DNA from: Haliotis rubra
Taxonomy: Eukaryota
Direction: 5' to 3'
Assembly (NCBI RefSeq): GCF_003918875.1
Contig: NW_025766592.1
Location: forward strand, 992,001 to 1,056,000
Length of the DNA stretch: 64,000 bases
Part shown: piece by piece, positions 1 to 64,000 of the stretch
Numbering within the stretch: position 1 is the stretch's first letter
Layout: each line of letters starts with the position of its first letter
Program-made: the position numbers and the translations under genes
The notes under the pieces: model-generated
Databases searched by the model: none
Told to the model about the DNA's origin: nothing
Seen by the model: the letters and a program-made list of their open reading frames with translations, nothing else

Positions 1-2053
1 CAGGGGCAAAAATAGAAAGTTAACGCAAGATTTTTTTGACGAATATCCTTGGCTAAGGCATTCTCCTCTCAACGATGGTGTTATATGTCTTCCATGTGTC
101 CTTTTCGCCACTGACGCAAATAAGGGTGCTTTGTATCTGTTTATATAAATGACTGGGCAAATATTGGAACATTGATAAAGTGGCACACTAATTTTGAATC
201 TCACCAAACTTGCTGTGAAAAATGCAGTAACTACAGAAAGGTTGCTTCTCACGTTCAAGATGATATTTGTACGCAACTGTCAAGTAGCCACAAAGCAACT
301 GTTGCTAAAAACCGCTCACTTCTGAAGACACTCATTGAAACACTCCTTCTGTGTTGAAAACAAAATATTGCAATTAGGGGGCACACAGAGGACAAAAGTA
401 ACTTCGTTGCTCTCTTGCAATACAGGGCGCAACATGATGTCATCCTGAAAAACCATTTGGACAATAGTTCAAATAACAACAAATATTTGTCACCATAGAT
501 TCAAAACGAGCTCCTTCACCTGTGTGCTTCACAAATAAAAACACATAGCAAATGAATGCAATGCTCAGGAATGTTTTTCCCTTATCGCTGATGAGGCCAC
601 TGATTCTTCAAACAAGGAACAGATTTCCCTTTCTGTCAGGTATGTGTCCGTTAATGAGGAAGGCCTCACGATATTAAAGAAAGTTTTGGGGGATTTGTTG
701 AAGCAGAAAGCACAAAGGCAGCACATTTAGCTGAGAAATTTCTTTCAGAATTAGGTGAACATGGCACTGATAAAAAAGATCATGAGAGGTAAGGGATATG
801 ACGGCGCTTCCAACATGAGTGGCCATGCCAGTGGTGTTCAGGCAATCATTAAACGCCAGCATCACGAGGTGTTCTATGTACACTGCAAGTCTCACTGCTT
901 GACCCTTGCGCTTGTGCACAGTTGTTCCATTAAGTCTGTCTAAATGATCATGTCCACAGTTCAGGATATCGCTTTTGCATTTTCATATTCTTCAAAGCGT
1001 CTTCTATTTTTCGCCAATGAGCTTGATTCCAATCAAGAAGTCAGAGAATCAATGGGCAGGAAAAAGAAGATCACTGAACTATGTGAAACACGATGGTCAA
1101 GCCGTGCAGATTCTCTATCAACTTTCAAAGCAGCATTTGATGTTATTGTAGATAGCTTGCAAGCACTGGAACAAACTGGGGATTCCAGAGCTAGATCGTT
1201 ACGATTGTCAATTCTCTCCTTTGACTTTATCGTTGGTCTCATTGTTTCACAACATGTTATGCATTACACTGTACAGTTATGGAAACTGTTACAGTCTGAT
1301 AGTATTGACTTATTTAAAGCTTCCAGTGAGGCGTCAGTTGTCATTAGCAGTCTCCGGCAAATCCGCGAGGAGGATGATATATGGCAAGAACTGTTTGACG
1401 ATGCCTCACAGCTTGCAAGAAAATATGAGCCGGCCCATAGTATGCCAAGGTGTGTTGTCCGTCACACAATGCGAGACAATGCCCCTGCTCCAACTCCAAT
1501 GCTGTACTGGTAGAGGAACTTATACTACCCTCTTCTTGACCACATCTCTCAGCAAATGAAGCAGAGGTTGATTGTACCTAATGGTCGCTTTGAAGCACAG
1601 TACTTAGTTCCTACCTCACTGCACAACCTTACTGATGAAATTGTAGGGAGGGTGTTTCAACAATTTGTTGAACTGCGTCAAAGCGACTTTGAGCAACTAA
1701 CGGTTGAAGTCCGACGGTGGAAATGCCGTTGGCAGGACATATCCATTGAAGAAAGGCCATCTTGTCTGCTAACAACTCTCGACTTTGCCAAGGCGGATCT
1801 TTATCCTCATATCCATATGGCCGTGAAAACCTTGGCGACAATGCCAGTGTCCTCTGCAACAGCTGAACGTTCTTTCAGTGCAGTGAGACGCATTAAGACT
1901 TACCTCATATCAACAATGTTAACTGGCAGATTGTCTGCACTTGCACTTATTCACGTACATCGTGATTTCGCGGTAGACATTGACAAAGTCATTGACATAT
2001 TCGCACAAGGTCAAACTAAACGACTGGCTCTTCTCTTTGACCAACATCTGTGA
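1..2053 (+). pseudogene. Decayed hAT-superfamily transposase (ZMYM1/P52rIPK-like), truncated by the window edge
   Basis: Motifs in order: TTF-type Zn finger (YPWL..S...DG..C.PC.LF), IADE(A)TD, GKGYDGASNMSG, VHCKSHCLTL, CETRWSSR, and C-terminal dimerisation domain (TMPVSSATAERSFSAVRRIKTYL..TM...RLSALALIHVH). In-frame stops at about 355, 496, 941 and 1511, plus frameshifts. Confidence 0.93.
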
Positions 2054-2542
2054 TGACCTATTGTTGCTCGGATAGTTTGTTGGATCCTCTCAGTCGTCAT
2101 GAGATCCACCTTATGCTTTTAAGTTGAAGTGTTTCCTTTACCGAGTCTTCTTTAAGTTGTTTAACTTTACTATTTACAATATTTACTTGGTCAGGATCTG
2201 CTTGAGTTTGATCCGCTAGAGTTAATTTTTATGGTTTGCATGTTTTAACATGTTATTGACTTTAACTTGTGTTCAGGAAAATGTTTTACTTTTAGATGTG
2301 GTATACTCTCCATGATTTTAAAATATTTCATCGTTTGTGCTTACGCACCTGTCAATCGCTTGTCCAGAGACCAGTATTTACAGACGGCTGTTATATAGCT
2401 TTACTTGTGCCGACTGCAGAGTAAAACCATATTCACTCACTTACTCTTCGACTGAGATAAAATGTGCATGAAAAGTTGTAAGTCATCACCTGACCTCAGG
2501 TGAAATCGGGAATACAAAGATACAATAGCCAAATGTATCAGA

Positions 2543-2693
2543 GTGAGTGAGTGTAGTTTTACACCGCTTTAAGTAATATTCCGTCAGTATCACCACTGGG
2601 GACACCAGAAATGGGCTTCACACATGAGGGGAATCAAACACGGCCATTGGAGTGACGAGCGAACGCTTTAACCACTAGACTACCCCACCGCCC
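2543..2693 (-). mobile_element. tRNA-Asp-derived SINE (family A)
   Basis: Reverse complement of the family-A consensus, internally deleted; flanked by a TATCAGAG direct repeat. Confidence 0.85.
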
Positions 2694-2857
2694 TTAATAT
2701 ATCAGAGACACTACGTCAAGTTCAGCATTAAAAAAATGATTTTTTTTTTGGTGTGTGTTGGGGGGTTGGGGGATGGGGGGTGAGTTGATGACGCAGCCTT
2801 GAATAATACTTGAGTAATTACATGTTGTGTCAGCTTGATGTGGGGGAAAACCCAAAG

Positions 2858-3635
2858 AGAAGAACAAGAAGAAGATTGTTTATTGAAGTGTTGTACATCA
2901 TAAAAAGCATCATAACATATTGACATAAAGTAGAGTACAACATCCGGCCAATACGGCCTATGAGACACTATATTGCATTTAAAAACAGAAGTTAAAATTT
3001 GATAATAAATTACTAACAGCTATAGTTGGTGGAACAGTGTAGTATTAAAATAGTGTAATGTTACTAGGATTGCTAAGTTGGTCCCCGACGTTAGGAGAAC
3101 AACAAGGTGAAGGTAAATAGTGAAGAGGTAGGTTAACTTGCGAGTTGACGACGCCCCAACATGCGTAGGAGGAAAGCGGCTACTTGTTTAATAAACTGGC
3201 TATCTTGCATAATGAGAGTGACCTGGTCAACAGGGGTGTACTGGGTAAAGGAAGGGTATACTGCCGCGACAGCGTTCCATAAGTCATATCTAATATCCGA
3301 ATAAAAACTACAACATGCCAAGAAGTGAATTTCATCCTCATTTACTGCAAATGCGTTCTTCCAAAGGGTCTTAGGTCGTTTAAATCTCCCTAGTTCGACC
3401 TCTAAAGTTAATGTACCACAACGGAATCTTGCAAAGATACCACGTTGCGATCTGTCCAAAATAGTGTTGACGTAGCTCTCTGTAGAAAGATGTTGCTTAA
3501 ATAGACGAAATGTGCGTAATTTGTTACAACTCACTTGCCCCCTGTCATTCCACAGCTCTGAGAGCCATTCCCTATAGTTTAACGTTAAGAGCCATTCCTG
3601 CACAGACTTGAGATCTGACCGAGACATGCTGTATA
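2858..3635 (-). mobile_element. LINE (CR1/L2-group-like): 3' end of ORF2 plus 3' UTR
   Basis: KLRTFRLFK..ESYV..RGIFARFRCG.L.LEVELGRF..EDEIHFL..C..Y..R is the typical post-RT C-terminus. Stop at 3133; minus-strand AATAAA followed by a (TTC)-like tail at about 2858-2885. Confidence 0.85.
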
Positions 3636-5164
3636 CACTAACGTCCAAAAGAAACGATACAAGGAATATTGTGACTATAACATAAAGAAACAACTCATAA
3701 TGGTTGAAAGGACATTTGTATTTGATAAACAGATGACTAATCACCATAGTTTTCGGAGATTCATCTAATTATCGATGACAACAAACTTGGAAAAAGTCTT
3801 GAAACAAGAGAGTGTCATTTGTCCGGTATTCGATCAGGTCAAAATGTATAGACACATCATGATACTGTGAATTTTATCAGAGCGATCAGTATCTGGTATG
3901 TCCACCTCGTGTATCAATACATGTGGCAACTCGACGTCGTACTGAGTAGACCAAACGCCGGATAACATGCACGGGTATCCTCCTCCACTCCTCTTGGAGA
4001 GCCTGAGCAAGCTGCTGTCTGTTTCCTGGAAGCACAGGTCTTGCACGCACTTGTCGTTCCAAATGGTTCCAGATATGCTCAATGGGCGACATGTCAGGTG
4101 ACCGAGCAGGCCAAGGCAACACGCTGACGTTATTTCTTTGGAGGGAATCTGTGGTAACACGAGCTGTATGTGGAGGGGCGTTGTCCTGTTGAAATATGAT
4201 GCGGTTTTGGTGTTGTTGCAAGAAAGGCAGGACAACTGGGAGCAGTATCTGGTCGATGTACCCTCGAGCGTTCAAATTACCATTCACCACAATGAGATCT
4301 GTCTTCACATCACCACAGATCTGACCCCAAACCATGACACCGCCTCCGCCAAATTGAACCACCTCCTGGAAGCAGTTACGTTGGTAACGTTCGCCTCGTC
4401 TTCGATAGACTCGAGCCCTGCCATCATTATGGAATATAAGGAACTTGCTCTCGTCCGAAACATGACCCTTTGCCAATGCCTGTTCTGCCATTGTCGAACG
4501 GTGCGTGCCCACTGCAGACGTCGACGTCGATGTTGATGCGTTAAAACTACGCCTCGAAAGGGTCTGTTAGCACGAATACCATGCCGTCGGAGTCGTCGTG
4601 CAACTGTCTGTCGGCTGACGATGTCCAAGACCAGTTGCTGCTGATGACGTCACAGGCAGGAAACGATTTCTGAGATGAAGCATCCGTAAATACCGGTCCT
4701 CATTCGGCTTGGTAACGGGAGGTCTCCCACGTCTGGGCCGCTCTGATGTCACACCTGTCTGCCTGTAACATTGTAGGAGTCTCGTGATAGTACTACGAGC
4801 GCAGCCCAAGGTTGTAGCAACGTGCTGGTGGGTGACTCCCATTTGCATCATTCCAAAGGCCCTCTCTCTTTCTTCCTGTGTTAATCGCGGCATGGTCGTT
4901 AATATATTTTGGATGGGATGATGTCAGTGAACAGCTGTACACTCATTTGATATGAATACCATGCACGTGATTCACGCTGCACGCGGGAGCAATTTTCATG
5001 CTTTAAGACAGTTAGCACGAAAACGTTGCGCCCAAACACAACTATTTTCATGATTCTTGACTGTTGAATTGAGGCGATTGTTTCCATGTCATATCTAATC
5101 AAAAATATATTTATTCAGAATATTTATATTTTTAATTTTGTATAGTTTCTTTTGAACGTTAGTA
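3636..5164 (-). mobile_element. Tc1-family DNA transposon, full length, transposase frameshifted
   Basis: 27-bp TIRs (CACTAACGTCCAAAAGAAACGATACAA at 3636; 3 mismatches at the 5164 end) and TA TSD at 3634-35 and 5165-66. Confidence 0.95.
3886..4893 (-). pseudogene. Tc1 transposase DD34E with two frameshifts
   Basis: MPRL..HTH..GRP (4893-), VSRQTVARRL..RLQWAR (frame 2), SDESKF..VMVWG..QQDNAPPH..WPARSPDMSPIEH..GGHTRY (frame 3); 34 residues between the second D and E; shifts near 4620 and 4460. Confidence 0.93.
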
Positions 5165-5166
5165 TA

Positions 5167-5460
5167 CATCAGTGACTGGGAGCTGTAAAGAACTAAGCAG
5201 TGACAGTACATTATGATACCATGATTTTCTGAATTTAGTAGACCATCTGTTAATGGCATTGAGTATTGTACTATGACTGTTAGAATGCAGCTTATGCCAA
5301 AATCTCACAATTTCAACTTTATGTTTGGTAAAGGCAGAACACCAGCCCATTTCCCCCCTGACTGCAATATTTGGAGTCTTACTGTTAACACTTAAAAAGA
5401 ACCTACAGGCACGGTTTCTGACGGCTTTTATACAGCTGAATTGCCGGGTGCCCCAAATGG
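5167..5460 (-). mobile_element. Upstream part of the same LINE ORF2 (5'-truncated)
   Basis: IWG..KAVRNRACRFFLSV..TPNIAVRGEMGW..RFWHKL; joins the 3133-3635 part in frame once the Tc1 is removed. Confidence 0.85.
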
Positions 5461-6596
5461 AGATGAAGACAGCCAAACTTTCAAAACCTTTAAAGTCACA
5501 AAAACAGTATCGTATTCACTTAAAAACCTGAGTGACGCACGATTTTCTCCATACATTTCTTGGATTAAAAAAGCTAAAAGTTGTTCAAACTTCAAATCAA
5601 AAAGCAACATGTTTCCTATCATCGAATGTCAGCCATTATTTCAGACGTCCAACAACGGAAGGTCACGCGTTCTCTTGTTCACCGTGCGTCTTTAACCGAC
5701 GCTCTCTCATTTCGACATCAGTATAATGATTTTAACAAATCGGCCTAATCTTTTTGGCGTCTGCTTTCTGTGTACCTGCTGTTTTTACGCATCTATTTGA
5801 GCATGCACGTGCAAGATTCTCCAAACACATGCACACATTCCCGTTGTGCTCGGCTAACTGATTGAGTTAACTGCGCGCTCTCAAATTGGCAGAGCGCCTC
5901 AACAAGTGTTCAATAACTCACTCCGTTCTGTTGTTCAATGAATAATAATCGAAGAAAATGGAGGAAAAAACGCCATTAGGCGTCAGTTAGACAACTGACC
6001 ATTCCTCAATGTCAAAGCTTATCCATGGGGTGTGAGCTTAAGCAGAATATAGGAGCAGGAGCGACTGATGTCGGATAAACCGGCCGACTGCTCACAGGCC
6101 GTTAGCGATGCATTTTGTCGGAGTCTGGTGAAACACAGTCGAATAAAACGTAATTGTAATTGTAAAATATTAAGAAAACCATTATTTTACGTTTACAAAA
6201 TCGGAGTTAACCTTTGAGAGAAATTCTAGACAGCGTCTGGCATTTCCGATCATGGAGCCTCAGAGCCAATGTTGTCTTGTTACAAGCATCTTTTTCCCAA
6301 AAATTTACGATTATTAAAGGGTGTTTTTTTTAACAAACATTGATTTGGCCATAAAAATGAAGAATCCATTTGCACTCTTTGCATGTGAAGATGTCGAGCA
6401 CGGCTGTATAGTGTTGCATCCATCGCTGTTTTTACTCTCCAGCATCTATGTGTCGCCATCAATAAATGCTGGATAATATAATCAAAGCAATAAGTGGTTA
6501 CGGTTCTGCAGTTCGTCTCGACAAGCCTTACAATATTTATGTGTGTATGTTGTTTAGCGCCGCGCGCTGAAATATTCTAGCTCTTAATGGCGGCAT

Positions 6597-7028
6597 ACCC
6601 GTGAAGATCCGGGTTAAAATTGGTCTTCAGCAACCCGTGCTTGTCGTAAGAGGCGACTAACGGGATCGGGTTGTCAGAATCGCTGACTTGGCTGACCCAT
6701 GTCATCGTATCCGAATTGCGTAGATTGATGCTCATGTTGTTGATCACTGGATTGTCTGGCCTAGACTCTATTATTTACAGACGGCCGCAATATGGCTGGG
6801 ATATTGCTGAGTGCGGCGTTAAACAACAAAACAACCAACCAACTATATTAAAAGCACGGCGTGAAAGTAATCGAGTCTGGACCAGTCAAACCTTGAGCGA
6901 TCTACGCAACTGGGATACGATGACATGTGTCAACCAAGTCAGCGAGCCTGACCACCCTATCCCGTTAGTCGCCTCTTACGAATAGCATGGGTTACTGAAG
7001 ATCAATTCTAACCCGGATCGTCACGGGT
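6597..7028. mobile_element. Two family-B SINEs tail-to-tail (6597-6843 +, about 6866-7028 -)
   Basis: ACCCGTGAAGATCCGGGTT...GTCGTAAGAGGCGACTAACGGG...GATATTGCTGAGTGCGGCGTTAAACAAC, followed by its reverse complement. Confidence 0.9.
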
Positions 7029-7473
7029 ATTGAGGGTAAGCCTGTCCCGGCCGTAACCCAAACGAGGACTATTGACAGCAGCCATCGTGGTCATTTGATC
7101 ACCAACTCTTATGGCACTTGAAAGTTTATTTTATGATTATAATCTGAATATACTGAAACCACACTAAACCGGATTAATAAATGTCCGGGTAAACGAATCA
7201 AGGATCTGGAGATATATCACTTTTTGAGTGTACACTCATATTTTCCCAACGAGAACTGTCCCGATTAATAGGAGTTCAGATTAATGAGGTTTTACTGGAT
7301 ACGTTATACTTGTACACACACCTGGTTCTTCAGTTACCGTAGAATACCAATTCCAAGTGCCATTTTGGTTAATTTGGAAACAACATACTCGTATAAGGTG
7401 TCTGTTTCATTTGACCTCTGACACACCTCTATATTCCATGGAGTGTATTTTGCAAACCTACACTAACCCCCAT

Positions 7474-7645
7474 ATTGACAAACTTTATGGATAACAATAC
7501 CTTCTCTTATTTTGTGAGTGCGACGTTTCGATACAGATTCTTGTACAGTTGTCTATCAGGAATCTTGTACCGTTGTCAAGCAGAAATACCGTTAAATATT
7601 GTCAATATTGTACTTCCCAACTCCTTAAATGTCACTCAAAGAAGT
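7474..7645. mobile_element. Penelope-like element relic with variant hammerhead (minus strand), inverted structure
   Basis: TSD TACACTAACCCC(C)AT at 7459-7473 and 7646-7659. Minus strand reads TGC-TTGACAA-..GTAC..GTAT-CGAAACGTC-GCA. Tail CAACTCCTTAAATGTCACTCAAAGA matches the tails at about 18062 and 23578. Confidence 0.7.
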
Positions 7646-9459
7646 TACACTAACCCCATGATTTCATATGGTATATCGATATCTATCCACATGTTGGACC
7701 ACAGGTTAATTCTATATGGCCCTTAACCAGCATATTCAAAGTAAACGGGACGATATACCACAAGGTACATCCACCCATGTAGGAATGAATGGCGCATTAT
7801 CTACCCACACCCTTTTCAGTTCACCCCGCGGAATTTAAATATTAAGCTTTCAACTAAAAGCAAATATTGCAAACCTTTCATTACAGTTCACAACCACCTC
7901 TCCAAGCAGAGCAAACATATTCCGATATTGCCGCTAGACAAATGAGAAAAAATCCACATCCAATGTCAACAATTCGTTCCATTTCTGAAAGTATTCAGAA
8001 TACAAAGTCATGCTAGGTTTTCAATGTTTATTAAACAAAAACTGATCCCCCGTCTGTTTTCTCAATACAGAAAAAGACGTTTGGCTTGTAACCTGATCAC
8101 CCCTAAATCTAGTCGGTTATTCTGTATTGTTAAGACCAGGGGAGGGGTCTATATGGGTTAAGGAGGGGGAACAGACAACGCGGGGGTACTTGAATGAATA
8201 GCGAGTTTACTTTGCGGATTTATTACTAAAACACCGTTAGCTTTTCGGCCGCCGCAACATAGGATTGAGCCCTTACGCAAACACAGGTCAACTGAAAATT
8301 TGAATTTGAAAAGATAAATATTGTCGTCTGCTTAATACGTGACGTCATAATGGTTTGGGCGGGAGGTCGAGGACAGCGCGTGTCATGTCTTCGGTGAAGA
8401 TAACAGATGACTATTTACATATCTATGTTAGGGGATTAAGGTATGTGGTAAGGAAATGGACTTTCTACGTTTTCATTTCAAAAATATTTATTTTAAACCT
8501 GAACCCTGACCTGCATGGTTTTACTTCATGACTGTCGGTATTTGCGTTTCGTAAGTATGGAGATTTTGGGTCAAGACACAGTTTCTTTCCTTAAATGGGC
8601 TGGGTAGCCTTGTGGTTTACCCGTTCACTCAACGTTCCGCTAACCCGGGTTCGATTGCTAAAATGTGTTCCAACTGTGAAACCCATTATTGATGTCGAGC
8701 TTTGATCGGGTTTCGATGGATTACTTTTCGTTTGTTTGTCGTCTTGTGCCGCACTCAGCAATATACCAGCAATGTGGCGACAGTCTGTAAATAATCGAGC
8801 CTGGACCAGACAATCCAGTGATCAACATCGTGAGCATCGACCTATGCAAAAAGGATTCGATGACATGTGTCAACCAAGTCAGAGAGTCTGAGCACCCGAT
8901 CCCGTTAGTCTCCTCTTACAATAAGCATGGGTTGCTGAATGCCAGTTCTAACCGGATCTAAGCCGCCATACAGCTGGAATATTGCTGAGTGCGGCGTAAA
9001 CCTAAATTCACTCACTCACAGTTCGCCACCTTGTAGCTGGAATTTTGCGGCGTTAAACAACAACCCAACCAATCCTTTTAAATAAACTTGTACCGTTGCC
9101 GGCTCAAAAGAACTGCATGTATTCAGCACACTGGCAGTACACACAGAGACCCCCATTGATCACTGACTGAAAATGTCTTTCATAAATACAGGGTCAGCGC
9201 TCTGTTAGAAGTTGCGGCATCACTTTCTGATTATTCCTGTTCCCGAGTCACGAATTACATGTACTCAGGAGGTGATTACTGACTTACTGAATGTCTGTTA
9301 TTACATTTTATGTTCTCCAATTGTGTTGGTAATGCGACTATATTCGTCAATGTCTCTTTAAGAAAAAAGGCTCCATCTTGAATAATTTTCTCAATTAAAT
9401 TTCAATTTGAAATAATCTTTCTCTACCACAAAAGGTTATGGTGTTCTTTGACTGCAGTA

Positions 9460-9730
9460 GACCCGTGAAGATCCGGGGTAGAATAGGTCTTCGGCAACCC
9501 AGACTTGCCACAACAGGCGACTATGCTTGTCGTAAGAGGCGATTAACGGGATCGGGTGGTCAGGCTCGCTGACTTGGTTGACACATGTCATCGGTTCCCA
9601 ATTGCGCAGATCGATGCTCATGCTGTTGATCACTGGATTGTCTGGTCCAGACTCGATTATTTACAAATCGCCGCCATATAGCTGGAATATTGCTGAGAGC
9701 GGCGTAAAACTAAACTCACTCGCTCACTGA
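9460..9730 (+). mobile_element. Full-length family-B SINE (duplicated-hairpin subfamily)
   Basis: 14-bp TSD CTTTGACTGCAGTA at 9446-9459 and 9731-9744; (ACTC)n tail; a second copy follows at about 9790-9998. Confidence 0.93.
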
Positions 9731-10014
9731 CTTTGACTGCAGTAACATGATACAAAGATGTGCTATTCCACACTGGCTGCGATCCAGTCAGATCCGGGCT
9801 AGAATTGGTCTTCAGCAACCAATGCTTGTCGTAAGAGGATCGGGTGGTCAGGCTCGCTGACTTGGTTGACACATGTCATCGCATCCCAAATGCGTAGATC
9901 GATGCTCATGCTGTTGATCACTGGATTGTCTGGTCCAGACTTGAATATTTGCAGACCGCCGCCATATAGCTGGAATATTGCTGAGTGAGGCTTTAAACAC
10001 CCTCATCACCCTTC

Positions 10015-10330
10015 AGCTCTTTCTCTCTACCATCTTCTTTCTTTCATTTAACTTATACTCTGTCTCTTCCTCTCTTTCTCCCTACCATCGTCTTTCTTTC
10101 AATAACTTATACTCTCTCTTTTCCTCTCTTTCTCTCTACCTTCGTCTTTCTTTCACCCAATTTTTACTCTCTCTCTCTCACTCTTTCTCTACCATCGTCT
10201 TTCTTTCATTTAACTTATATGCTTTCTCTCTCTCTTTCTCTCTACCATCTTCTTTCTTTCACCCAACTTTTACTCTCTCTCTCTCTCTCTCAATTTGTGT
10301 CGGTCGGTCTCTCTCTCTCTTTCTCTCTCG
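10015..10330. repeat. CT-rich degenerate tandem/low-complexity repeat
   Basis: Recurrent CTTTCTCTCTACCATCGTCTTTCTTTCA units and (CT)n. Confidence 0.85.
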
Positions 10331-10990
10331 CTCCAGGAGATCAATATTTTGAAAAGTAATTACTAACAGTGACTCGAATTCCTTTATACAGAAACGAAAA
10401 TGAAATTAGATACAACTGACGTTATAATGAAATTTAAAACGTAACTTGTATAATACAGTTACAGAGTGAATACATACAGCGTTGGTCAGGTACCTAGGGG
10501 GTTCATTATTTTGCTGGATCCGGCAAGATCCGGGTTCGAATCCCTTGAGGATGCCAGTAATGAGAAGCTTATTTATCATGGTCACGATGTCTTCAAAACA
10601 TGTCATGACACTGTGTTAGAGTCACTGTGATGTGACGCTTTTGAAGGACGTTGGAATTCTCTGGTGCATCTGACCTTGAACCGGAAGCGGAAGAGACCGC
10701 CACCTTCGAAGAAAGCGCCTTGGTGATGTCCTATATTACGTCTCCTGGGGTCACATCGCGCCTGGATACCGATTTAGTATTGATGATATCAATCTGCACC
10801 AACCTATTTTGTTCTTAAGAGATGACTTTATGGATCGGGTTTTCAGGCCGAGCAATTTGTGTGTCATCGAAGCGGTCTCTATATTTACAACAGGCATACA
10901 GATGGAATGTTGGAGTGTTGAATAACAAACAGGTTATTCGGTTTGAAGGGGGTTGGTTTGTCCGATCTTTATCCCCGAGATACCCTTAGG

Positions 10991-11149
10991 TAGGTGAGTG
11001 AGAGAGTATAGTTTTACGCCGCTTTTAGCAATATTCACGGCGAGGGACAACAGAAACGAGCTTCACACAATGTAACCATGTGGGGAATCGAACCCGGGTC
11101 TTCGGCGTGACGAGCGAACGCTTTCACCACTAGGCTGCCCCACCGCCCC
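10991..11149 (-). mobile_element. tRNA-Asp-derived SINE (family A)
   Basis: 13-bp TSD AGATACCCTTAGG (10978-90 and 11150-62); A box TAGCCTAGTGG, GTC anticodon-like loop, B box GGTTCGATTCC. Confidence 0.93.
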
Positions 11150-11876
11150 AGATACCCTTAGGAAGCAGAGACGTAGCTGAACAGCCTTCTAGTTCAAACG
11201 CGTTGCAACAACGTCAGCCACAGCACGACGTCGTGCGACGCCGGAGACCCACATTAGGAGTCATTTATCAGTACCGGGGTCGACCCTATGGATTTATGAT
11301 TGAGTAGCCGAAGAGGCGGTAGTGTCACGACCGAGAAACTGTCTTCCTTGCAACTAATTGATAGACGATAAGCCAGAGATACGGTCATCCACGGACTTGA
11401 AAAGTAATCACCGTTGTTTCAGTGGCACGGGGAAACAAAAAAGTCGCAACCTGAAAACCCCAAGAGATGCATCTGTCATAGCAACGCTCAAATCAATTTT
11501 TCAGAAGCGTTATTTTTATTCAATTATGATTTATAACTTTTATTCTTCCCTTGTGGGACTACCTTTGCAACGCGTTTTTATCATGCGATTTGGTTCGTGA
11601 AACGTCTATTCCAATACAGGTTTACCATTTAACCTTAAACTTTACAAGTTTAGCAGCTGCAGTTGTTATGCAATACGTTTCAAATATAAATTTAAAGACA
11701 AAGACTTTGAGCACATTCATTAAGAGAGAAAATCAACCAGTTAACGTGTAATTTCAAACTTACATTTCAAGAAGACTATGAGAATAATTATTTATCAATC
11801 AAAAGAAATCAAGTTAAATTAAGATGTACTAATAAATCGGGGTCGTTATATCAAATGAGTCACAGTTAAGTAAAAC

Positions 11877-12175
11877 AGGCGGGGCAGTGGAGTAGCCTAG
11901 TGGTAAAAGCGTTTGCTCATCACGCTGAAGACTCGGGTTCGATTCCCCATATAGGTGCAGTGTGTGAAGCCCATTTTTGGCGTCCCCCGAAGTGATATTG
12001 CTGGAATATTGATTAAAAAAACGGCATAAAACCATACTCACTCACTCACTGACCATATTCACTCACTCACTCACCCACATACGCACCCATCCATCCACAC
12101 ACCCATTCACTCACTCACCCACCCTTACACACACACACACACTCACTCACTCACCCATCCACTCACCCACTCACT
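11877..12175 (+). mobile_element. Family-A SINE with expanded (ACTC/ACCC/AC)n tail
   Basis: Consensus match at 11877-12049, then microsatellite. Confidence 0.88.
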
Positions 12176-13576
12176 CGCAAAACAGGCCAACCTTCACGCT
12201 CTAGCTGGCTGTCACAGTGTACCACCAAACCCGGAAGACGTGGATCTGTCCAGGTTCCGCTGCCGCGACACTGACAACAACGTTCACCCAGCTTCAGTAC
12301 CACACAGAAGGTGCCAGAGGTGTGAGTCTCCACTTAATCACTCACTACTTTAGGTGGGCAATCTTCACCGGCTGGATGACACATCGTGTGAATAATTCAT
12401 GCGGGAATGTCATGCTTTAAGACATCTGAACACAAGTCCTCGGGGCACAGCATCCAGCATCCATGGATCGGCTGGATGATGATCAAGGCGATCCCATCTC
12501 GAGGAAGTATGTGGCTATCAATATTTAATACTGCTTGTCTTTGATATTTAATCGCGATTGTGACTCGTGTGATTTATTGGCCTTGTTGCGCCAATTTCAC
12601 TTATTCAACGGCTCCACGGTACAAAGCATTCCCAAAGGTGCCCATGTGACTTATAGCTTTGACGCTCGCCAGTTTGAAACTAGCGAGTCGAACCATCGGA
12701 GACAAATATTGTTCTGTCTTGCGACGTGTGTGTAACTGGAGCATAGCACGAATGGCCGTTATGATCAGACACTGACAAATTATTAATTTTTCATTGCATG
12801 AAAAAAAGAGGAGGGTACTCTTATGATTTATGAACTATTTAATAATTCAGGAAACATTTTAAGAAGTCTTGTTATTTCTGATCATCAACCTTTTATCGTT
12901 ATTAGTAATTGTTGTACATGGATGGAGTCATGGAACCCTAGAAGGGACGTTGTCACGTTGTCACGTTCTCGCCTTTACAACACTATTCAAAAACTGAAAG
13001 CTATTAACCAAAGCGTTTCAATGACCAGGGCGATATTTTCAATGCATGGTCGCTCTTAAAATTATTTTTTTTAAATTGTATCAAAGGGCGACTGCAAAAC
13101 CGCCACATTCACGGCCAATATTTGTCTAAAATATTTTGTAATTTAAAATAGTATTCCTCAATATGTAAACAAAAATACAGCTTGTACAATTGCAAGGAGG
13201 TATTATTGACGTTGGTATACCATCATCCATTGTAATATACCGATAGGCGTTTCTTGACGGATGACAAAGGACCTTGTTCCTTTTTTGACAATGACACAAT
13301 GACATAACTATAAATGTCAATTTTACAATATACTGAAGCTGTTACCCATACACGTTTGTCTACCTTGACATCATGAGCCATTCCATTGGTTTGTTTTGAA
13401 AGTGACGTCACCATCTCTTATCAATAATTTCACACACAGTGGGTTTAATATATTTGCATTGCTATCTCATCGTCGTGCGTGGTGGTAGCTTCAGACAACG
13501 TTCCACAGAGACCTCGATCGGCTGGTCCAAGTCTGTTAATAGAGCAGAGGACCCCACTCTTGGTCCAGATGATAGA

Positions 13577-13745
13577 GTGAGTGAGTGAGTATGGTTTTAC
13601 GCCGCTTTTAGCAATATTCCACCATTATTTCACGGGGGACACCGGAAATGGGTTTCACACATTGCATTCGTGTGGGGAATTGAACAACAGTTCCTCGGCG
13701 TGACGAGCGAACGCTTTAACCACTAGGCTACCCCACGGTTCCCCT
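13577..13745 (-). mobile_element. Family-A SINE
   Basis: Consensus match; CCAGATGATAGAG direct repeats on both sides. Confidence 0.9.
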
Positions 13746-15399
13746 TCCCCCAGATGATAGAGCGTGTAAAGGGGGTTCGATCCCCCCATACCAAAACGCG
13801 TCAAGGATGGTACTTATAGTTACCCTGGCTGGCGCTGAGTATTAAGTATATGAAACAAGCACTGGTCGTCAAGGAGCCAGTGTACATAGTTGGGCATCAA
13901 TGTCAAACTGCTCAGAAGGCAAGTTCTACAAAACCAGCTTTTGTCCGAGCTGGTACAATCAACTAGTTTCCGTTCATAGTATCCCGAACTCTTGTATGTT
14001 CGCTCGCATTATCAATCACTGGATTAACAATCCAGTGATCAACATCATGAGCATCGTTCTACGCAACTGGAATACGATGACATGTGTCAACCAAGTCAAG
14101 CAGCCTGACCCCCCGATCCCGTTAGACGCCTCTTACGACAAGGATGGCTTGCTGAAGACCAATTCTAACCTGGATCTTCACGTGTCTCTACACTTACAAA
14201 CTATAAGGTGACTTTACAGCTGTACATTCGTAGACGATGATGCTTAAGTAGCCGAAGACTACAGTGCCAGGAATAATGACTGCGCCCTATCAATAACATA
14301 TCGAGTAACCACACCACCATCTTTTCAGCAATTTTCAATTTCCGGAACCAACCACTCAAACTGTTAGATAATGAAAACCAATGGCACAAACCTTTTGTTT
14401 GGTTGTTGTTTGTTGTTTAACGCCGCACTCAGCAATATTCCGGTCCGTTTCTGGTGTCCCCTGCCGCGGTATTGCTGGAATATTGCTAAATGCGGCGTAA
14501 AACCATACTCACTCACTGTCATAACAGTTTCTGAAAGCTTTACAGAGGCCTTGAATGAGATAAGCTTGATCAAACAACTTCCAGCAACAGTTGTAAAATT
14601 ACAGTTTTCACGAATATATGCCTTGCTACAAACATTATTGTTGATGCTACTGAAACTTAAAACTTAAACTTTCTAACTTTGAAAGTTCGTTGACTTCAAA
14701 TAAAACTGCAACAATATCAATAAACCATTCCACTTAAACTTTATAGCGTATAACATGTCACGCAAAAAGACAGCAAATTACTAACTGAAGGAAAATTGAC
14801 AAAATAAATCAAATTTTTGTTCTTGTCCAGATAGGATTATATTGCAGGGAGAAAAACTGTTATTTCTGTACATAAATTGGATTCATTCATCAAAACTAAA
14901 ATTAAAACCCTTTTTTCTTCCCCCAATGCGTAATACTGATGTGTTACGAATTCTAATTTTTAACATATCAGATTACAATGTATATTTAGAGCTTGATACT
15001 TGATAATCTCGACATAATCTCGACATATCTGCTCAGTGATCAGCGGCAAACCGCCTGTGACAGATATACCTTACAATGCACAGCCAATCTTTAACTGCAT
15101 ATCGCTCAAAATCAGATCTTCGCATACCTGTGCATTTCGCAAGTCATTCTGTAACAATACGAGTGGTATGTTATAAGATACGATTGCGTTAGTGTCGTGT
15201 GAGCGGAGACAATTTGCAACATTTGCCATAATCCGATCGACGAAAAAAAAATCAAGATGGAAGCGATTATAGCTGTAATCATAGCCGTTTGATGTAAAGG
15301 TCACAGATGTATACAAGTCACTTGGACTTGCGATTACCCGATATGCGAGAAACCAAGGCAGTCAGGCTGAGTCATGGTGTATCGTTGTTCGAGAGAGCA

Positions 15400-15990
15400 A
15401 AGGAGTTAGATGTTCGAGAGACCGTGGTTCTTTAATGGCGGGTACTCAAAGTTCCAGAGACCATGGCACTTTGAATCACAGTGTGTCGAAATTCCCGTCA
15501 GTGACAAATGCGTTTTGACTTATGCTTACTCGAAGTTCCAAAGCCCAATGGACTTGGAAGTTACAAGGACCGATGTACTTGTCTTACGTTTTGTCGAAGA
15601 TCCAAAGACCAATGCACTTGTCTTACGGTTTGTCGAAGATCCAAAGACCAATGCACTTTGGACTTAAATGCTTACTCTAAGTTGCAAAGACCAAGGCACT
15701 TTGACTCACGATTACTTGAAGTTACAGAGACCAGTGCCATTTGACTCTCTCAGTAACTCAAGGTTTCAGAAAATGTCCTTTGACACGAGTTTAGTCGAAG
15801 TTCGAGATACCAAGGCACTTTCAAAAAAAGGTAACTCAAAGTTCAAAGGACGGAGGTACTTCGATAGGCGGTTATTTGCAATTCGAGACATCAAGGCTCA
15901 GACAAAGGCTCTTTAACTCATGGATGCTTGAAGTTCTAGAGACGTTAACATGACTCACTGCTACACGAAGAGACAAAGGTACTTCAGCCC
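15400..15990. repeat. Old degenerate minisatellite, about 39-42-bp unit
   Basis: About 15 copies of a TACTCGAAGTTCCAGAGACCAAGGCACTTTGACTC-like unit. Confidence 0.75.
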
Positions 15991-17613
15991 CCTATTTAAT
16001 CGAGCTTGAGACGGATTTCGGTGATCGATGTCACCATGAGTACTCGATGGATGGACATTGCTAAACCTGGAGTTCTAGAAAGGGTAAAAGGCATGTGAGG
16101 TATTAGCTTAACATTGAAGAATAACACCAACTGGACAATGTGACAGAAACAGATCAGATGCTTCCGTCATGCTCTTCGTGTACTTTTTAAATGTTACAAT
16201 ATATTACTATAAATTCTTTACAGGTGATGACGTATATTAAGATGTGATAAAATATTTTCGTGACATCATTTTGGGACGACATGTACTGTCATCAAGATAT
16301 TGAGTAACATGAACAAATGCAGACACTTCCGGTTCCGGTCGCGATGGAGGATAGCAAGTCAAAACATTGATTACACAACAGTCTGGTTTCATGTTGACTG
16401 GGTCCCGTCCTATTTCACGACTTAGTACAATAACCAGTCCAGAATTTTGAGACCAGTTCATGTAACTGGATACATAATTATTAATCAGTATTATTTGATA
16501 CATCTAAGCACTTGTATATTGCACCACTACGCTCCTTCTAATCCTTACAAACACGTCGTGCAGCGTGGTCTGTCGTACAGCGAGCTCTGACAAACGGAAA
16601 CCTGGAAATCGTGGAAATCTCAAAACGAGGCTCTCCCGCTAGAAAAGTTTGGCGGTCTGGTACGGACTTGATATTATATCAATCACATTGTGCGTTACAG
16701 AACTACACCTGATAAGCGCAAAAAACACAAAACAGGTGTAACCAATGAGCTTGATGCATTGTGAATCATTTTACGACCTTATCAAACAGGGCCAGTCTGT
16801 GACGTCTTAGTTAAGGTCATGATGCCTACACCTCGCCATAAAATATAGAAATACGATGTTCTTAAAGTTTAAAATTAAAAATTAATTTGTAAATACAATT
16901 TTCTTATTAAAAAGGAATTGGAATTCAGTGTAACCTTAGTTGTTTGTGGAGTCTATTTTCACTTTCACACGAGATACTTCGGATCGGCTGAAACGTAGGT
17001 CATTGTCTGAATAGGTTAATGAGACTCATGTTTCGGTTTGCCCCCTTTTCGGAAATCTTCAGTTCTAAACATGCTGAAATCGTTAAACAATTGCTCTAAA
17101 AATGACCAAACATAAGCATAAGCATGGTTGACATTTTCTTTCTTCAGAAGACAGACAGGTCAAGGATTATGACATGATCAAATATAGCACTGTGGCTAAA
17201 ATGATTGAATGAAAGATATTTTTCAAACTTCAGATAGAAACCTGAAGTTTCATCAAGTGCATGACCCGAGTAGGTTGGGAAATATATGCATATACATTTC
17301 GGGGTCAAAGACGAATTGTTAAGTATATGAAACAGCGTTTATGAAAACGTGGAAATCATACCTTCAACACATGTTAGATAAGATGCATACTAAGCATTGA
17401 GTGGAAAACATGCAAGTGTTGAAATGAACGAAGTCCCATTCTTCTTCCTATGGATGCATCTGATTTCTTTCACATTAATTAGAAATGGTTTTGCTTATTT
17501 CCCAAATAATATATAATCCCTGGGGCAAATCGGGTTCTTGTCCTTTGTCTCTTCGAGATAACCAGACAACCCACTGGGGATACCCACAAACCTGTACAGG
17601 TGGCTACGTATAG

Positions 17614-17835
17614 CTGGTTGGTTTGGTTGGTTTGTTGTTTTACGCCGCACTCAGCAATATTCCAGCTATATGGCGGCGGTCTGTAAATAATCGAGTCTGG
17701 ACCAGACAATCCAGTGATCAACAGCATGAGCATCGATATACACAATTGGGATACGATGACATGTGTCAACCAAGTCAGCGAGCCAGACCACCCGATCCCT
17801 TTAGTCGCCTCTCATGACATGTATGGGTTGCTGTA
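17614..17835 (-). mobile_element. Family-B SINE, 5'-truncated, (AACC)n tail
   Basis: Reverse-complement consensus match. Confidence 0.9.
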
Positions 17836-17914
17836 GACCACGTCTGGATATTCATGGGTTACATATATCTGTCCAAGATATTTGTTATGGATTAAACTTC
17901 TTTTTTAATTTCTC

Positions 17915-17956
17915 TCACAACGTTTCGAGACCATTCCAGGTCCCTTCATCAGGTGA
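17915..17956 (-). ncRNA. Second identical hammerhead on the opposite arm of the palindrome
   Basis: Exact reverse complement of 17967-18008. Confidence 0.88.
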
Positions 17957-17966
17957 ACTGGCCAGT

Positions 17967-18008
17967 TCACCTGATGAAGGGACCTGGAATGGTCTCGAAA
18001 CGTTGTGA
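17967..18008 (+). ncRNA. Minimal type I hammerhead ribozyme (PLE-type)
   Basis: UCAC-CUGAUGA-A-GGGACC(UGGAAU)GGUCUC-GAAA-CGUU-GUGA: intact core, helix I UCAC/GUGA, helix II, and palindromic ACGU in place of helix III. Confidence 0.88.
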
Positions 18009-18090
18009 GAGAAATTAAAAAAGAAGTTTAATCCATAAAAAATATCTTGGACATCAATGTACAACTTCTAAATGCCACTGAAAGACATCA

Positions 18091-18478
18091 TACATATATC
18101 TGGTCATCAGGCACAGGTACCACGTGTGGATATTCATGGGTTACATATATCTGGTCATCAGGCACAGGGACTACGTCTGGATATTCATGGGTTACATATA
18201 TCTGGTCATCCGGCACAGGGACCACGTCTGGGTATTCATGGGTTACATATATCTGGTCATCAGGCACAGGGACTACGTCTGGGTATTCATGGGTTACATA
18301 TATCTGGTCATCAGGCACAGGGACTACGACTGGATATTCACGGGTTACATATATCTGGTCATCAGGCACAGGGACTACGTCTAGATATTCATGGGTTACA
18401 TATATCTGGTCATCAGGCACAGGGACCACGTCTGGATATTCATGGGTTACATATATCTGGTCATCAGGCACAGGGACT
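18091..18478. repeat. 51-bp minisatellite, about 7.6 copies (partial first unit at 17838-17871)
   Basis: Unit GTTACATATATCTGGTCATCAGGCACAGGGACTACGTCTGGATATTCATGG. Confidence 0.95.
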
Positions 18479-18634
18479 CTCTCAGGGACTCGTATCATCG
18501 TACGTCGTGCCGATCGATGCTTACAATTTCAATCACGGGTTAGTTCGGCCCAGGCTCTTCGCCTTTAGGCACCCTACAAACACAATGCTTTTTAGCATAC
18601 TACTTTATAACAACCTATTGAGCTGATGAGAATG

Positions 18635-18937
18635 AGACCGCCTCCGTGGTGTAATGGTTAGAGCGCCCGCCCGTTAAAATGTGGTACTTGTTGGTCCCTG
18701 CCTGGAACTCGGCATTAATGGGTACAACAAGGACTGGTGGACTCGGAGTCAGTATAATGTGTGTGATTGGGGTATTCATGCCTAACTACGGCATGGTAAC
18801 TCAGTGAGCTAGAACTTTAAGGCCAGCTTAAGTCTAGGTTAGTACAAGCAGCCGCACATACACACGCATGCACGTCGTCATATGAGTGAAATATTCTCAA
18901 GTACGACGTTAAACCCCATTTCACCTCACCTCACCTC
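18635..18937 (+). mobile_element. tRNA-headed SINE family C (Meta/RUDI-like central domain)
   Basis: A-box GTGGTGTAATGG; core ..GGTACTTG..GCATTAA..GACTGG..CTCGGAGTCAGTATAATGTG; tail CGACGTTAAACCCCA(CCTCA)n. Older relatives at about 13755-13900 and 51290-51590. Confidence 0.7.
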
Positions 18938-19817
18938 ATGGGAATCAAGTAACGTGTTTATAACGTCAGTTTACAAATGTAAAGATATGCAGGGTTAGGT
19001 TTTTTAGAAGTATTTGCCTAAAGGTAGGAATTTGAAACATTAGTCAGAAAAATACGTGATTTTCTGTCCTGAACAGCGATAATGGAAAAAACATTATACT
19101 TGAGGGGCAACTATAGTAGAAATGGCGGGAGATGATATTCAAGATTTCCGATCACTCGCCAATAAGGACAGTGCCAAATGGCTTTCTGTTGTTTGAAGTT
19201 TTAATTCCCGTATGCCATATTGTTTTCTATTAGCTATTCACACAACGTGTGGCGTAATAGGAGCTTTGATGAGCTTGTGGCCATAGAAACCAGGTCGTCA
19301 TGGAGGCCGAACGTATGGATGTAGGGCGCCAGATTCAGCTTGTGGTCGTACCAATTTCTACATGACGACGGTGCTGATTGATATCGTGGGGAGACATGCA
19401 AATAAACATGAGAGCTTTGTAGTGTCTATACAGCAAAACCATTTTTATACGAACGGTACTGTGTCCAATGCATTCGTCTGGATTAACAAATGTCCGTATT
19501 GAAAATGACCATATGCGGGATTGTTTGCGAATATTATCGTCTTTTGTCGTAGACGTATTCAAAACCATTAATATTATCGCCCTCAAAGGCAGGGATCCGG
19601 TCTAACGAATTTCTACTATAGACGTATAGCATTAAAGGGAGACTACTCTAAAATCAATATGGTAGTTCAAGCAAGTATGATTCAAGTCATTCTAACACTG
19701 AAGTGTCTGCCTGTTACCTCAAATGTTCTGATGTTTTACAGTTGTACCAGTTAATGGAAACCATAATCACAACAAATTACAGCCTCAGACACACACAATA
19801 CGATCACTACACGGAGA

Positions 19818-20172
19818 GGGGCGGTGGGATAGCCGAGTGGGTAAAGCGTTCGCTCGTCACGCCGAAAACCCGGGTTCGAGTCCCCATATGGGTACAATGT
19901 GTGAAGCCCATTTCTGGTGTCCCCCGCGGCGATATTGCTGGAATATTGCTAAAAGCGGCGTAAAACTAAACTCACTCACCACATGGACCCGACAAGGAAC
20001 ATGTCATAAGACCGTTTAGTGAATGAGTGAATTGTGTTTTACACCGTCTTTTACACATTTACTGCAGGAAACACCAGAAATCCACCCCACACATTCTACC
20101 CATGTGGGAATCGAACCCGGGTCTTCGGCCTGATGAGCGAAGATTTTAACCACTGGGCTACCCTACCGTCCC
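19818..20172. mobile_element. Two family-A SINEs tail-to-tail (19818-19979 +, 20018-20172 -)
   Basis: Consensus matches on opposite strands. Confidence 0.88.
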
Positions 20173-22285
20173 TTTAAACATTCAAACGTGGACAACTCTA
20201 CAGAACTCTCTCTTCTCCTTTTCCTTGCCATTCGTTTCTCCTGAGTTTCCTTGATTCTCACGGTTAGGCTAGTGGTTGAAGCGTTCGCACGTCAAGCTGG
20301 AGACACCTGTTCGATTCCTCACATGGCTGTTACAAATGTCTGGTTCCCCTTACCGTTGATTTGCTTGAGTATTGCTAGACGCGGCATAAAATACGATTCA
20401 CATGCCCACTCTACCCATTCTAAGTTTGTCAACGTGTGATGTTATTTGGTTCAGCTGTATTTCATGTCAACATATTTGTCGTGCAATGTTGTGATGCATT
20501 ATTACTCTAAGTATTTGTCCTCCTATTTAGTTAGCTATCGGACCCCATTCCACAAAAAGAACGCAGCACAAAGGTGATCGAAGAACTGTTTTCATTGCTC
20601 AACAAATCTTTCGAATTTTCTGTTTCCTCTGGTGAAGCCACTTTGGAAATATTAACTTTTCGAAAACCATTTCCAGTCAGTCGACATCTCGCCCAGCCTC
20701 CCTCAGGGGCGGTGGGGTTCGTAACTGTTTTCATTGCGTTCTCTCGACACTCCACATGGGTAAGGCCAATTTGTGATAGCCCATTTCTGGTGTCCCCCTA
20801 TGATATTGCTGAAATATTGCCGAAAGCGGACTAAAACGTTCTCTCGACACTCCACCTGGATAAGATCACTCACCCCATTTCTGGTGTCCCCACTGATATT
20901 GCCGAAAGCGGCCTAAAACCTTACTCACTCACTCACTCACATTAGTCTACCTGTCTCCGTTCTTACCCGATATAGCCCGTCTCTCCTTTTTCTGTCTCTA
21001 ATCTCCTCTTCCTTCCAACTTTCCCTTCCTTTTATTCTCACTCCTGTTCTTCATCTCTGACTTTCTCATTAGTATCTTCCTCTCCTTCCCCTCTCATTAT
21101 CATCTTCCTCCCATCCCTTTCACTCTACCTTCTCTCTTTCACCTGCCATTTCCTGTACCACTCTCTCTGTGTGTCTCTCTCTCCTCTCTCTCTCTCTCCT
21201 CTCTCTCCTCTCTCTCTCTCTCTCCTCTCTCTCTCTCCCTCACTCAGTTATCCCTCTTTCTCATCTCTCTCACCCTCTCTCTCTCTCACACAGCAGTTAT
21301 GGATCAATGATTCTACTCCAATACGATGGCATCCTGATAACATCTAAAAAAAACCCCACCATACATCATCCCTGACAAGCAAGGTTACCAAGAAACATTT
21401 TTATCTCCAGAAGTAATCAAAAATAAGAATGTTTACATATCTAACACCTAATAACATGTACAAACAAACGTTCCCAGAGACAACATCGTGTGTAGCTCGT
21501 GAATAGTTGTCCACTCCCCGCTAGCCAAGCACTTGAAGAATGCTATCCATAACTGGGAGTATATATCATTAGATGGAGAACCAATATTTATCCCAGTAAC
21601 ACAGACGTTAATCACAGACTGAGGACATCATTCATTCACTGGGACACGACTAGACCTGCTATTATCTGGTCTGGTAAGTAACGCTCATCTTCGACTCCGA
21701 CATACGAGTCATGCAGGCATGCTATACACTGTTAGACACTGCTAGACATTGCTAAGGCTGTGTTTATTTCTTTCTATGTTTTCTCAACTCCCTAGACGAG
21801 AAATAATGACAACTTTTCTTTCCCTGTGGAAATTTCTACCGATGGTCTTGTTTGAAAAAAGAATAAATCGTTTCCGAAGCAGAGCGAGGTGATGTACAAC
21901 TAAGGTGGTGATAGACTAACATCTAGTCTCTGAAATGAACATATTTTAAAGAAAAAAACAGTTCCTAAATTATAATCATAAAATATAATGAAAAAGAGCC
22001 CAGAGACTTTCTTCATTTTCTAGACTTGCATGGGCTGTCTTGGCTATATTTGGTTTAGGGTCTGTATGACAGACTAATGTACGACATCAATGATTTATGT
22101 TTTGCCAATTCTTTTCAATTTAAATATTTCTTGACAAAAATGCTGATTTAGTTTCTGTTTTTGGTTTTGTTTGTAGGGGAGGGGTGTAATTTCGCCTCTT
22201 CCTGCTGGTTTGGTCTGAAGATGAGAAACACAAAAACAAGTCCGGATGGCCTAACTGTAGGGCTGGTGTTTGAGGCAGGTGAGGT

Positions 22286-22705
22286 TCTATCTCTCCATCT
22301 GAACCAGGGGGATTGATGACATGCCAGAAGGGGGACAGGCATGGGGAGGGACAGGTTGTGTTGTAACAGTGTGTTCACTGTTCACTGCAGTCAAGGGGTG
22401 ATGGATGGGTCTCCCTGCACAGGGCGGGGTACTGGCGCATAGATAAGGGTAGGGGACTCGGTGTTGGGTGGCTGACTCTCGGAGGTGTTCATACTGAGGA
22501 GGCTAAGCGGAGTCAGGTGGTCGAGGGACTGAGGTTTTGGGCTAATTCATATTTTGATTTAAGGATGTATGTGTAGGATGCACCCACCCATCCGCTCATC
22601 CATCTCTCCCTTTCTAGAAACTTTCATCTACGTAGACGATATTTATATTTACGTACAGATATTATAATCCGCGTAGGTATCATCTACTATTGAATTTGGT
22701 AACCA
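22286..22705 (+). repeat. Left arm of a near-identical 420-bp inverted repeat
   Basis: Reverse complement of 26597-27017 with only scattered mismatches. Confidence 0.95.
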
Positions 22706-22800
22706 AATCGACAATAGATCTGGCTTTGTTTTGTGTACCTTGTGGTTTGATTAATAACTTGATTATTAAACCGACTTGTTTGTACTTTCAACCTAGATAT

Positions 22801-23605
22801 AAGAAGGATAACAATACTTGGATGAACAGCTTCTTATTTCTGTGAGAGCGACGAGAGCGACGTTTCGGTGTTAGAAGCTACACTAAAACGTCGCTCTCAT
22901 CGTTGTTAGAAGCTACGCCGAAACGTCACTCTCATCGTTGTTAGAACCTACACTAAAACGTCGCTCTCATCGTTGTTAGAACCTACACCGAAACGTCGCT
23001 CTCATCGTTGTTAGAACCTACACCGAAACGTCGCTCTCATCGTTGTTAGAACCTACACCGAAACGTCGCTCTCATCGTTGTTAGAAACCTATCGTTGTTA
23101 GAAGCTACACCGAAACGTCGCTACACTAAAACGTCGCTCTCATCGTTGTTAGAATCTACACCGAAACGTCGCTCTCATCGTTGTTAGAACCTACACCGAA
23201 ACGTCGCTCTCATCGTTGTTAGAACCTACACCGAAACGTCGCTCTCATCGTTGTTAGAACCTACACCGAAACGTCGCTCTCATCGTTGTTAGAACCTACA
23301 CCGAAACGTCGCTCTCATCGTTGTTAGAACCTTAGAACTCTCATCGTTGTTAGAGACACACCGAAACGTCGCTCATCGTTGTTAGAACCTACACCGAAAC
23401 GTCGCTCTCATCGTTGTTAGAACCTACACTGAAACGTCGCTCTCATCGTTGTTAGAACCTACACCGAAACGTCGCTCTCATCGTTGTTAGAACCTACACC
23501 GAAACGTCGCTCTCGTCGTCTTTCACTGTAATAAAATAGTCGTTCATCCATATATTGTTATCCTTCCTTACTGCTCCAACGTCTAAATGCCTCTCAAAGA
23601 AATTC
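22801..23605. mobile_element. PLE-derived locus: inverted end, 35-bp tandem array and PLE tail
   Basis: 22801-22871 is an inverted copy of about 23496-23570. About 18 copies of TGTTAGAACCTACACCGAAACGTCGCTCTCATCGT lie between; tail CAACGTCTAAATGCCTCTCAAAGA. Confidence 0.8.
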
Positions 23606-23721
23606 ATTAACATATATTATCATTGAGTGACTATCACGACATTCAATAAAAGCATGTGTGTTCTACACAAAATGAATATATTGCAGGTGTGGTACTACTT
23701 GCCATTTGTGTGTATGTATGT

Positions 23722-23761
<40 letters not shown>

Positions 23762-24051
23762 ACTATATCAAGCAATAGTCGCTGCATCGCAAGAGTGAGT
23801 GAGTTAAGCTTTACGCCACTTTTAACGACAGCAAAATCACGACGGGGGACACAAGAAATGGGCTTCACACATTGTACCTATTTGGGGAATCGAACCCGGG
23901 TCTTCGGTGTGACGAGCGAACGCTGTAACCACAAGGCTACCCGACCACCCTCGAAATATCTCGGGACGATATCATGACATGAGTAATACGCGCGATTATA
24001 ATATGATAATATTAAGTATGGCCATATATATAATTCTCTTCGAAAAACATG

Positions 24052-24320
24052 GACCCGTGAAGATCCGGTGTAGAATAGGTCTTCGGCAACCCATGCTTGC
24101 CACAAAAGGCGACTATGCTTGTCGTAAGAGGCGACTAACGGGATCGGGTGCTCAGACTCTCTGACTTGGTTGACACATGTCATCGTATCCCAATTGTATA
24201 TATCGATGCTCATGCTGTTGATCACTGGATTGTCTGGTCCAGACTCGATTATTTACAGACCGCCGCCATATAGCTGGAATATTGCTGTGCGGCGTAAAAC
24301 TAAACTCACACACTCTCTGA
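24052..24320 (+). mobile_element. Full-length family-B SINE (duplicated-hairpin subfamily)
   Basis: TSD TCGAAAAACATG / TCGAAAGACATG; preceded by a family-A copy at 23794-23950 (-). Confidence 0.92.
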
Positions 24321-24820
24321 CTCGAAAGACATGTTTCTCAAAAGGTTGGATAAAACCAGTTTGTGGCCACCGTCATCTAGTTATGTGGACAGATATCTAA
24401 ATCGAACCGAATACGAGCGTGTTAGGCTTTACACCATGTAAAGTTAAACAATACAGCTTTGGAGCTCCCCAACACCAAAAACATTCCGGCACTGTAACGG
24501 TTCAGTAGTCAGGCTTCCCTTCAAGCTCCCACAGGGGGAGGTGTTATATCACAATACCCGCGTCCCCATTTCAAGACAACTCTACCCGTTTCGCAGCTCC
24601 TCCAGTTTCCTATTGGGAGCGAGGTGACCCATCCACCCGTATACGACCCGAGCTCACGTCAGTATTGCTATGCGTTTGCAGTGTTCACGGACCGGGGGAT
24701 GAATCGGCCGCCATTGTAGCGGCACTCACTCCCGGCCCCGAGCCCAGAGATCACGAGAACCTGACACAACTGTATGTAAAGCGATCCACAACATTGATTG
24801 TTCTCTCAAAGACGGATAAC

Positions 24821-25028
24821 TATGGAATCCTAGAAGGGACATTATCGCGTTGTTGCATTGTCGCACTTTGGATGACTAAAAAATAAATATTTAAACGCAA
24901 CAACGCGACATAGAGACAATGTGACAAATGGCCAAAATGTCACGTTGTCCCGCTTTGGTTAATTTTGCCACTTTTTGCTTGTTTTTGTGAGGAAGACAAC
25001 GCGACAATGTCTCTTCTACGATTCCATA
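24821..25028. mobile_element. MITE, IS3EU-like
   Basis: TATGG...CCATA termini, about 33-bp imperfect TIRs, 6-bp TSD GATAAC (24815-20 and 25029-34); related end fragment near 12930. Confidence 0.82.
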
Positions 25029-25193
25029 GATAACTGATATACGTCGACAGGAGTAAGATTCTTTCAAGATAAAGGTCGGACTGCGGTGGAAACAATATCT
25101 TACGTTCTATGCGAAAAATATTATGGTAAAGACAGTTTTATAGACAAACGTTTAGGTACTGAGAATATTTTATTTGGAGGGGTAAAAAACAAC

Positions 25194-25997
25194 CACAGGG
25201 GCTTGTAACGCTAAAACCTGCCATCAATGTATATACTGTCACTAACTGGTCTTAGCACTATATAAAGGAAAGGGATGTAACGAGGTCAACACACCAAGTT
25301 CGTTTCAGGGCGAATTCAACAATGCTCACTGTATTAATCCCATTTAAAGTATGCACATATTTCAAGCCAATAGATATACCTACAAAATAAGACATACAGC
25401 ACAAAAAACGAAGCAGTACTTTGGGAGCTAGGGTCTTCGGAAGCTCGAAATATCGTGATTTCTCGATTCCGAGCCAAAATCCCTGCTCAGAATTTGTAGC
25501 GGTAACTCACCCATTTTCTTGTTTATTTTACAGTATACACAAACTAAATGCACCAAAACATGTTGAACCGATGGCACCTGTCAGCGCGCTAGTCGCCATT
25601 CATCGCAAACAGAATTGTGTCGTGCCCGTTCGCCATTGACGACCTTGGCCTTCACCTGCTCCGCATCAAAAAGAGTAAGGGTGCTCATTGGCTGTAAATA
25701 AAATATGCCCCATCAGATCGCTGACTCTTTCCAGTGCGGGGCAGGTTAAGGCCAAGGTCGCCAAGGGCACGACACAATTCTGTTTCCGATAAATAAATGT
25801 ACGTAAACTCATTATGACAGTGAGGTGTAAGTGTCTCTGAAAGAATGGCGACTAGCGCGCTGACAGGTGCCATCAGTTCAACATGTTTTGTTCAACATGT
25901 TCAACATGTTACATCCCTTTCCTTTCATATAGTGCAAAGACCCATTTAGTGACAGTACATGCATTGATGGCAGGTTTTAGCGTTACAAGCCCCTATG
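25194..25997. mobile_element. Non-autonomous foldback DNA transposon with 8-bp TSD (hAT or P superfamily)
   Basis: CA(C/T)AGGGGCTTGTAACG TIRs of about 88 bp; inner inverted arms at about 25557-25680 and 25720-25890; TSD AAAACAAC at 25186-93 and 25998-26005. Confidence 0.9.
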
Positions 25998-26021
25998 AAA
26001 ACAACTTCATTTGAATTAAAA

Positions 26022-26182
26022 AGGGTGTGGGGTAGCCTAGTGGTTAAAGCGTTCGCTCGTCACGCTGAAGACCCGGGTTCGAATCCCCACATGGGTACAA
26101 TGTGTGAAGCCAATTTCCGGTGTCCTCCACCGTTATATTGCTAGAATATATATAAAGCGGCGTAAAACTAAACTCACTCACC
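26022..26182 (+). mobile_element. Family-A SINE
   Basis: Consensus match; TGAATTAAAAA flanking repeat. Confidence 0.9.
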
Positions 26183-26596
26183 CAAATGAATTAAAAATGT
26201 TTTTTGGACCAGTATATATTCCCCGAAATACGTTTATACGAAGGTTACATAGGAACCTTGGAATATTAGGAGTGTTTTAAGGGAGTCATTTGGATAAGAC
26301 AGACACATATGGTTGTGGGTTCGAATCCCTGTCCCCAATATGTTTCTAGGTTTGTCGGCAGCATATTCGTGCTTGCGGGTTTCACCAATGGAAATGTCTG
26401 AGAGCTGCTTCACTTCGTGCTTTCAATCTCCATTAAGCTGACACACCGTGAAATAACTGTAAAAAGTTCACTCACTCACTCACTCACTCACTGACAGGAG
26501 TTCATGTCAAACCTGAGATGGGAACGAGAATGTCATGGATTGTCAGACCCTGAAACAAATAGAAGCCAGGTCTATTGTCGAGTACTCGAGGTATTA

Positions 26597-27017
26597 TGGT
26601 TACCAAATTCAATAGTAGATGATACCTACGCGGATTATAATATCTGTACTTACATATAAATATCGTCTACGTAGATGAAAGTTTCTAGAAAGGGAGAGAT
26701 GGATGAGCGGATGGGTGGGTGCATCCTACACATACATCCTTAAATCAAAATATGAATTAGCCCAAAACCTCAGTCCCTCGACCACCTGACTCCGCTAAGC
26801 CTTCTCAGTATGAACACCTCCGAGAGTCAGCCACCCAACACCGAGTCCCCTACCCTTATCTATGCGCCAGTACCCGCCCTGTGCAGGGAGACCCATCCAT
26901 CACCCCTTGACTGCAGCGAACAGTGAACACACTGTTACAGCACAACCTATCCCCTCCCCATGCCTGTCCCCCATTCTGGCATGTCATCAATCCCCCTGGT
27001 TCAGATGGAGAGATAGA
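26597..27017 (-). repeat. Right arm of the 420-bp inverted repeat
   Basis: Reverse complement of 22286-22705. Confidence 0.95.
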
Positions 27018-29000
27018 TTATAAAATATACCTAATGTAGCCAATGCAAGTCTAGATTCTCAAAGTTTCAGTTTGTGAAAATGAAGAAAGACTCTGAGCTT
27101 ATTTTAATACATTTTATGAATATATTTGAGGAATCGAATTCTCTGTACAATATGTTCATTTCAGAGAGAAGATGTTAGTCGATCAATCCACACGTTCCTG
27201 GGCCTGTAAAAGGGTTTACAAGTGTTACGGGTTTACGGCGGTACAAGCAACTGTGTACAAACGTGTTGCATGTATTTGGTCGGTTAGATGTTTGACGCCG
27301 CACTCAGCAATATTCCAGCTATATGGCGGCGGTCTGTACATAACCGAGTCTGGACCAGGTAATCCAGTGATCAACATCATTAGCAATTGGGTACAATGAC
27401 ATGTGTCAACCAAGTCAGCGAGCCTGACCACCCGATTGCCTCTTACAACAAGCATGTGATTTATGTCAACTGAACTGTTACATTGAGTGAGCGTTTTATC
27501 ACGACTGGGGATACAAAAGTTGAATCTTTGTGGGGAATAGAACCCTTGACCACAAGGCTTTCCTCATTCCAACCCAGGGATTGAAAAGTACTGCCCGTAT
27601 GGTGAGTGAGTGAGTGAAAATGGTTAAACCATTGGGACCAATATTCCGGCAATGGCCAAGCGGGAGACACCGGAATTAACGGCATACACGGTACCCAAGC
27701 GGAGAATCGAACCCGGATCGATATCTAAGTATATCATATCTAAGTGATTTATCCTCCCTATTGACAAAGGGAAGAGGTGTGACCTACTTTACTCTGAACG
27801 TTCCTCCTGCTTTAACCTCCGTCGTCATAATACTGGAAGCTTTAATCCCAGTTGACCAGACAATTACGATGTCCATACACTTGTCTTTGCGCAAAGCTTC
27901 CCGGTAAAACCTCTGCTAAAATAAAAAAATCTATGTGTACATATCTTATGTGTGCAATATGTGTCACAGACCGACTCAAATCCTGCCCGGCCTCCTTCTG
28001 TAAGTCATCTGGCTCCGTTCCTGATACACACGCCTTATATGGAAGTTATAAATTAAACAGGAAATAAGAAAAAAGGTCACCGCTCAAAAAGTTTCTAAAA
28101 GAAGAAACTTTAATGTTTACTTTAAGACGAACCCGCATTGATACAGTTCGTTATGAGTGAAGTGTTCTCTAAATGGTAATGGTTCCAGTCTTGGAGAAAG
28201 CCCTTTAATCCCCTCATCTGTGACCCAAGCTTGCATCGTACCAAATCCTTCCGCGATATCGTAATATAGTCCCGCTGTCAGCAAACGGAACCAGTCAAAG
28301 AGTCTGCACGTTATTGCAATGCGAACGATGACTTTATCAATGGAATCGGGAGAGTCTTTTAAACTAAGCGGGGAACGAGATGTGCCGCTCTCGGAATACG
28401 GAAGCTATCAAAGCTGATTCTGTAGGCAACGGGCTGTAGACATCAAAGACAGGGAAATTGACGAAAATCCCATGAGAGATTGTAGAGCGATCACCTAGAT
28501 TTCGCCTGCTCTCTGCAATATTGCCCTGGGCATTAGATCTGAAGTGTATCACATGAAAAATATTGTTGAGTCTGAGAGACAATATTGCAGCATTGCTTCG
28601 CTTAAACGTTGGAGCGTTTTGCCTTCGTTGTTGACAAGTGACATCTATATTTATTTTTCGAAATATTGTGAAGTAACGCCATAATTATGTGTCACTTGAG
28701 TTAATCTGATTTTCTGCTGTTTACGAAGATTAATTCTCTTGCAGAGGTATGTTGAGATATATTTCAGGAAGTTGAGAAAACTCACTGAAGCCAGGTTTAT
28801 TTGTCTGTTGAACTTCCCTGTTAGAATAAATCCCCTTACAGTGGCTGTTGTTAGAGATGGCAAAATGACATCGGAGTGAGTTAGTTTAGTTTTACGCCGC
28901 GTTTAGCAATATTCCAGCAACATCACGGCGGGGAACACCAGAAATGGGCTTCACAAATAACATCAGATGCTAACCATGTTACAAAATGAATGTTTCGATG

Positions 29001-29163
29001 TAGGGAGATAGGGTAGCTTAGTGGTTAAAGCGTTCGCTCGTCACGCCGAAGACCCGGATTCGATAACCCACATGGGCACAATGTGTGAAGCCCATTTCTG
29101 GTGTCACCGACGTGATGTTGCTGGAATATTGCTAAACGCGGTGTAAAACTAAACTCACTCACT
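29001..29163 (+). mobile_element. Family-A SINE (inverted partial copy at 28874-28955)
   Basis: Consensus match. Confidence 0.9.
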
Positions 29164-30212
29164 GTATCATTGTACTTCTTAGCTGTCATAATATCAACCA
29201 CTGGTTTGCCTACACCAGGTTCCTTATTTTACACATCGCTGTGTTATTGCAGTTAAAAGTCTTAACTTTTGCTTGAAGTTCAAAACTTACGTAAAGCTTT
29301 CAAGGAATTCCAAACTGGGTTAACAATCTGAGCAGGTCGCCGAGTGAAAACTCCACTTTCAATAACAGAAACTGTCTCCATGGGGATATCTAATGCATGT
29401 CCGTGTCCAACTTACCAAACAGAGTGATCTCCCTTGGGAGATCAGAGGGGGCTGTTAGTTATTTGAATGATTACTCCGATGCTATCTACCACCAAAGCGG
29501 TTTATCCAGGGAAATTAAAAGCCATCACAAAATGAAAAATGACAGCTCCCTGGCGATCCGCCCTTGAGATATACAGACGAGGGGACTGACGTGGGGCTTG
29601 TCAAAGGTAGGTAATTTCAACAAGATTAAGCGCTTGTTTTTCCTCCCTAATCTACCTGATTGTCTGTCGCCCAAGACGGAGAGTGCGATTAATTATTCAT
29701 TTTTTTCTTCTTTCTTTCTTTGATGTCTATGTCAACTTCAAAACTAATACTCTCAGGGGGAACATCTTGGAGGGTCTTATTTAAGCAAGAAATCTGCACT
29801 GGTTTGAAGGAAAGTGGTATTTACAAGTGAATTATATATCACTGAGTTCACCTCAGTCTCATTTTCAGCCAACAATTAAAGGAATCCTGATTGGCACTTA
29901 TTAAATACACTGAAGTACAAAAGAAAGTACACAACTGTTCAAAGACATATACAGTGTTTGTCACAATCAAAACGCTTTTCTAACTGTTTACATAATCTTT
30001 TGGAAAATAATCCCAAAACACAGGTGCTTACTTTTTTTGTACGTCAGTTTAGTTTCCCTAGATAACGTGATTATCAAAAAGCACGGGTTCGAATCCATAT
30101 CATAACCATACCTTATTTCTTTAAATTATAAATAAAACAGTTTAATTTCTTTCGCATAATCTGCCGCAATCCGGATACCAGTGATATCAATCAACTGCTC
30201 CGACTTTTCCCA

Positions 30213-30378
30213 TGGGGGCGGTGGGGTAGCCTAGTGGTTAAAGCGTTCGCTTGTCACGCCGAAGACCCGGGTTTGATTCCCCACATGGGCACAATATGTG
30301 AAGCTCATTTCTGGTGTCCCCGTCCCGATATTACTGGAATATTGCTAAAAGCATCGTAAACCTAAAGCCACTCACTCC
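30213..30378 (+). mobile_element. Family-A SINE
   Basis: Consensus match; ACTTTTCCCATG(G) flanking repeat. Confidence 0.92.
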
Positions 30379-31214
30379 CTCACTTTTCCCATGGACACGA
30401 TCATGTCTGTTATTTGTGAAAACTAAGAACAATCGCCATTGCCTAAGTCAGAACCATAGTAAGTATCAACGTTGGAACCAATCCCAAAACAGGTTCATTA
30501 GCAGCATCAGAAATACTTGCACATCAGGAGAGATCGATGTTTGGTCCTGCTTATCAGCCCTGATGGGAAACCAAATAAAGGAACCAAACTCACTACAATA
30601 TACATCCGCCCAACGCTATCGTCAGTACCAACGCTAGAACTGTCGATAGTACCAATGCTAGAACAATTATCAGTACCAAGGCGATGGTAAGAACTATCAG
30701 AAAAGTACCAACGTCGATAATCATCGGTGCCAACGCTGAAGAGACGTCAGTCTCGTCGCTGAGAATCATCGGTACCAAGTTGACCGCCAGAACAACCGTC
30801 ATTAAAGTATCAACGTCAGTGCCAACGCCATAAAACACAATTACTGAGGATCAAAGGCCGATAAGGTCATAAGCAAGTGTCAGAAAGAAATCAAAGCGAT
30901 ACAAGCAGTCGTGAGACTTAATTCAACACCAGCGCAGGAAGCAAGTTGACCGAAAGAAGTTTCGTCTTTGAAGTATGCCCGTCAGAAATAACGCTAAAAT
31001 AATCGTCAGTTCAAAACTAGAACTGTTATATAACTAGATTGTAATACTTTTGTTAGGTTGAGTCTCATTCGGGATTCGAACCCATACTGTCAGAGTGACG
31101 GGATTGGACTCAAACTAACAAAGGTATTAGAATCTGTACCTTACTGAGAATGGGCCAACCAAAATATATTATATGTTACATTTTACCACTTTTAAAATGG
31201 CACTGGGCATTTAT

Positions 31215-31452
31215 AACAAGAACATTCGTCAATACCAAGGCAAGAACATTCGTCAATACCAAGGCAAGAACAGTTGTCAATACCAAGGCAAAAACAGTCG
31301 TCAATACCAAGGCAAGAACATTCGTCAATACCAAGGCAAGAACAGTCGTCAGTACCCATGCTAGAACAGTCGTCAATACCAAGGCAAGAACATTCGTCAA
31401 TACCAAGGCAAGAACAGTCGTCAGTACCCATGCTAGAACAACTTTCAGTACC
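31215..31452. repeat. 24-bp minisatellite, about 10 copies
   Basis: Unit AATACCAAGGCAAGAACA(T/G)TCGTC; older related units at 30600-30830. Confidence 0.92.
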
Positions 31453-33267
31453 AGCAAAAATAATAGGCATAAACGTACCAAAGTTGATATTTCCACCAGA
31501 TCAATCGTCAGAATCAGCGTCAGGATACACATGGGCTGATCAGCAAAAACCATTAACCTACAGCTTGTGCCGATTGACCTGAGCTACTCTACATATGCAT
31601 GACCCGGGAGGTCAAATGGCACAAACGGCAGATCGGGTTATCTTCATTAAATAGGGTGCAGAGAATGTTATTAATGTTGCATGCATACATAGATTCGTTA
31701 CAGAACTTGTCCCGGAAAACAACACCTCTGAAAAAACCCAATCATGTCATATTTTAACTGAATTGTTTATACAGTCATATGCTATCTAGTTTGGTTTGCT
31801 AACTTTACAACTTACAGACGTCAGTTACTTTCACAATCCGATTCACTCTCGCTATCACTCTCTACACACAGTTAAATTGTCACTTTTTCTAGTCGCTTTC
31901 CAAATTTTCAACATGGGCACAACAATCAGTCCACTCGTTTACACCAATCATCTGACAAAGGTGCAGCCCTTCACAATAATAGACCCAACCAGTTGTGACA
32001 CGGTCACGCAATTCATTAATATTCACTTGATCAGACAGACACACAGACAGGCAATTTTATTTCAGTTATATAAGGTTTGATGCTGCCAGTAATAAACATA
32101 CATTACAGAATACTGATTTTTTTATTTTGTATTCCAGCATCACGGCGGGGACACCGGAAACCTTCAGTAATTCGAATCTTCGGCGTGACATTATTGCCCC
32201 TATTGAAAGCTATGGAACCATTTTTGCACAATGTGCAGGCATAATATACCCTTCTAAAGAAAAAGTAGCAATACTTATCAAAAAATTATCTTTAGATGAC
32301 ACAAGTCTAACAAAACTATCCTTACACGGGTTACCAATATATAGGTATGGTGGAAAACATTCTATCTTATGCTTCTTTTAAACATTGCCAATTAACTGGT
32401 ATTCCTCTTCAACTACTGGTATAGCAATATAAACAGTTTATTACAGTACAGTGTATTATGCCTCCCTTTTACAGTGGGAGGTTAGAAGCTATTATACCTG
32501 GACTAGCTTAAAACATGTTTACGGTCAAGCTGAACAAGCTGTGGCGACCGAAGTCAAACCCAGACGGTGGTCAGAAAGCGAAGCAGTAAAGAGTTAATAC
32601 GCCAGGCCAGTTCACTGATAATTCATTTGTTTCAATAATATCTGCAACTGTTTTAATGACATCATGATATGCATAATATATGTAAAACATACCTACGAGT
32701 ATCGTGGATTGGATAACTGGTATAAAGAATTTGATTAATTATATCCATTGATTCAGTTATATCAACATTTGATTGCATCTTATCAATGTTTCAAAGTGTC
32801 CTGATATTAATATGTGTTTCATTACACGACATCCTTAATTCCGTCACGATGTCACAATTCATGTTATCAGTAGTGACCTAGTGATCAGAACTAGCTGTTA
32901 CATTTCTCATATCAATCAATAGAACCGGTGAAGATCCGGGTCACAATTGATCTTCATCAGCCCATGCTTGTCGTAAGAAGAATATCGCTGAGTGGGGGCT
33001 TTAAACAACAACCAAACTTGCATTAGAAGCTACTGATATCTTTAGGTATAGTTTAGCTTAACGCCTAGCACTTGACAATGGGAATTTCGCCCAGCCTTTA
33101 ATTACTGAACATTCAAACATCCGATTAGAGCATTTTAAATCGCATATTGCATATTTCAACTGACGTTGCCAAATATTTCAAAGGACTGACATAAGTAATT
33201 AGAACAAAGACCCGAAAAGCTACTGATGATATCATTTGACCTGCCACATTGTGTGATATTATAAATA

Positions 33268-33353
33268 TACTCATGCCAATAATGGTTGTCACACCCCCCC
33301 CCCCCAGCCTATTAATAAAATTGAAGGGGTGACAACCATTATTGGCGTGAGTA
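33268..33353. mobile_element. Tc1/mariner-type MITE
   Basis: TIR TACTCATGCCAATAATGGTTGTCAC, TA TSD; second copy at 39733-39850. Confidence 0.88.
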
Positions 33354-33596
33354 TAGATTTGACGATGTCATTCGTTTTCACATTAGTATTTCGTTTATCA
33401 GTAAATTTTACTGATACCAGTATTTCACTTACTCACATTACATACAGTAACTAATCTTATGATTGCACAAAGCGCTTATACAAACAAACATAAAAATATG
33501 TCATTGGTACCAATACCAGAGTAACGATAACTACAAATATCAGAACAGCCAAAGGTTTCAATTTCAGAACAACCACCACTACCATCGTCTGAACAA

Positions 33597-33997
33597 CCAG
33601 CAGCACCATCGACGGTATCAACACCACAAGAACCAGCAGCACCATCGACGGTATCAACACCCACAACAACCAGCAGCACCATCGAAGGTATCAACACCAA
33701 CAACAACCAGCAGCACCATCGACGGTATCAACACCACAACAACCAACTGAACCATCGACGGTATCAACACCACAGCAGCACCATCGACGGTATCAACACC
33801 ACAAGAACCAGCAGCACCATCGACGGTATCAACACCACAAGAACCTGCAGCACCATCGACGGTATCAACACCACAACAACCAACTGAACCATCGACGGTA
33901 TCAACACCACAACAACCAACAGCACCATCGACGGTATCAACACCACAACAACCAGCAGCACCATCGACGGTATCAACACCACAACAACCAACTGAAC
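33597..33997. repeat. 36-bp tandem repeat, about 11 copies
   Basis: Unit CCAGCAGCACCATCGACGGTATCAACACCACAA(C/G)AA; single-base indels break the frame. Confidence 0.93.
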
Positions 33998-35245
33998 CAA
34001 CGCCAGAGCAGTAATACCTATATAGGTCACAAAGACTACCGGTATGAACGTCTGAGAAATCGTCAGACAATAAACTTCAAAAGAAACGCCAGAAACAGCC
34101 AAAGAAAGAATTTCAACCGGAATTATGCGCTTCGCCAGGAACACCATCGATATCTCGGCTCTGAAATCTTCTCCGGGGCTACAAAACAACTGTCGACTTT
34201 CCTCGCCCATATCACAGCGTGTAGAAACAGAACGTATTGCCGGCTAATAGTAACATTGGGGTCCCCATCGGTGTTAAATGAACCCTCGTAACGGGACTTA
34301 ACCATTGATCTAAATATTTCAGTAGTTAATTGACAATAATTGGCAATGAAGGATGATACCAGTATTCATGAGAATTGGCTCGAGAGTTAGTGGTCGAATT
34401 TAGTTTATATTTGCACATTGCGTAAACTGTGACAAGGGAATCGTAAATCATTGTGTCGACCTGACTCAAATCACTGAGAATATCGAATTTATTTTCACTT
34501 TCAGGTTTTTTTACTTCATCCGGGCAATATTTCCACTGCCTAGGGGCATGATTCATCAGAATCTGAAAAATGTTCAGTGTCAAAGTGAGAAGCATAATTA
34601 GATTGAGTTTTCCATTATGAAATGGTGGTTAGATTTTGTTTTCGGCCCTCGTTAAGCCTACTTTATTTGACCGTGAGTCATTAGCAGCTGGAACCGTATT
34701 TTGGGGGATCTTCTGCATAAACAATCAATGTGGCACTGCATCGTTATGAAGAAGATTCTATGGTAACGCGGCCTGTCGAAAAATCAATTGAGCTCATCTT
34801 GAGTGAGTGAGGGGCTGAAAATTGGTGAACGTCTCTTTGTGTTGTGTTTATTTCAGATCACGTCGGTTAAGCGTAATGTGGGAAATCCCCAAAACAGATA
34901 TGACAGACGAAGCAACATAATCGGGGAATATGAAATACGAAGCTAAGGGTTACGGATCCTGGTATGTCAAAAGGAGGTAAATTTGTAGAAAGTTAGGTCC
35001 CAGGTTTGGTAAATGCAGCTTGTTGTGCTTTGACCAAAGGGGCTCCCTCTCACATCAACGGGTAGCCTAGTGGTTAAAGCGTTCGCTCATCACGCCGAAG
35101 CCCCGAGTTCGATTCCTACATAGGTACAACGTGGGAAGCCCTTTGCAATTGTCCTCCGAAGTGATATTGCTGGAATATTGCCAGAAGGGTAATAAAAACC
35201 CGACTCATTTACTTCTTCCACTTCAAGCTGACACTCCATTATATA

Positions 35246-35373
35246 TACTGGACAAAATAAGTTAGGGATATTGGTATTTTTATGATTTATATTTTATCAG
35301 TGTGTCAATGAATAAATAGATCATTATTCATAATTTCAAAATTTACATATATCTCTAACTATTTTGTCCAGTA
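35246..35373. mobile_element. Tc1/mariner-type MITE
   Basis: TACTGGACAAAATAAGTTAGGGATA.. / ..TATCTCTAACTATTTTGTCCAGTA inside a (TA)n target. Confidence 0.8.
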
Positions 35374-36104
35374 TATATAACTGAAATAATTTTCAGTGGT
35401 GCGGTTAAAACCAGACCCACCCACTTGACACGCGCGGCTGGGACTGGGTATTTAGTTGGTTGTCATCCCAGTGTTGTCCACGAAGCCAGCTTTGTACGAT
35501 TTTGGTTTTACCAGCTTTGGGCTTCACACATTGTACCCATGTGGGGATTCGAACCCGGTCTTCCGTGATGCCATCGTGACTGTCTGCAAACCATAGTTAG
35601 AAGGAAACATGTGGCTTATCAGTGCAGCATGGCCACATATTGTCGAGTCATTCTGACTCATTATTAATAATGTAACAGACAGATAGATAGATAATTTATT
35701 CACCGAAAACTCTGAGGCCAGAGAGTTAAACATTTAGAAAGTTGTTGTGCAACATACACATAGATTTCTAATCGACATAGCATGGCAAGTATAAATGGAA
35801 AATATCCTATAGCATTTTTGTTAACTGAAGATATATTGGTTGGTTGGTTGTTGTTTTACGCCGCACTCAGCAATATTCCAGCTATATGGCGACGGTCTGT
35901 AAATAATCGATTCTGAACCATACTATCCAGTGATCAACATCATGAACATTAATCTACGCAATTGGGATACGATGACATGGGTCAACCAAGTCAACGAGTC
36001 TGCCCCCCGATCCCGTTAGTCGCCTCTTACGACACGCATGGGTTGCTGAAGACCAACTGAAGATATAGGAATACTTTGAGTTTCAAAACGTATACTTCAT
36101 AGAT

Positions 36105-36196
36105 TATATTTACAGCATATGCCCAATTCAGTCACGCGGTGCTGCAGTGCTCGCTCGACTGAACCTTACAAGATCTCGGGGACTCGAAGGTGGAAG
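36105..36196 (+). promoter_or_regulatory. Putative Pol II core promoter plus non-coding first exon
   Basis: TATATTTA at 36105, Inr-like TCAGTC with its A 25 bp downstream (36130), strong donor AAG|GTGAGT after 36196. Confidence 0.45.
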
Positions 36197-37253
36197 GTGA
36201 GTTTCTTCACTTAAGCGTTGTTACCCTGACTGGCTATCGGCGTTTTGGGGAATAAAACAATGACCAATGGGCTCAAAGTCAGTGAAAAATGCAGTATGGT
36301 ATGTCTGCTTCCTAATACTATGAAACTGGTGTAAGCCTGGAAAAGGACAATCACACGCACGTACGCACGCACTTACGCATGCGCGAACACACACGCGTGC
36401 ATGGCTCTGTGAGTGTAACAATCTTAACGAGTTAAAAGCCATGTCACCTCACCTCACCTCACCATTTATTGGCCAGTGGTTCTGAGGCCTACCTCAGTAC
36501 ATAGGGTAGGTTATGATCAAGGCAAAATATGTCATAATAACAAAATGTGCAAGCGTCAAATTATTCAGGAAGGCTATCAATACCTTACATCCGAGGGTTT
36601 GACGATCATGAAACACATTGTGGAAAACTGAAAGGACCATAAGATGCATGACATTCTTTGGAAGTCCAAAGAGACAAAAGCCAAACAAAAACTACGTTTG
36701 AAGATGGCTTAGAATGCAACCAATTAGAACTGGTTATTCAACGGTGAAGGCCTAGTGACGTTTTGATAAAGTTTTGATTTTTTGGGGGTGTGAAATCCAA
36801 TTTACAATATCTTTTGTGCATGCACCCACAAGCAGTGGAAGCAGTGGCTATGATACTATTCTTATTGTGTGTTTTATTTTCAGAAAATGAAGTAAACGAT
36901 TATCCCCAGCGAATCAAATCTTCCACCCCTAACTGTCAGCTTCTCTTTGGCGCTGCAGAGCAGCGTGTCAAAAACCTATGATTATGGGTTCGAATCCCAG
37001 TTTTTCGCTCAGACATTGTTTCTGGGTTTATCAGCCCAGTACCAGTACACGTGGTTTTCAGCAAACAGAGAATCATTGCATTACTTCTGGTTTTCATCCA
37101 CATGAACCTGAGGTAAAAACGGCGTGAAACCATACTAACTCACTCACTCATCAAGCATCCCTGGATGAAGCTCTTTTTGATATGATATAACCATGAGTTA
37201 AGTGACATGCTGTTTTGTTTCGTGCAATATGATTTCAGTTTCTTCTTGAAATA

Positions 37254-37410
37254 GGAACGGCGGAGTAGCCTAGAGGTTAAAGCGATCGCTCGTCACGCTG
37301 AAGACCCGGGTTCGATTCCCTACATGGGTACAATGTGTGAAGCCCATATCTAGTGTCCCCCCACCGTGCTATTGCTGGAATATTGCTAAAAGCGGCGTAA
37401 AACTAAACTC
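37254..37410 (+). mobile_element. Family-A SINE
   Basis: Consensus match. Confidence 0.9.
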
Positions 37411-39732
37411 GTAAAAGCGTATACATGTATATATACCGTTATGTAATACTAATCAATATCTGAACAATGTTTAATTCTGATGCAATTATATAATCGCTAT
37501 ATAACTGTAATGTGACCGTTATTCACATTTAACCCCGTCCCAACACGCATAGCTACACACATATTTCGCCGTAAACAAGAAACGCACATATTAAAGCATG
37601 TATGATAAATGTGTGTTTAGCCGACATCCGACTTACGATAAATTAATTTCCTCTCAGACGACGCAACAAAATGCGCAACTCTTTAAATCAAAAGCTTATC
37701 AGGACCAGTATATTAGAAAACCACGACCTCAGTGGCGGTGGTAACTCATAATAATCTCCTCTCGTATAAGGAACTCCATTATGGTAAATAACGACGGGCG
37801 GAGATCGTTATCGCGTGAGTGTTTTTAAAAAGGCATTAGTTTTGAAATACACATCCATTAAGCTAAATAGATGCAAAATGTCCGCAGATGGGAACATGCA
37901 GATCACGTGACCGGAGAACCCTCGCGAGTGAGGGGTTATATACGTGAAAATAGATGACATCTGTTGGCGGCAGTTGCTATGTACATGTACGTGACGTGTG
38001 TCTCGTGTTCTCCATGCTGGTATGTTAACAGCTGATAATATACACTTAGAGGTTATGTTACACAATGTTTATTAAAATTGATATGTTATGTTTGTAACTG
38101 GTTAAGAGACAAATGGAGGAGGTGAGTCATGGATCTTGAAGTTCCGTTACCTACAAACATGTGTTAGCGAATCCAACTTTATAACTTATGTGCGCATGTT
38201 TAATTGTTTGTTGTTTAACAGTTTGTTGTTTAATTGTTTGTTGTTTAACGCTGCAATCCACCAACATTAAAAGTGAGTGAGTGAGTTTAGTTTTACGCCG
38301 CACTCAGCAATATTCCAGCTATATGGCGGCGGTCTGTAAATAACCGAGTCTGGACCAGAGAGCCCAGTGATCAACAGCATGAGCATCGATCTACGCAATT
38401 GGGAAACGATGACATGTGCCGATGACGTTGTGTCGAACATTGTCGTTGTCTCAAAGTGTATTCCATTGTAGTGATCGTCGGATTTGTCAAACGTCGGATA
38501 ACTCGAAAACTTTACGCACGTCCCTTCAACTCAACTGTGTTTTACTGTTTAGTTGATATCGTGAGGCAGGATATTTTCCTATCGGGGAAGGTGGGGTGGG
38601 GTGCGCAGTGGGTAGGGGGTTTAGTCTAGGGTTAAAGCGTTCCCTCGTCACGCATTCGACTCCCCACGTGGGAACAATGTGTGCAGCCCATTTCAGGTGC
38701 CCCTGCCGTGATATTGCTGGAATGTTGCTATGGGGCGTAAAACCAAACTCACTCACTCACCTATCCTGTTGGACACTGGATAGGTTTGATCTATCTTGAC
38801 ACAATCGCGGCCCAAACTCCGTACCCTCAAGATGATTTCGACCCGATGAATAAATAGAAAACGCGTGTTTGAAAATATTCGTGCACACACTTGAAGGCAA
38901 ATGTTTCACAAAGAGAATTGTGTTGCAGTTTTCTTGGGTCTACGGTCCATGCACATTACAAATCGTGATTCTACGTCTATTTGACTGACAAGAGTTAAGC
39001 TCTAGCGGGTTGTCATTTCCCATAAATGTGCATGTATCACCTTATTTCAATCAAAGCTTGAGTGACTACAATAGCAAGAAGGTGTTTCCTATGTTATGGA
39101 GATACCTCCACGCAAATCAATCGTCACAACGCCCGCACACTTTCATCAATGGCTATGGTACAAGGGAGATAATTCTAACACAGGAAATTGACTGAAACGA
39201 TTAACGTGATTATACTGTCTCAAGTACACAAGCTAAAGCGAGTTCGATTCTCAAGTAAAGCAGTTCGCATCTCGTTCAATTTCTCATAAACTTCTGATGT
39301 TATTTTGTAGTTTATGAGCCATGATCATGCACATGAAAATGAAGAATAACCTTTCTATGGATGTTACATGTAATTGACGAACGAGTGAGTGAGTATGGTT
39401 TTAAGCCGCTTTTAGGATTATTCCAGCAATATCACGGCGTGGGACACTAGAAATGCGCAACACCGTTTTCGGTTAATCGAACCCGGGTCTTCGGCGTGAC
39501 GAGCGAACGCTTCAAACCACTAGCACTTGAAGCCTCGTAGCCTTACGGACCACCTTCTCCGTCTCATATTACCCAGAAAAACATCTATTCCATCCATCTA
39601 TACCGGGACAGCGTCAATATGGAAAGGAAAAACAGCTGTTTCTTGCGACATTAGATTATATTATTAAAGTGATCACTGTTCCTGATTTACAATTTTTCAG
39701 TAATATATATTAGACGAAACAAATCCATTCTA

Positions 39733-39850
39733 TACTCATGCCAATAATGGTTGTCACCCCCTTCAATTTTTTTAATTGGAGAAGGGGTGTGGGGTGGGAG
39801 TGTGTGGGGTTGGGGTGGGGAGGGGGTGACAACCATTATTGGCATGAGTA
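39733..39850. mobile_element. Tc1/mariner-type MITE (same family as 33268)
   Basis: Same TIRs, TA TSD, opposite orientation. Confidence 0.88.
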
Positions 39851-40333
39851 TATTATGGTAATTACCCAGGACCAAATTCGTCACTGTTGGTGACTAGATC
39901 AACATCACACATTACTGTGAAGACTATTACCATGTGATCTAAATCTTAAAATAACGTTAAAATTACACAGGAAAAAAATATTCTGCATTTTTTTTAAATT
40001 AGCAGCACAAACTGGAGGTTGAAGATGAGGAACCGTTATATAAAAGCATGCGGATCGCCTTAGACTAGGTCTCAGACCACAGGCAAACTGTAGCGCAAAT
40101 AGGGTTGCGCAACAAAGAGAAAATGACCAGTCTTCCTATATGCGAGCGAAGCGAGCAAGGGTTGGCAACGTACTTGCCTCGCTTCGGTTCGTAAAATATT
40201 TTTAATATCAAAATAAAATATCGCCACCATCAAAGGTAGACACCCGTTTCCTCACAGGGTTGTGTTCTCAGATTTCCAACCTCATATTTAATAATCACCC
40301 ACGTAAAACATATTTAATTCAACATTTTAAGCG

Positions 40334-40709
40334 CCACTCGTGCCACATCAAATCGTTCTTCGCCTCCATTACCCCTGCCAGCTTCCGGTTCAACGGAGTG
40401 AAGGAACAAGAATAAGCAGAATTTCAAGAGAAATATCATATTGCCTAATTTTGCCATTAAACTGTTGGAGATTATTTTTCTTTTCTGTCGTCGTTATTGT
40501 TAGAATTTTCGTACTATTTATTCTACAAAAATCACTTCTGGCGTAGTGGGCGAATGAAGCAGGGAGGAACCTCCGCAATTATTCCCCATATGGCGGACAT
40601 GTGATTCAACAAGTATATTTAGATTTAAGTCTCCTGTTCCTTCACTCCGTTGAACCGGAAGCTGGCAGGGGTAATGGAGGCGAAGAACGATTTGATGTGG
40701 CACGAGTGG
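40334..40709. mobile_element. Young MITE-like element with about 74-bp perfect TIRs
   Basis: CCACTCGTGCCACATCAAATCG...GGAACA and its exact reverse complement; no TSD resolved because a family-A SINE (40708-40866) abuts the right end. Confidence 0.82.
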
Positions 40710-42817
40710 GGCGGAGGAGTAGCCTAGTGGTAAAGGCGTTCACTCGTCACATCGAAGACGCGGGTTCGATTCCCTACATGGGTACAATGTGTGAAGCCCA
40801 TTCCTGGTGTCCCACGCCGTGATATTGCAGACACATTGCTAAAAGCGGCGTAAAACTAAACTCACTTCACACACTCTACGAGACTTAGTGGTTAAGGCGA
40901 GCGCTCATCACGTGGAAGGTTAGTGAAAGAGGACTAGGTCGATGAAATTTACTTGCAAATGACACTACATGTAACACATATGCTTCACTACAGAACTGGA
41001 CTAGAAACCTTCAGGAGTCAGACTGTCAATCACGTCAACGACCACCCCCACTGACGTTCCCGTGCACGAGACCACGTGCCAGCAATCAGTGACCCGAATA
41101 CTGTACAGTTCAGTCTAGACTTGAATATATATAAAACACCTGTTGTAAGGATGGACTAAGCCCGTAAAGCAACATTCAGTTACTATCGCTGTTGGAGAAC
41201 TGATTCAGCCAGACTAATTACTTCAAGTGAAAATCGTCCATCCTTCGTGCAGCAGGGTCACGCATCCACTATGTTCATGTGAATGTTTTTGACCGAAATG
41301 ATAATTATAAACGTTTACTGAATTAAAACAACCTATTAAGATACGAGAAATCCATTTTTGGAACTGGGCAAGGGAATCGGAGACAGCTGGTTCATGATTT
41401 TAAAATAATCATCGTGTAAAGGGTTTTATCAAGAGGACTTCCCACGAACACAAACTGGACCATACTACATGAGAACTGACAGCTGTGTCGGTGAACCTGA
41501 TTGTGTTTAAAGAGGGACTAGAAACAGCTAAACAGCAATTCTAGCAACATTAATGGTTCAAGCCTTTGAACTGCTCTCTTTTGAGACTACCCAGTTAATG
41601 ATATTATGTTTTAATATCATCATTTAACAATAATTACTGTTCTAATTACAAAATGTATCATTTTCACACATATGACGCCATCTTCGATTGTCCACAGCAT
41701 AATATCGTCGTTCCGTTATGATCAGTTCCAGGATCCAGTTATAGCCATGGTTTCGTCCATGCCACGGTGTGAGTGCTGTTTCAAAAACAACCCGGATGAG
41801 TGAGTGAGTTGGGTTTAACGCCGCCTATACCAGTAATTCCACCAATATCACAACAGAGGACTTCAGTGGGCTTCGCACATTGTACCCATGTAGGGAATCG
41901 ATTCAGGGCCTTCGGCGTGATGGGCGAACGCTCAACCCACGAGCGCCTGAAGTCTCGTAGCAACGGACTACCCTCTCCGTCTTACTTTACTCAAGAAAAC
42001 ATCTATTCCACCCAAAACATTGATATCAGAACATATCAACAGAACATATCGACACTAAGTACGTATTGGACAGCGTCAACAGAACACATGAACACTGAAT
42101 ATTCATTCTACTGTAATATGCCCGGGTCTTGAAACTATCGTAGACTTTGTGTACAGTGTACGAACAAACTGAGAGTTGCTCTCCTCTCCTGGTACATGTA
42201 AGAATGTGTGGATACGGAGAACATTTTCGTTATTATATGCACAGCTCTGGTCCTTGCTGGCCATTTCGATATACATGATAAACAGTGGTACAACGGTACA
42301 ACGGTACAACGGTACACGGTACGTCATAGTGGTGATTATTTATTTATTGTACCATCTCTGAGAGTGAGAGCTATGATTTGCTTCGTTTGACGCCGAAATC
42401 TGCAATATTCCAACTGTATGAAAATAATCGAGCCTGGCCAGACAATCCAGTGATTGATATGAGCACGGATATATATGTCGTGCGTAATATACGGAATTGC
42501 CCAATTCGTGAATTACTCAAAGGTATTGCCCCATTCCCGTCAACCGCGACCTGGCTTGCTTAATCTGCGGATTGGGCACGCCTCATCTCGTTGGGAGATG
42601 ACATGAAGTCATGTCTTAACATGTCACGTGTTAACGCTGCACTGCAGTATCAAATTATCACGTTATGAATCAGAACGACACAAAAATAAATAATATAGAT
42701 TTTCTGAAAATTATACCGAAGACAGTTATTATACCAACTACGTATTGTTCATATCCTAGTTTTTTAAACATTTCATCTTCTGAATGTACACACAGATGGG
42801 TGGTTTCAGGTAGGTGT

Positions 42818-43020
42818 ACCCGTGAAGGTCCGGGTTAGAATGAGCCTTCAGTAACCCATGCTTGTCGTAAGAGGCGACTAACGGGATCGGTTCCAATTGC
42901 GCAGATCGATGCTCATGCTGTTGATCACTGGATTATCTGGTCCAGACTCGATTATTTACAGACCGCCACCATATAGCTGGAATATTGCTGAGTGCGGCGT
43001 AAAACTAAACTCACTCACTC
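42818..43020 (+). mobile_element. Family-B SINE (internal deletion; compensatory stem variant)
   Basis: TSD TCAGGTAGGTG. Confidence 0.9.
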
Positions 43021-43309
43021 AGGTAGGTGCAGCACTGGCTGGTATAGCTTCCGGTACTCGGAAGAGAAGTTTCGTGATTTCAATGCAGCTTTAAAGGGCA
43101 GGCTACAAATGTGAATTCATGAGATTGGTGTTTTAGTCATTTTTAAAATAACGTTCCTGTACAAGTCTTCAGGGAAATATTGGTTGAGCAATACCTAGTT
43201 CTAATCACTCGTGATCTTATCTGGTTTGTCTCGTGTTGTCAGCGTGTCCAGAGGTCGCCAGGGAGCGGCAGTCTGTTGGTAAACATATAGGTCTGGGATT
43301 GTTGGTAGT

Positions 43310-43358
43310 AAAACATAAACACACACGACCAGACGCCGGCAGTACCTCCGGCAACAAG
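43310..43358 (+). other. Putative 5' non-coding exon of the secreted-protein gene
   Basis: Donor AAG|GTAGGT after 43358; the next exon has an acceptor 9 nt before its ATG. Start coordinate approximate. Confidence 0.4.
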
Positions 43359-43434
43359 GTAGGTGTACTGTACACTACAGAGGTATTACACAGACTAGAG
43401 TCTCACCTGTGGTTGTAGGTCGATACTTCACAAT

Positions 43435-43599
43435 GTGAGTGAGTGGGTATGATTTTACGCCGCTTTTAGCAATATTCCAGCAATATCACGGCGGGGACAC
43501 CAGAAATAGGCTTCACACATTGTGCCCATGTGGGGATTCGAACCCGGGTCTTCGGCGGGACGAGCGGACGCTTTAACCACTAGGCTACCCCACCGCCCC
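43435..43599 (-). mobile_element. Family-A SINE
   Basis: Near-consensus; CTTCA(C/A)AATGTG flanking repeat. Confidence 0.92.
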
Positions 43600-44380
43600 T
43601 TCAAAATGTGTTTCTGGTGTATGATCATTGAACAATGTTAACTAAACTGTGAATTAAAACTAAAATTAAAATCAAAATTAGAGAAACAGTACGACTGTTG
43701 ACGATTCCAAAGCAGCTCTGGAACCGGACATTGTAATACGGTTGTCTATACCCATAAACGTTGTTGGCTGTTTGACGCCGCACTCAGCAATATTCCAACT
43801 ATATGGTGGCGATCTGACATAACTGAGTCTTGACCAGACAATCCAGTGACCAACAGTATGAGTTTGGATCTACGCAATTGGGATGACATGTATCACCCAA
43901 GCGTTTCTGATGTCGTTTGAGGCAACGTCTTGCCCTTCCGTAGTAGGTATCCATGAAACTTCCTTACAAACAATAAGAAATTATCCAGAAAAGTTTTATG
44001 TTTCAAAGTCTTACAACTTCAAAGTGCATTTAAAAGTGTGGACATCTAGTGTACTTTCTTGCTTAACGCCTCACTCAGAAATATTTCGGCTTTACCGTAC
44101 AAACCTGTGGCTAATATGAACAATGACCAAACGTCTGACCACACGATCGACCAAAGTCGCTATATACGACAGCCACAGTTGCTGAGGAGAAGTTCTAACC
44201 TAACACCCCATGGTCCAAATAATATTTGAACCGTGCCATCGATAGATGCTTGATGAAACAAAACAAAATATTCGAAATTAATATATCTTGCATCTTTGAC
44301 ATATTGTGACAGTAGTATATTGGCAAGACATCTCGGCAGACAATGAATCATTTTGACCATGTTTCATGTAGCTGTCGACG

Positions 44381-44453
44381 ATGTATACCTGTGTAGCTGT
44401 CGCTGTCCTGGCCGTCCTTGTCGCCTACGTCAACGGAGCGCCTGTAGATCCTG
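44381..44453 (+). CDS. Small secreted protein, coding exon 1 (signal peptide MYTCVAVAVLAVLVAYVNG-APVDP)
   Basis: Acceptor TGTAG at 44371, ACGATG start context, hydrophobic h-region with VNG|AP cleavage site, phase-1 donor G|GTACGT. Confidence 0.8.
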
Positions 44454-44696
44454 GTACGTGATGGTTTAATGTCGCGGTTAAGACAATTGCAATTAAAACA
44501 TGACATACGTACACACCGTGCGTGCGTGAGCGTGCGTGTGTGTTTACTATAGTGCTAGGCCACTGAGCTATCATGCCGCAGGTTGAACGTAAAAACCCTA
44601 TTCAGACACAATACACTGAAGTATTTTATCCCCTTATGCTGAGCGCCAGTCAGGGTAACAATAAGTACAATCTTTCCTGGTGATTTGACGCAGATG

Positions 44697-44867
44697 ACTG
44701 ACTCACTGACTGAGTTTGGTTTAACGCCGCTTTTAACAATATTCCAGCAACATCACGGCGGGGGACACCAGAAATGGGCTTCACACATAGTACCCATGTG
44801 GGGATTCGAACCCGGGTCTTCGGCGTGACGAACCAACGCTTTAACCACTAGGCTACCCCACCGCCCC
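44697..44867 (-). mobile_element. Family-A SINE (intronic)
   Basis: 11-bp TSD GACGCAGATGA. Confidence 0.93.
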
Positions 44868-46043
44868 GACGCAGATGATAGGACCATGACATGTATTGCA
44901 CTGTTTGATCTCTTCACCACTTACTTTGTGTCTGAAGTTAGTCCAACATATTGCTACGTAATCACGTCGCAAGTGCACGTCACAAGTTATGAATACACAA
45001 TTATGTTTGTTAAAACTGCGATCCATGGCTGGGTGTGGCCTGTAAATAATCTGGACCAGACAAACTGGTGATTGACATTACGAGCATCTCCCATGTCGAA
45101 TGGAAAGTTAACGATAGAAACGACACCACCGAAACATTAGGTCTCACCTTAAGCTAAGTTCAACCCAGATTACCCGCGAAGGCTGAGACACAACGGTTTC
45201 CTAATCTTTAGATTCTGGTTTAGGATCAGGGGTTCCTTTCAGGAAGCAACCTTTACTAAGGTTAACCTTAACTTGTTTCTTTAACATTGCACTAAGGTTA
45301 CCTTAGTGACTTACGATCACCTTTGAGGTTTGTGAAAGGAGATCAAGGTTCTGTTCCAGCTTCAGTTTAACCCTCCACTGGTGGTACATGAACATATACA
45401 TATTTATGAAAATTCAAATATGACTAATCTCAAGATCAGCGCTTCTTTCTCACTAACGTTGAGTAAAAGACAACACATTTGGTCCAGTTTTTAAAAAAAC
45501 ATTTTTATCTCTATCTACCTTGTGGGTGGGTCAGGTCTACAGAATTTGGCTAAATCTGGCAACAAGTAGTGTTGATTTTAGTAATATATAGAATTCTTTC
45601 TTTGTATAAGAGCCTAGTATCTGAAAAGAAAAGGAATCTCATCTCATCCTGAAAGCGTACCACAGTGTTGACAATGTCAACGTCAAAGTTTGTTCTCTTG
45701 GTGTATTCAGTGTTTTTATGTGCATACAATTGCCCAGTGTTATTGAGACTTTGGCTTGGGGGCATAACTGAAGCAACTATTTACATACGTAATTCAATCT
45801 GAGCAATACACGAAACAGTATTCAAATTCAGTGCGATAAAGGGTTCAACAATATCTATGCATGAATAATTTATAATCACATGTTAGTTGAACAGCATTAC
45901 GATTTGTCACATGTGTTTAATGTTCTTAGTTGTTAATTTTGCTCTGCTGAAGAGGCAACATTCCTCCATAATACCCCACTCATACAACATCAGTAGCCAA
46001 CTTGGATTTTGTCTAATTCTGCTCAAATGCGTTTTCCTTTCAG

Positions 46044-46060
46044 GTCCATCGTCTGGCGAG
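46044..46060 (+). CDS. Small secreted protein, coding exon 2 (17-nt micro-exon, GPSSGE)
   Basis: TTTTCCTTTCAG| ... GAG|GTAAGT; converts phase 1 to phase 0 exactly as the flanking exons require. Confidence 0.75.
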
Positions 46061-46252
46061 GTAAGTCGCCTGCTGTCTAAATGATATATCAATAACGCAA
46101 TTTTGCTAAATAACGAATTTGCAAATGCGATGGGGAAAATCTTAATAATATGATAAACTGAAAATATAGAAATGTTTAACGTCGTTTTGAACAGTATTCC
46201 AGTAATATCACGGCGCCTCAGCTTAATGCTGAAAGAACATGCTGCAGGCTTT

Positions 46253-46825
46253 TGGTCATTCGTAACTACTCGCCTCTTTCCGTGAGCTACAAGAAGACTC
46301 GTACCCCATTCGTAACTACTCGTGTCATTCCGGCAAACCGGATGGTGTCTCGTACCCTTCTTGTTGTAGTCTTCTTGTAGGTCACGGAAAGAGGCGAGTA
46401 GTTACGAATGACTCGTACCCCTATCGTACGCCATTATTGCCAAGAATCATGGCAAACCAATCGAATCGCCAGTAGTAAAACGCATTTCGAAGCATGAAAA
46501 TGGCGGCACCGTTGAACTTTGAAACTTCGCTAACTATGCAAAGAACAATTTAAACAAACTTTGAGCTGACGGATCAGCAACTTTCAACACTGAAACATAT
46601 TTACAAAGGGGATGACTGTGTTTTGTCCACGGGATATAGCTATAGGATGTTCTTGGGGTAACCATGTTTGGACATTCAGAGTTATCTTTCCTTGGTACTA
46701 GTACTAGACTATTTTCATCTCCATGCCCGTTTGCGCTTAGACAGGGCTTAGTCGTAAACATGGCCACGAGAGGGGTACAAGACGCCATCTGGCTTGCCGG
46801 ACTGACACGAGTAGTTACGAATGGC
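46253..46825. mobile_element. DNA-transposon relic with reiterated direct and inverted CATTCGTAACTACTCG motifs
   Basis: 46255-46298 is inverted at 46368-46412; 46303-46356 is inverted at 46772-46824. Confidence 0.65.
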
Positions 46826-47306
46826 TTTCGGTGAAGCCCACGTTCATGGTGCTTACGAATGAAGAAACGTAACTGGGCGAACGAAGGATCACGGCTTTCT
46901 GGCTTGCTCATGGGGAGGCAACTCTGCATAGCGAATTGCACGTGTCACTTAAACTGTGAACAGTTGTCATGTATCATGCTTTGAAAAGCAACCGAGGGGT
47001 TAAAGGTTATTGCTAACTCTGCTTTTTTAAACCATAATCTGTTTAACCTTCGGTCGTCTCTGTGTCGATATGTGCATATAGATCTCATCATAAAGTAAAT
47101 GTACCACGATGAACTGAAATAACCGTCCGATGCTGATGCTGTTAACCCTTAGTTTGCTTTCACTTGGTCGGCGAGTGAGTGAGTATGGTTTTACGCCGTT
47201 TTCAGCAATATTCCAGCAATATCACGGCACTCCCATATGTGTCACTTGGTCGGGAAGTACATGATAAAGTCTACAGGTAACACTGGTTCATCTTCTGCGA
47301 CTACAG

Positions 47307-47501
47307 TCACAAACTCGTTTGATCGTTGACAAGGTTGACCAGATGCGAAGGCCGCGGCCGACACCGGACACTGTGATTGGACACTACCCCATCAAGATGA
47401 TCCTTGACCTGCTGAGAGGTCAGGGTGGCTTCGCTCCATCTCTCCAGAGGGCCCGGAAGGACAGAAATGAAATCACTGAAAACGAACTCCTCAAAATGCA
47501 G
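47307..47501 (+). CDS. Small secreted protein, coding exon 3 (SQTRLIVDK...NELLKMQ, 65 aa)
   Basis: CTACAG acceptor, 195 nt open in phase 0, GC-richer codon-like composition, CAG|GTTGAT donor. Confidence 0.75.
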
Positions 47502-48234
47502 GTTGATATTTCCTTTTGATGATCTGGTAGTTTTGACGAATGTTTATGGTAAATTTCTCCAGCAACGCGGGTCCGTTCGATGGAATATTCCTCACATGAT
47601 ATTGCTGCATGTTGATTCCCATATTGAAACAATACGTTAGCCGGAAATCAGTCCGTAAAACAACTCAACATGAAACCAAGAAACAACAAAGGATTGTGAG
47701 ATGGTTTCCAATTGCATTCTGAAGGTAACTAAGTTTACAAGTCAGTACATATCACCATATATGGGAACTACAATGGTAGTACAAAATGTAGGAGTACGTT
47801 TAAAGGCAGTAATATTCACCTAACTACAACACTGGTCAAGTTCCGAACTCGGCCTTGGCTGAGTATCAAGGGTGCAAAGTGATCTGCACACCACTGTTGG
47901 TCTCTTTGTGACGTGAGATGTACGAACCAAAAGCGCGCCTTACAGAAAGTGTAACATAATATTCTAGACTATGTTGGAAAGTTCCATGTACAAATACCTT
48001 GTAGAGTAGTTGTACCTGCTAGAATTTGTAATCTAAATATTGCGTAGCGCTGTCCCATCTCCCTCCACCACCGAAAGTCAAAAGTAATACACTAGGTATA
48101 TTGCACCCGTCTGAATAAATCAATACTTCAGTAGTCTGTCCCTGAACTATTTTATTATGCCATCTGCCCAACCCTTTATAAAATGCAGAAGCCCTAAATG
48201 AAACAAATTATAGCTCTTTTACTTCTGAACTTTC

Positions 48235-48563
48235 CACCCGCGAAGATCCGGGTTAAAATAGCGATCTTCAGTAAAGTTTTCGTGTTATCCAAAGCCAGTC
48301 AAATTGCATATTTTCTTGGAAAACGACATATATGATTGTTTGTTTGGGTTAGAATTGGTTTTCGGTAACCTATGCCTGTCGTAAGAGGCGACTAAAGGGA
48401 TCGGGTGGTCAGGCTCGCTGACTTGGTTGACTCATGTCATCGGTTCACAATTGCGTAGATCGATGCTCATGCTGTTCATCACTGGATTATCTCGCCCAGA
48501 CTTATTTACAGACCGCCGCTATGTAGCTGGAATATTGCTCAGTGCAGCGTAAAATTAAACTCT
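48235..48563 (+). mobile_element. Family-B SINE with duplicated 5' end
   Basis: 12-bp TSD TCTGAACTTTTC. Confidence 0.88.
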
Positions 48564-50272
48564 CTCTGAACTTTTCATCTCATTGGGGCACATTTTCTTT
48601 TTGAATGGAGCTTTCCAAATAATCAAACTACATTGTATATTTATATATTGAGACTAGTTGTTAGTCAACTAGTTCCACCACCCATATAATACGTCAGGTC
48701 CATGTCACTGGGACGAAACGAGTGTCACTATAATATAATGTTAACTTGTTCCGCTCTTTATCGTTCGGCAATCTCAGCGCTTTTGTCATCTGGGAGACGG
48801 GAAACAAGTGTAACTACTAGTATTGAGTGGGTGGGGTTCCAGCAATATCACAGCGGGGGACACCCGAAATGGGCTTCATACATTTCATACATTATACCCA
48901 TGCGGGAAATCGAACCCGGGCCTTCAGTGTAACAAGCGAACGCTTTAACCAATAGGCTAGCCCACCTTTCTAAGTCTATCTGGACGCAGAGATTAAGGAC
49001 TATTAAGTTTGCAAATCATCGAATAGTACTTAAGAAAAAATAACAGATATCACTAAACAAAAACTGGAAAACTTTACATGTCTAATTAATTATGTGTGAC
49101 TGATTCAAGACATGTAAATAAAATTAATATTGTGTTCAAGCATCTCAACAAATTATGCAATGTATTAAATCATAACCTCATCTGTCATGGTATTTTAAAG
49201 TCTGTGACCACGACAAAGCCTTTAAGCTCATAATTCTCCTCACGTACACAAGATTACATTATGATAAATAGTGACGAGCGGAAATTGTGATAAATAATGA
49301 CGAGCGGAAATTGTATCTCATGAGCGTTCTTTAAAACTCATTAAGCCAAGCCCAAGCTGTTATTTAATGCACATGCATTTGACTTAATGGATGCCAAATG
49401 TCCCCGAGACAATTTTATTAAGTCGTTAAATGTATTTTTAAATGGAACATTGAAGTTTTACCCCCAAAAGCTTTGTGTACAGTTTCAACTGAACAACAAT
49501 CTCAATAAGCCATAACAAAATAGAAATACGTCTATTTTTCTCCCAACCTTAACATCGCCCTATACACACAGCTCAATTCCGATTGTCTGTTTTATTGTTT
49601 TTTATTTAAATGCATTCAATTCCTATAGCCTATAGGCTGCGTGAGATTAAAGGGGATTTGTGGCGCTGCATATGGTAAAATGAATAAATACTCCAATCAA
49701 AATCGATATATGTACCCTGTGTACTTTTTAAGGTGATGAGAAATGTCGTAATGTTGATCTGCGTTCACCTCATCAACGCTGCTTTTCCTTTATCCGGTCA
49801 CTGCCTGACGTGGGTTAGACACACTGTCGCCATTTCTTTGAATTATGCATCGAACAAAGTTATTACCTCAGGGTTTTCAATAAATTGATTTTTTATCTGA
49901 TGTGTGACGGTGATCAATTGTGTGGTTTTTTTTCGAATTCCGTTATCCTCTTTTCAAAATCAAATTCATCCACTGTGATACCGTTTCATTTTCTCATTGT
50001 GGTCACGTTATGATAATGGGATCATGTAAGTAAACTGAAGTACAAAAGAAAGTACACATTTGTCTGTTTGGGTTAGGGGTTTTTCAAGTAAGAAAACAAA
50101 ACAAAACAGCAGATTGTGAATATTTAGAAACGTGTGTGACTTGTGACATGTGACTAACAAGTCTGATAATCTCAAGGCTTTTTTCTGTAATTCTGTAGTG
50201 TCAGATAATCTCACTACTTTCTTCGTACTTTCTACGTCAGTTAACGTGTACCTGGCTTGCCCCAAAATGACG

Positions 50273-50735
50273 ACCCGTTAAGATCCGGGTTACGATTGAT
50301 CTTCAGCAACCCATGCTTGTCGTAAGTGGCGACTGACGGGATCGGGTGGTCAGGCTCGCTGACTTGGTTGACACATGTCATCACATCTTAGTTGCGTAGA
50401 TTGATGCTAATGCTGTTGATCACTGGATTATCTGGTCCAGACTCGATTACGGCGTGGATAATCGCGTCTGGGCAAGACAAACCTAGTGATCCTGTGACGT
50501 CCCTCACAACCATGTTACAGGGCCTGAAAACAACGGCCATATTTCTCATGGAAAAAGAAATGGACCCGATCTGCAAAGTAATGTTAACGCTACCTCGATC
50601 GTCTATGTTGAAATTTCGTATCCCAAATACGTAGATCTATGTTCATGCTGTTGATCACTGGAGTGTCTGGTCCAGACTCGATTATTTCCACACAGCCGTC
50701 ATATATATGGAATATTGCTGAGTGAGGTGTTAAAG
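50273..50735 (+). mobile_element. Composite family-B SINE with a non-SINE insert
   Basis: SINE 50273-50449, foreign sequence 50450-50615, overlapping SINE 3' part 50616-50735. Confidence 0.8.
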
Positions 50736-50846
50736 CGTGGGAGAAACGACCACCTTAGACCATTTTGTTGAACGGACCGTGAGATGAACTTGTACCGTTC
50801 ACTGATTTTTTTTTCTTGTACACAAAACTCTTTCACATTTTTGCAG

Positions 50847-50900
50847 TTGGAGTCCATTCTTCAAGGAATTGCGCAGTTTCCGATCAAAATGAACTTTTAA
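50847..50900 (+). CDS. Small secreted protein, last coding exon (LESILQGIAQFPIKMNF*)
   Basis: TTTTTGCAG acceptor, phase 0, TAA at 50898-900, donor G|GTAACA right after; FPIKM echoes YPIKM in exon 3. Confidence 0.68.
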   Translation: MESILQGIAQFPIKMNF

Positions 50901-52204
50901 GGTAACAATTATTATATAATTCGTCAGATACACTTATTGTTAGAACTGTATGCTGATCTATGCACTTGCAATTGCCTACATACAGGGGCTAACGGTGACC
51001 TGGTGATCAATGCCGCATAAACTTGCCAATAGTTGTCTCCAGAAACCGTGTCAGGATACGCTGATTCCAGATTCATGGTTCTGTCCAATTATGATCCTTG
51101 GTTGATTTTTATCGTACCAATGTTAGACAGTATGCATGTATCCTGTGTCAATTCGGACGGTTCTCCTGTAGTTTGCTGTTAGGCTGTGGTGTACACAGAT
51201 CGTCCCAAACAACTAAACCCAACTCACTCACTAACTTACTCCTTTGTTCTGTTTCCCACGCCGTCACATGGCATGGCACACACCTCAGAGTCACTGGTAG
51301 CCTAGAGGCTGACTCTGACCGGGTTCAGTCACACACATGGGTCTGATTCGTGACACTTTATCTTGGGTGTTAACAATATCGGTTGACTCGGCTTTGAGTC
51401 GTACTGTGTTTGAGTCGAATGTCCTATGTTGATGGTATCTCAGATAAAAGCCGGCATTACTCCAGACTAGGACAAACCGCCATTCACGCACATGCGCACG
51501 CTCGTACGCACGGTAGTACTCACGCATGCACGTCGCTATAAAATGAAACAAAAATGGAGTACCTTGAACGTTAAGCCCCATTCCCCCTCTGCTCAACTAG
51601 TTTTTGCATAAAAACAGATATAATATCACACTGATGGATCTACATAATTATTCATACAATATGATACAGATAATATTGTACAACCCAGTTTCAATATTTT
51701 ACGTGAGCTGATCAGGAGAGAATAAATTGCTTATCTCATGATATGTCACTTGAGATGATATTAACTCGAGTGAATCATCCCGTCATTAACCATGTACATA
51801 TGTTATTCAGCTGTTGTTTATAGTCAGTATATTGACTTCATATAGGCCACCGTGGAGTAAATTCTTATAAATGCATGATATTGAATAAGATTATGTGTGC
51901 CAGTGGTAGTCCAACTTGGACACTACAGAACTGTGTAGTTGCGAATGCACGTAGGTAGAGCACCCGGCTTGTGACACCTGTTACTAAGCAACGAAGACAA
52001 AGATTCGATGGTGAAAATGTGTGTGACAATTAGATCTTTCTCGTTGCAGTCTCGAACACAGTGAACAGGTTTAATAATAATAATGACGTGACAAGCAAGT
52101 GACGTCACACAACCCGGCGACTTAGAATTAGGTTTCACAAGATTGGACTGACCATTGGGATTGTTATGTTCTTCAACAAGTATAAGCAATATTTCCTGGA
52201 TTAG

Positions 52205-52425
52205 GTTCCAAGTGCCTGATTTCCATTTATCTATTGTTCCAACTGCATAATTTCCTTTCATCCATTGTTCCAAGTGCATGATTTCCATTCATCCATTGTT
52301 CCAACTGCATGATTTTCATTCATCCATTATTTCAGGTGCATAATTTCCATACATCCATTGTTCCAAGTGCATGATTTCCATTCATCTATTGTTTCAGGTG
52401 TACGATTCCTAGTATACATCCATTG
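52205..52425. repeat. 31-bp minisatellite, about 7 copies
   Basis: Unit ATTTCCATTCATCCATTGTTCCAA(G/C)TGCATG. Confidence 0.88.
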
Positions 52426-52586
52426 ACACGGACAAGCCTACTTCCAATACAGCTGTGACGTGGAACTATTAATGTTCTTGTTTTATTATTTGATGGATCT
52501 TTTGTATATATAATCTTTTTGAGGCGTTTGTTCATACCTGTTTGTTCACACGCTTAACACAAATACAATCACGTTCACACGTTGAC

Positions 52587-52829
52587 ACCCTTGAAGATCC
52601 GGGTTAGATTTGATCTTCAGTAAACCATGCTTGTCGTAAGAGGCGACTAACGGGATTGGGTGGTCAGGCTCGCTGACTTGGCTGACAGATGTCATCGGTT
52701 CCCAATTGTGTAGGTCGATGCTCATGCTGTTGATCACTGGATTGACTCGTCCAGACTCGATTATTTACAGACCGCCGCTATATAGCTTGAATACTGCTGA
52801 GTGCGGCGTAAAACTAAACTCACTCACTC
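52587..52829 (+). mobile_element. Full-length family-B SINE
   Basis: Consensus match with (ACTC)n tail. Confidence 0.9.
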
Positions 52830-52855
52830 TGGTGATGAGACATAGTGAGAAGAAA

Positions 52856-55800
52856 ACATTATATACCCTTTATCTATATAATATATGTCGGTCATGGGAT
52901 ACTGGATAACGCACTCACGTCCACGTGTACTCACAATCATTATACATGTATATCCTCTATCTATATAATATATTGCAGTCATGGGATACTGGATAACGTA
53001 CTCACGTCCATGTGTACTCACAATCATTATATATCCTCTATCTATATAATATATGGCGGTCATGGTATACTGGATAACGTACTCACGTCCACGTGTACTC
53101 ACAATCATTATATATCCTCTATCTCTATAATATATGGCGGTCATGCATGGGATACTGGATAACACACTCACGTCCACGTGTACTCACAATCATTATACAT
53201 GTATATCCTCTATCTATATAATATATTGCAGTCATGGGATACTGGATAACGTACTCACGTCCATGTTTACTCACAATCATTATATATCCTCTATCTATAT
53301 AATATATGGCAGTCATGGGATACTGGATAACACACTCACGTCCACGTGTACTCACAATCATTATATATCCTCTATCTATATAATATATGACGGTCATGGG
53401 ATACTGGATAACGTACTCACGTCCACGTGTACTCACAATCATTATATATCCCTATCTATATAATATATATTGGCGGTCATGGGATACTGGATAACGTACT
53501 CACGTCCACGGATACTGGATAACGTACTCACGTCAATCATTATATATCCTCTATCTCTATAATATATGGCGGTCATGGGATACTGGATAACACACTCAAC
53601 GTCCACGTGTACTCACAATCATTATATATCCTCTATCTATATAATATATATGCGGTCATGGGATACTGGATAACGTACTCACGTCCACGTGTACTCACAA
53701 TCATTATATATCCTCTATCTATATAATATATGGCGGTCATGCATGGATACTGGATAACACACTCACGTCCACGTGTACTCACAATCATTATATATATCCT
53801 CTATCTATATAATATATTGCGGTCATGGGATACTGGATAACGTACTCACGTCCACGTGTACTCACAATCATTATATATCCTCTATCTATATAATATATGG
53901 CGGTCATGGGATACTGGATAACGTACTCACGTCCACGTGTACTCACAATCATTATATATCCTCTATCTCTATAATATATGGCGGTCATGGGATACTGGAT
54001 AACGTACTCACGTCCACGTGTACTCACAATCATTATATATCCTCTATCTATAAAATATATGGCGGTCATGGGATACTGGATAACGTACTCGTCCACGTGT
54101 ACTCACAATCATTATATATCCTCTATCTATATAATATATGGCAGTCATGGGATACTGGATAACGCTCTTACGTCCACGTGTACTCACAATCATTATATAT
54201 CCTCTATCTATATAATATATGGCAGTCATGGGATACTGGATAACGTACTCACGTCCACGTGTACTCACAATCATTATATATCCTCTATCTATATATATAT
54301 GGCAGTCATGGGATACTGGATAACACACTCACGTCCACGTGTACTCACAATCATTATATATCCTCTATCTATATAATATATGGCAGTCATGGGATACTGG
54401 ATAACGCACTCACGTCCACGTGTACTCACAATCATTATATATCCTCTATCTATATAATATATGGCAGTCATGGGATACTGGATAACACTCACGTCCACGT
54501 GTACTCACAATCATTATATATCCTCTATCTATATAATATATGGCAGTCATTGGATACTGGATAACGCTCTTACGTCCACGTGTACTCACAATCATTATAT
54601 TTCCTCTATCTCTATAATATATGGCAGTCATGGGATACTGGATAACACACTCACGTCCACGTGTACTCACAATCATTATATATCCTCTATCTCTATAATA
54701 TATGGCAGTCATTGGATACTGGATAACACACTCACGTCCACGTGTACTCACAATCATTATATATCCTCTATCTATAAAATATATGGCGGTCATGGGATAC
54801 TGGATAACGTACTCACGTCCACGTGTACTCACAATCATTATATATCCTCTATCTATATAATATATGGCAGTCATGGGATACTGGATAACGCTCTTACGTC
54901 CACGTGTACTCACAATCATTATATATCCTCTATCTATATAATATATGACGGTCATGGGATACTGGATAACGTACTCACGTCCACGTGTACTCACAATCAT
55001 TATATATCCTCTATCTATAAAATATATGGCGGACATGGGATACTGGATAACACACTCACGTCCACGTGTACTCACAATCATTATATATCCTCTATCTATA
55101 TAATATATGGCGGTCATGGTATACTGGATAACGCTCTTACGTCCACGTGTACTCACAATCATTATATATCCTCTATCTATATAATATATGGCGGTCATGG
55201 GATACTGGATAACACACTCACGTCCACGTGTACTCACAATCATTATATATCCTCTATCTATATAATATATGGCGGTCATGGGAAACTGGATAACGCTCTT
55301 ACGTCCACGTGTACTCACAATCATTATATATCCTCTATCTCTATAATATATGGCGGTCATGGGATACTGGATAACGCACTCACGTCCACGTGTACTCACA
55401 ATCATTATATATCCTCTATCTATAAAATATATGGCGGTCATGGGATACTGGATAACGTACTCACGTCCACGTGTACTCACAATCATTATATATCCTCTAT
55501 CTATATAATATATGGCAGTCATGGGATACTGGATAACGCTCTTACGTCCACGTGTACTCACAATCATTATATATCCTCTATCTATATAATATATGACGGT
55601 CATGGGATACTGGATAACGTACTCACGTCCACGTGTACTCACAATCATTATATATCCTCTATCTCTATAATATATGGCAGTCATTGGATACTGGATAACA
55701 CACTCACGTCCACGTGTACTCACAATCATTATATATCCTCTATCTATAAAATATATGGCGGTCATGGGATACTGGATAACGTACTCACGTCCACGTGTAC

Positions 55801-57962
55801 TCACAATCATTATATATCCTCTATCTATATAATATATGGCAGTCATGGGATACTGGATAACGCTCTTACGTCCACGTGTACTCACAATCATTATATATCC
55901 TCTATCTATATAATATATGGCAGTCATGGGATACTGGATAACGTACTCACGTCCACGTGTACTCACAATCATTATATATCCTCTATCTATATAATATATG
56001 GCAGTCATGGGATACTGGATAACACACTCACGTCCACGTGTACTCACAATCATTATATATCCTCTATCTATATAATATATGGCAGTCATGGGATACTGGA
56101 TAACGCACTCACGTCCACGTGTACTCACAATCATTATATATCCTCTATCTATATAATATATGGCAGTCATGGGATACTGGATAACACACTCACGTCCACG
56201 TGTACTCACAATCATTATATATCCTCTATCTATATAATATATGGCAGTCATGGGATACTGGATAACGCTCTTACGTCCACGTGTACTCACAATCATTATA
56301 TTTCCTCTATCTCTATAATATATGGCGGCATGGTCATGGGATACTGGATAACACCCCATTCTCTATAATATATGGCACGTCCACGTGTCCACACTCACAA
56401 TCATTATATATCCTCTATCTCTATAATATATGGCGGTCATTGGATGCTGGATAACACACTCACGTCCACGTGTACTCACAATCATTATATATCCTCTATC
56501 TATATAATATATGGCGGTCATGGGATACTGGATAACGCTCTTACGTCCACGTGTACTCACAATCATTATATATCCTCTATCTATATAATATATGACGGTC
56601 ATGGGATACTGGATAACGTACTCACGTCCACGTGTACTCACAATCATTATATATCCTCTATCTATAAAATATATGGCGGACATGGGATACTGGATAACAC
56701 ACTCACGTCCATGTGTACTCACAATCATTATATATCCTCTATCTATATAATATATGGCAGTCATGGTATACTGGATAACGCTCTTACGTCCACGCGTACT
56801 CACAATCATTATATATCCTCTATCTATATAATATATGGCGGTCATGGGATACTGGATAACACACTCACGTCCACGTGTACTCACAATCATTATATATCCT
56901 CTATCTATATAATATATGGCGGTCATGGGAAACTGGATAACGCTCTTACGTCCACGTGTACTCACAATCATTATATATCCTCTATCTATATAATATATGG
57001 CGGTCATGGGATACTGGATAACGCACTCACGTCCACGTGTACTCACAATCATTATATATCCTCTATCTATAAAATATATGGCGGTCATGGGATACTGGAT
57101 AACGTACTCACGTCCACGTGTACTCACAATCATTATATATCCTCTATCTATATAATATATGGCAGTCATGGGATACTGGATAACGCTCTTACGTCCACGT
57201 GTACTCACAATCATTATATATCCTCTATCTATATAATATATGACGGTCATGGGATACTGGATAACGTACTCACGTCCATGTGTATTCACAATCATTATAT
57301 ATCCTCTATCTATATAATATATGACGGTCATGGGATACTGGATAACGTACTCACGTCCACGTGTACTCACAATCATTATATATCCTCTATCTATAAAATA
57401 TATGGCGGACATGGGATACTGGATAACACACTCACGTCCACGTGTACTCACAATCATTATATATCCTCTATCTATATAATATATGGCAGTCATGGTATAC
57501 TGGATAACGCTCTTACGTCCACGCGTACTCACAATCATTATATATCCTCTATCTATATAATATATGGCGGTCATGGGATACTGATACTGGTCCATACTCA
57601 CAATCACTCACGTCCATAACGTGTCCACTCACAATCATTATATATCCTCTATCTATATAATATATGGCGGTCATGGGAAACTGGATAACGCTCTTACGTC
57701 CACGTGTACTCACAATCATTATATATCCTCTATCTATATAATATATGGCGGTCATGGGCATACTGGATAACCTCTACTCACGTCCACGTACTCTCACAAT
57801 CATTATATATCCTCTATCTATATAATATATGGCGGACATGGGATACTAGATAACGCACTCACGTCCACGTGTACTCACAATCATTATATATCCTCTATCT
57901 ATATAATATATGGCGGTCATGGGATACTGGATAACGCACTCACGTCCACGTGTACTCACAAT
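52856..57962. repeat. 81-bp satellite array, about 63 copies
   Basis: Unit CACAATCATTATATATCCTCTATCTATATAATATATGGCGGTCATGGGATACTGGATAACGTACTCACGTCCACGTGTACT. Confidence 0.98.
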
Positions 57963-58489
57963 AAGCTTCGCCTGACACAACTGGAACAATGACAGTAGGT
58001 GACGAGACATGGTCTGAATATAGTCTTATCTTCGGACAATGAGTACATCAGAAGTTCTAAGTAGATTTATTCGTATTTCTTGCACATTAAAACAGATTTT
58101 AGTGAGTTTAGTTTTAGCAATATTCAAGCAATATTACGGAGGGGGACACCAGAAATGGGCTTCACACAATGTACCCATCTGGTGAATCGAATCCTTTTTT
58201 GCAGAGTACACGAGTGTATGGTTTAACCACACCACTAGGCTACCCTTCCAAACCCCAAAAAATAAATTAAAATTAAAATAAAATATAACATAAAAAAATA
58301 AATATTCAAATAAATAACATAAAGATAAACAAATATTTATATTACTATGTTAAAAAAACAACAAATAAAAATAAATAAATATGTATTTAAATATATTTAC
58401 ATAAAGAATACTGTTTAAAAAAAAAAATATGATCGCGATAACTTGATTGACACTCGCGAATCTATGTGTAAAAAGTTATGGGGTTTGTT

Positions 58490-58491
<2 letters not shown>

Positions 58492-58536
<45 letters not shown>
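58492..58536. repeat. (GT)n microsatellite
   Basis: Direct reading; others at 23724-23760 (GT), 21170-21290 (CT) and 62578-62606 (GAT). Confidence 0.97.
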
Positions 58537-58539
<3 letters not shown>

Positions 58540-58994
58540 AATTAAGAAATGGAGTCTGGACTGGATGATCTAATGATTGACATCCTGACCCTCGATCGTC
58601 CCTTGCAGTGGACCTGTCCATTACATGGCCAACCGCACCGATAGTCGCCTCGAAGCATGCATGGGCTTGCAATTGGGACCTCCAGTCGGACTCCCGTTTA
58701 GCGACATAATCGTATGTACTTACAGTTAAACGAACGTTAGGTTCACGACATAATCGGGCTACAGTGGGACAATCCCACGTGACCACGAGAAAACGGGGCC
58801 AGATTTCTTCAAAGGCATTTCTACACTACCAACAGATTATAGAATAATGTGGGTGAAATTAGGAGCGAGATAAAAAAAACTCCTTGACGACAGAAATGCT
58901 TATCAAAGCGCCGTTAAATCCACCACGCTCACTTCCAACATATGTGTATGTCCCGTTTGTATTTCTCATTATCAATGTTACAATTTAAACACAT

Positions 58995-60436
58995 AACACA
59001 TCCTGAATAAAATAGAACAAGTCAATGAATACCCTATATTTCTATAACTATTTACTAATCTACCGGGCAAAAGAAAGTTATCCTTTTTAAAGTAATTGTA
59101 TGAAAAACAAAAACGCTGGTTCGCCAAAACGCAGCATGGTCCCAAGAACAAAGCAACTGTCCGAAAACTTCGTACGATTCGGGCATTTTTCAAAACGTGA
59201 AAAATGTAATTGTGGGACATTGGTTGGACAGAGCAAGCATGCAGTGAGTTACCAAAAAGCCACCATGAATATGCCAAGACGTTCGGAAACGCAACGAGAC
59301 AGGGCGATCGGTCTGGCCAATATGGGGCTTCACGTCAGCTGGCCAGCAAGAGCCTTTAACTGCAACCAGGCCACTATCAGCAAATTGAGAAATCTCTACC
59401 AGCACACATACTAGCCGCAAGACCGCCCAGGATCGGGAAGGCCAAGAGTCATGATACCGCTACATTCGATAGATCCACCTCCGGAACAGATTTGTGTCGG
59501 CTACATCAACGGCGGCAACACCACTAGGATACGTCATCAACAGACGAACAGTCCTTGGACGACTGGGTATGGCTGGTATTATGTATACGGGCCTATCGCT
59601 CCTTCCGTGGAATGGCTTTGACCCGTCTGCACCGTCAATACAGACTGACATTGGGCACAAACTGTACATCGGTGGCAGCGACGTGACTGGGAGAGATGAA
59701 AATCGGTTCAGTGGATCAGTTCCGAAACGAAACGTTTTTCGCCGTAGAGAAGAGCCACTGGCGCCACACTGCGTTCAAGAAGTTCATCCTTCATGGTACA
59801 GGGTGTCAGCTGTGGCCAGAAAACAACAAGACTGGTTATCATACGATGTAATCTGAATGCCCAGCAATACAGAGATGAAGTATTGATACCTTTTGTTGTG
59901 ACCTTTACTTAACAGCGCAAGGCCTCACAACTCCAGAATTGTTCGAAATACCTGCACAACGTTAACGTCAACGTATTGCGTTGGTCAGCGCGTTCTACAG
60001 ACATGAACCCCATTGAACACCTCTGTGATCATCGTCTTGATCGTCAGCTAACACAGACCTACAGCCTAGGGCGAACCGACAGAAACTTGAACTGATTCTC
60101 TTAGACTTAAGGAGCAGGATTCCTGCTGACGTCATCCGCCGACTGCCTACGTCAATGAGGAGACGTGTGTTGGCGTGTATGGATGCCCAAGCTCGTCACA
60201 CTCGCTATTGATGACGTGTCTCCTGAATTTTGGTTCATTATGTGACAATTCATGCACTTTTTGAATGAACTCTGATTTGAGTAATATGGAATTTTTACCC
60301 CTTGACTTCTCGCTTAATTGTGGCAAATGCATTACAATGAATGTTCAGTCAAATTATTGGAAACTAATTTCTATTTGGAAAATAATTACCTTAAATCTCA
60401 CAAACGTCTTTGTTTCTATTTGTTATTGGTCAAGTG
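58995..60436 (+). mobile_element. Old decayed Tc1 element (transposase relic about 59272-60210)
   Basis: MPR.SETQRDRAIG..ARAFNCNQATISKL, SGRPRV, DENRF, WSARSTDMNPIEHL, HTRY* across many frameshifts; TIRs eroded, so ends are approximate. Confidence 0.85.
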
Positions 60437-60562
60437 AAGTCGGCGATAACATTCTTCTACCCGGTAGTTTATATTTCAGTCATGTAAATTTGGTCTCGTC
60501 ACTATATGGCTGAAAAAATGCCGATGCGACGTAAAATGTCACTCACTTTAGGAATAGGGCGC

Positions 60563-61650
60563 TTACTTCAAGAAAGTCCTCGGTTGTGAAATTAGTCTGG
60601 AATTTGAACCGTTAGATACAGAAGACTCAGAACAGAATGACGAAGGGGTTTCGACACTTGAAGATTCAGATTCTTCATCTGAAGTTTCAGACAACAAATT
60701 AAATTTCACAGTGTTCAGTCCAAACATATCGTTCGTCTTCATGGACAAGATTTTATCCTTCATCCTCCCAAAGCTCTCATTATTTCTTCCCTTGGCTTTA
60801 TGTGCGGTGTATATACATACGCCTAACACTAAACCTGCAAACAGCACAACACCAAGGACGATCAGACCTGTGTACAACTTGTACTCCAGCATCAAGTTGT
60901 ACAACCGTTTATACAAGGGCGGAGGTGGCGTTACGGCAACGTTGTACCACGCTGTATGCCACGTTCTTTTTGTCACCGGATCTGTCACTGCACATGTCCA
61001 ATTTCCTGTGGAATTACTCCGTACATTTTTAACAATGACTTTCTCACTTGTGTTCGTCTTTACAACTGGTACATATTCTGTATTATTCAGAAACCACTTT
61101 AAGCTTGTCTCGGGGTACATCTGAGACAACGCATTACTGTTGCAGGTGAGCTCCAGTGCCTCTGTCTCACGGACACTTTTTGTGGGGCCTTCTGTCTTCA
61201 CTGTCAAAGAATAGATCCCAACCGTCTTAAAATTCTTCTTGCTGTATTCCATCAAACACACATACACACCGGTGTCCTTGAAGTTTACATCCCTGATGGA
61301 AAAGGTCCCCTTGAACAAAAACATCCGGGATGCATCCATGACAACAGGGTACTCGTTAACGGACCAATGGTATACAGATTTGGGGTACTCGGAAGCTATA
61401 TTCTGCGAGACTTCGTTTTTACAGGGAAACTCCACGCTGTCACCTTCGGTCTTCACGAAGTCGTAATGCATTTTCTTGATGAATTTCACCCACAGCTTCT
61501 CGGTTTCTGAGGACAGGCCGTCATCTCTGAACTTTTGAAACATCTTTTTGTTTTTAAATTTATCATACAGCCAGAACCGTTTTTCCCTTTGTAACGTTTT
61601 ATCACCGGAAAGGCCGTCTTTGTCGCCAGTATGGGCATCACCTCGGATTC
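60563..61650 (-). CDS. Type I membrane protein with two Ig-like domains (large coding exon; N-terminus unresolved)
   Basis: Ig1 (VEFPC..YHW..DTGVYVC), Ig2 (LELTC..LKWF..STGNWTC), PPPP stalk, TM LYTGLIVLGVVLFAGLVLGVCIY, Ser/Glu-rich tail; phase-1 acceptor TTACTTCAG ending at 61651. Confidence 0.9.
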
Positions 61651-64000
61651 CTGAAGTAACACAAAATGGATATTTTATTGACAATTGGTGAAATCACAAT
61701 GAAGATAATAATCACAACTGTTATCATGACAGGGAGACTTAATGGATCAATACGTGTTAGGCGATGCGTCACGGTGGTAGTTCATACGCTCAACTACATA
61801 TACCCTGAATGAGTCACTGCTTTAAAAAAACACGTGTCTGGTCTACTTTATTAGATAATCAGTCAATCAAAGCACGTTTGGGTCCAACGAACCCATGCAT
61901 TTTTTATCTACCATCAACGCGATGGGTAATACAGATTTTAATGCATTACTCTATTGCTGCTTTACACTATGGCACCGGTCCAGTCGCCATTTTGCAGTCA
62001 ACTTAACAATTGGCCCACCGGATAATGATCATGGATTTGGAACGATAAGACAATCACCCTTGATAGTTATGAAGTTGTTTTGCACTGTTTGTCATTTTAC
62101 TCGAGAAATAGTGATAGAAAACAGCGGTGCTGTACGGGTGTCTGGCTCTGAGTACAGACATATTAGGACAGTGTAATTTAGAGATTCGTGATCGAGAAAA
62201 TGTTATTTATCAAGGGCAAATAAAATAACTCCTTCAAAACATTTTCAACACTAAAATAAGTTTTTGAAATATTGTGCGAACAGGCTCGGTGTACTGACGA
62301 TTCCCATGGTATAAAAAGGCAAAAGGAAATTCAGGCCATTATATGGATAGATAAGCCTACGCCTTGACTGTACCTCTGATACCATCTAAGTTCGTGGTAT
62401 AGTTCGTGACATGTCACTCCCAACAATATTAACATTTACAGCTCCCTATGAGTAGAGTGTTCAAGCAAGCTTTGGGAAGGCCCTTTGTCAGTTTCTATAT
62501 GAATAAGACCATCTATTCCAATGTGCTATCACCAGTACCACAGCACCGGAACAGCAAGTGACAGATGAGATTCCGTGTGATGATGATGATGATGATGATG
62601 ATGATGTAGAGGTTGCTGCTCTTGTACGTACATTTACATTTTAGTGGATGGCATCTTATCTCTCTGAGAAACATCAGTGTGTTCGTACTGGTCTGTAGAG
62701 CTCTGAGAATGAAACCCTAAATCATGGAGTGCCCCAGTGATCTGTTATTGGTTTGTTACTCTTCATATTATATACGGGCCATGCTGCAAACAGTACCAGA
62801 AACCACAGGATCTCACACCATTCTTACGCTGATGATAATCCCCAGGACATACCACCTGTCCAGTATATAAACGATTGTCAGATGCTTCGCTAAAAGATCA
62901 AAGGCGCCCACAATACTTTAACAGACGATAGAGTACATTCAATGCATTAAGTCACACCGTATTGACGTCACTATGCCATTCAAGTCTGCTCCCGCGTAAT
63001 GAAACGTACCCTTGGTAACAGACGTCACTATGCATGTCAGTTGTCATTGCCAAGTACAGTCAATGACTGTTGCCAATTTTCGTTATTTTACGAGGGGCTG
63101 GGGGGGAACTTGCTGGTAGAACACCAATCTAATCACCAAGCGTGAGCAGTGAAATATTAAATTTCACTCGTGCAACTTGCACACCTGGCTGTTCTGCAAG
63201 AGTTTTCCAAATTCCTACGATGAATGTGGAAAAGCTTTGAGGAGAGTGTATTGCAGGTGTGGCATGCATCTGGAAGATTTGTGGTCTCTCCTTCAAGAAC
63301 CACTGGGACTGCACACAGAAAGAACAAAACTATACTCGAGCATGCTCATTTTACAAAGATATCAAACAAAGTGTCACCCGACTCTTGTTAGATCAGGTTT
63401 ACATTCAGGGCCTCAGTAAAGCTTTCAAACTATTGTATGGCTGGAATTTCAAAATGTGATGGATCAGTGACAATATTATGTCCAAAGTTATTCCTTATTT
63501 TGACTTTACCATACCCTCCCGGTTGTTGTCAGGTAACAATTGGCCAGCCTTTCATATGTTTAAGACGGGTTTCACCCGTGGGGCAGGCACCTTTTCGCTG
63601 ACATCTGGTGTCATCACTGTTTGATAGAGTGATTAATAAAACAATGCTCTGTGATCGTGTCATGTCAATCACTAGATTGTCTGGTCAAGACTGGATGTAC
63701 AGACCGTCGTTATACAGCTGTAATATTGCTGAATGTGGCACATCATCACATCATCATAATATGGTCGGAATTGTACAATCGACCCTGCCTTCAGCAGAGA
63801 TTTCTGATAGATACGGAAAGGTTTAGTCGCTTCTATTAAATTTAAAAAACATTCTCCAACAAAAATCTGTGTACAAAAATATTCCTAATTTCCTATTCTG
63901 AGCAAACACCATTTCGTCCTTGTTGTTAAATTTTAGGAATGTATTGCTGAACACCAGTAGACATGGCACTTCACGAGGCAAATTCCAAGATTAATTGTAC

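What the first reader, a model, noticed from the sequence alone, without database searches (positions are those of the whole stretch)
44381..50900. Hidden four-exon gene for a 112-aa secreted protein with a micro-exon and repeated (Y/F)PIKM motif
Seen: phase-consistent splicing of 44381-44453, 46044-46060, 47307-47501 and 50847-50900 gives MYTCVAVAVLAVLVAYVNG|APVDPGPSSGESQTRLIVDKVDQMRRPRPTPDTVIGHYPIKMILDLLRGQGGFAPSLQRARKDRNEITENELLKMQLESILQGIAQFPIKMNF. It has a signal peptide, no mature Cys, basic clusters (RR, RARK) and an internal echo IGHYPIKM / IAQFPIKM. Inference: a lineage-specific neuropeptide/hormone-like precursor, or a secreted shell, mucus or gamete protein. I do not recognise the family.
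Basis: partly seen in the sequence, partly recalled or inferred. Interest (0 to 1): 0.7.

Follow-up and report, generated by a model that had tools for sequence, protein, structure and literature searches.

The report
Annotated abalone orphan secreted-protein gene
The four-exon gene is real, but it is already in the public blacklip abalone annotation as an uncharacterised 103-residue secreted protein that has been found only in abalone and whose function is still unknown.

Summary
The gene is not hidden. The window pieces tile RefSeq XP_046571402.1 (uncharacterized LOC124279603, Haliotis rubra, 103 aa) exactly.

There is one difference. Orthologue models in H. rufescens and H. cracherodii (105 aa each, 61-62% identical by BLASTP) use the same join. 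They also keep the frame, the six residues that include the micro-exon, both [YF]PIKM motifs and an invariant RARKDR cluster.

No other relative turned up. I searched 1.84 billion protein representatives, a three-sequence profile, Pfam, PDB sequences and the rest of this genome, where the gene is single copy. The AlphaFold2 model is poor (pLDDT 51) and predicts three short helices after the signal peptide.

No RNA reads were available. The only runs found are genomic DNA of a relative about 97% identical.

My best reading is an abalone-restricted, fast-diverging, Cys-free secreted polypeptide of about 9.5 kDa, possibly cut at RARKDR into two peptides that each carry one motif. Secretion and processing are inferred, not shown. 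It is not FITZAP, and I found no family link to PDH or any other named hormone. Interest is modest.

The parts
44381..44453 (+). Coding exon 1. It starts at the ATG, holds the predicted signal peptide (44381-44437, residues 1-19, with V-N-G|A-P fitting the -3/-1 rule) and five mature residues, and ends in phase 1 at donor CTG|GTACGT.
   Evidence: It equals residues 1-24 of XP_046571402.1 plus the first base of G25. The signal segment is 14-15/19 identical to the two Californian species.
46044..46060 (+). 17-nt micro-exon (residues G25 in part, then P-S-S-G-E), with acceptor TTCAG| and donor GAG|GTAAGT.
   Evidence: It matches residues 26-30 of the RefSeq protein. The orthologues have the same length there, with no gap in alignment columns 25-30.
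47307..47333 (+). It is in frame behind a good CAG acceptor but is missing from every annotated protein, so it is at most an alternative 3' splice site.
47334..47501 (+). Coding exon 3 as annotated (residues 31-86). It holds VDQM, PRPT, the YPIKM motif at 47385-47399 followed by an amphipathic helix, and the invariant RARKDR cluster at 47448-47465. Donor is CAG|GTTGAT.
50847..50900 (+). Coding exon 4 (residues 87-103 plus the TAA stop). It holds the end of the long amphipathic helix and the second motif, FPIKM, at 50877-50891.
51721..51726 (+). The only AATAAA between the stop codon and the downstream satellite. It is a candidate poly(A) signal, which would give a 3' UTR of about 0.8 kb. This is inferred only.

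Best explanation
This is the single-copy Haliotis rubra gene LOC124279603. It is a four-coding-exon gene for a 103-residue pre-protein known only from abalone.

Shown here:
- The exon structure, apart from which exon-3 acceptor is used.
- Exact identity to the RefSeq protein.
- Orthologues in two other Haliotis species that keep the frame and a set of conserved islands.
- No detectable relatives elsewhere.

Inferred:
- Residues 1-19 act as a cleaved signal peptide (cut after V-N-G). This releases a Cys-free, mildly basic polypeptide of 84 residues and about 9.4 kDa. It is mostly helical or disordered.
- In the secretory pathway a furin/PC-type convertase may cut at the invariant multibasic cluster R-A-R-K-D-R (RxRK or RxxR). 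That would give an N-terminal fragment of about 50 residues, HYPIKM followed by an amphipathic helix. It would also give a C-terminal amphipathic helix of about 29 residues ending in QFPIKM.
- The two invariant [YF]PIKM motifs would be the contact points for an as yet unknown extracellular partner. On this reading the protein is a lineage-specific secreted signal (hormone-, pheromone- or gamete-type ligand), not an enzyme or structural protein.
For: Gene reality:
- Canonical splice sites and consistent phases.
- Window pieces tile XP_046571402.1 exactly.
- H. rufescens LOC124133897 and an H. cracherodii protein are 61-62% identical by BLASTP over full length. The alignment has only two single-residue gaps, which keep the frame, and 62 invariant columns. 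These include VIGHYPIKMILD, RARKDR and QFPIKM.
- A 17-nt exon in a gene with no protein homologues is unlikely to come from ab initio prediction. That suggests transcript support behind the RefSeq model (inference).

Secretion:
- A hydrophobic core of about 15 residues is followed by V-N-G|A-P.
- The signal segment is better conserved than the mature part: 15/19 against 54/84 identical.

Processing and ligand idea:
- RARKDR is invariant, while the flanks vary.
- Two segments with high helical hydrophobic moment lie at residues 46-56 and 80-92.
- AlphaFold2 predicts helices at 49-58, 65-73 and 79-95.
- The Atlas language-model neighbours are mostly small prohormones (DH31-like, PDH, NPY, UTS2B, galanin, PBAN). 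All score below 0.9, so they are only a lead.

Restricted range and fast divergence:
- phmmer against 1.84 billion representatives found only the query's own cluster and one chance hit.
- The three-sequence profile found nothing new.
- There is no paralogue in the 1.38-Gb genome.
- H. rufescens and H. cracherodii already differ at 11 of 105 residues.
Against: - No RNA-seq, peptide or tissue evidence could be obtained. The three runs found are genomic DNA of a relative about 97% identical.
- Signal-peptide cleavage was judged by rule only, with no predictor. The n-region has no basic residue.
- There is no amidation Gly.
- The conserved motifs are not bracketed by basic residues, unlike classical multi-copy neuropeptide precursors.
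- The RR at residues 35-36 is not conserved.
- In the model RARKDR lies inside a predicted helix (65-73). It could be a binding patch and not a cleavage site.
- PIKM and RARKDR are absent from the 12 supplementary files of the H. discus hannai ganglia transcriptome/peptidome paper.
- The structure model has low confidence (pLDDT 50.7).
Confidence: 0.45

Rival explanations
1. It is an unprocessed small helical secreted protein of the reproductive system (acrosomal, egg-coat-associated or spawning-related). It would evolve fast under sexual selection, like abalone lysin, sp18 and FITZAP.
For: - The range is restricted to Haliotis.
- The signal peptide is conserved while the mature region diverges: 54/84 identical between H. 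rubra and H. rufescens, and 76/86 between the closely related H. rufescens and H. cracherodii.
- The mature chain is Cys-free.
- The hydrophobic residues of helix 79-95 are spaced in a heptad-like pattern (my reading of the sequence; helix).
- FITZAP shows that abalone sperm proteins can be small, lineage-specific and furin-processed (PMC6952181).
Against: - No expression data are available.
- No sequence similarity to any known abalone gamete protein was detected by phmmer.
- Net charge is only +1 to +2. FITZAP is strongly anionic and lysin and sp18 strongly cationic.
- I could not measure a genome-wide baseline for divergence between these species, so 'fast' rests on general knowledge.
Confidence: 0.2
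2. It is a classical neuropeptide or peptide-hormone precursor expressed in ganglia. The conserved islands would be the bioactive peptides acting on a GPCR.
For: - It has a signal peptide, an invariant multibasic cluster and small size.
- The Atlas feature neighbours are prohormones, at scores of 0.82-0.85.
- By eye, the C-terminal ...SIL..G....FPIKMN loosely resembles crustacean PDH ...SILGLPKVMN. I recalled the PDH sequence from memory, so this is a lead only.
Against: - No Pfam hit at E up to 10, including Pigment_DH and other hormone families.
- There is no C-terminal Gly for amidation.
- The motifs are not flanked by cleavage sites.
- The motifs are not found in the H. discus hannai ganglia peptidome supplements.
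- Real neuropeptide families usually extend across molluscs, and this one was not detected outside Haliotis.
Confidence: 0.2
3. It is a small membrane-anchored (type II, uncut signal-anchor) protein and not a secreted one.
For: - The hydrophobic stretch runs for about 16 residues and has no charged n-region.
- AlphaFold2 models residues 3-17 as one helix.
Against: - Sixteen residues is short for a membrane span.
- V-N-G|A-P is a good -3/-1 cleavage context and is invariant in the three species.
Confidence: 0.08
4. It is not a functional protein: a transcribed but non-coding locus whose ORF was annotated by pipeline, or a chance chain of ORF pieces.
For: - No RNA or protein evidence was obtained here.
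- There are no homologues outside one genus.
- The structure model has low confidence.
- Exon 3's open frame of 83 codons would not be remarkable on its own.
Against: - The frame is kept across all four exons in three species, despite about 35% residue divergence and two single-residue gaps that keep the frame.
- There are sharply conserved islands and an invariant duplicated motif.
- Splice sites are canonical at every border.
Confidence: 0.07

Closest known systems
RefSeq XP_046571402.1, uncharacterized protein LOC124279603 (Haliotis rubra), with orthologues LOC124133897 (H. rufescens) and an unnamed H. cracherodii protein
   Same: It is the same gene. Exons 1, 2 and 4 and the 3' 168 nt of exon 3 match residue for residue. 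The orthologues are 61-62% identical by BLASTP over full length.
   Different: No function or family name is attached to any of the three records.
FITZAP / sp6, the small abalone acrosomal protein (PMC6952181)
   Same: Both are abalone-specific, small, secreted through the ER, Cys-poor and fast-evolving. FITZAP is reported to be trimmed by furin and carboxypeptidase B.
   Different: FITZAP has two exons, an ORF of about 6 kDa, an N-terminal poly-Asp tract and a net charge of -6 to -16. This protein has four coding exons, a mature chain of about 9.4 kDa, no poly-Asp and a net charge of +1 to +2. No sequence similarity was found.
Small invertebrate prohormones (PDH/PDF, DH31, NPY/NPF type)
   Same: All share the overall build: a signal peptide, a precursor of about 100 residues, a basic cluster ahead of a C-terminal helical peptide, and neighbourhood in language-model feature space.
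   Different: There is no Pfam match, no amidation signal and no relatives outside Haliotis. The Atlas scores are below the level at which that tool's own calibration treats a hit as more than a lead.
Frey / C11orf94 (PF15878)
   Same: It is the top Atlas feature neighbour (0.88 for the whole protein, 0.79 for the mature part), and both are small proteins.
   Different: Only 135 and 104 of 256 features are shared, in the range of chance hits. There is no Pfam hit. Frey is a chordate family. I treat this as chance.

Membership tests
Haliotis LOC124279603 orthologue group (unnamed) | Full-length sequence identity with the RefSeq protein and collinear orthologues | tested here: met
   Window pieces tile all 103 residues of P0001 exactly. 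P0003 and P0004 align over full length at E 4e-34 and 4e-30.
Classical neuropeptide / prohormone precursor | N-terminal cleaved signal peptide | tested here: inconclusive
   The hydrophobic core and V-N-G|A-P fit the -3/-1 rule and are conserved. No signal-peptide predictor was available.
Classical neuropeptide / prohormone precursor | Conserved basic cleavage sites bracketing the conserved peptide(s) | tested here: inconclusive
   One invariant RARKDR cluster is present. The RR at residues 35-36 is not conserved. The [YF]PIKM motifs are not directly flanked by basic residues.
Classical neuropeptide / prohormone precursor | Amidation signal (Gly before a basic site or the stop codon) | tested here: not met
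   The C-terminus is ...KMNF-stop or ...KMHL-stop, and there is no G-K/R at RARKDR.
Classical neuropeptide / prohormone precursor | Expression in neurons or endocrine cells, with processed peptides detected | not testable with these tools
   No RNA runs were found and the reads laid were genomic DNA. The motifs are absent from the supplements of PMC6523705, which is weak negative evidence from another species.
FITZAP / sp6 | Two-exon gene, N-terminal poly-Asp tract and a strongly anionic mature peptide | tested here: not met
   This gene has four coding exons, no poly-Asp and a net charge of +1 to +2.
Pigment-dispersing hormone (PF06324) | Match to the family profile, and an amidated 18-residue C-terminal peptide after KR | tested here: not met
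   No Pfam family matched at E up to 10 for any of the three proteins. There is no amidation Gly.
Abalone lysin / sp18 | Detectable sequence similarity to the lysin/sp18 helical-bundle family | tested here: not met
   phmmer over 1.84 billion representatives returned only the query's own cluster and one repetitive chance hit, which looks to me like a phage tail fibre. The model is too poor for a fold comparison.

The most novel reading that the evidence does not exclude
The gene founds an abalone-only family of secreted signalling polypeptides. A convertase would cut at the invariant RARKDR and release two helical peptides, each carrying one invariant [YF]PIKM motif. These would act as a species-tuned hormone, pheromone or gamete signal. 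The fast change of the residues around the fixed motifs would reflect co-evolution with a receptor.
Probability: 0.2. Interest if true: 0.55.

Novelty: new member of a known kind. Interest (0 to 1): 0.27.

Why it matters
Abalone are a textbook system for fast-evolving secreted reproductive proteins, and they are farmed animals whose spawning and growth control is poorly understood. A single-copy, genus-restricted secreted polypeptide with a fixed duplicated motif in a fast-changing background is a reasonable candidate for a lineage-specific signal.

As it stands, this is an already annotated but uncharacterised gene. The scan adds three things:
- a description of its conserved islands;
- a possible alternative acceptor 27 nt upstream of the annotated exon-3 start;
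- evidence that it has no relatives outside Haliotis in very large protein collections.

Tried and rejected
For full-length searches I used the public RefSeq protein P0001 that the word search returned.

RNA evidence
- The look-up of sequencing runs gave three runs of unknown kind. Laid on 45000-50990, they are genomic contigs of a relative about 97% identical. They run straight from intron into exon 3 (47215-47588, no gaps) and show no intron-skipping joints. They therefore say nothing about splicing.
- In exon 3 that relative differs at 47314 (Thr to Ile, inside the 27-nt extension), 47420 (silent) and 47473 (Ile to Asn). Not all differences were listed, so I computed no rate.

Relatives and families
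- P0002, the only other phmmer hit (E 3e-4), is a 569-aa repeat protein that looks to me like a phage tail fibre. Its score comes from four repeats. I rejected it as chance.
- Pfam and PDB sequences (best hit eL14 at E 0.19) gave nothing.
- Atlas hits were all below 0.9, and below 0.8 for the mature part of the H. rufescens orthologue. I kept them only as a weak 'small prohormone-like' lead. I rejected Frey.
- I rejected FITZAP/sp6 on gene structure, charge and the poly-Asp tract.
- I noticed a PDH-like C-terminal resemblance by eye. No profile supports it.

Structure
- AlphaFold2 with the three-sequence alignment gave pLDDT 50.7. I ran no fold search because a model this poor gives meaningless matches.

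Literature
- Full-text searches for HYPIKM, QFPIKM, LOC124279603, LOC124133897 and XP_046571402 found no relevant paper.
- The H. laevigata genome paper has no supplements held.
- The H. discus hannai peptidome supplements lack the motifs.

Other
- Rfam found nothing in 40-56 kb.
- A search of the scan's earlier findings by words found nothing.
Full report
**What is in the sequence**

- Exon 1 (44381-44453) opens with ATG in an A-at-minus-3 context and ends at CTG|GTACGT.
- The 17-nt exon (46044-46060) lies between TTCAG| and |GTAAGT.
- Exon 3 ends at CAG|GTTGAT (47501).
- Exon 4 (50847-50900) follows TTGCAG| and ends with TAA.

The phases add up: 73 + 17 = 90 nt, then 195 nt, then 54 nt. I searched each exon separately by reference.

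**The gene is already annotated**

The word search with exon 3 returned a single protein, P0001. It is NCBI XP_046571402.1, 'uncharacterized protein LOC124279603 [Haliotis rubra]', 103 aa.

A substring check shows that window pieces tile it exactly:

| Window piece | P0001 residues |
|---|---|
| 44381-44452 | 1-24 |
| split codon GGT | G25 |
| 46046-46060 | 26-30 |
| 47334-47501 | 31-86 |
| 50847-50897 | 87-103 |

So the window is blacklip abalone. The genome handle, 1.378 Gb in 2855 contigs, fits that.

The only difference is the start of exon 3. RefSeq uses the AAG| acceptor at 47334.

By sequence alone the upstream site looks at least as good:
- It has 13/20 pyrimidines, against 11/20 for the downstream site.
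- It has CAG where the downstream site has AAG.
- It has a TTCAT branch-like site with its A at 47290.

A minor 112-aa isoform therefore cannot be excluded. All three annotated species join ...GE|VDQM... (GQ|VDQM in H. cracherodii), so 103 aa is the supported product.

**Orthologues and conservation**

A search with the full RefSeq protein found H. rufescens LOC124133897 and an H. cracherodii protein. Both have 105 aa and are 61-62% identical by BLASTP over full length.

The alignment has only two single-residue gaps, which keep the frame. It has 62 invariant columns, and these fall in islands:
- the signal segment;
- VDQM and PRPT;
- VIGHYPIKMILD;
- AP.L.RARKDR;
- NEL.K.QL;
- QFPIKM.

The six residues that include the micro-exon have the same length in all three species. 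Both [YF]PIKM motifs are invariant.

Identity is 15/19 in the signal segment against 54/84 in the mature part for H. rubra versus H. rufescens. The two Californian species already differ at 11 of 105 residues. From general knowledge of abalone divergence that is fast. I could not measure a genome-wide baseline here.

An open frame kept across four exons at this divergence, with sharp conserved islands, argues strongly for a translated gene.

**No relatives elsewhere**

- phmmer of P0001 against 1.84 billion cluster representatives gave only its own cluster and one 569-aa repeat protein that looks to me like a phage tail fibre. That protein's E of 3e-4 comes from four repeats, so I treat it as chance.
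- A profile of the three sequences found nothing more among 5.8 billion clusters.
- Pfam gave no family at E up to 10.
- PDB sequences gave nothing better than E 0.19.
- Exon 1 DNA, the exon 3 protein and the profile each hit only this locus in the genome. The gene is single copy.

**Protein properties**

- The mature chain, after a predicted cut at V-N-G|A-P, has 84 residues, or 86 in the Californian species.
- It weighs 9.4-9.8 kDa, has pI 8.4-9.2 and contains no Cys.
- Two segments have high helical hydrophobic moment, at residues 46-56 and 80-92.
- AlphaFold2 on the three-sequence alignment gave a poor model (pLDDT 50.7, pTM 0.19). It predicts helices at 49-58, 65-73 and 79-95.
- The Atlas's own model is equally weak, with pLDDT 0.52.
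- I ran no fold search on such a model.
- The Atlas feature neighbours of the whole protein are mostly small prohormones, but all score below 0.9. Neighbours of the mature part of the H. rufescens orthologue fall below 0.8. These are a lead only.

**Expression evidence**

None could be obtained. The single run search returned three runs of unknown kind from one sample.

Laid on 45000-50990, they are genomic contigs of a relative about 97% identical. One contig runs unbroken from intron through exon 3 into the next intron (47215-47588), and no joint matches an intron.

In exon 3 that relative has three listed differences, none of which breaks the frame:
- one silent change, at 47420;
- Ile to Asn, at 47473;
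- Thr to Ile inside the 27-nt extension, at 47314.

**Most likely mechanism**

Shown: a conserved, single-copy, abalone-restricted coding gene with a signal-peptide-like N-terminus.

Inferred: the chain is translocated into the ER and cleaved after G19. A furin/PC-type enzyme may then cut at the invariant RARKDR cluster. That would give two fragments:
- an N-terminal fragment carrying HYPIKM and its amphipathic helix;
- a C-terminal helix of about 29 residues ending in QFPIKM.

The fixed motifs would be the contacts for an unknown partner. I give this secreted-ligand reading about 0.45.

Within that reading, the data cannot separate a hormone-type role from a reproductive or pheromone-type role. 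A classical neuropeptide precursor is weakened by several points:
- there is no amidation signal;
- no basic residues flank the motifs;
- no relatives outside Haliotis were found;
- the motifs are absent from the H. discus hannai ganglia peptidome supplements.

FITZAP/sp6 is excluded by gene structure, charge and its poly-Asp tract.

**Verdict**

'Hidden' and '112 aa' are not. The function remains open.

This is an annotated orphan gene of a familiar kind, a small lineage-restricted secreted protein. It is moderately interesting as a candidate abalone-specific signal, but it is not surprising to a specialist.

Noticed in passing
window 52857-57962: A 5.1-kb satellite of an 81-bp unit lies about 2 kb downstream of the gene. 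It has about 63 copies at 90-93% identity, with higher-order periods of 162 and 243 bp. Because 81 is a multiple of 3, it yields ORFs of 415-637 codons open on both strands. These draw spurious Pfam hits with zero matched stretches.
   Followed up: partly
window 60563-61684 (-): A single 373-codon open frame with several immunoglobulin-type domains (Ig_3 at E 2.7e-12, I-set, ig). It is probably a large exon of a neighbouring Ig-superfamily gene on the minus strand.
   Followed up: no
window 1556-2053 (+) and 3886-4512 (-): Transposase remnants: a hAT C-terminal dimerisation domain (E 2e-7) and a DDE_3 endonuclease (E 3e-10).
   Followed up: no
window 45200-45400, 46200-46800, 47000-47230, 48200-48900, 50200-50800: The introns of the gene are packed with very high-copy repeats. 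Word depths reach 10^5-10^6 in the relative's DNA contigs. Many joints link 48259-48477 to 50300-50658, which suggests that two intron-3 segments are copies of one repeat family.
   Followed up: no
window 44344-44361 and 50898-50906: Two out-of-frame upstream ATGs (44344 and 44359) lie just before the start codon and would be uORFs if transcribed. The stop codon is followed directly by a donor-like AAG|GTAAC, so a 3'-UTR intron is possible.
   Followed up: no
window 45000-50990 versus runs X1-X3: The only public runs that hold this stretch are genomic DNA from one 2018 sample. They differ from the window by roughly 2-4% in introns, with small indels. That points to a sister species or a divergent population, not the sequenced individual.
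   Followed up: partly
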